Shown here: piece after piece, positions 1 through 31,857 of the stretch
How the letters are laid out: each line of letters opens with the position of its first letter
Position numbering within the stretch: position 1 is the first letter of the stretch
IMG/VR virus record: IMGVR_UViG_3300036833_000173
Span: 1-31,857 of that record
Direction: 5' to 3' (one strand)
Length of the DNA: 31,857 bases
Source of the DNA: a virus
Taxonomy: Duplodnaviria; Caudoviricetes
Translations under genes and position numbers: made by a program
The notes under the pieces: model-generated
What the model saw: the letters and a program-made list of their open reading frames with translations, nothing else
What the model was told of the DNA's origin: nothing
Databases searched by the model: none

Positions 1-161
1 TCGAGCCCGACGACTACATGCTGAAGCCCGTTGGGGAAAACCAATTGCTTGGCAGCGGACGTAACAATCTGCGCGGCAAGGGTAACGGCAAAAAGAAACC
101 GACACCGCATGTGGTGAAGGGGATCAGGCCTACCGGCCATTCGGAATGGAGGGCGAAGTAA
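1..161 (+). CDS. 3' end of a hypothetical protein (truncated by window edge)
   Basis: Frame 3 is open from the window start (EPDDYMLKPVGENQ...HSEWRAK) to TAA at 159-161, and a hairpin follows. Confidence 0.5.
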   Translation, partial: EPDDYMLKPVGENQLLGSGRNNLRGKGNGKKKPTPHVVKGIRPTGHSEWRAK

Positions 162-193
162 ATGTGCGGCGGCGCCAGCCGCCCCACATTTTT
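160..193. terminator. Probable (bidirectional) intrinsic terminator between convergent genes
   Basis: AAATGTG-C-GGCGGC-gcca-GCCGCC-C-CACATTT(TT) stem-loop with one mismatch, lying between the + ORF stop (161) and the - HNH stop (197). Confidence 0.6.
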
Positions 194-196
194 GCC

Positions 197-496
197 CTAG
201 GATGATAGCCTTAGTCGACGATTATTTGCCTGCTGTTTTCGGGTTGCCCAACGACAATTTTCGGGAGTGTAGTTGCCGTTGTTATCAACACGATCAAGCG
301 TCATGCCTGCCGGTCTTGGTCCCATGTCTTTCAGAAAATTTTCAAAGGACCACCATTGAGACCAAACAACAATGCCGCGTCCACCGTAGTATTCGAACCC
401 TGTAGCTTTAGAATTAGTGCATCGACTGAGCATGGACGCCCAGGATGTGTATGTGGGCGTACCGATCCAATGACGAGAGGGACTGTATCCAGCCAT
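197..496 (-). CDS. Phage HNH endonuclease (short, 99 aa)
   Basis: Typical phage HNH-family string: W..M..RC...YYGGRGI....[37 protein letters not shown]. Confidence 0.85.
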
Positions 497-578
497 GGCT
501 TAAGGCCCCAAAAATATAAAAAAAATAAATTTTAAAATTTTGGCAAAAATGTGGCAAATAGAACGAAAGGAGAACAAC
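497..578. promoter_or_regulatory. AT-rich divergent promoter region for HNH and tasA/array; RBS AAGGAG at 567-572
   Basis: A/T tract (aaaaatataaaaaaaataaattttaaaatttt) in an otherwise GC-rich genome, between divergent genes. The SD sits 6 nt before the GTG at 579. Confidence 0.5.
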
Positions 579-1454
579 GTGACGGACCATACGAACAACG
601 AACATAGCCCATCGATCCGGCGGTTGAGCCGCGATCTGGTCAATGCGGCCATGACCATGTCCGCCGAGGAGGCCAGGTATCTGGTCGATAACTATTACGT
701 CCTGCAGGAGGGCCGGAAGCGGGCCGACAACCAGGCCCGCAGCATGGGCAAGGAAGAGCCCCATGTTCTGATCAGCTGGCTGGCCGAGCAGTCCGATACC
801 TTGGAAGGCCAGATCAAGCGGGCGCTAGACCGCTACACCGATACCCTAGCGCCGGGGCGGTGGATGAAATCCCTCTATGGGGTTGGTCCGGTGATCTCGG
901 CCGGGCTGTGCGCGCATATCGACATCGAGCGGGCGCCGAGCGTCGGCCATATCTATTCCTTCGCCGGCATTGCCGGATCGGGCCAGAAGCCCTGGAAGAA
1001 GGGCGAGATCAGGCCGTTCAACGCCGAGCTGCGGACCTTGTGCTGGAAGATCGGCCAGAGCTTCATGAAGTTTAGCGGCCAGGAGGAATGCCTCTATGGC
1101 GGTCTGTATCGGGAGCGCAAGATCTTCGAGATCGCCAACAACGAGAGTGGTGCACTGGCCGATCAGGCCAAGGCGATCCTGGAGGCCAAGAACTTCCGCA
1201 AGACCACCGACGCCTACAAGGCCTATTCCGCCGGCAAGCTACCGCCTGCGCATGTCGATGCCAGGGCGCGGCGTTTTGCGGTCAAGCTGTTTCTGGCGCA
1301 TCTGCACACGGTGATGTACTTCGACCACTACGGGGTATTGCCGGCGCATCCCTATCCGATCTCCCATCTCGGCCATGTGCATCATCTGCCGGTGCCCAAT
1401 GCGAATGTGGTCGCTGGCTTGGAGGAGGCCTTGCGCAAGCATGGCATGATGTAA
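579..1454 (+). CDS. tasA: TasA-like Nop-domain RNA-binding protein (IS110 C-terminal/Nop fold, no RuvC or HNH), 291 aa
   Basis: N-terminal coiled-coil (YYVLQEGRKRADNQ), IS110/Nop-like GVGPVISAGL and SVGHIYSFAGI, then FNAELRTLCWKIGQSF, HVDARARRFAVKLFLAHL and PYPISHLGH. There is no N-terminal DEDD/RuvC domain. Its stop codon overlaps the first unit of a dual-repeat array. Start placed at GTG 579 using the SD. Confidence 0.85.
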   Translation: MTDHTNNEHSPSIRRLSRDLVNAAMTMSAEEARYLVDNYYVLQEGRKRADNQARSMGKEEPHVLISWLAEQSDTLEGQIKRALDRYTDTLAPGRWMKSLYGVGPVISAGLCAHIDIERAPSVGHIYSFAGIAGSGQKPWKKGEIRPFNAELRTLCWKIGQSFMKFSGQEECLYGGLYRERKIFEIANNESGALADQAKAILEAKNFRKTTDAYKAYSAGKLPPAHVDARARRFAVKLFLAHLHTVMYFDHYGVLPAHPYPISHLGHVHHLPVPNANVVAGLEEALRKHGMM

Positions 1455-2937
1455 GCCATTAAGTCCGAGACAGCCCAATGAAGAAGAGCGAGCCATGTCC
1501 ATCGAGAAAACCCAGGCACAGTGAGCGAGCCACTCCACGGGAGACGATCCACTCCATTGAAGCGAGCCATCATGCATGAGAAGCCCCACACCATAGGAGC
1601 GAGCCATTCATAAGGAGACGACCCATTGACCAGGAGCGAGCCAGATGCAGTGAGAAACTCCATCTGTATCGAGCGAGCCACCGAGCAGGAGAAACCCCAG
1701 GTCCCTTGAGCTAGAGTGAGCCAACCACCCGGAGAAATACCAACAAGGGAAAGCGAGCCAGCATTCGTGTGAAACCCCATGGATCGCGAGCGGGCCATGA
1801 ACAGGTGAGATAGCCCAAATGTCCGGAGCGAGCCACGGTCGCTGAGATGCCCCAAAAAAGATGAGCGAGCCAAGTAACTGGATGATCCAACACCGGTGAG
1901 CAAGCCAGTATTCATGTGAAACCCCATAGAGCGCGAGCGAGCCAATCTCCGCGAGAAGACCAGCACCATAGAGCGAGCCACTAACGGCGCGAAAGCCCAT
2001 TCCCACTGAGCGAGCCATCAGCTGCGCGATAACCCTAACCCACTGAGCGAGCCAATGCTGTCGAGACAACCCAACAAGCCGGAGTGAGCCACCGATAGCG
2101 AGATGACCCAAGGAGCGTGAGCGAGCCAAGAAAGTCGCGACAACCCAAGCCTATTAAGCGAGCCATTCATCGCGTGATAACCCCAGGCATTGAGAGCGAG
2201 CCATTATCAGTGTGAAATCCCAAGCACCATGAGCGAGCCAGTGCCTAAGAGAAATACCATCTGCATCGAGCGAGCCAAGTGAACAGAAACGATCACGTCG
2301 CGAGAGCGAGCCATGAGCACAGAGATAGCCAACGCTAAAGAGCGAGCCAAGGATTATGAGAATTCCCACACTCATGGAGCGAGCCAACAGTGCAGCGATA
2401 GCCCAAGTGCAAAGAGCGAGCCAAGGATTATGAGAAGACCCAGTAGATGGGAGCGAGCCACAAATTCGGTGAAACACCAGCTTGTCGGAGCGAGCCAAGA
2501 CGCTTCGAGATAATCCAAGGCGTGCGAGCGGGCCACAAATCCGGAGAAGTACCAGCTTGTTGGAGCGAGCCACTCGTCACGCGAAGCCCCATGAACATCG
2601 AGCGAGCCCAGAGCGGTGAGACGGCCCATTAAACTAGAGCGAGCCACCGAGAGGGAGATCGCCCATCAAAAGAGAGCGAGCCAAAAAGGGTGAGACGAAC
2701 CAGATCTATGGAGCGAGCCATTCATCTTGAGATAGCCCAAGCTGGAAGAGCGAGCCATACTGACCGAGAAAACCCACACGAGGAGAGCGAGCCATTCGCT
2801 TAGTGACAGACCATGTGACTGGAGCGAGCCAAGTTGAATGCGACATCCCAAAACAGATGAGCGAGCCAGCGAGCAGGAAAAAGCCCAAAGACAACGAGCG
2901 AGCCATCAAAGAAGAGAAAGCCCATGCCTGAGGAGCA
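1454..2937 (+). repeat. TIGR-like tandem interspaced guide-RNA array, 40 units of ~37 nt, each with two 8-nt variable spacers
   Basis: Parsed by hand as AGCCA + spacer A (8) + loop repeat G(A/T/C)GAnnnNCCA (11) + spacer B (8) + GAGCG. Unit 1: agcca ttaagtcc gagacagccca atgaagaa gagcg. Unit 40 starts at 2901. 32 units are exactly 37 nt; the others are 35-43 nt. Confidence 0.92.
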
Positions 2938-3028
2938 CAAAAAGAAGCCGCCGCCAAAAAGACCTTGGGGGGCGCTGGCAGCGGCTTGGAGTTGGAGATA
3001 CAAACCCGATCGACAAAACCCTGAGTAA
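2924..3028 (+). CDS. Possible 34-aa peptide (MPEEHKKKPPPKRPWG...) starting inside the last array unit
   Basis: ATG at 2924 overlaps the loop CCA/spacer B of unit 40; stop TAA at 3026-3028. No homology recognised. Confidence 0.3.
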   Translation: MPEEHKKKPPPKRPWGALAAAWSWRYKPDRQNPE

Positions 3029-3056
3029 GTCAATGGGGCCAATCAAGGATATAACG

Positions 3057-3248
3057 ATGACCGACAACCAGCACAAGCCTAATCAGCCCGTTAGCAGTCA
3101 AGACGCACCCGTGGTGACGCCGCCGATAGTCGAAGTCGCGGTCTACATGTCCGGCCGTTGGCATCGACGCGACGGCAACCGCTATGGTAAACCTCCGTAC
3201 TATGCCGACTATCCAACAGGGAATTTACGATCTGCTGACCAGCGTTGA
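3057..3248 (+). CDS. Hypothetical 63-aa protein
   Basis: AAGGA upstream of ATG 3057 (MTDNQHKP...); overlaps the terminase start. Confidence 0.35.
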   Translation: MTDNQHKPNQPVSSQDAPVVTPPIVEVAVYMSGRWHRRDGNRYGKPPYYADYPTGNLRSADQR

Positions 3249-4998
3249 GGTCGACACCAAGGAATTGGGCCGCTCCAGGGTCGAGCCTTGGATGAGCCAG
3301 CGCCTGGTGATCGACGCCGTCTCCAAGGGCTTGGAGGAAGGCGTCCACGAATTCGTCGTGCTGAAATGCCGGCAAGTCGCGATCACCACCGTCTGCTCGG
3401 TGATCGAATTATTTTGGGCGCTCGCCAATCCCGGCGTGCAGGGCGCGATCATCGCCGACCGAACCGACAATCTGGAGCGCTTGCGCAGGATCTTCGCGTC
3501 ATTGCTTGAAACCTTGCCGCCGGAGTGGCGCTCGCCCGAACACAAGCTGATCCAGAACAACAGAAACGGCATGGCCTTCGCCAATCGATCGGTGATCGAC
3601 CTGATGGCGGCGGCGAGCAATCCCGACCTCGGCGCCAGCCGCGCGCTCAACATGTGCCACATGACCGAGTGCGCGCAATGGAAATCGCTGGCTGGCGTCG
3701 AAAGCCTGAAAGCCAGCCTGGCCCGCCAAAACCCGCACCGGCTTTACATTTGGGAAAGTATTTCCAATGGTTTCAACTGGTTTTATGGGCATTGCCAGCA
3801 GGCGAAAATAGATCGCCACATGAAATTCATCTTCATCGGTTTTTGGGCGTGCCCAACCTATGCGATCGAAAAGGACGATCCGGATTATCCCATTTACTGG
3901 GACGGCCGGCTGAGCGACGACGAGCTGAACCGCGCCCGCTATGTCAAGCAGAACTACAACGTCATCATCAAGCCGGAGCAGATCGCATGGTGGCGGAGGG
4001 AGAGCGAATTTCGAGCGCCCGAATACATGATGAGACATTACCCCTGGAACGAGGTCGAGTGCTTCATCGCCAGCGGCAGTGGTTTCTTTCCGGCCCGGCG
4101 AACCCTGGAAATCTCCGAGACATTGTCGCCCGCGAGTCCGCCCTACAAGGGCTACAAGTACTCCTTCGACGAGCGCTTTCTGGCCTCGCGGATCGAGCCG
4201 GTGACCAACCCTGACGAGGCCATGCTCAAGGTCTGGGAGCCGCCAGAAGCCAACGGCGTCTATGTCATCGGCATCGATCCCTCAGGCGGCGGCGGCGGAG
4301 AAAGCGACGACCACGCCATCCAGGTGCTGCGATGTTATGCCGACAAAGTGGTGCAAGTCGCGGAATTCCAAAGCAACAAGCCACTGACCTACCAGCTGGC
4401 TTGGGTACTGGCCCATCTCGCCGGCTCCTATCGCGATCACATCGCCAATTTGGAGGTTACCGGCGTCGGCGCCGCGGTGCTGCCGGAAGTGCGCAACCTG
4501 CGCCAGCTGGCCGAGCGCGGCATCATTGCCGGCGAGCCCGGTTCGGAGAAGATCCTCGACTACATCGGCAATGTCCGCTGGTTTCTTTACAAAAGGCCGG
4601 ACAGTATGGGCGGGGCCGGAAACGTCATCGCGTGGAAGGCCAATATGGACAACAAGCATCAGACCTATAGCGAGCTGCGCGATAGCCTGATGCTGCGGCG
4701 CATCGAAATGCGATCGCCGAAATTGCTGGCGCAGATGCAGTCGATCATCGAGGACGATGGCTGGCTTGGGGCGGGCCCCGACACCGGGGAAAACGACGAC
4801 CTCGTCTCGGCGCTGGTGCTGGCGCATCATGCCTGGGTCGAATGGAAGCGTCCGAACCTGGTGGCGCGGCAGATGACATTCGACTCGGTCAAGGGCGATC
4901 GTCCGACGCAGAATGTGGGAACCATGCTGTCATTTGCATTTTCCCAGAAGATCGCGCAAATCAACCAAAAGTCGAGATTGCGGAAGGAGCCGTTCTGA
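3202..4998 (+). CDS. terL: Terminase large subunit
   Basis: Walker A-like VVLKCRQVAITT, Walker B-like CHMTE, coupling motif ESISNG, RNase H nuclease motifs YVIGIDPSGG...SDD...DDLVSAL. Start is 3202 or 3184. Confidence 0.93.
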   Translation: MPTIQQGIYDLLTSVEVDTKELGRSRVEPWMSQRLVIDAVSKGLEEGVHEFVVLKCRQVAITTVCSVIELFWALANPGVQGAIIADRTDNLERLRRIFASLLETLPPEWRSPEHKLIQNNRNGMAFANRSVIDLMAAASNPDLGASRALNMCHMTECAQWKSLAGVESLKASLARQNPHRLYIWESISNGFNWFYGHCQQAKIDRHMKFIFIGFWACPTYAIEKDDPDYPIYWDGRLSDDELNRARYVKQNYNVIIKPEQIAWWRRESEFRAPEYMMRHYPWNEVECFIASGSGFFPARRTLEISETLSPASPPYKGYKYSFDERFLASRIEPVTNPDEAMLKVWEPPEANGVYVIGIDPSGGGGGESDDHAIQVLRCYADKVVQVAEFQSNKPLTYQLAWVLAHLAGSYRDHIANLEVTGVGAAVLPEVRNLRQLAERGIIAGEPGSEKILDYIGNVRWFLYKRPDSMGGAGNVIAWKANMDNKHQTYSELRDSLMLRRIEMRSPKLLAQMQSIIEDDGWLGAGPDTGENDDLVSALVLAHHAWVEWKRPNLVARQMTFDSVKGDRPTQNVGTMLSFAFSQKIAQINQKSRLRKEPF

Positions 4999-5195
4999 TG
5001 GCTTTCGAATCAATCCCGGTGGCATCGACCGCGATCGCCAGCTTGCAGTACAATACCGATACCGGAGAGGTTGCGATCTCATTCGCGCGCGGCGGCTCCT
5101 ATGTATTCGCGATGCCCGAGATCGAGGTTCACAGGATGGCGGATGCCCAGAGCCCGGGAGGCTACTGGAATGCCAATGTGAAAGGAAAATACTGA
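4998..5195 (+). CDS. KTSC-domain protein (65 aa)
   Basis: V.STAIASLQYN....EVAISF.RGGSY....MADAQSPGGYWNANVKGKY fits the KTSC consensus. TGATG coupling with terL. Confidence 0.8.
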   Translation: MAFESIPVASTAIASLQYNTDTGEVAISFARGGSYVFAMPEIEVHRMADAQSPGGYWNANVKGKY

Positions 5196-5647
5196 TGCCG
5201 ATCCAGCGGTCCTACATGTGCCGCGAATGCGGCCACCATCTCAGCGTAACCCTGACGTCCGAGGAGTGGGACGCGCCCGCTCCCGAATGCCCTAAATGCG
5301 CCAATGCGCTGGCCCAGGAATTCAAGCCGGTGGCGATCGGCGGATCGGCCCGCAGCAAGGCGGAGAAGATCACCGAAGACATCCTGGCCAAGGATTTCAA
5401 CGTCGCGGACATCCAGCGCAACACCAAGCCGGGATCGCGGCCCGAGGTGCGCTACAACAGCCCATCGCCCAGCACCAATTCCACCTGGGGGATCGCCCAG
5501 GATGCCCTGCGGAGCGCGATGGCCGCCGGCCGCCAGACCCGCATCCAGCACGGAAACGGCCTCGATGTGCTACAACAGAACCTGAAATCCGGCGCCGAGC
5601 CCGATCTAATCGAGCTATCCAAACGACGAGCCATGCGGATCTACTAA
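5195..5647 (+). CDS. Zn-ribbon (FmdB-like) protein, 150 aa
   Basis: MP...YMCRECGH...ECPKC motif; TGATG coupling. Confidence 0.75.
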   Translation: MPIQRSYMCRECGHHLSVTLTSEEWDAPAPECPKCANALAQEFKPVAIGGSARSKAEKITEDILAKDFNVADIQRNTKPGSRPEVRYNSPSPSTNSTWGIAQDALRSAMAAGRQTRIQHGNGLDVLQQNLKSGAEPDLIELSKRRAMRIY

Positions 5648-7363
5648 ATGCTGCGCATCCCGAAACGGCCAAGCGATCTGCAGGAATGGGTCAAGGAAGT
5701 CGTCGACGAATGCATGGCCAGCGCCCAGGAGCGCGGGCTGACCTACACCAGGGCCGCGCAATATTACTACAGCGGCACCTATTCCCAGAATGCGGCGATC
5801 TACAACAAGACCAAGCCCTTCATCGAGAAGCTCAGCGGCTTCCTGATGCAGCCCACCGATATCCGCTTCGCCATCGTGTTCGACACCTCGGAGTCGGACA
5901 GCGTGCTGGAGCGGGCGATGCTGGTTTCGGACAAGCTGACCGCTGACTACCGCAATACCGACAGCGACGTGACTTTTTCCGAAGCTTTGACCTGGTCGCT
6001 GATTTCGGGCTGCTATTTCCTCAAGCACACGCCACACGGAGAAACCTTCAAGGTCGCGCCCGTCCATCCGCAGAATTTCGGTGTGCTGTCGGAAACCATC
6101 CTGCAGCTCGACGAGCAGGAAGCCTTCGTGCATCTCACCTATCCGACGATGTCGCGGCTGCGCGATATCCTGAAGGATCACCCGCGCAAAAACGACATCC
6201 TGGCGCGCATCGCCGAGGCGCGGCCGACCGAGCAGGACGAGGATCATTCGAGTTATTTCCACCAGATGGTGGTGGGCGGTTTGCAGCCGATCTCATCCGC
6301 CAACGATGCGCCCGGCAGCGCGGCCGGAATCGTCAACGTCTTCCCGGTTCCTGCGCCCTGGCGTCCGACAAAACACATTGCGCCGACCGTCCAGCACTGC
6401 GAATTGTGGATCAAGGATGCCGATCGCGACGGCGACTACACCACCATTCAGCTGATCTATCCGGACATCATCATCGAGGGCGACGACACCAGGCGCAATC
6501 TGTCGCGCATTCCCGGCCGGCATCCGTTCATCAAGATCCAGACCTTGCCGACCCCTGGCTATTTCTGGGGAAGGCCGATCATCGCCGACATCCAGATGCT
6601 GCAGGACGTTCTGAACAAGCGCATGCGCGACATCAAGGTGATGTGGGACCGCAACGTCAACAGCCCGCAAGTGTTCTCCGGATTTACCAGCATCACCGAG
6701 GAGCAGTACCTCAAGATCATCACCGAAGGCGGCTTCATCAACGACCCGAATCCGAATGCCAAGACACAAAAGCTGCTCGATCCGCCGCCGCCGAACTATC
6801 TGGATGAATTGCAATTCCTTTTTGGATTGTTCGACGAGGCCAGCGGATTCACCCCTGTCATGTCTGGCCAAGGCGAACCGGGAGTGCGGGCCGGCGTTCA
6901 CGCGCAGACGCTGGTCCGCACGTCGAGCCCGCGCCTGATCGACCAGGCGACGCGGATCGAGCGCCAGCTTGCCGAGTCGGGTTATCTCGCCTTGCGGATC
7001 ATGCAGGCGATGGATGCCGCGATCTACACCACCACCGACAACAAGATTGAATTCCTGCTGCACGACATTCCCGAGGATTTCCTGGTCCAGGTCGATAGCC
7101 ACAGCGCCAGCCCGGCATTCGCCGAGGACAACCGCCAGGTCGCGATCGCCCTGGCGCGGGCCGGCGCCATCGACGCGGAAGATCTCATCCACATGCTCCA
7201 CCCGCCCGGCGCCGAGCTGCTATTGGCGCGCCTGAAGCAGCGCCAGAAGGCCCAGGCCGCTACGGCGCAGGAGGAGAAAAAGGAGCAAATGCTCCGCGAT
7301 GTCCTCCATCTGCCGGAGCACGGCAAGGGTCAAAGCGGGGGTGGGGGTGGACGGAAGCGCTAG
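5648..7363 (+). CDS. Portal protein (podovirus-type)
   Basis: 571 aa; position after terL; PFIKI...PGYFWGRPIIADIQMLQDVLNKRM segment typical of podoviral portals. Confidence 0.85.
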   Translation: MLRIPKRPSDLQEWVKEVVDECMASAQERGLTYTRAAQYYYSGTYSQNAAIYNKTKPFIEKLSGFLMQPTDIRFAIVFDTSESDSVLERAMLVSDKLTADYRNTDSDVTFSEALTWSLISGCYFLKHTPHGETFKVAPVHPQNFGVLSETILQLDEQEAFVHLTYPTMSRLRDILKDHPRKNDILARIAEARPTEQDEDHSSYFHQMVVGGLQPISSANDAPGSAAGIVNVFPVPAPWRPTKHIAPTVQHCELWIKDADRDGDYTTIQLIYPDIIIEGDDTRRNLSRIPGRHPFIKIQTLPTPGYFWGRPIIADIQMLQDVLNKRMRDIKVMWDRNVNSPQVFSGFTSITEEQYLKIITEGGFINDPNPNAKTQKLLDPPPPNYLDELQFLFGLFDEASGFTPVMSGQGEPGVRAGVHAQTLVRTSSPRLIDQATRIERQLAESGYLALRIMQAMDAAIYTTTDNKIEFLLHDIPEDFLVQVDSHSASPAFAEDNRQVAIALARAGAIDAEDLIHMLHPPGAELLLARLKQRQKAQAATAQEEKKEQMLRDVLHLPEHGKGQSGGGGGRKR

Positions 7364-7402
7364 TAGCGGTATAAGTTGCACCTCCTCAAGAGGTCCTTTG
7401 CC

Positions 7403-7921
7403 ATGGCAGATGGCGATGCCGATCTAGTCGGCCAGGGCGCTGATGCAACGGCTGGTGGTCCGCCCTCCGGCCCGCCGTCCGGCCCGCCAGGTGGCGGCGG
7501 TGCTCCGCCCGGAGGCGGTGGTCCGATCCTCGCTGCGATCGCCAACCGCCAGCGCGGGCCGCAGGTTTCGGCACCGGGCGCAGGCGACACCGCATCGAGC
7601 ATGAGCATGATGATGCAGGCTGTCGGCCTGCTGCAGCAAGCCTTGCCGGGATTGCCGCCCGGAAGCCCGATGCACAAGGATGCGCTGAAGGCGATCCAGA
7701 GCTTAGCGCGCCATGCCAACCAGGGCGCTCCCGCGGCCGGCCAGCAGCAAACGCAACTTCAGGATCTTCTTCGAAATGTCGTCAAGAACGCGCTGCTGCA
7801 GCGCATCATGAGCCAGCAGGGCAACCAGGGCCCGCAACCGGGGCCTGGCGGCGGCTCCAACCCGATGCAGGCCGCATCTGCCGCGCCGCCAATGCCGTCG
7901 GCGGCTTTACCAGGGACATGA
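7403..7921 (+). CDS. Gly/Pro/Gln-rich hypothetical head-module protein
   Basis: Open frame with low-complexity termini, located between portal and scaffold. Confidence 0.7.
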   Translation: MADGDADLVGQGADATAGGPPSGPPSGPPGGGGAPPGGGGPILAAIANRQRGPQVSAPGAGDTASSMSMMMQAVGLLQQALPGLPPGSPMHKDALKAIQSLARHANQGAPAAGQQQTQLQDLLRNVVKNALLQRIMSQQGNQGPQPGPGGGSNPMQAASAAPPMPSAALPGT

Positions 7922-8232
7922 TCAGCATGGAACTTAAGAAAACCTTGGTTGTCCTTGCTGTTCTCGGCGTCACGACAGCCTATGGCCAAACCCCGCCGCT
8001 CAAAACCAGCGACGTTGCAATCGACGGTGCCGGCATATGCTGGATCAGGGGACCGGCCAACAAGCTGACGCAAGTCGCGCCTAAGCTCGGCACGCCTGTC
8101 GCCATTACATCGGCAACCCAGATCTTACCCGCAGGAGTCTGGCTCATTGCTTCCGGCGGGACCGCCACCGTCATCACATCCGACGGGACGGCTGTTACCG
8201 GCGTTGCAACCGGCAACGCCTATCCAGTGTAA
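7918..8232 (+). CDS. Hypothetical protein with signal-peptide-like N-terminus
   Basis: MELKKTLVVLAVLGVTTAYG followed by a beta-rich body; ATGA overlap with the upstream gene (alternative start 7927). Confidence 0.6.
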   Translation: MISMELKKTLVVLAVLGVTTAYGQTPPLKTSDVAIDGAGICWIRGPANKLTQVAPKLGTPVAITSATQILPAGVWLIASGGTATVITSDGTAVTGVATGNAYPV

Positions 8233-8243
8233 AGGAATATCTC

Positions 8244-8429
8244 ATGGCTATGAACCGCAGCTTCGATCCGCCCATCACCGCACCGCCCGAGACGCCGCCG
8301 CGCACGGTGCTTCAGATCGACACCCAGAGCGAGGTGAGTGAATGGGGTGCCCTACCCAAGATTGTGCCGAAACCGGAAGGTGGAGTTCCGTTGCAGCCGA
8401 ATATTATAGGGAAATCCAATAACAACTGA
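8244..8429 (+). CDS. Hypothetical 61-aa protein
   Basis: SD AAGGA upstream; fits the operon packing. Confidence 0.65.
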   Translation: MAMNRSFDPPITAPPETPPRTVLQIDTQSEVSEWGALPKIVPKPEGGVPLQPNIIGKSNNN

Positions 8430-8439
8430 GGGATGTGTC

Positions 8440-8979
8440 ATGCCCTATAATCTCAGCGATCAAGAATATCAGTTCTTGCAGAGCAAGCGGCAAGTCGCTG
8501 ATTTCGTCGAGTCGATTTATAACGACCCGAATCTAACCAAGGAGGCCAAGCGCCTCATCAAGCGAAAATATCCCCAGCTGCAGATCCCCGACCTCGACAT
8601 TGAGGATCGCGTCGAGCGGCGCATTGCCGAGGTCGAACGGGAGCGCAGCCATGCCGAAACCTCCAGGCGCGAGGCCGAGGAGCAGGCGAGCTGGCAGGAC
8701 CGGCGCAAGAAGACCCAGACCAGCTATGGCTTTACCGACGAGGCCATGGAGCGACTTGAGAAGATGATGGTCGAGAAGAACGTCGGCGACTACGACGTGG
8801 CCGCAAGCTATCTGGCGGCCAAGGAGCCGAAGCCCTCAGAGGCAGGTTTCGACACCTATCGCTGGAATCACGAAAAGCAACCGGGATTTGCCGAAATCGC
8901 CAAGGACCCAGAGGGATGGGGTCGGTCGGAGATCCTCAAAGCCATCCAGACCGACCAGGACCGTAGTCGTGGCCGATAA
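8440..8979 (+). CDS. Probable capsid scaffolding protein
   Basis: Charged helical/coiled-coil 179-aa protein immediately upstream of the capsid gene. Confidence 0.6.
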   Translation: MPYNLSDQEYQFLQSKRQVADFVESIYNDPNLTKEAKRLIKRKYPQLQIPDLDIEDRVERRIAEVERERSHAETSRREAEEQASWQDRRKKTQTSYGFTDEAMERLEKMMVEKNVGDYDVAASYLAAKEPKPSEAGFDTYRWNHEKQPGFAEIAKDPEGWGRSEILKAIQTDQDRSRGR

Positions 8980-8997
8980 ACTGTAAGGAGATTTCCC

Positions 8998-10194
8998 TTG
9001 CCAATCCTCGGCGCAGGCATCATCCCAAGTGGTCCGATTGGACTCGAATTGGAAGCTACCGTCAGGCGTGTATTCGCCCAAATGGTGGTTATTCTTTTAT
9101 ATAGACAGAATCCCCTGCTTGCCCTGCTGCTGCGTAACGCCATCCGTGCCTCGGGTGGTGTGTCCCCGTACACACAGCCGGTGCAAACTGGCCAGTATGT
9201 TCAATCCTCCTGGATCGGGCCTGCTGGCCAGTTCGACATTCCGGTCGACGTGGCCGCAACGGTCAACGCGGAGTTCAACCTTTGCGCGCTAGCGACGCCG
9301 GTCACGTCCCTTGGCCTCGAACAGCTCGTGACCCAGGACGCCATTGCGGTGGCGAGCCGTTTGATGCTGAAGCTGAACGATCTGAAGAATTCCGCGCTGT
9401 TTGCGCTGGCGAACGCGCTGTTCGGGCCGCCACAGGGCACGCCGACCGGCAATTTGCTGCAGATGTTCAGCCTCAACGACGCCTATGGCAATGACGCGCT
9501 GTCGCCGGTCTATGGCGGGCTCGACCGCGCCACCTATCCGATGTGGCAGGGCCTCGTGGTCAACACCGCCGGCGCCATCCTGACCCGGCAAGCTTTCATC
9601 CCGTTTATGCTGCAAGCCGTGAAGTATAACGGAGGTGAGGCGCTTGATTTTGTTGTGATGAGCGTGGAAGACTGGACCACGCTGATGACCGACTTCATGT
9701 CAGTCGAGCGTTACAACAACGATCCAAGCTCCCGCTGGGGTAAAGATGATCCTGTTAATAGTGGATTCCGCGGTCTTTTACTTGGCGATACGCCAATATT
9801 CTTCGACCTCAATTGTCCTGTCGGTACTGCATACGGTTTTAACTCAAAGTATATTACTCTAGTCATCCATGAAGACGCCAACTTTGCTTGGACCGGCTGG
9901 TACTCTACTATCCCGCAGGGCCAGATTGCTTCCGTTGGTCTAACTCTTACTGCGCTCAATCTCGTCTGCAGCAAACCGTCTACTGGAATCATCATCAACG
10001 GCATTACCGGCGGCAAGGCGTTCACGCCGCAGGTGCCGTGGCCACTGCCGCCGGCAGGCGTCGCACATCCGCCAGTTGTGACACGGAGTGCGGACGGCAC
10101 GCCGGTTACATCGCAATCCTCAGGAGGCGGTGGCGCACCACCCGCACCATCTCCGCAGTCGTCACCCATGCGCCGCAGCAGAAGGGATGAATGA
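8998..10194 (+). CDS. Major capsid protein (with Pro/Ser-rich C-terminal extension)
   Basis: Strong SD TAAGGAG with TTG start; YGGLDRATYPMWQG and GFRGLLLGDTPIFFD..CP.GTAYGFNSKY motifs typical of HK97-fold podophage capsids; position after scaffold. Confidence 0.85.
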   Translation: MPILGAGIIPSGPIGLELEATVRRVFAQMVVILLYRQNPLLALLLRNAIRASGGVSPYTQPVQTGQYVQSSWIGPAGQFDIPVDVAATVNAEFNLCALATPVTSLGLEQLVTQDAIAVASRLMLKLNDLKNSALFALANALFGPPQGTPTGNLLQMFSLNDAYGNDALSPVYGGLDRATYPMWQGLVVNTAGAILTRQAFIPFMLQAVKYNGGEALDFVVMSVEDWTTLMTDFMSVERYNNDPSSRWGKDDPVNSGFRGLLLGDTPIFFDLNCPVGTAYGFNSKYITLVIHEDANFAWTGWYSTIPQGQIASVGLTLTALNLVCSKPSTGIIINGITGGKAFTPQVPWPLPPAGVAHPPVVTRSADGTPVTSQSSGGGGAPPAPSPQSSPMRRSRRDE

Positions 10195-10424
10195 TGGGTC
10201 AGTGCTGGTGCCCCAGCTGCCGCTGGATGTGGATGGCTCGCTGCGGCCTGGTCCGCATTCCACAAAGTAGGGGTTGGCCGGTGCGGGCCAAGATCGCATT
10301 CTGTCCCAATCCGGTGGCGCCGCTGAGCCCACGCACCCCCTGGAAGTACGAGACGGAAACGCGGGCGCCGGGGACCGGCCTGGTGATGGGGATGATGCCG
10401 TTCGAGTGCGCGAGAACTTGGTGA
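10191..10424 (+). CDS. Hypothetical 77-aa Cys/Trp-containing protein
   Basis: ATGA overlap with the capsid stop; GC-ending codons dominate in this frame. Confidence 0.5.
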   Translation: MMGQCWCPSCRWMWMARCGLVRIPQSRGWPVRAKIAFCPNPVAPLSPRTPWKYETETRAPGTGLVMGMMPFECARTW

Positions 10425-10447
10425 AGCGGGTGTGCTAGAGTGATGGC

Positions 10448-11170
10448 ATGCTTTCCAATTACATCACCGAAGTCCAAAATTTGCTCAATGACAATCAGGG
10501 GCAATTTTTTTCGCTGCCCACACTCACCAACTACATCAACAAGTCCCGACGACGTATTTGCGCAGTGTCAGGCTGCATCCGCGTCGTGCCTCCGGGCGTT
10601 CAGACAGTACCTGGGCAGGAGATCTATCCGTTCGCCCATTGGACCAGCCTCTGCCAAAACGTCTTCCCGCAGGTCGGCTCGATTCTAGCCTGCCGTTCCG
10701 TCTCGATCTCGATCGGAGGGCGTTGGCTGGCCGACGGCACGATTTCCCGCGGTGGTTGGAAGCCGATGTGGAAGCGCGTGGTCTGGAGTGATTTCCAGGC
10801 GCGGTTCAGGATTTACAACGGCACCTTCTACGGCACCATCTCCGAACCCGGCTGGTGGTCACAGCTCAACGAAGGCCCGCTGGCCTCGATCTATCTGGCG
10901 CCGATCCCGAGCCAGGCGCAGCCGATGGAAGTCGACCTGACCTGCATTCCGATGCCGTTACTGACGGACAATGATGCCGAGATCATCCCCTATCCCTGGA
11001 GCGACGCCGTCTCCTACTGGGCCGCGACGCTTTGCTTGATGCAGCAGCAGCGCACCCAGGATGCGGCGGCGATGACCACGACCTTCAACGCTGAATTGCC
11101 GATGTGCGCGTCGGTGGTTTGTCCGCAGATGCTGCAAAACCCGTATGGCGCGGGACTGAGGAGCGCATAA
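10448..11170 (+). CDS. Head-tail adaptor / head completion protein
   Basis: Position after the capsid gene; LTNYINKSRRRI and IYLAPIPS motifs typical of adaptors. Confidence 0.65.
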   Translation: MLSNYITEVQNLLNDNQGQFFSLPTLTNYINKSRRRICAVSGCIRVVPPGVQTVPGQEIYPFAHWTSLCQNVFPQVGSILACRSVSISIGGRWLADGTISRGGWKPMWKRVVWSDFQARFRIYNGTFYGTISEPGWWSQLNEGPLASIYLAPIPSQAQPMEVDLTCIPMPLLTDNDAEIIPYPWSDAVSYWAATLCLMQQQRTQDAAAMTTTFNAELPMCASVVCPQMLQNPYGAGLRSA

Positions 11171-12420
11171 TGGCCGGTCGAGGTTCGCGTCTGCCATCTC
11201 CGAGTCAGCTCGCCATGCTAAGCCAGGGTAACTTCGTGATGTCGCCGACACTCTCCGATTTGGCCGGCCGTGGAGCAATATTCCAGCCGCAAGCAGGAGG
11301 CGGTGGTGCCGGTGCTGGTGCCGGCGGCTTTGGCGGCTTTGGCGGCGTTGCTGGTGGTCCTGGCGTCGGCGCTCCCGGCCCCGCGGGTCCAGGTCCATCC
11401 GGTCCCGGTCCCAGCGCCCCCGGACCATCTGCTCCAACCTCTTCTGAAACCAGTCCTGCTCCTGCGACCCCCGAGAGTCGCACTACCTTTGAAACCGGCG
11501 TCGCTACTGTCGGCCCTCCTATTTATGCTCCCGTCCCATTTCAAGATATAACGGGAGTCGTCCCCTCCTCTCAAAATACAGGCAATCCGTTGTCTCCGGG
11601 CAATGTGCTGACAGGTCAACTTGGCGGCCGAACTGATTATCTAGGCAATTTGATATCAGGGCAGCTTGCCGGCACATTCAATCCATCCCCCGGCCAACGC
11701 TGGGATGCGGCCATTCCCGCCTTGCAGCGAGAATCCGTTGCTCCCGTTCCCTACTTGAACAACCCCTTCACCTTGTCCAACGTGCCGCCGGGTATGCAAT
11801 CACTCAGAGATTTGCAGATGTTCGAAGACCCTACCCTCAACAGGGACCTGCCGTTGTACCCCTTCAATGAGCCAATTGAACCACCTGACCCGGCAATCTT
11901 CGGTGATCCGGCATTCGCGGGGCGCGAGGGGCTTGCGGGGCTTATGGGTGATCCAGCCTTCGGCGATCCGGCTTTCGGTGATCCCGGGCTGGCGGGATTG
12001 GAAGGTGATCCCGGCATTGGCCCTAGCCCCGCAGAGGGATTTGGTGGACTTGGATTTGGTGATCCCGGCATGGGCGTTGCCTATGGCGGTGATCCCGCCG
12101 CTGGATTTGGCGGCATGGGGTTTGGTGCTCCCGCAGGCGATCCCGGCGTCGAGGGTGGTCCTGCCGCTGGATTTGGCGGCATGGGATTCGGCGGTGATCC
12201 CGGTGAATCTGCTGGGCCTGCTGGACCTGACGGTACTTCCGCTGGGCCTGATGGGACAGGTGGTCAGGGTGATGGAACAAGTGGTGGTCCTGGTGGTCCT
12301 GGTGGTCCGGGCGATGCTGGTCCCGGTGAGGCCGGTGAGGCCGGTGAGGCCGGTGAGGGTGGTGAAGGGGGAGGCGGCGGCGGTGGCGGTGGTGGTGAAG
12401 GCGGCGAAGGTGGTGGATGA
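11170..12420 (+). CDS. Gly/Pro-rich low-complexity protein with GDP repeats (416 aa)
   Basis: TAATG coupling; repeated (F/G)GDP(A/G) motifs, GEA repeats and a poly-Gly/Glu tail. Confidence 0.7.
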   Translation: MAGRGSRLPSPSQLAMLSQGNFVMSPTLSDLAGRGAIFQPQAGGGGAGAGAGGFGGFGGVAGGPGVGAPGPAGPGPSGPGPSAPGPSAPTSSETSPAPATPESRTTFETGVATVGPPIYAPVPFQDITGVVPSSQNTGNPLSPGNVLTGQLGGRTDYLGNLISGQLAGTFNPSPGQRWDAAIPALQRESVAPVPYLNNPFTLSNVPPGMQSLRDLQMFEDPTLNRDLPLYPFNEPIEPPDPAIFGDPAFAGREGLAGLMGDPAFGDPAFGDPGLAGLEGDPGIGPSPAEGFGGLGFGDPGMGVAYGGDPAAGFGGMGFGAPAGDPGVEGGPAAGFGGMGFGGDPGESAGPAGPDGTSAGPDGTGGQGDGTSGGPGGPGGPGDAGPGEAGEAGEAGEGGEGGGGGGGGGGEGGEGGG

Positions 12421-13061
12421 TCACGGCAGAGCAGCGCGAGTACGCGCGCAATTTCATCAACCACAACTGCATCGCGCGGGTGCCGCCGGGCAGCAAGCGC
12501 TTGCCGTCCTATAAGGCGCAGGGCACCGGCTACTACACTTGGCAGTTCTATCTGCGCGCGGCATTGTTCAATCCCATCATTCTCAGCATCGTTGTGTTTC
12601 ATTTCCTGGATTTGTACGAGGATACGGTCAAAAGCGGCGAGGTGCAGCTTTGCGGCGTGGAGAGTGCATCAACGCCGATCCTGACCGGCATCATGCTGGA
12701 ATGCTGCCGTCGTGGTTATGCCGCCCATGTCTTCTCGATCCGCAAGGAGCGCAAGGCATACGGTCTTGAGAACTGGATCGAGGGTAGGGTGTTGGACCGA
12801 CCGGCGATGTTGGTCGATGACGTGATCTCTCCTGCTCATAAGACCGCGATCCACGGCGCGCAGATTCTCGCCGATCACAACATCCGCCTCGCGCCCATTG
12901 CCTATGCGGTGTTGTTCAAGGCCAAGGAGCCGGAGCGCGGCATCAAATTGACCGGCATCGACGTCACTGTACGATCACTGTTCGATTTGAACGACTTCAA
13001 CCTGTCGCTGCAATCCTACAAAGAGGCGATAGCCCCCAAACCTGTCTTGCAGGAAACTTGA
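12417..13061 (+). CDS. Orotate phosphoribosyltransferase-like (type I PRTase) protein
   Basis: LCGVESASTPI, flexible loop IRKERKAYG and PRPP-binding MLVDDVIS motif. Confidence 0.8.
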   Translation: MITAEQREYARNFINHNCIARVPPGSKRLPSYKAQGTGYYTWQFYLRAALFNPIILSIVVFHFLDLYEDTVKSGEVQLCGVESASTPILTGIMLECCRRGYAAHVFSIRKERKAYGLENWIEGRVLDRPAMLVDDVISPAHKTAIHGAQILADHNIRLAPIAYAVLFKAKEPERGIKLTGIDVTVRSLFDLNDFNLSLQSYKEAIAPKPVLQET

Positions 13062-13068
13062 ACCTGAA

Positions 13069-14697
13069 ATGGCAACCCAGTCCGACAATGTCCCCGAGAT
13101 CAAAACGCTGCAGCAATGGCAGGGGCTCAACCAGCAGGCGCCGCGCGGCTCGATCGGCGATGAGGAGGAGTGGTGGAACGAAAATCTGTTCGCCATTGGC
13201 CCTGGAAATTTACGTTCATGCTGGGGTCATGGCCCCGCTATCTATACCGCGCCGGCCGGGGTACAGATCTTGCGGATTTTTTTTGGATTCATCGGCAACG
13301 AAACCCCGCAGTTCAGCGCTCCGCCGCCCGGCCGCCTGGGATGGATGTTCTTAAGCAATGGAAATGTCGATCAAGTTGATCTCGATACCCATGTCGTTAC
13401 TCCGGTCGGACAGATCTGGGAGCCCGTGGCTCCTCAATATTGGGCTTCCGCAGTTGTCTGGCGTCCCCAATTTTTCGGTTCTGTTACCGGCGAAAAGGGA
13501 GGGGTACTGTTTGGTAGTCCGCAGGGACTTTACGCCTGGGATGGAAGCATTCTGTCTTCCCCCGGTGAGAACGCCCCCGACTGGCTGACCGACCAGGCCG
13601 AGGACGCGCCCACCGCTCCGCCGACCATCATGCCAGTAGGACTTCCCGGCATCTATTGCATGGAAGTCTACCAGAGCCGTTTGTTCGTCGGCGGCAAGGA
13701 CGTGATCTCATTTTCAGCTCCAAGTAATGGTGCTGACTTCTCTACAACCGACGGTGGTGGGAGCTTCGGATATTTTGGAAATAAATTGACTTATTCGTTC
13801 ATGGATCTCGCGGCATCCTCCGGCTATCTCTATTGTTTCGGCGACAGCACCCTCGACTTGATCGCCAACATCAATCTCTCAGGCGCCGGCACCACCTCAA
13901 GTCCCTTCGTCACCAACTTCACCTACCAGAACATCGACCCGCAAATCGGACAAAGATTTCCGCGGCCGGTTGGACGCATCGGGCGCTACATGCAGACCTT
14001 CACCGGCACCGGGATTTTCGAGACGCAGGGCGGCGAAACCAGGGAGATCGGCGCGCGCGTCACCAACATCTTCAACAGCTTGGACACCAGCCTGTATTTG
14101 CCGACGATGGCGCCCGCGAGCATGTTCGGATTTCGAGTGCTGCTCTGCAATGGCCGCTTCACCGATCCCTGGGGCGTCACCCGCAACTTGTTGTTGATGT
14201 GGCATCCGGTGCGCGGCACCGGGGAATTCTCGGAGTTCTGGTCGATCGCCAGCCAGAACCTGGAGCTGACCAATATCGGCTGCTACGAGCAGGATTCGAT
14301 CATCACGCCCTATGGGACCGACGGCACCAGCCTTTACCAGCTGTTCGCGACGCCCGACCAAAGCTTGCCCAAGCGGCTTTCCACCAAGTTCATTCGCGGC
14401 GAAGGAATTGCGCAATTGAACATCAAGACCTGGAAGCGGATGTTCCTGGAATTCTACGACAATGACGGGCGCGGGGTCAGCTTTACCGGCAAGCTGACCA
14501 CCAATGGCGGCGGCATACCTGGCGGAAGCAAGGATATCGCCTTCGATCTGCCGGCCGGCAAACTCTATGGTTTCGAGCCGCAGCCGCTGGAAAGCGCGGG
14601 GATCGCCGGAGCTGTCGATCTGGAAAGCATTTCGCCCGACTTCACCATCGAAAGACTGCATATCACCAAGGAGGACCGCTCGCTCTGGGGCGCCTGA
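13069..14697 (+). CDS. Tail nozzle / DNA stabilization protein (P22 gp10 / T7 gp12-like)
   Basis: 542-aa beta-rich protein with WQGLN N-terminus and YQSRLFVGG..ISFSAP propeller-like motif; position after the adaptor. Confidence 0.65.
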   Translation: MATQSDNVPEIKTLQQWQGLNQQAPRGSIGDEEEWWNENLFAIGPGNLRSCWGHGPAIYTAPAGVQILRIFFGFIGNETPQFSAPPPGRLGWMFLSNGNVDQVDLDTHVVTPVGQIWEPVAPQYWASAVVWRPQFFGSVTGEKGGVLFGSPQGLYAWDGSILSSPGENAPDWLTDQAEDAPTAPPTIMPVGLPGIYCMEVYQSRLFVGGKDVISFSAPSNGADFSTTDGGGSFGYFGNKLTYSFMDLAASSGYLYCFGDSTLDLIANINLSGAGTTSSPFVTNFTYQNIDPQIGQRFPRPVGRIGRYMQTFTGTGIFETQGGETREIGARVTNIFNSLDTSLYLPTMAPASMFGFRVLLCNGRFTDPWGVTRNLLLMWHPVRGTGEFSEFWSIASQNLELTNIGCYEQDSIITPYGTDGTSLYQLFATPDQSLPKRLSTKFIRGEGIAQLNIKTWKRMFLEFYDNDGRGVSFTGKLTTNGGGIPGGSKDIAFDLPAGKLYGFEPQPLESAGIAGAVDLESISPDFTIERLHITKEDRSLWGA

Positions 14698-14785
14698 TTT
14701 GACGAATTGGCCAAGCAGTGGCATCATCGGCCAAACTCCTATCACACTCGATTCCAGTTCGAGTCAGAAGAGCAAGGAGGATGAC

Positions 14786-14833
14786 ATGGCACGCAGACGC
14801 AGAGTGCGTCGTTCCCGCCGCCGCCGTCGTTAG
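14786..14833 (+). CDS. Protamine-like micro-protein 1 (MARRRRVRRSRRRRR)
   Basis: SD AAGGAGG 5 nt upstream of ATG; 11 of 15 residues are Arg. Confidence 0.65.
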   Translation: MARRRRVRRSRRRRR

Positions 14834-14842
14834 GAGACGGCG

Positions 14843-14920
14843 ATGGCACGCAAAGGGCGAAGAGCCGTCAGGACCCGTGGAGGCCGCAAGCGGTTTCCCA
14901 AGCGGCGACGGAGGCGGTAA
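14843..14920 (+). CDS. Protamine-like micro-protein 2 (MARKGRRAVRTRGGRKRFPKRRRRR)
   Basis: SD AGGAG overlapping the previous stop codon. Confidence 0.65.
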   Translation: MARKGRRAVRTRGGRKRFPKRRRRR

Positions 14921-14988
14921 TGGCCCGCCGTAAACGGCTCAAACAAACCCGCAGAGCAAGACGCATAAGAGCCCGACGGAGGCGTTAG
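14920..14988 (+). CDS. Protamine-like micro-protein 3 (MARRKRLKQTRRARRIRARRRR)
   Basis: TAATG coupling; GGAGG SD lies within the upstream Arg codons. Confidence 0.65.
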   Translation: MARRKRLKQTRRARRIRARRRR

Positions 14989-15140
14989 TGCCCCGTTTCG
15001 GCTCGCGTAATACGCTCAACCTGAAAAGGGCGCTGCAGCCGAAGAAATGGCGGCTGCCGCGATTCACTCCGCGCATGAACGCCTCGCTCAAACGGGGCGC
15101 TCAGCGTTCAGGTCAAATGCGAGCAATGAGAAGATTATGA
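14988..15140 (+). CDS. Basic micro-protein 4 (MPRFGSRNTLNLKRALQPKKWRLPRF..., 50 aa)
   Basis: TAGTG coupling with a GGAGG SD. Confidence 0.55.
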   Translation: MPRFGSRNTLNLKRALQPKKWRLPRFTPRMNASLKRGAQRSGQMRAMRRL

Positions 15141-15150
15141 GGAGGTTGTG

Positions 15151-15294
15151 ATGGCCCGAGGAATTTGGCTCGGCCCGCGCTCCCGCGTCGACCCCGGCGG
15201 CAAGCTGGGACGCTTGAAACGTCCGAGCAGCCGGGTTTTCCGTCAGCGCGGACATCGCCAGGGAGTGGGCAGAGGACGCAGAAGGAGGCTCTAA
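15151..15294 (+). CDS. Basic micro-protein 5 (MARGIWLGPRSR...GRGRRRRL, 47 aa)
   Basis: SD AGGAGG upstream. Confidence 0.65.
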   Translation: MARGIWLGPRSRVDPGGKLGRLKRPSSRVFRQRGHRQGVGRGRRRRL

Positions 15295-15467
15295 TGGCCC
15301 GCGGACGACGACATCACCGGCGGCGGCATCCGAACTTCTTTGGCATGGGTTTCGGAATGGGACGACGGCGACGGCGGCGAGGTGGCAACGGCAACGGTGA
15401 GGAACGCGGGGAGCGTAATGAGGGCCGTGGCATGTCGCGCGGCGGGATGCGCGGTGGACGGCGCTGA
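15294..15467 (+). CDS. Arg/Gly-rich micro-protein 6 (MARGRRHHRRRHPNFFG..., 57 aa)
   Basis: TAATG coupling; AAGGAGG SD. Confidence 0.65.
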   Translation: MARGRRHHRRRHPNFFGMGFGMGRRRRRRGGNGNGEERGERNEGRGMSRGGMRGGRR

Positions 15468-15516
15468 TGAAGCGGGATAAACCACCCGGACGAAGCGGTC
15501 CCACCAGGAGAATGCC

Positions 15517-16032
15517 ATGGTCGGACGACGCCTGGCCCTCCGATTGGGGGCGTTCCGGAAGTCGAAGCCGGCGGAAGACCTCCCATTGTTCGCCCCGCCC
15601 GGGCGGAAGGGCCGGACCCGTCCGCAGCTCCCGGCGCTGAGCGAGGCCAAGCTCCACGCCACCATCGCGGAGTGGCTGGACTGGTTTCTGCTGCCGCCCG
15701 CGCTCTACACCACCTTTCCCGCCGGCTGGGGCAAGCTTTCCAAGGCCACCGGCGCCCGGCTCTACCGCAGCGGGATGAAGGCTGGTATGCCAGACCTTTT
15801 CATTTTTCACCAAAAAACCTGTTTCGGAATCGAGCTGAAGCCGCGCGGGCGCTATCAGTCGGCAGTGCAGCGCGACATGAGCCAGAAGCTGAAGGCAGCC
15901 GGGATCGCCGTCTACATTGCCCACGACGTCGACGAAGTGATGGACATCCTCAAACACCGCAATTGTCCATTGCGATCAGGTTGGGCAAGTCATCATCCTC
16001 GCACACCGCAATTGTTGGAGAAGTCACCATGA
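15517..16032 (+). CDS. VRR-NUC domain (PD-(D/E)xK) nuclease
   Basis: GMKAGMPDLFI...GIELK..GRYQS..Q motif; SD AGGAG. Confidence 0.85.
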   Translation: MVGRRLALRLGAFRKSKPAEDLPLFAPPGRKGRTRPQLPALSEAKLHATIAEWLDWFLLPPALYTTFPAGWGKLSKATGARLYRSGMKAGMPDLFIFHQKTCFGIELKPRGRYQSAVQRDMSQKLKAAGIAVYIAHDVDEVMDILKHRNCPLRSGWASHHPRTPQLLEKSP

Positions 16033-16349
16033 GCCAGGAAAATCAGAGGGAGTGGCCGCAAGTCCGGCGCACTGACGGCACCGAGCGGCGTGGCCCAACC
16101 GGCTTCTATCAGAGCCCTGATGTCGTCCAGCGCAGCAATCGCAACCTGACCGGCCCGTTGCGGCTCGGCACCAGCCCGGGCGTCGGGCCTCGCGGGGCGA
16201 CCATGATCGGCGCGTCGGATCTCGGCATGGACCGCATCAGCCCCAGGGGATTCGACCCCATGGGCACCAGCGATAGCCGCGCCCCGGCGCAGGAGGCCAG
16301 CGAACTCGTCTCGCGCGAGCTGCGGAGGTCGAAGCGGGAGGACCGATGA
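16029..16349 (+). CDS. Hypothetical 106-aa protein
   Basis: ATGA overlap; SD GGAG. Confidence 0.6.
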   Translation: MSQENQREWPQVRRTDGTERRGPTGFYQSPDVVQRSNRNLTGPLRLGTSPGVGPRGATMIGASDLGMDRISPRGFDPMGTSDSRAPAQEASELVSRELRRSKREDR

Positions 16350-16359
16350 GTATTGGTAA

Positions 16360-16797
16360 ATGAGCATCGCTACGCTGCTCAACATTCCCGACCATCCCGC
16401 CGGCCGCAACGCTTTCTCCTTCGAGCATGCGATGGCGCATCGCGAATACATGGCGGTGATGGGCCCGCTGGATCAGTGGACCTTGATGCCCTATTTCATT
16501 GATCCGGCGCAGTACCAATCGCGGCCGGCGACGAAATGGCCGCTCAATCACCAGCAGGCGCATAATGATTTCACGACCTACCTGCCCGCCGACGCGAGCG
16601 CGCTAGTAGCGGGTATTCCGAGCAGCCAGATTCTGCTAGAAAGCGACCTCAACCAACCGGACAGCCGGACATGGTGGACATTCGTCAATCACCAGGAGCA
16701 TTTAACGGCCAACGAGGCAATCCTGCCGATCCCCGACCAGGATCAGCCCCCTCCTTGGTGGGTGCAGCCCCCGAGACGGGCTCTCGTGTTCTGGTAG
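16360..16797 (+). CDS. Hypothetical His-containing 145-aa protein
   Basis: ORF with coding-like codon usage and three HxxxH motifs (HAMAH, HQQAH, HQEH-like). Confidence 0.7.
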   Translation: MSIATLLNIPDHPAGRNAFSFEHAMAHREYMAVMGPLDQWTLMPYFIDPAQYQSRPATKWPLNHQQAHNDFTTYLPADASALVAGIPSSQILLESDLNQPDSRTWWTFVNHQEHLTANEAILPIPDQDQPPPWWVQPPRRALVFW

Positions 16798-17225
16798 AGC
16801 CCTGGCTGCTCACCGAGGAAGACATCCCCTGGTTGTTCCAGCTGGGCCGGAAGAAGTACTCCGCCAAATATGATGCGGTGACCACCGAAGGGTGGTTTCG
16901 CAATATCGTGCTCAAGCAGCCCGTCATGTTCCATCCCGTGCGCATGCCGAATGCGTTTTGCATTTCGATGCTGTCGATCATGCCATGGCTGCCGGCGGAA
17001 GCCGAGTGCAACGTCGTGTTCATTTGTTGCGACGATGGCTGCATGTGGGAGGGCATGAAGCTGCTGCGGGCCTCGATCGCCTGGGGCAAGCTGCGGCGCT
17101 GCGCGATCTGGCGGCTGTCCAGCGACACCGATTACGATCTGCAGGGCATGGCGACACGGCTAGGGGCGAAGGAGATCAGCCCGCGCTTTTGCCTGAGGTA
17201 TGACGATGTCCCAAATATTGGGTAA
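16671..17225 (+). CDS. Probable GNAT-fold virion-assembly protein (start uncertain)
   Basis: EEDIPWL...EGMKLLRASIAWGK.RRC..WRL...RLGAK pattern; position before the ejection genes, as in many podophages. Confidence 0.55.
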   Translation: MVDIRQSPGAFNGQRGNPADPRPGSAPSLVGAAPETGSRVLVEPWLLTEEDIPWLFQLGRKKYSAKYDAVTTEGWFRNIVLKQPVMFHPVRMPNAFCISMLSIMPWLPAEAECNVVFICCDDGCMWEGMKLLRASIAWGKLRRCAIWRLSSDTDYDLQGMATRLGAKEISPRFCLRYDDVPNIG

Positions 17226-17508
17226 CAGCGGCCAGGGCGGCATTTCGCCCGAGCAGCAATCGCTGGCGAATTTCACCTTCGGCCAGAACGCGCTGCAGAA
17301 CGCGCAGTCGTTCTCGTCGATGCCGATGTCGACCGGACACACCATGGCCGATGCCGGGGCCTATATGGGCAAGGCCTTGAACGAGTCGCAGATGTCGATG
17401 GCCGATACCGCGGCGATGCAGAACTTCCAGACCCAGCAGAAGGCCCAGACCAGCCAGCAGATCGGCAATCTCGGTTCATTGCTTGGCGGCGGCGGCCTGT
17501 TCGGCTGA
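17206..17508 (+). CDS. Small ejection/internal virion protein
   Basis: Gln/Gly/Ala/Met-rich; C-terminal GNLGSLLGGGGLFG; SD GAGG. Confidence 0.6.
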   Translation: MSQILGNSGQGGISPEQQSLANFTFGQNALQNAQSFSSMPMSTGHTMADAGAYMGKALNESQMSMADTAAMQNFQTQQKAQTSQQIGNLGSLLGGGGLFG

Positions 17509-17526
17509 TCGAAATGAGGTTTTTTG

Positions 17527-17925
17527 ATGTCAGGCGTCGCAAATGCATTAGGCGGCCAGAGCTTCGGATCGGCCCCGGGGGTTCCGGGCTTTGTCGATGA
17601 GTTCTCCACCGGAGCGCTGGGCAGCGCGACCGGCAGCGCCGAGACGGCGATGGCCAACCGCGGAACCCAGCTCGGGCTCGGCACCCCCGCCGGCCCTAAT
17701 GCGGCGCAGGGTGCGTCGGCCAGCGGCGGCAACCTGCCCTTTGGCGGCTTCAACACCCCGATGCAGATGGATCTTGGCCAATTGCCGTCGCTGGTCGGCG
17801 GCATTCCCGGCATGTCGGCGGCAACCTTGGGCCAGATGCAGAACGCGGCCTTGAACCAGCCCATCAGCAACGCTGGCGGCAAGAGCGGAAGCGGAGGCGG
17901 GCTTGCAGGGCTGTTAGGACTTTAG
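17527..17925 (+). CDS. Gly/Ala-rich ejection/internal virion protein
   Basis: Composition and position; SD GAGG. Confidence 0.6.
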   Translation: MSGVANALGGQSFGSAPGVPGFVDEFSTGALGSATGSAETAMANRGTQLGLGTPAGPNAAQGASASGGNLPFGGFNTPMQMDLGQLPSLVGGIPGMSAATLGQMQNAALNQPISNAGGKSGSGGGLAGLLGL

Positions 17926-17935
17926 GGAGAAAACC

Positions 17936-20248
17936 ATGGGTGGCGGTGGCACTGGCAGCGGCGGCCCGCTCGATTTCCTGAACATGCTGGGCCAAGCGTT
18001 AACGGGCGGCAACCAAGGTGGCAACCAGGGCGGCCCACAAGGCGGCAGCCAAGGCGGAGACGGCGGCGGCCAGGCCTTCAACCAACCCAGCACATCCGAC
18101 ATCGCCGCCGCCAACGTCCAGGGCGCAACCACCGCGCCGACCGATCCCTCGACCGGCGGCGCGCTGCAACCGGCGGCCGGCGAACAGTCCGGTTCACAAT
18201 CGCCCAACTGGCTCGCGTCGATTGCCTCGCTGGTCAATCCCGCCAGTCCCGCCTCGGCCCGCACTCCGGCCGGACCACAAGGGGCCCCGGCCTGGTTCCA
18301 GCGGACCGACCCGAAAGACATGTACACCCAGCCGGGCGATCCATCGGCCGCAGGAGGCCCAGCATACGCCGGAATGGACCCGGGCTCTGGAACCCCCTCA
18401 CCGCGGCGAAGCGCCCCTGCGCCCTCCCCAGCCCCCGGGCAGGCCCCTCCTGGCGGCATGGCTCGACAGCCAGCAGCCGCCGACCCCTCCACCCAGGCCG
18501 ACGTGCCGACGCAAGGCGGCGGGCGGGCGGCGCCATCGCCCTACACCTATGATCCCTCGACCGACCCCTGGGCCGCGGCGGGGGTGGCCGGACCGGGCAG
18601 AGGCGGCGGGGCAACGACCCCGGAAACACCAACGCCAGACCCCTCGACGTCAGCCGATGTCTCGACCCAGGGCGGCGGGCGCCCGGCCCAAGAAGACGCC
18701 AAAACCGACACCACCACCCCGCCAGCCGCTCAGCCGACCAGCGGCGGGCCGGATACCGCAAACGCCCCGACCGCGCCGCCGACGACCGGACCGAGCGCGG
18801 CGACGGGACCGCCCGCAGCGGACCAGGCCGGAGGCCAGCCCCGGTTCGACCCGATGCGGATGCTGACCGATATCCTGTTTGGCGGACCGCAGGCCATTCA
18901 ACGCGACCTGGCCAGCATAGCCCAGCAAATCCTGGGTGGCGGAATGCAGGGCATTGGCGGACAACCCCCTGGAACCGAAAGCGGGCAACCCCCTGGACCC
19001 GAAGGCGGCGGGTCGCCGGCTGCACCATGGCTGGCGCAAGGCCAGCGCGCGCCGCGTGGAACCAACCCCCAAGACTACCCGCAGGCCTCGCCGGAGCAGC
19101 TCGCCGCCATCCGCAGGCGCCAGAACGTTCCCGGCATTGACGCCCAGGGGCGCCCAACCGCTGGCACCTCTGCCCCAGCAGGCGCCCGCACTCAACCAAC
19201 CGTCGGCCCCAGCGGCGGCCCCGGCGGCAGCGGCCTGGCCGGCGGCTATGTGCCGTCCGCGGCGGGCGGAACGCTTCCAGGGCAGGCGAGAGCCCCTGCC
19301 CCACCCCCGCCAGCCCCGAACTCGCCGGCCGCCAGCAATCCGGCCACCCAGATCCCGCGGCCCGATTTGACCGCCAACATGCCGCAGGCGACCCCGACCT
19401 ACGACGCCCCGGTGGCCCACGCTGGATTTGGGCCAGACAGTGTTCCCGCCAACCGGACCCGTCCCGGCCACTATGGCGGTGTTCTCACCGTCAATGGCCG
19501 GCGCTTCCGCTATGGCACCGGCGGCGGGCCGCACGGCAGCTTGCCCTATGGCACCTACTATCTGCATCCGAAAGGCGTCGGTTCGATCGGACGCAGGATC
19601 GGCGCCTGGGCCGGGATTTCCGACAGCAACAACTCCGGCAACAACACGGTTTCGCGCGATCCCAAAACCGGCGTTGCCCGCCGCGGCGTCGAAATCCACC
19701 CCTCCAGCAGCGGCTATACCGATGGCTGCATCGGCATCATGGATCACCGGGGATTTCGCGATGCGCTGAACCAGGCCAGCAGAAATGCCAGCATTCCCTT
19801 GATCCTGGAAGTCCGCCCCGACGGCTCGGCCAGCATCTCGCCGATGTCGCGGGCGCCCAGCTCAGTGGCAACGCGAGGCGCGGGCCGCCAAGGCCTGATG
19901 GGAGATTTCCCACAGGGCGCGTCTGCCAGCCCCGCCGAACAATTAGCCAATGCAGCCTACGACCGGATGCCGCCTCGGTACGGATCACGGCAAAATAGGA
20001 GGGAGTGGGAGAACTTCCGGCGCAGCGGCGATGTCGAAGACCGCAGGGGTGAAAATCCCGGCAATGATATAGCTAGATCGTGGAGCGAGGGACAAAACGA
20101 CGCTGCCCGCGCCGATGCCTTTGGAAGATCTCGCGGACCCAGGCCGGAACGCAGACGCCCCACGGACCCCAGGGACCCTATGGCAGAAGCACTTGGCCTC
20201 TATGATCTCTATCGGGGCGGGCCAAGGCGCGTAGCAAGGCAATACTGA
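17936..20248 (+). CDS. Large Pro/Gly/Ala-rich ejection protein with a C-terminal Tlde1/YkuD-like (L,D-transpeptidase fold) domain
   Basis: Long disordered N-terminus; GSLPYGTYY...RRGVEIHPSSSGYTDGCIGI resembles the H-x(n)-GC catalytic motif. Confidence 0.65.
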   Translation: MGGGGTGSGGPLDFLNMLGQALTGGNQGGNQGGPQGGSQGGDGGGQAFNQPSTSDIAAANVQGATTAPTDPSTGGALQPAAGEQSGSQSPNWLASIASLVNPASPASARTPAGPQGAPAWFQRTDPKDMYTQPGDPSAAGGPAYAGMDPGSGTPSPRRSAPAPSPAPGQAPPGGMARQPAAADPSTQADVPTQGGGRAAPSPYTYDPSTDPWAAAGVAGPGRGGGATTPETPTPDPSTSADVSTQGGGRPAQEDAKTDTTTPPAAQPTSGGPDTANAPTAPPTTGPSAATGPPAADQAGGQPRFDPMRMLTDILFGGPQAIQRDLASIAQQILGGGMQGIGGQPPGTESGQPPGPEGGGSPAAPWLAQGQRAPRGTNPQDYPQASPEQLAAIRRRQNVPGIDAQGRPTAGTSAPAGARTQPTVGPSGGPGGSGLAGGYVPSAAGGTLPGQARAPAPPPPAPNSPAASNPATQIPRPDLTANMPQATPTYDAPVAHAGFGPDSVPANRTRPGHYGGVLTVNGRRFRYGTGGGPHGSLPYGTYYLHPKGVGSIGRRIGAWAGISDSNNSGNNTVSRDPKTGVARRGVEIHPSSSGYTDGCIGIMDHRGFRDALNQASRNASIPLILEVRPDGSASISPMSRAPSSVATRGAGRQGLMGDFPQGASASPAEQLANAAYDRMPPRYGSRQNRREWENFRRSGDVEDRRGENPGNDIARSWSEGQNDAARADAFGRSRGPRPERRRPTDPRDPMAEALGLYDLYRGGPRRVARQY

Positions 20249-22446
20249 TGGCCAACGGCAACCCCGATCCCGGCATCGAGAGACCGATTCCGCCGGATTA
20301 CCAAAATCCGGACCCGCGCATCGACAGGCCGGTTCCGCCTGGTTACCGCAATCCCGATCCAGGCATCGATCGAACTGGTTACATGCAGCTTGTCGACCCC
20401 AATGCGCCCCCTGATCCCAGGCGGGTGCTCATGGATCTATTCCGGCAAAGGCTGCCGCAGTTCCAGCAAGGCCGGCAACCCTTTCCGATGATGCCCCCGA
20501 ACGCGGCGGCGGACTCGCGCTGGGGTGACGAAACCGGCCCGGTCGAGCAACCGCCAGCTGCACCCGAGTACCAGCCCCGCCTGCCTTACCGGACACCGTG
20601 GCGGGCGCCATTCGATTTGCCGCGCCCGCGCGACAGCAGCCAGTGGGGCGGCGAGTGGTGGGCGACCGCCGGGGCCAAGAACTATCCGGGCAACATCCTC
20701 AGCCCGTCACTGCCGTCGCCGACGGAAGCGATGGGCATTTTCAACCGAGGCGGGCAGTCGCTGCAGCAATGGGGCTCGCGCGGGGTCGGGATGTATGCCG
20801 GGCAAATGTCGCAAATGGCGCAGCGGCTGGCGCCCTATCTCGACATGCTCAGCAAGGGCGCGTTCTCGAAAAACTTCCTCGCCGCGCGGCTCGGGTCGCT
20901 GAAGGCGATGGAAGCGGAGATGCAGATCAACGCCGAGATGGGGGTCGAGAAGCACAAGAAGGAATTACTCGAAACCGGCAAGATCTTCACGCTGTGGAAG
21001 TCCGGCATGTACGGCGACGGTGCGGCCGGCGACGAGCGGGCCAAGCAGGAGCTGGAGAACTGGGCCCTTGAGAACGACCACAAGAACCTCTACAACATCA
21101 TCGTCAACAAGGGGATGGGCGCGGCCGAGAACTGGTTGAAATGGGAAGACCAGCAGATGCTGGCGATCGAGGCCGCCTGGACCAGCTCGAAGAAATCCTC
21201 CGAGACCGGCAAGAGCGAACTGACGACGGACACGCTGGGAGGCGAGATCGGCGGGACCGATGTTACCAAGACAGCACCGACCGCCGAACCCAAGATCGCG
21301 GGAGCTGAACCAACGCCCCCCGGCGCCAAAGCGCCGGAAACCCCCGACATCGCCGCCACCAATGCCGAGATTTCCAAAGCCCACATGCTGACGCCGGCCG
21401 GGCTCGACGCAGCGCGTAGCCTGCTCCATGGCGATTCGAAGACCAGCGACTATCACGGCGATCTCGGGCAAAAGCACGTCGTCGACGGCGCCAACGACTT
21501 TCGCGCCAAGATCGACAGGATCGCCACCGGGCCCGGCACGCCGCAACAGAAGATCGACGCGATCCGCGGCGTCGATCCCGCAACCGCCGACAATGTCGAA
21601 AGCATCGGCAGCTACCGTGGCGACATCCAGTCGATCCAGGCAGGCGGTGGCTATCGCGGGCAAATCGAGGGATGGACCAAGTCGGTCTATCGCGGCAAAT
21701 ATGACCGCAATAATTTCAAGGCCGCGCAGCGCTTCGTCGACCCGGCCTCGCAGACCCAAAGAGAGATCCAGCGCATCGGCCTGATCGCCCAAGCCTATAC
21801 CCAGGTGAATGAAGCCTCGAAGGACCTCAACGAAAACAGCAGTCCTCCGAAGAATGCGATCGACAGGTTCATTGCCACCAATACCACCGGCGACCCGAAA
21901 TGGGATAAGATGTACTCGGCGATCCGCACCTATGTGATGCAGACGGTTTCGGCACAAAGCCTGACCGGCGTCACCCGGCAAGGCCTAGTCGACGGCATGA
22001 TGAAGTACATCAGCCCGACGTCGTCCCCGCGCTCGATCCGGGTATCGCTGCAGGTCGAAGGCAGGGATGTCGCCGCCGCCTTGAGTAACCTTGAGTCCGA
22101 TTGGCATCGGATCAGGCCAGGCGATGCACTGCCTGGCATAACCAAGGAAAGCTATGACGGGTTGAGCGCCGTCGTGCGCGCCAACGCCTACACGGGGCAG
22201 ATCCCCGATGATGCGCCGCTGCCGATGCGCAACGCCAGCAAGGACCCGAGCAAGGCCTATACCCGCTTAACCGACGAGCAAAAACGACCTACAGTCACAT
22301 TGAAGGATTATAGCGGTGCAAGAAAGTTCATTGCCGCCAACAAGGACAGTCTTGATCCCGCCATCAAGGCCCAGGTCCAGGCCAATATGTTACTACTAGG
22401 CACGCAGCTAAACATGCCAGGAGCGCCTGACGAAGATGGCCAATGA
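20248..22446 (+). CDS. Internal virion/ejection protein, 732 aa
   Basis: TGATG coupling; size and position; Pro-rich N-terminal repeats. Confidence 0.6.
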   Translation: MANGNPDPGIERPIPPDYQNPDPRIDRPVPPGYRNPDPGIDRTGYMQLVDPNAPPDPRRVLMDLFRQRLPQFQQGRQPFPMMPPNAAADSRWGDETGPVEQPPAAPEYQPRLPYRTPWRAPFDLPRPRDSSQWGGEWWATAGAKNYPGNILSPSLPSPTEAMGIFNRGGQSLQQWGSRGVGMYAGQMSQMAQRLAPYLDMLSKGAFSKNFLAARLGSLKAMEAEMQINAEMGVEKHKKELLETGKIFTLWKSGMYGDGAAGDERAKQELENWALENDHKNLYNIIVNKGMGAAENWLKWEDQQMLAIEAAWTSSKKSSETGKSELTTDTLGGEIGGTDVTKTAPTAEPKIAGAEPTPPGAKAPETPDIAATNAEISKAHMLTPAGLDAARSLLHGDSKTSDYHGDLGQKHVVDGANDFRAKIDRIATGPGTPQQKIDAIRGVDPATADNVESIGSYRGDIQSIQAGGGYRGQIEGWTKSVYRGKYDRNNFKAAQRFVDPASQTQREIQRIGLIAQAYTQVNEASKDLNENSSPPKNAIDRFIATNTTGDPKWDKMYSAIRTYVMQTVSAQSLTGVTRQGLVDGMMKYISPTSSPRSIRVSLQVEGRDVAAALSNLESDWHRIRPGDALPGITKESYDGLSAVVRANAYTGQIPDDAPLPMRNASKDPSKAYTRLTDEQKRPTVTLKDYSGARKFIAANKDSLDPAIKAQVQANMLLLGTQLNMPGAPDEDGQ
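20260..20373 (+). repeat. ~2.5 in-frame 45-bp repeats encoding NPDP(G/R)I(E/D)RP(I/V)PP(D/G)Y(Q/R)
   Basis: Visible in the translation NPDPGIERPIPPDYQ NPDPRIDRPVPPGYR NPDPGIDR. Confidence 0.8.
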
Positions 22447-23431
22447 CGGCAACGACATAAGCGCCAACTCCAAGATGCTGGAAAAGTATGGCTTAGTCCC
22501 CAAAGGCGGTTTCAGCGCGGCTCCCACGCCAGCGGCACAAGCGGACAGCAACCCGCCATCACCCGGCGGCCTGCTGCACAATGTCCTTGGCCTGGGCCAC
22601 AATGTCCTTGGCCTAGGCGGCACCTTCGAAAGCATGGGCGAAGGCGCAGGCCACGGGGCCGCGCTAATGGCGGTCGATGCCGGACGGCTTGCCAGGAATT
22701 TCGTACCTACCTCAGTCGCCGACCGCGTCAGCAACCTGCCGGGCATGCAGCGCCTGACGGACTATGCCGATAGCCCCTATGAAGGCCCGGCGGAAGCCGC
22801 AGGCAGCTGGCTGACCCAAGGCGCGCTGGCGCTGATGGGGCCAGGCGAAGCAAGGCTCGGCAATCTGGCCCGCGAGGCCATCGAGAGATTTTGGCCCGAA
22901 GCCACCAAGGTCGCCTATCGCGGCAGAGGTTTTGCCGGCGAGGCCCCGCAAATTCGCGAGGCGCTTCCCCATCCAGCGCAGCAGTTTGCCGACCGCTGGG
23001 CGCACCGCGCCAATGTCGCGGAGCAAATGGGACGCGGCGCAATCCCCGGCGCCATGGGCGATCCCAACGATCCCTTAACCGGCGCGGGCGTTGGCGCGAT
23101 CACGGGCGGCCTGGCCAGCCCTATCGCCGCCGGCATGCAAAGTTCGGTCGGCCGCTTCATGGGCGCGCATGCCGCCCCTGCGGCACTCTGGGGCTTGCTG
23201 CACAGTGCAACGGGACTTCCCTATCACGATGCGCTGGCGCTCGGGCCTTTGATTACCTGGTATGCTTCGCCGGTCGGCAAGCGGTTGCGCGAGGTGGGCG
23301 GCAAGATCGTCACCGAGACGGGAAGGATCGTCGGCGAGATCGCGCAGAAACAGCCCAGGACATTGCAGGCCGGCGGCTATGCCGCGGGCAGCGGCGCCAG
23401 CTATGTCGTGCCGCAGGACGAGGAACCGTAA
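22436..23431 (+). CDS. Gly/Ala-rich internal virion/ejection protein, 331 aa
   Basis: Composition and position; contains a 21-bp duplication (HNVLGLG x2, 22577-22618). Confidence 0.6.
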   Translation: MANDGNDISANSKMLEKYGLVPKGGFSAAPTPAAQADSNPPSPGGLLHNVLGLGHNVLGLGGTFESMGEGAGHGAALMAVDAGRLARNFVPTSVADRVSNLPGMQRLTDYADSPYEGPAEAAGSWLTQGALALMGPGEARLGNLAREAIERFWPEATKVAYRGRGFAGEAPQIREALPHPAQQFADRWAHRANVAEQMGRGAIPGAMGDPNDPLTGAGVGAITGGLASPIAAGMQSSVGRFMGAHAAPAALWGLLHSATGLPYHDALALGPLITWYASPVGKRLREVGGKIVTETGRIVGEIAQKQPRTLQAGGYAAGSGASYVVPQDEEP

Positions 23432-23799
23432 TGGCCAAGATCACCAAGCTGACCGACAACACGGCGGCCAAAACCCTAGATCCCGAGGGCGTCGCGCCGC
23501 GGCTTTACAAGCAGGTCAGCGTGCTGTTGACTCAACTGGAGCGGGGAAGTGGAATCACCGTCCGCGAACGCACCCAGGCGCTCGCCGCCATCGCCCGCAT
23601 CCAGGCGATCTGGGCCGCGCTCAGAAAGGCCAACCCCGATGAGTCTGAACGATCCGGGTCCACCGTCAGGAAATATGCGTCCGCCTTCTCGGCCAATGCA
23701 GCTGGTCGGCGAAAAGCAAACACCGGAAGCGAGCCCAACGCTGAGCCAGATGACTGGTTTGAGTCAACAACCGACGACGACGACGATTCCGCCGCCTAA
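23431..23799 (+). CDS. Hypothetical 122-aa protein with acidic tail
   Basis: TAATG coupling; SD GAGGA. Confidence 0.65.
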   Translation: MAKITKLTDNTAAKTLDPEGVAPRLYKQVSVLLTQLERGSGITVRERTQALAAIARIQAIWAALRKANPDESERSGSTVRKYASAFSANAAGRRKANTGSEPNAEPDDWFESTTDDDDDSAA

Positions 23800-24010
23800 T
23801 TTCCTCGCCTTCAGGGCCGCAGTGATCGGGGCCTTCAACGTCCTGACCTTGATCCTCGCCGTCCGCCTGACTTTACTCGTCGCCGTTTGCGGCGCGATTT
23901 CTTTGGCTTATCTCGCGCTTTCGAACGCCGACCCTTACCGGCTTGGAGCGCTGCTGATCTATGCTGTGGTGGTGGTGGTTCCGCTGGTGTGGCTGGCGGC
24001 GCGTCGCTAG
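23696..24010 (+). CDS. Small membrane protein, possible holin
   Basis: Two to three hydrophobic helices and a basic C-terminus (AARR); start uncertain (23696 or 23750). Confidence 0.5.
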   Translation: MQLVGEKQTPEASPTLSQMTGLSQQPTTTTIPPPNFLAFRAAVIGAFNVLTLILAVRLTLLVAVCGAISLAYLALSNADPYRLGALLIYAVVVVVPLVWLAARR

Positions 24011-24067
24011 GGAGCGGATCAACCTTCCACCGCGCGCCCCGGCGCATCCACTCGGGCACTCTCGGCG

Positions 24068-24751
24068 TTAGGGCAGATCCCGCCATGGGAAGACGCCCGG
24101 CATGGTCATGGCAGGGTCCTCCCGCATCAGCGGAATGTAATCGCCGAGTGCGCGCGCCTTCTCGGTCTGCTCGTCGAGATCGTCGCAGAACTTGTCCAGC
24201 AGATCGTCCATGAGCTTGATGTAAGCCTTGTCCCTTTGCGTGTAATCGTATCGCGAAGGCATCCTCGGATGATAGGCAAAGAAATGCACGGCCTCCCAGC
24301 TACCGACCAGCAGCTGGCCCTGGACTTGGGGCCGGTAATCATTGCCGGGGCCGTCGAGTAGATAGCCCATCTGCGTCCATGGCGCGGGGCACTTGATCTC
24401 CACCGCCTCGACCGATCCCTTGACCAGGCAGTCGGGCGAGCAGCCGATCCGGCCGTCGTCCGAAGTCACGAACGAGATGCGTTCCAGGATCAGTTCCTTC
24501 TTTTCCTGGAACTTGATGATGGCCTCGGCCTCCATCTGCTTGCCCCACTCCATCCATGGCGTGTTGGTATTGTCCTCCATGGTTTCGTTCAGCAACCGCT
24601 CGGCCACGAGCTTGTACAGGTAGGGTCGCGCCTGCGCCGACGGCTTGCCGGTTGGGGTGATGATTTTGTGAAACTGCGAGGCGGTGGGGATACCGCGCCG
24701 CAGCTTCCACCACGCCTCTGTGCCCTGATCGACGACGTGAAGCTTACTCAT
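24068..24751 (-). CDS. YqaJ / lambda-exonuclease family recombination nuclease
   Basis: QGTEAWWKLRRGIPTAS, MEWG..ME, GCSPD, VEIKCP and QVQGQL motifs. Confidence 0.92.
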   Translation of the reverse strand: MSKLHVVDQGTEAWWKLRRGIPTASQFHKIITPTGKPSAQARPYLYKLVAERLLNETMEDNTNTPWMEWGKQMEAEAIIKFQEKKELILERISFVTSDDGRIGCSPDCLVKGSVEAVEIKCPAPWTQMGYLLDGPGNDYRPQVQGQLLVGSWEAVHFFAYHPRMPSRYDYTQRDKAYIKLMDDLLDKFCDDLDEQTEKARALGDYIPLMREDPAMTMPGVFPWRDLP

Positions 24752-24861
24752 GATATTTGGTTCATCTCGTCTTCAATGGTTCGCTTCTTGTGCATGGGGA
24801 TTTCTCGCCGTCACTGGCTCGCTCGTGCGGCTTGGTCTATCTCCAGTAACGTGGCTCGTTC
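24745..24861 (-). repeat. Satellite TIGR-like mini-array, 3 units
   Basis: Reverse complement reads gaacg | agcca cgttactg gagatagacca agccgcac gagcg | agcca gtgacggc gagaaatcccca tgcacaag aagcg | aacca ttgaagac gagatgaacca aatatcat gagta. Confidence 0.88.
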
Positions 24862-24874
24862 AGTAAATGCCCCG

Positions 24875-25066
24875 TTATTGACACATCCAACCAACGCAAC
24901 CGCATTCCTGATGGCAAATCGTCCGCCCCACACTATCGGTGTAACAAACCGTCCGGCACGATACTTGATGGACGTTAGGGCGCGGCGTGTAGTTCTGCCT
25001 AGCCAGCGGCAGAGCCTGCGCAGTGGTTGACAGCAACAGGCACACGACAGTTAACAAGTACTTCAT
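24875..25066 (-). CDS. Small secreted Cys-rich peptide (63 aa)
   Basis: Signal peptide MKYLLTVVCLLLSTTAQA; mature part has six Cys; purine-rich SD AGGGGTG. Confidence 0.65.
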   Translation of the reverse strand: MKYLLTVVCLLLSTTAQALPLARQNYTPRPNVHQVSCRTVCYTDSVGRTICHQECGCVGWMCQ

Positions 25067-25154
25067 TTCTTCACCCCTTCTTTTGTTCACGATTCGTACT
25101 GATATTCCATAATCTGGCGCCTTAATGTTTTTTCCAGATTTTCCCCCCAAATTT

Positions 25155-25244
25155 TGGCTCGCTTACACGTCTTGGTCTGTCTAGGCGGACGTGTGCGCAT
25201 TCTGGCTCACTCAGTGGGGGTGGGACTTCTCCGGTCGCATGGCT
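25155..25244 (-). repeat. Satellite TIGR-like mini-array, 2 units plus a terminal AGCCA
   Basis: Reverse complement reads agcca tgcgaccg gagaagtccca cccccact gagtg | agcca gaatgcgc [acacgtccgcct] agacagacca agacgtgt aagcg | agcca. Confidence 0.82.
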
Positions 25245-25899
25245 AGAACGGAATATCGTCATTCATATCCTCGTTCTTGAGGTTCTCGGTCCTGACCTCA
25301 CGGATGCCCTCGCGCTCGTCCCAGCCGACGATCTCGAAATGCGGCCGGGGGACATCGCCGAACTTGCGGGTCGGCATCATGACCTTGCCGAGCTTGATGA
25401 TGGGCTGGCCGCAGCCGGCTTGCTTCGCCGCCTTGCGGGCATAGGCCGAACAGAGATCGGCCACCGCCCGCTTACCGCCAAAGGACGAGGCCACTAAGAT
25501 GTTTACGTCGCCGGTCGTGAGGTCCTCCAGCGGCAATAAATACTGGAATACCCAGGGATCGGACGGCCTGCCATCCAGGCCGATCGGCCAATGCAGCTCC
25601 TCATGATCCGGCAGCTCGTCGCGCTCGGGGGCGCGCTCGCCCTTGTTGACACGGTAGACCTTGCGCTCGGCAACGGTACCGTTGAGGAACTTGACCCAGG
25701 TCTTGGTCCAGCCCACGGCATGGGCGATGAACCGCGAACCCAGGGGCACTTCCTCGCCCTCGCGGTAATAGACGCCCTTCTTGAATTTCAGCATCTTGTC
25801 GAACCCCGCGTCTGCGCTCGCCGCATCCAGGATCAGCTGGGCCTCATTCCATTGCGTGGAGGGGATGTTGTGGGATTTTGCTTCCGATAGTTTGTTCAT
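25243..25899 (-). CDS. Single-stranded DNA-binding-like protein
   Basis: Acidic C-terminal DMNDDIPF tail; located in the recombination module next to YqaJ; ATGA overlap with the upstream gene. Confidence 0.75.
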   Translation of the reverse strand: MNKLSEAKSHNIPSTQWNEAQLILDAASADAGFDKMLKFKKGVYYREGEEVPLGSRFIAHAVGWTKTWVKFLNGTVAERKVYRVNKGERAPERDELPDHEELHWPIGLDGRPSDPWVFQYLLPLEDLTTGDVNILVASSFGGKRAVADLCSAYARKAAKQAGCGQPIIKLGKVMMPTRKFGDVPRPHFEIVGWDEREGIREVRTENLKNEDMNDDIPF

Positions 25900-26099
25900 G
25901 TTTTGTCCTTTTGCCTTATTTGATTTTTCCAAGTTTCTTCGAGCAAATGGCGTAGCTCGATCTGGGCTCGCGCGACCTGCTCGTCATAGCCAAGTTCAGT
26001 ATCGACGGCGCAACTCACCGTGGCCTCGACCCTGGCGCTTTCGAAATTACCGAGGTTGATGGTGCGGGAAATCCCGATAGAAAATTCCTTGATGGTCAT
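25896..26099 (-). CDS. Hypothetical phage protein (TINLGNFESARVE motif)
   Basis: SD GGGGA; the motif resembles small phage proteins of recombination modules. Confidence 0.65.
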   Translation of the reverse strand: MTIKEFSIGISRTINLGNFESARVEATVSCAVDTELGYDEQVARAQIELRHLLEETWKNQIRQKDKT

Positions 26100-26105
26100 G
26101 GCCAT

Positions 26106-26168
26106 TCCCCGGTTGCATGTATATGAATATATATTGACCAACACTTGTCAAGAGGATAAGTCACACAG
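26106..26168. promoter_or_regulatory. Divergent promoter/operator with TTGAC-N8-GTCAA inverted repeat (26134-26151)
   Basis: AT-rich gap between divergent genes; perfect TTGACA on the - strand and TTGACC on the + strand. Confidence 0.6.
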
Positions 26169-26510
26169 ATGAGCACAAACAAAATCGCCAAGCCCGATAC
26201 CCGCCATGAGCGGGCGCTGAAGCTGGTCGACCGCCTGATCAAGATTTCGCCGAACGAGGGATTGACCAGGACGGCGAGAAGGCTGCGCGCCCAGCTGACG
26301 CGACTGCCGATGCGGGAAGTCCTGGACAAGGTGCCGGGACAATCGATCTCGTCCAAGTGCCGTTATCTCGGCATCACGCGGCAGTCCTATTATGCATGGC
26401 TGGCGGAGGATCACCGGCCCAACAAGGAGCAGGCCAAGGCGCTGGAGGAGATCACCGGCTACGATGCCGAACTGATCCGCCGCTTCGGCGAGACTTCCGA
26501 GCCCGCCTAG
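26169..26510 (+). CDS. HTH (Cro/XRE-like) transcriptional regulator
   Basis: SISSKCRYLGITRQSYYAWL...RPNKEQAKALEEITG helix-turn-helix pattern. Confidence 0.75.
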   Translation: MSTNKIAKPDTRHERALKLVDRLIKISPNEGLTRTARRLRAQLTRLPMREVLDKVPGQSISSKCRYLGITRQSYYAWLAEDHRPNKEQAKALEEITGYDAELIRRFGETSEPA

Positions 26511-26613
26511 CGGCGTTCAAGGCTATCGCCACGATCTGGCGATGGGATCGTGGTCTGCTGCCGTGGTGAGCCAGCTCATGTATATTAGCTTGAACGCTAC
26601 GACCCAATGGCAT
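26452..26613 (-). CDS. Small basic phage protein, 53 aa (absent from the ORF track)
   Basis: SD AGGAGG; MPLGRSVQANIHELAHHGSRPRSHRQIVAIALNAARRARK resembles the common phage MPL...NI.EL...G....Q.VAIAL..AR family. Confidence 0.7.
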   Translation of the reverse strand: MPLGRSVQANIHELAHHGSRPRSHRQIVAIALNAARRARKSRRSGGSVRHRSR

Positions 26614-27055
26614 CGGAGTATCCTCCTATGCGGGCATTAGAGGCAAAGTTATGAGCACGTATAGCGGCTACCAACTTTTCTCGATGGATCGTTTCATCTT
26701 TGGAGATAACGACATACCGATGCGAAATCTTAGCAGTGCCCGCCAACTCAATCGCAAGTTCCGCCCTTTTCTTTTTGATTTTCAGGTAAGGGAGAATCAT
26801 GGAAAGAAACGTGGCGGCTTTCTTACAGAACAACACCCAGTCATAGATAGGCTTGCCGCTCTTCGTGGTACGTTTAATACGTTTAACATGACCGCCGAAA
26901 ACATCAGCCAGCCAGTCGAGAGGCTCTCTGTCACACATGTCAACGCGGACACAAATGGAAAAGCTGTTACGAACTTCATTGTGTCGCCGCGCTGATATGG
27001 AGCCCTCACCGTCAATAAGCCCGGCGGCATAAGCTTTGTCTACTTCTAACGGCAT
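26597..27055 (-). CDS. Free-standing LAGLIDADG homing endonuclease (152 aa)
   Basis: AYAAGLIDGEGSI motif, FGG.V, and FL..ILPYL.IKK..AEL; lower GC than the flanks. Confidence 0.9.
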   Translation of the reverse strand: MPLEVDKAYAAGLIDGEGSISARRHNEVRNSFSICVRVDMCDREPLDWLADVFGGHVKRIKRTTKSGKPIYDWVLFCKKAATFLSMILPYLKIKKKRAELAIELAGTAKISHRYVVISKDETIHREKLVAAIRAHNFASNARIGGYSDAIGS

Positions 27056-27065
27056 AGGAGGCTCC

Positions 27066-27749
27066 ATGGCCTGGAGAGTGGCAAAGTCCCTGCTGAAGTT
27101 TCGCGAGCAAATCAACGCGGCGTCGCCCCACCGCAACAAATCTTCCGACGGAACCGTGGGAGATGCAGCCCACGCATCGCGTTCTTCGGATCATAACCCA
27201 TGGGTCAAGGATGGCTCGATGGGAATCGTCACCGCGATGGACATCACCCACGATCCGGGGACCGGCGTCGATACCTGGGCGCTGGCCGAGTTCTTGCGGG
27301 TGCAGAAAGATCCTCGCGTAAAATACGTTATCTCCAACAAACGCATCTGGTCGAGCGTGAGCAACCCCTACCAGTGGCGCAAGTACACCGGATCGAACCC
27401 GCACAGCTCGCACATGCATGTCAGCGTCCACAGCACCAAGGCGCACTATGACAGCGAGCGTGACTGGACTATCCAAATCGGCAAGGCGCCGCCCGACCCT
27501 GATGATGTAAGGGCGCGGCCGGTCCTCAAGCTCGGCAGCCGGGGCGACGAGGTCCGCATCGTGCAGAACATACTGGGCATCACGGTAGACGGCATCTTTG
27601 GCCCAGCGACCGAAGCCGCCGTGAAGAAGTTCCAGACCGCCGCCAAGATTCCAGCAGACGGCATCATCGGTCCCGCCACCTATGCCGCCTATGACAAAAT
27701 CGAGCAGAGAGGTGACGGCGAGAAGGAGGGCGACGCGCTCGAAGAATAA
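27066..27749 (+). CDS. Endolysin: Zn-peptidase-like (M15-type) domain plus C-terminal peptidoglycan-binding domain
   Basis: SDHNP...AMDI...NPHSSHMHVS metal ligands; LKLGSRGDEV..VQ..LG..VDGIFGPATEAAVKKFQ...DGIIGPAT matches PG_binding_1; SD AGGAGG. Confidence 0.85.
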   Translation: MAWRVAKSLLKFREQINAASPHRNKSSDGTVGDAAHASRSSDHNPWVKDGSMGIVTAMDITHDPGTGVDTWALAEFLRVQKDPRVKYVISNKRIWSSVSNPYQWRKYTGSNPHSSHMHVSVHSTKAHYDSERDWTIQIGKAPPDPDDVRARPVLKLGSRGDEVRIVQNILGITVDGIFGPATEAAVKKFQTAAKIPADGIIGPATYAAYDKIEQRGDGEKEGDALEE

Positions 27750-28015
27750 ACTAGATAGACCCCGGTTGCACCTGGCAGGCTGCACAACCTGGGCCTCTCA
27801 ACCGTGGGTTGCAGGCCGTGGGGAAACGTCTCTCGGCCCCGGCGCGCGCTCGCGCGTCCGCCCCCTTGCCCGAATTTTCCCCAGAAAATTTTAAGGCAAT
27901 TGTGGCGGCATTTTCCGGCAGCCGCCCGGCCAACCGCCCGCCGCCCTCATTCATGGTTTGTTCTGTTACGCCACAATCCGCAGATTTAATTTTTTCCTGG
28001 CAAATTCTCCGCGGT

Positions 28016-28414
28016 TCAACTGAGATTTGACCGACTGCGGTTTTGCGGTTCGTACATTCGCTCCAGCGTCACGCGGTGGTAGCGCGGCAACAACCTGCCG
28101 ACCTGGCGCACGGCGGTTTCAAGCTGCTCCTCAGTGTCGCACGCCAGTTGCAGGAATGCCCCAGCCCTGTCGGCTTCCCGGCAGGCGAACTTCGTCCAGC
28201 TTTTAACATTCCTGTTGTTTGTGGGCCGGTTGATCATCCCAACTGGATTCCCCTGCGAGTCGGGGAACGCACACTGGAACTCGCATTCTGGGATCAGGAG
28301 GTTGAAGGTCATCCCGCGGCCCGGCCAATCCGGCGGCTCGAAACAGGCGAGGTGCAGATCGGTGGAACCGAAGCGGCGGATGAGGGCGGGGTCGAGGCGG
28401 GTGGTCCAGGCCAT
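28016..28414 (-). CDS. Hypothetical protein (~132 aa)
   Basis: Open frame with coding-like codon usage; start uncertain (28414 or 28456). Confidence 0.55.
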   Translation of the reverse strand: MAWTTRLDPALIRRFGSTDLHLACFEPPDWPGRGMTFNLLIPECEFQCAFPDSQGNPVGMINRPTNNRNVKSWTKFACREADRAGAFLQLACDTEEQLETAVRQVGRLLPRYHRVTLERMYEPQNRSRSNLS

Positions 28415-28465
28415 TGGAACTTTACTTTCGGGTTTGCGCAGATTGGACTCTTTCAAACGAGCGGC

Positions 28466-28610
28466 CCTCGTCTCATACCCTCGTCACCTCATCACTCTCG
28501 TCACCTCCTCACATCCTCACACTCCTCTTATAGTGTGAGGAGTGTGAGGAGTGATGGCTGTCTACATGTGACTACCATGTGACGAGGCATGTGACGAGGC
28601 ATGTGACGAG
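28466..28610. other. Putative replication origin: iterons and hairpin
   Basis: CATGTGACGAG(G) x3 (28576-28610) plus a partial copy at 28565; inverted copies CTCGTC(A)C at ~28467-28505; 14-bp stem TCCTCACACTCCTC / GAGGAGTGTGAGGA (28514-28550); directly downstream of the primase-helicase gene. Confidence 0.65.
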
Positions 28611-28611
28611 T

Positions 28612-30441
28612 TTATGGGAACTCCAAATATTGCGTTCGCTGCGATGGTGGTCCGCACTCTGATACCTTGATGGTGCCAGCCTTGAGCAGCCGTTCCATGG
28701 CGGCCCAGAGGTCGGCCTTGGAACATTTTGCGGTGGTGGCTTCCTCCTGCTCGGAGAAGGTTTTTGGGGCGTTGTTGCGGGCGGTTGGCTTGTGGCTGAC
28801 TTGGCGACCCTCGGCGATGAATCGGCGCAGCAGGGTGGTGAAGACCTGGTCGGCTTTCTGGAACTCGGCGGCTCTTTCGTAGTCGGTTTTTGCCGGCACC
28901 GGCAGGAACATGCCGTTGCTCCAGTGCAGCGTGATCGAGGCGGCTCTTTTGCCGTACTGGTTCTTGAAAAAGCTGAGTTGGCGCAGGTCGCTGTCGGTTT
29001 GTTTTTCCTCTCCGTTGCTTTCGATGCTTTCCAGCACCATGCGGGCGCGCACGGCGTTGTGCCATTGGGTCGATCCTGACAGCACCGATTTGGTATTGAG
29101 GCCGGTCAGCGAGGGGTGGGTAATCAGGGTTATGGACCCGCCTGTGACCATGGCGATGCGTTTCAACAGGCCGATGAACTGCTGGACCTGGGAGCGGTCG
29201 TTTTCATTGCCGGCGAAGACGTTGGCGGCCGACGCGATGACGATTTGTTCGGGTTTGTAGTCTCCCGCGCGTTCGAGGATATGGCGGTAGAAGGCGGTGG
29301 GCTGGACCACGCCGTCGCGGCTGACGGTGGCCATGATGGCGTTTTCTCCGGCCATCGGCAGGATGTGGAGGCCGTTTTTGAAAATGGTTTCGAAGGTTGT
29401 TCCGTAGTGGGCGCGGATCGGGTCGAGGCGGCGGTGGATGACATCGAGGGCGTCTTCGGCATCGATGAAGAAGGCGCCTCCCGGCTTTGGCAGGGTGTTC
29501 ATCCAGTCTCCGGCCATGACGTGGGCGGCGGCTTGCCACAATCCGATGGTGGATTTTCCGGTCGCGCCATGGCCTGAGAGCAGGCAGACTTCCATGGCCG
29601 GGATGATATTAGGGATCGACCATTCCTGTTCTGGCGGCGGGTAGAGGTCCCAATCGACCTTGTCCCAGATCCAGGGCCAGGCAGGTGGTGGTTGCGGCTC
29701 TTGTTGCCGCGCGTCCTCGCCGTTGATCTCCGGCAGTTCGGCGATGATTCGTTCGAGCCAATCCTCCGACCCGCCGCCCTTCTCCAGCCAATCCGAGATG
29801 TCTTCGCCTTCGCTGATTGCTGGCCAGTAATCCTTGAGGTCGAGGCGGCGCACCGAGCGCGCCACCCCGAGCGAATGCTTGACGGCGGCGGCGGCGTATT
29901 TGTAGCCCACCTCATCGTTGTCGTTGAGGACGACGAGCGAAAGTCCTTTGAGCTGCGCCGAGTGCTCCGTCGTCCAGTTGCCGGCGCCGTGGGGGTGGCA
30001 GACCGCCGCGAACCCCAACACCCAGAGGTTGTCGACATCCTTTTCGCCTTCGCAGACCAGCACGGTACCGCCGGCCTCGACCGCCTCGTCGATGCGGTAG
30101 AGCTTGTTGATTGAGCCGCCGCTGCCGTTTTCCCACGATCCCTCGCCGTTGCGGTGTTCCCAGCCGAACTTGCCGTTGACGCGGATTTTGCGCTGCTCGA
30201 CGCCGTAGTCGTAATGCGGGAGTTCGTCGTGGACGCCGACCATCGGGCCGGTGATGTGGCAGTGGTTGCAGCCGAAGTAGAGATTGTTGTCGGCGGTGAT
30301 GGTGACGCCGAGCACCTTGAGGCGCTGATGGTTTAATTTGCGCGAGGCCGAGCACCACGGACAAGTTGTGTAGTAGCGGCCTGGGGAGTGTGATGGGATT
30401 ATGATATTGTAGTGCAGGAGGAGGGCGGCTATATCTGGCAT
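28612..30441 (-). CDS. Primase-helicase (Zn finger + TOPRIM + RecA-like AAA_25 helicase)
   Basis: CPWC...CNHC; VLVCEGEKD...DND; Walker A GHGATGKST; FIDAED; LITHPS; SGSTQWHNAVR. Start is 30441 or upstream. Confidence 0.9.
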   Translation of the reverse strand: MPDIAALLLHYNIIIPSHSPGRYYTTCPWCSASRKLNHQRLKVLGVTITADNNLYFGCNHCHITGPMVGVHDELPHYDYGVEQRKIRVNGKFGWEHRNGEGSWENGSGGSINKLYRIDEAVEAGGTVLVCEGEKDVDNLWVLGFAAVCHPHGAGNWTTEHSAQLKGLSLVVLNDNDEVGYKYAAAAVKHSLGVARSVRRLDLKDYWPAISEGEDISDWLEKGGGSEDWLERIIAELPEINGEDARQQEPQPPPAWPWIWDKVDWDLYPPPEQEWSIPNIIPAMEVCLLSGHGATGKSTIGLWQAAAHVMAGDWMNTLPKPGGAFFIDAEDALDVIHRRLDPIRAHYGTTFETIFKNGLHILPMAGENAIMATVSRDGVVQPTAFYRHILERAGDYKPEQIVIASAANVFAGNENDRSQVQQFIGLLKRIAMVTGGSITLITHPSLTGLNTKSVLSGSTQWHNAVRARMVLESIESNGEEKQTDSDLRQLSFFKNQYGKRAASITLHWSNGMFLPVPAKTDYERAAEFQKADQVFTTLLRRFIAEGRQVSHKPTARNNAPKTFSEQEEATTAKCSKADLWAAMERLLKAGTIKVSECGPPSQRTQYLEFP

Positions 30442-30618
30442 GTGCTTAATCCTAGCGGGGTTAGGCGAAGCGCGGGCCTTGCTTAATTCCTTTCTCAAGG
30501 TCCGCGCATTTAGGTCGATAGAGGTCGGTCAAACCTTTCACCCCGGTCTGGTCTGGCGGCCATGGCCGGGGTTTTCTCACTCTAGGCCTAAAGGGTTTAT
30601 TCCAGCTAGGCTTGCCGC

Positions 30619-30927
30619 ATGGATCCGTTAAGAAAAAATTCCTCCCGCCCCGAACTGCTGATCGACTCCCGCGCCGGCACCGTTCAGGCCCCGTCCGATC
30701 TCTCCCGCGTCGGCCTCGCCGGCCCGTTCGGCCGCGCCCGCTGCCTCTACGCGCTCCCTCTCTCCGAAACCCCGGCGCAGTTCGTGCAACCGGCAACCCT
30801 GCTGACCGATTCCCAAGCCGGCCATCCGGCCGACCCCGGTAACGCCGTCATCGGCTTGCCGGCGATCTGGATTCCGCGGCTGCTGACGGCGAGGTGGACG
30901 GAGGACACCAGGAGGATTGCGGGGTAG
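30619..30927 (+). CDS. Hypothetical 102-aa protein
   Basis: ATG-initiated ORF that opens a + strand gene run. Confidence 0.5.
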   Translation: MDPLRKNSSRPELLIDSRAGTVQAPSDLSRVGLAGPFGRARCLYALPLSETPAQFVQPATLLTDSQAGHPADPGNAVIGLPAIWIPRLLTARWTEDTRRIAG

Positions 30928-30931
30928 GCTG

Positions 30932-31360
30932 ATGCCTGATTCTCCCGGCACGCAGTGGTTACGGCGGGAAACCTCCCGCAAGGAGATCCTGCGGCGCAAC
31001 ATGCCGTATGTGAATCGAAAGCATATGCGGCCCTGGAACACGCCGCTGTCGCAATTGGACGAGTTTGCGTTCCGTGACTGGCTTAAGCGCAATAACGTTC
31101 CGTTCGACCCTGAAACTACAGTCAGCGATTACGACATGCGCGGCTTCTGGCAGGCGTTGCAGGCGGGCGATACGCGGGCGCGGAGTGCGGTCGACCGCAA
31201 CGATCGGATGGTGCATTATCCCGACTACTGGAAGACGCCCTATCATGAGACGTTCTCGGCCGAGAGCCAGTGGGCGCTGCCGACCGCACCGCGCTGGAAT
31301 GCGCAGGATCAATTGATTGCCTCGCCGGGGCGCGTGCTGTTTGATGACAGGAGGCGCTGA
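30932..31360 (+). CDS. Conserved-looking phage hypothetical protein
   Basis: YDMRGFW...HYPDYWKTPYHETFS.ES motif; coupled to the next gene. Confidence 0.7.
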   Translation: MPDSPGTQWLRRETSRKEILRRNMPYVNRKHMRPWNTPLSQLDEFAFRDWLKRNNVPFDPETTVSDYDMRGFWQALQAGDTRARSAVDRNDRMVHYPDYWKTPYHETFSAESQWALPTAPRWNAQDQLIASPGRVLFDDRRR

Positions 31361-31677
31361 TGCCGATCAGCCGCCGCTACAGCCCTGAACACCCGCCGGC
31401 CGAACAGTGCAATTTCGGCCTCGATTTCAGCTTCATCATCCCGCCGGGCATTGGCATCGTCGGCGGCAGCCTGGCGATCTTCACCAACACCGCGACCCCC
31501 GTTGCCGCCGACGCCGACTGGACCAAGGGGCCGGTCACTGTCCGCGGCCGGGCGGTCTATGCTATGCTGAGCGGCGGTATCGAGGGCAAGGACTACCAGT
31601 TGCGCTGGACTGCGATCGATACGGACGGCAACACCTGGCCCCGCACGACGCTAGTTTTAGTGGCTCAGACTTCGTGA
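31360..31677 (+). CDS. Possible tail fibre adaptor (small Ig-like virion protein)
   Basis: FGLDFS...LSGGIEGKDYQL....DTDGNT..R pattern; TGATG coupling. Confidence 0.55.
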   Translation: MPISRRYSPEHPPAEQCNFGLDFSFIIPPGIGIVGGSLAIFTNTATPVAADADWTKGPVTVRGRAVYAMLSGGIEGKDYQLRWTAIDTDGNTWPRTTLVLVAQTS

Positions 31678-31689
31678 GGAGGAGCAGCC

Positions 31690-31857
31690 ATGCTGAACGT
31701 CTCGCCATTGGCAACGCCGGTCTGGCCGATCCCCGGCGATGTGCCGCCGCTAAAGACCATCGTCAACGACCAGATGACGACGATTGCCGCCAACGAGGTG
31801 CTGCTGCACGCCTATCAGGCCGACCTCAACAGCGCACAGTCCTCGCCGGTCACTACC
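31690..31857 (+). CDS. 5' part of a hypothetical protein (truncated)
   Basis: SD GAGGAGGAG; frame open to the window end. Confidence 0.6.
   Translation, partial: MLNVSPLATPVWPIPGDVPPLKTIVNDQMTTIAANEVLLHAYQADLNSAQSSPVTT

Follow-up and report, generated by a model that had tools for sequence, protein, structure and literature searches.

The window analyzed here is a whole virus record of 31,857 bp. It is a linear contig with no end repeat, and CheckV estimates its completeness at 62%; the one sequencing run listed for the record is a soil metagenome. The contig encodes a terminase, a portal, a major head protein, a primase-helicase, a lysin, and a YqaJ exonuclease. It also encodes TasA and a dual-repeat TIGR array, which we will call the main array (Table 1). 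TasA is related to the structures of TaTasR (PDB 9mty, E = 2.6e-12) and TasH (E = 8.1e-9) and has a weak match to Transposase_20 in Pfam. The N-terminal nuclease is absent, so this genome has the nuclease-free Nop-domain Tas of a TIGR-TasA system. In a sequence alignment, Y272 and H279 of TasA align with the RNA-processing pair of SpTasH (Y289 and H296), so TasA has, by this alignment, the Y/H pair expected for guide processing. Among cultured phages, TasA matched only Salicola phage CGphi29.

Some units of the main array are 35, 36, or 38 nt long, and directly after the unit at 1676–1718 (plus strand) there are 6 inserted nt that copy a portion of the edge repeat. In five pairs of units within this array (2345/2419, 2456/2531, 1639/2236, 1676/2864, and 1831/2827), one or both spacers are identical or differ by a single mismatch, suggesting duplication and half-unit exchange. 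We also considered a link between tas and the divergent HNH endonuclease gene, and dropped it: in other tas records, the homologues of the HNH gene are 4.6–55 kb away from tas, and the two genes are probably unlinked.

Further units, which we will call satellites A and B, lie on the minus strand in two gaps: one between an SSB-like gene and a small ORF, and the other between that ORF and yqaJ. There are four well-formed TIGR dual-repeat units and one malformed unit. A first-pass annotation of this DNA had described five regular units here; their position, strand, and repeat grammar were correct, but one of the five is irregular (48 nt from edge to edge, or 11 nt too long). The annotation's distance of 22 kb from tasA holds if measured from the end of the main array at 2937 (21.8 kb), while tasA itself is 23.3 kb away. 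(As the contig is linear and incomplete, the distance from the array the other way round is at least 7 kb.) The cluster next to yqaJ does start at 24745, as annotated, but its units end at 24856 instead of 24861, and the remainder (24857–24861) is a near-match to half of an edge repeat.

Table 1. Features of the tasA locus and of the satellite locus.
Feature	Position	Strand	Description
Free-standing HNH endonuclease gene	197–496	-	Divergent from tasA
tasA	540–1454	+	Nop-domain protein without a nuclease domain; the start is alternatively the ATG at 549
Main dual-repeat TIGR array	1454–2937	+	40 units, mostly 37 nt; starts inside the tasA stop codon
YqaJ-like recombination exonuclease	24068–24751	-	Pfam PF09588, E = 1.5e-18
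Satellite B unit 3	24745–24781	-	Degenerate, 37 nt; score 17.9; two repeat mismatches; 3' edge truncated
Satellite B unit 2	24782–24819	-	38 nt; score 26.7; 5' edge full, 3' edge with one mismatch
Satellite B unit 1	24820–24856	-	Well-formed, 37 nt; score 30.8; 5' edge with one mismatch, 3' edge full
63-aa ORF between the satellites	24875–25066	-	Hydrophobic N-terminus, Cys-rich end, no family
AT-rich spacer from satellite A to the small ORF	25067–25154	-	No sigma-70 promoter or terminator called on the minus strand
Half edge repeat at the end of satellite A	25155–25159	-	Lone, directly after the malformed unit
Satellite A unit 2	25160–25207	-	Malformed, 48 nt from edge to edge; both edges full
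Satellite A unit 1	25208–25244	-	Well-formed, 37 nt; score 28.4; 5' edge half, 3' edge full
SSB-like conserved 218-aa phage protein	25243–25899	-	Acidic tail; 274 homologues
AT-rich divergent region with inverted repeat and plus-strand HTH gene	26100–26510		Same gene order in relatives

We scored units with a position model from 33 regular units of the main array, which themselves score 25.3–32.2. After the four satellite units, the next real match outside the main array scores 12.0, so the motif scan that the annotation had called for leaves these four as the only strong matches elsewhere in this contig. When the rest of the contig was shuffled 200 times, the best scores had a mean of 10.5 and a maximum of 22.0. 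By chance, a fixed pattern with 2 mismatches allowed would be expected 0.10 times in the entire window. Together, the shuffles and this expectation rule out chance matches as the source of the satellites.

The four units have the complete dual-repeat grammar: edge repeats and loop repeats come in alternation, with box C (CCA), box D (NG), and two short spacers. Their lengths of 37, 38, 37, and 37 nt match the main array. The edges are full or have one mismatch on both sides of the unit at 24856, the unit at 24819, and the malformed unit; the units at 25244 and 24781 are truncated on one side, as is usual for terminal units. As had been annotated, none of the satellite spacers is identical to a spacer of the main array (36 of its 40 units could be parsed), and the closest pair differs at 6 of 16 positions. 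With no spacer shared between the satellites and the main array, the putative copying event could not be traced in this genome.

The units are fitted closely between the genes. The TAG stop codon of the SSB-like gene overlaps the first repeat of satellite A and supplies part of it, and the last unit of satellite B overlaps the ATG of yqaJ at 24751. The annotation had missed that cuts in the edge repeats would cut the operon's mRNA and that the last unit covers the start codon of yqaJ. An assembly error is unlikely: one unbroken Logan contig from the listed run covers 24627–25773 and matches exactly, though that run may be the source of this DNA, so the two may represent the same sample.

At neither satellite was a promoter or a terminator called on the minus strand, so the satellites would be transcribed as part of a leftward operon. 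The transcript that would carry them likely originates in the AT-rich divergent region at 26100–26510, where an inverted repeat (26100–26170) lies before the HTH gene and is likely an operator and the point where the leftward operon starts. Between the HTH gene and the lysin there is another homing-type endonuclease ORF (phrog_5046, 26597–27076, minus strand). Calling the 218-aa protein SSB-like is plausible, given its acidic tail and a distant atlas lead at 0.84, which was the only lead; there was no match in Pfam or the PDB. The 63-aa ORF is a putative accessory gene that the codon-model gene caller did not pick. Folding of the satellite RNAs is unremarkable (z between +0.2 and −1.5). We also noticed that the AT-rich stretch after satellite A resembles the stretch before tasA, but we discarded this likeness (P ~ 0.05).

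The contig's sole tas match spans 573–1400, which agrees with the annotation that there is no tas gene beside the satellites. In a canonical locus, the array is directly beside tas and is followed by an intrinsic terminator. The satellites have no tas match near them and no terminator called on the minus strand, and therefore they are TIGR units but do not form a canonical TIGR-Tas locus. About 38% of the genome is missing from the record, and this part could encode another tas.

In the malformed unit (25207–25160), the excess of 11 nt is in the spacer A region, and of the 8 nt directly behind spacer A, 7 agree with the reverse complement of spacer B. We derived the geometry of a target from the published model, with spacer A on one strand and spacer B on the other, and from the geometry of IS110 bridge RNAs. 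With this geometry, the malformed unit would hold its own predicted target. The shuffle P value for the self-match is about 0.001 at this placement and 0.009 anywhere in the insert. Just 1 of 18 long irregular segments has this arrangement; the best of the other 17 has 2 mismatches. The single mismatch of the malformed unit faces the 5'-most base of the spacer, a position at which a mismatch is tolerated for spacer A in SpTasH (PMC13421893). The 19-nt insert has no match in viral_contigs, and the folding of this unit is not exceptional (z = −1.5). The self-match was noticed after the fact, and the unit may represent a product of acquisition or repair that was trapped, or else a hairpin that arose by chance.

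Origin of the satellites and relatives of the locus

The four satellite units fit the phage's own model of tas-adjacent repeats best, by 30 bits over the best of 32 other genomes, which rules out a foreign TIGR type. Units of 37 nt are in the minority in the arrays that we fetched (141, versus 1,142 segments of 36 nt). Judging from their repeats, the satellites are derived from the resident TIGR system of this phage.

The annotation had suggested comparing the interval between the SSB-like gene and yqaJ in relatives that lack tasA. A search with YqaJ alone gave no relative in viral_contigs, but alignment of the SSB-like protein did. Among 11 syntenic viral records (only one of them over 90% complete), none had a tas match, although the same query matched 38 loci in another search, and none had a TIGR unit anywhere, with our own genome as the positive control. 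Among metagenome loci, 43 have the SSB-like gene and 18 of these also reach yqaJ. No unit was found in the gap between the SSB-like gene and yqaJ in the 11 viral records or in the 18 metagenome loci, some of which are duplicates. In the relatives, this gap varies from an overlap to about 2 kb, so it is a variable slot. Across the viral collection and the metagenome loci, we found no relative with both this gene order and tas, and no second phage with units at this site.

Arrays far from tas in other phages

A pattern scan of 15 of the 64 parts of the viral collection gave 145 loci, many of which have no tas within 3 kb. When whole records were searched, tas was found somewhere in 28 of 49 records, about half of which had entered via short loci that possibly adjoin tas, and in 12 of the 15 records that are at least 90% complete. 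We scanned 43 records in full: 41 of at least 85% completeness, and two (G023 and G022) that were picked for showing satellites and are excluded from the rate. (The counts also exclude G102, G103, G104, G002, and G036, and three more eligible records are outside the 43.) The shuffled control for this unit scan had 0 false hits in 2.6 Mb.

Forty of the 43 records have tas, and 38 of them, all of at least 85% completeness, were counted for the rate. Arrays at least 5 kb from tas were found in 12 of the 38, a set that is enriched for unit-rich genomes, as most came from the pattern scan; three tas records with a single seed unit were scored as negatives. Of the 12, 10 have arrays at least 10 kb from tas, and 6 have them on the opposite strand. 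The remaining three of the 43, all near-complete, have arrays and no tas match, not even at E = 10 (G029 at 21052, G030 at locus L100, and G052 at 49472, where the array is 1.5 kb from the end of the record). These speak against a strict link between arrays and tas. A dispersed case that we noticed is a 116-kb phage (G019, L195–L200) with one tas and ten clusters of units over 70 kb, on both strands. Its clusters mix 36- and 37-nt units, and several of its satellites are preceded by a −10-like hexamer. Many TasA homologues of 40–55% identity (L007–L010, L012–L015, and L020–L037) lack an array with this kind of repeat within 10 kb, and their repeats may be of a different kind or their arrays may lie farther away.

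Across these records, satellites are usually in the sense orientation: 28 are in the sense of both neighboring genes, 2 are against both, 8 are mixed, and 5 are at the ends of records. (Gene orientations are from an approximate codon-model caller, which replaced a noisier heuristic, and a twin record, G041, was dropped.) Satellite repeats score 29.8 on average, as compared to 29.3 near tas, so they are not decayed, and the genome's own model is the best match for the satellites in 9 of the 12 testable genomes; both results are partly circular because the detection model and its threshold included satellites. A −10-like hexamer lies just before 13 of 41 satellites, as compared to 16% of the intergenic background, which is a weak excess.

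Although our phage lacks them, shared spacers are found elsewhere. Of 204 satellite units, 7 (in two genomes) have a spacer identical to one in a different array of their record, while about 0.2 are expected from cross-genome pairs. (The raw count was 11 of 208, from which we removed four terminal-repeat duplicates.) Often just spacer A or just spacer B is in common, as expected from a crossover in the loop repeat. In G023, an identical unit is present in two opposite-strand arrays that are 7.6 kb apart. Spacers shared between distant arrays point to copying by recombination, and where the arrays are far apart and in opposite orientations, they are direct sequence evidence that units and half-units move in this way. 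The annotation's idea that units can spread to distant intergenic sites is supported by 12 of 38 tas records, with traces of copying.

The annotation had also proposed a guide repertoire split in time, with the satellites on a probably early transcript. The other phages do not support this. In a survey of neighboring genes (29 of 52 proteins had a match), satellites are next to genes for DNA polymerase, a clamp loader, RecE/RecT-like proteins, an SbcC-like protein, methyltransferases, and an integrase, and also next to late-type genes for the major head protein, head protease, terminase, and portal. Early genes and late genes both have satellites next to them, with no early-only pattern. Early guides would also need early TasA, and the sequence does not date the expression of tasA.

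Comparison to published TIGR systems

SpTIGR-TasH from Salicola phage CGphi29 and FpTIGR-TasA (Faure et al. 2025, PMC12045711) have the same order of edge repeat, then spacer A, the loop repeat, and then spacer B as our phage, as well as a Nop-domain Tas with the Y/H pair. The repeats of the SpTIGR array (L398) are nearly the same as those in our phage, and both have 8 variable nt per spacer. Our phage differs in having 37-nt instead of 36-nt units and in lacking the nuclease domain. Furthermore, its satellites are over 20 kb from tas, on the other strand, and within a different operon, and no terminator was called behind them.

In the literature, arrays are described as lying upstream or downstream of tas, and the mining behind them covered 5 kb on each side (PMC12045711). 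TIGRFinder (Xu et al. 2026, bioRxiv 10.64898/2026.09.09.750476) reports flexible placement: upstream of tas, downstream, on both sides, or inside it. It annotates arrays "surrounding tas loci," and its dual-repeat seeds require at least 4 box C/D intervals, so distant satellites of one unit would fall outside it. The word "orphan" is absent from the main text. The TIGRFinder catalogue describes TasA as a guided repressor and counts the acquisition of spacers and the existence of "arrayless" tas genes among the open questions; the emergence of arrays and the acquisition of spacers are called unknown in both papers (PMC12045711 and bioRxiv 10.64898/2026.09.09.750476). A published parallel is the PlTasA locus, whose three subarrays are all expressed and processed, so that separate subarrays can feed one TasA, but that locus is of the stem-loop type and its subarrays are about 450 nt apart beside tas (PMC12045711). 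In our literature searches and in the passages that we read of PMC12045711, PMC13421893, and bioRxiv 10.64898/2026.09.09.750476, 10.64898/2026.08.11.744272, and 10.64898/2026.09.22.753630, we found no description of distant satellite TIGR arrays.

Outside of TIGR systems, guides that are encoded apart from their effector and used in trans are familiar from isolated CRISPR arrays and from dispersed box C/D snoRNA genes, and short C/D-box guides are cut out of host transcripts. The satellites have no leader, no Cas1-Cas2 adaptation, no K-turn, and no fibrillarin; the likeness is one of layout only. A link to snoRNAs is also drawn in PMC12045711.

A proposed role for the satellites, and alternatives

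We propose that this phage's own TIGR units were copied by recombination through their 9–11 nt repeats into two gaps of the leftward operon, perhaps by the phage's own YqaJ and strand-annealing functions, and that their spacers then turned over by half-unit exchange. The satellites would be transcribed by read-through of the leftward recombination operon. The Y272/H279 pair of TasA would cleave within the edge repeats, which would free the satellite guides from the operon's mRNA. The nuclease-free TasA would then bind DNA targets of 16–18 bp, with spacer A on one strand and spacer B on the other, and would block transcription, probably in the host or in a rival element; we place the target there because the contig does not hold one. 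We give this joint proposal, in which seeded, read-through, and excised satellites would add two to four guides in trans, a probability of about 0.55.

It is reasonable to suppose that the guides are used in trans, because the processing residues are retained in TasA and because short arrays are known to be processed: Tas proteins are bound to units after processing, and arrays with only one to three units also undergo processing when their edges are full (PMC12045711). SpTasH cuts its precursor with Y289 and H296 (PMC13421893), and a nuclease-free TasA, though not this one, represses transcription at guided sites (bioRxiv 10.64898/2026.09.09.750476). Depending on how strictly full edges are needed, mature guides would likely come from only two to four of the five units. 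As for targets, the best candidates in the contig have 3–5 mismatches (the four regular units never do better than 3, with two geometries and with 8- and 9-nt spacers), and none in the relatives rise above control levels. In 4.1 Mb of fetched phage DNA, there were 27 rows of matches, many of them duplicated, as compared to 13, 19, and 11 for control geometries, which is not distinguishable.

The main rival to guides acting in trans is that the units act in cis. TasA would bind and cut the operon's mRNA at the edge repeats and remain on the last unit, which would lower the expression of yqaJ or split the transcript, and the guides would be a by-product. The layout fits this: satellite A starts in the upstream stop codon, and unit 24781–24745 overlaps the ATG of yqaJ and lacks part of its 3' edge, so that after a cut at 24781 this unit would remain as the 5' leader of yqaJ. 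The RNA-cutting Y/H pair is retained, and G023 has a single unit between RecE-like and RecT-like genes. However, an end that falls on a predicted start codon, or no more than 12 nt from one, is seen for just 18 of 126 arrays, and the filling of stop-to-start gaps, which is also seen beside tas, may reflect the tight spacing of phage genes. Also, a single binding site would suffice for regulation in cis, yet every unit has distinct spacers, and many satellites elsewhere are long arrays of 17–27 units. We consider control in cis to be unlikely. We think it somewhat less likely still that the units are a neutral spill-over, misplaced by recombination into a variable accessory slot, tolerated, and decaying unused. 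The gap is certainly plastic in the relatives (from an overlap to about 2 kb), none of which keeps units at this site; two of our five units are damaged (one malformed and one degenerate); and 19 of the 43 satellites in our set are single units. But three of our units have perfect or near-perfect repeats with spacers that are unrelated to the main array, which fits selection on the repeats or continued turnover, and the preference for the sense orientation (28 versus 2) is strong.

The malformed unit raises another alternative, that this is an acquisition site: TasA-dependent capture would take a contiguous target behind an AGCCA-like seed and split it into spacer A and an inverted spacer B, with the 48-nt unit as a trapped intermediate. 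The self-match, with its published target geometry and its mismatch at a tolerated position, speaks for this, and arrays start in the stop codon of a long ORF more often than the 3% background for AGCC (5 of 49 satellite arrays and 24 of 84 tas-proximal arrays). However, it is one case, seen after the fact and without a counterpart in the other 17 long irregular segments; its insert matched nothing in the viral collection; the unit may be no more than a hairpin or a product of slippage; and TasA has no catalytic domain for DNA. We rate this as the least probable of the readings considered here. A bolder scheme, which also seems quite improbable to us, is that TIGR units, like dispersed C/D-box snoRNA genes, are self-spreading cassettes seeded into transcribed gaps all over a phage genome, with one TasA drawing guides from many operons and cutting their mRNAs, and with the 48-nt unit as a trapped step of acquisition in which a contiguous target, captured whole, was being split.

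We favor seeding by recombination and use of the guides in trans. The satellites are TIGR units of the resident TasA's type in a distant operon, one case of a common and apparently undescribed layout that bears on how TIGR guide arrays spread, which is likely by the copying of units into transcribed intergenic gaps. With distant arrays in about a third of the phages that we checked, catalogues of guides are undercounted, and distant arrays may explain some of the tas genes that were reported without an array. Since units are embedded in operons, TasA may also help to process the mRNAs of ordinary phage genes. Of the leads at this locus, the self-target unit is the most striking, and a 500-bp construct from here would join use in trans, regulation of yqaJ in cis, and the self-target unit.

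We also noticed several single units and unusual spacers in the other phages. The single unit of G023 (at 48305, L208) between RecE-like and RecT-like genes parallels the placement in a recombination operon in our phage. In three phages, a single unit directly follows promoter-like sequence (G022 at 16773, G060 at 42668, and L094 at 2640), and in G022 and G060 this unit is upstream of the portal gene. The spacers in G022 and L094 are similar, so a conserved regulatory guide is possible. Finally, in G023 (33233 and 33672), G085 (7345), and G074 (7006), a spacer equals the edge repeat itself, which looks like the repeat sequence copied into a spacer slot.

Follow-up and report, generated by a model that had tools for sequence, protein, structure and literature searches.

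A phage TIGR array unit carrying a near match to its own predicted target, and the source geometry of TIGR spacer pairs

A tasA gene and two TIGR arrays in a tailed phage

We analysed a 31,857-base stretch of DNA (hereafter the window) that makes up one entire contig, in which family searches identified the terminase, major head, primase-helicase and exonuclease genes of a tailed phage (Table 1). The best terminase matches in a host look-up reached 34%, and no host was assigned from these. The stretch was present in one soil metagenome run (X1), and no RNA dataset was listed as containing it.

The tasA product matched the NCBIfam family TIGR_Tas (NF052498) with 181 bits (cut-off 100), as well as PDB entry 9MTY (E 2e-12) and TasH (E 8e-9). 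As Pfam, PHROGs and NCBIfam searches detected no nuclease family (N-terminal RuvC or HNH) in this Tas protein, it is classed as a predicted TasA. Its single Y-x6-H at residues 259-266 is, by spacing only, a putative C-terminal Tyr/His processing dyad. Together, the Tas-family Nop protein lacking a recognizable RuvC or HNH domain, the adjoining edge/loop array and the Y/H dyad indicate a dual-repeat TIGR-TasA locus, which upholds the assignment made in a preliminary description from the sequence alone.

Within the main array, 31 of the 39 edge-to-edge distances are 37 nt, the canonical unit comprising a 5-nt edge, an 8-nt spacer A, an 11-nt loop, an 8-nt spacer B and a 5-nt edge. The base directly after spacer A is G in 34/34 canonical 37-nt units; the spacers are therefore 8 nt long, as previously described, and 9-nt spacers are ruled out for the window's arrays, the ninth base being this invariant G.

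Judged by the available portions of PMC12045711 and of the preprint 10.64898/2026.09.09.750476, the window resembles known dual-repeat TIGR-TasA systems in its solo Nop Tas gene beside an edge/loop array, its box C (CCA) and a target read as spacer A followed by the reverse complement of spacer B, rc(B). It differs in its 37-nt units with an 11-nt loop and in its second array 23 kb away. The 8-nt spacers are shared with SpTIGR-TasH of Salicola phage CGphi29 (PDB 9W03/9W04), for which the available text of PMC13421893 describes a Y/H dyad (Y289/H296, the same C-terminal Y-x6-H spacing as Y259/H266 here) and that of the preprint 10.64898/2026.08.11.744272 gives 8-bp heteroduplexes. Unlike SpTasH, the window's TasA has no predicted HNH domain, and the window is known from sequence only.

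Several further features were observed in the main array and elsewhere in the window. The other over-long unit (43 nt, 1676-1718, + strand) owes its length to an edge repeat that is duplicated in part; it has no continuation into the reverse complement of spacer A, rc(A). One spacer A is common to two units with different spacer B, and two other units are near-duplicates (2345/2419, 2456/2531, + strand); if halves are re-paired in this way, junction signals would be diluted. In run X1, the contig covering 1942-2255 has a depth of 2.6 and is flanked by contigs of depth 8-8.4, so the main array may vary within the population. An imperfect palindrome at 26134-26151 overlies a -35-like hexamer that precedes the leftward genes; the palindrome matches the guide at 1602 at 13/16 with a gap of 2, which is chance level. 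Self-targets of 38 window guides elsewhere in the genome reached at best 14/16, also the chance level.

The orphan array lies 23 kb from the main array, between replication and recombination genes, and is interrupted by about 290 bp (~25154 to 24862). This segment, with its 63-aa open reading frame (five cysteines, no family match), looks like cargo within a TIGR array. The 218-aa protein encoded upstream has a predicted fold with a pLDDT of 83; among PDB entries a phiC31 integrase-RDF fusion chain comes first (E 0.016), none reaching E 0.001, and its viral matches are unnamed save for one SSB at rank 44. It is possibly, on weak grounds, an ssDNA-binding protein. No relatives of the orphan array were found in viral contigs through this protein.

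Table 1 Features of the window discussed in the text
Feature	Position	Strand	Description
tasA	579..1454	+	Solo Nop domain, 291 aa, Y259-x6-H266 near C-terminus
Main dual-repeat TIGR array	1454..2937	+	40 units, from tasA stop codon; repeats same as orphan array
YqaJ/lambda-type exonuclease gene	24068..24751	-	Downstream of orphan array; Pfam PF09588, E 1.5e-18
Orphan TIGR array	24745..25244	-	5 units, from stop codon of upstream gene into exonuclease start codon
63-aa ORF in array interruption	24875..25066	-	Hydrophobic signal-peptide-like N-terminus, Cys-rich end
Aberrant TIGR unit, 48 nt	25160..25207	-	Second unit of orphan array, between two edge repeats
Spacer B, 8 nt	25165..25172	-	After loop repeat
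Loop repeat of aberrant unit	25173..25183	-	PWM 7.4
Insert, 11 nt	25184..25194	-	After spacer A
Spacer A, 8 nt	25195..25202	-	Directly after box C of edge repeat
Gene for 218-aa beta-rich phage protein	25243..25899	-	Upstream of orphan array

The over-long unit of the orphan array

The second unit of the orphan array measures 48 nt rather than 37 (25207-25160, - strand), and its 11 extra bases separate the loop from spacer A, so that it has neither the fixed unit length nor a loop directly after spacer A. Insert bases 25194-25188 are perfectly reverse-complementary to positions 8 to 2 of spacer B, while base 25187, opposite spacer B position 1, is a mismatch. A recount thus reproduces the 7/8 match to rc(B), directly after spacer A with zero gap, on which the preliminary description was built. 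No origin was identified for the last insert bases beyond this match, and the loop repeat that follows starts with T (25183) instead of the otherwise invariant G. When 38 parsed units and two parses of the aberrant unit were compared with the window, this site was the best A+rc(B) match (15/16, the next best being 14/16). A duplicated loop repeat was rejected as the source of the insert (PWM -30.9 versus 9.5-17.2 for real loops), nor was the insert found elsewhere in the phage genome, where the best match was 9/11.

The unit is supported by read data, a check that had been called for. A Logan contig of run X1 spans 24627-25600 with 0 differences, a depth of 6.9 and no joint or variant. This contig comes from a different assembler, and its identity makes an assembly error less likely; as X1 may itself be the source sample, the contig does not represent an independent isolate. 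Since the depth is close to the ~8 seen at the main array, the aberrant unit belongs to the majority form rather than to a transient intermediate.

We then estimated how often such a match would arise by chance. The probability of at least 7/8 at one place is 3.8e-4 by formula and 3.6e-4 among natural spacers (3,146 of 8,631,844 pairs), and composition-keeping shuffles reached the register match in 316 of 400,000 cases (7.9e-4). Over four offsets, the value rises to 1.5e-3. The figure of about 4^-7 given previously therefore understated chance 6- to 25-fold. A 7-bp inverted repeat anywhere in the unit occurred in 22 of 2,000 shuffles.

It had also been suggested that the unit would reveal the target geometry. 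That geometry is already on record: in the available parts of PMC12045711, spacer A pairs with one target strand and spacer B with the other, gaps of 1-2 bp are tolerated, and the Table S3 oligonucleotides present the target as A directly followed by rc(B). One of these, the target of TaTasR tigRNA1, has the same zero-gap A+rc(B) arrangement as the unit described here. What sets the window apart from the dual-repeat TIGR-TasA systems in the consulted parts of PMC12045711 and 10.64898/2026.09.09.750476 is that one of its units holds its own target, a situation that the split guide is proposed to avoid.

At the RNA level, spacer B is predicted to pair with the insert in a hairpin of -11.4 kcal/mol (z -1.96), which 9 of 200 shuffles matched; the fold adds 2 pairs across a bulge to the 7-bp stem. 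Hairpins within guide units are known from the stem-loop and loop-hairpin tigRNAs in the portions of PMC12045711 and 10.64898/2026.09.09.750476 at hand. There, however, the stems flank the spacer pair or sit in the loop and recur in every unit, whereas the aberrant stem uses spacer B, occurs once and has neighbours that fold only weakly, and thus is not that of a stem-loop tigRNA.

The hairpin and the DNA site could have a selected function: the site might be a TasA target encoded in the operon itself so as to throttle it, or the hairpin might deliberately switch off the guide. The preprint of Xu 2026 (10.64898/2026.09.09.750476) reports that TasA represses transcription, the DNA site matches at 15/16 with its mismatch at the tolerated edge, and the hairpin has the stability given above. 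Nevertheless, the only guide for the site is the 48-nt RNA itself, in which spacer B is predicted to be paired and the distance from A to the loop is 11 nt too long. No second example was found, and guides aimed at their own repeat junctions were not enriched (at least 7/8 in 1 and 1 of 2,417 pairs versus 1 and 2 in controls). We regard selected function as the least likely of the explanations considered here; all the others predict a dead guide that folds into a hairpin. A consensus scan found no terminator or promoter at the unit.

Origin of the insert and a survey of over-long units

Our leading, still tentative, explanation is an over-run during spacer writing in which part of the source DNA was kept. 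Each spacer would be taken from one strand of a source duplex, from the outer end towards the centre. If the A strand were not stopped or cut at the centre, it would run on through the B-giving half and about four flanking bases, and this failure would build A, rc(B), flank, loop and B, as observed. The mismatch at spacer B position 1 might reflect a later mutation or an imperfect source, and the resulting RNA, folding spacer B onto the insert, would be a dead guide, which an orphan array as disturbed as this one could tolerate. In support of an over-run, the register is exact at both spacer boundaries (chance 4-8e-4) and equals the target geometry in the consulted sections of PMC12045711. A position-1 mismatch is moreover tolerated by SpTasH, where it was tested in spacer A according to the accessible text of PMC13421893. 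Against it, the over-run requires one mismatch and a changed loop G, and it is a single case picked from a very large scan.

We looked for similar units in other arrays, as had been proposed. A total of 800 loci were fetched by TasA homology and repeat patterns, including over-long-unit patterns, and 19 non-array loci were added; three of the scans provided the best 120 of ~260 matches from metagenomes, 120 of ~130 from genomes and 146 of ~190 from one viral scan. Arrays were present in at least 448 loci, partly redundant (272, 90 and 86), with at least 2,671 unique canonical and at least 105 unique over-long units (40-69 nt) among the matches listed. At offsets of -1 to +3, none of these 105 units reached 7/8 on either side, whether spacer A was followed by rc(B) or spacer B by rc(A); the anticipated recurrence did not materialize, and three units had 6/8, which is about chance. 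A rough filter retained about 21 of the 105 as possibly informative, some of them still judged repeat-derived on inspection. In units whose loop is intact and one of whose spacers is longer, clean extensions of at least 3 nt read into the reverse complement of the partner in 0 of 13 cases and 2-nt extensions in 1 of 8. The survey covered loci with two canonical neighbours and so passed over L247 and L222 (both 6/8) and L214 (7/8), the last match being a simple GC repeat in a locus with no array units. The footprint is thus not a recurrent class in the surveyed families, the test having low power where such events make up less than ~1 in 20 foreign inserts.

Nor did a source emerge. In viral contigs, 19 sites matched the first 16 nt, and at none of them did the match extend into the flank; all 19 carry the window's own last base, and several lie by eye in one conserved coding motif. 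A sequence with the same flank outside arrays was absent from both the phage genome and these 19 matches. When 646 spacer pairs were separately searched for targets, the 711 kb of fetched loci gave 34 matches, spread evenly over gaps of -2 to +4, as expected by chance.

A rival explanation is chance, under which the insert would be an ordinary insertion/deletion scar, in a decaying orphan array, that happens to resemble rc(B). In one such parse, the 11 nt are what a deletion between two units left behind, namely a box-C remnant and a second 8-nt spacer. Over-long units are common, mostly arising by slippage or by half-unit or edge duplications, and none of the 105 others matches; the array is broken 5 nt after the unit, and many arrays were scanned. 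Chance must nevertheless produce an event of 4e-4 to 1.5e-3 per unit, a match that begins and ends at spacer boundaries, and an insert that is neither loop-like nor a copy of other genome sequence. We consider it somewhat unlikely. The over-run in turn stays short of an even chance: its register gives a likelihood ratio of ~1,000, which is offset by a low prior (0 of ~21 informative units) and by how large the scan was.

A local template switch, in which the nascent strand folded back or switched at replication and copied spacer B in reverse, would involve no foreign DNA. The donor lies only 15-20 nt away, the 7-bp stem gains its 2 pairs across the bulge, and inverted repeats of 7-9 bp occur in other over-long units (L019, L114, L070). 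A copy from the same molecule would, however, be expected to match at 8/8 and then to run on through the loop repeat in reverse complement, neither of which is seen, and four to five bases are left unexplained. Inverted repeats of at least 7 bp were found in 3 of 65 long units, not clearly above chance. Because the match ends at 7 without the loop reverse complement, the template switch fits worst in detail, and we judge it improbable.

Alternatively, a normal unit may have recombined later with its genuine target by way of the 8 bp that spacer A shares with it, gaining 11-12 nt of target DNA, possibly with the help of the phage exonuclease encoded next door. The insert would then be target sequence and no trace of acquisition. 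The mismatch at spacer B position 1 would be explained by a target that is imperfect or has escaped, and the missing loop G by a junction; the YqaJ gene adjoins the orphan array. An identity of 8 bp is short for recombination, though, YqaJ homologues were found in only 1 of the 800 fetched loci, most of which are short, and the source search was negative. Later capture thus appears very unlikely.

Other over-long units showed structures of their own. L138 and L191 have 64-nt dual-repeat units with one common hairpin-bearing loop, L019 has a 41-nt unit with a 9-bp inverted repeat, and in the 49-nt unit of L114 a 7-bp inverted repeat starts right after spacer A but makes no in-register use of spacer B. 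Units of 47-49 nt in L479, L490, L522 and L537 derive from a doubled edge repeat, and three of these four loci encode a homologue of the window's 218-aa protein.

Source geometry of ordinary spacer pairs

The preliminary description also held that dual spacers might be written from a single source. Natural spacer pairs do show signs of a contiguous source. In 56 of the fetched loci (L001-L800) the ninth spacer base is variable, and the last (ninth) bases of A and B were Watson-Crick complementary in 187 of 432 non-redundant units (43%). Within-array permutation predicts 117±7, with a maximum of 138 in 2,000 permutations. The excess was present in three separately fetched sets (61/159 versus 37, 65/136 versus 41 and 61/137 versus 39), while positions 1-8 showed no complementarity excess (91-116). 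By locus, complementarity ranged up to 7/8 in L609, with 0/5 in L019. The native ninth bases of TaTasR tigRNA1 (C and G in the accessible Table S3 of PMC12045711) are likewise complementary.

G-T pairs at the ninth position were depleted (23 versus 47 expected), which a shared DNA base pair fits better than RNA pairing does, although RNA-level selection may be the cause of the complementarity. On these sequence statistics, complementary ninth bases imply a putative central base pair shared by the two spacers, that is, a 1-bp overlap. A 2-bp overlap in 9-nt arrays was rejected (28 versus 28).

Where one spacer is one base longer than usual, the additional base extended it into the partner's reverse complement in 14 of 28 cases, compared with 7.7 under permutation (p 0.004), and in 30 of 88 compared with 22.0 (p 0.04). 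When 8-nt arrays were scored with a phage-DNA model (1,435 pairs), the zero-gap junction reached z 3.0-3.1, within the range of splits inside a spacer, which served as a contiguous control (z 1.7-3.5), while eight other joins (seven alternative geometries and one control) gave -2.2 to +1.7. The zero-gap score fell to 2.2-2.4 on stricter de-duplication and to 1.5-1.9 under a different model; two small new sets (112 and 152 pairs), whose positive controls were also weak, gave -0.3 and 0.6. The junction signal of 8-nt arrays is thus suggestive only, and its weakening on re-analysis counts against the over-run. For these arrays, overlaps of 1 or 2 bp were rejected (372 versus 365 and 79 versus 90), and gaps of 1-3 were unsupported (z at most 1.0 versus 2.0-3.4 for true gap-1 controls).

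Together, these patterns suggest that the two spacers of a unit are likely to derive from one duplex and to meet at its centre with about one base of play. For the 8-nt family of the window, our best guess is a zero gap, which is the register of the aberrant unit. In this respect, ninth-base complementarity, one-base-longer spacers and the zero-gap score in other arrays support the over-run. We accordingly arrive at a combined model, possible though short of an even chance, in which both spacers would come from the two strands of one duplex with a loose centre, many 9-nt pairs would share a base pair (a 17-bp protospacer), and the aberrant unit would be an over-run that kept a natural TasA protospacer and its flank, as the first trace of acquisition. 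The acquisition footprint proposed earlier is plausible: it has the known target register and is the single most likely reading, at less than an even chance, yet it did not recur in the survey, and no source was found in the phage genome or among the viral matches. The observation is real and improbable for one unit, its geometry was already known, and the footprint reading draws on one non-recurring case.

The complementary ninth bases are a firmer result than the aberrant unit itself, and they make the source geometry of TIGR spacers directly testable. They run against PMC12045711 (Faure 2025), the available parts of which find no obvious covariation between A and B and call overlap unlikely, list a 1-bp-overlap substrate in fig. 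S7D, lane 8, and call array expansion an enigma. For 9-nt systems, a 1-bp overlap should therefore be allowed for when targets are searched and guides designed. Spacer gain and targets are named as open questions in the portions of PMC12045711, PMC13421893 and 10.64898/2026.09.09.750476 at hand, the last of which states that acquisition and natural targets are unknown. In the open literature, preprint supplements aside, we found no work on over-long TIGR units or spacer overlap. If the aberrant unit did arise by over-run, it would give access to 20 nt of a natural target, a length that can usefully be searched for, whereas 16-nt targets drown in chance matches, and would constrain the mechanism to one that takes both halves from one duplex.

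Finally, A position 5 covaries with B position 2 in 8-nt arrays (1,435-1,469 pairs, chi-square z 7.4). Split halves correlate at 0.5-0.7, the signal comes mostly from the first set (27.6 versus 5.4 and 10.6), and the covariation is not a simple pairing pattern.
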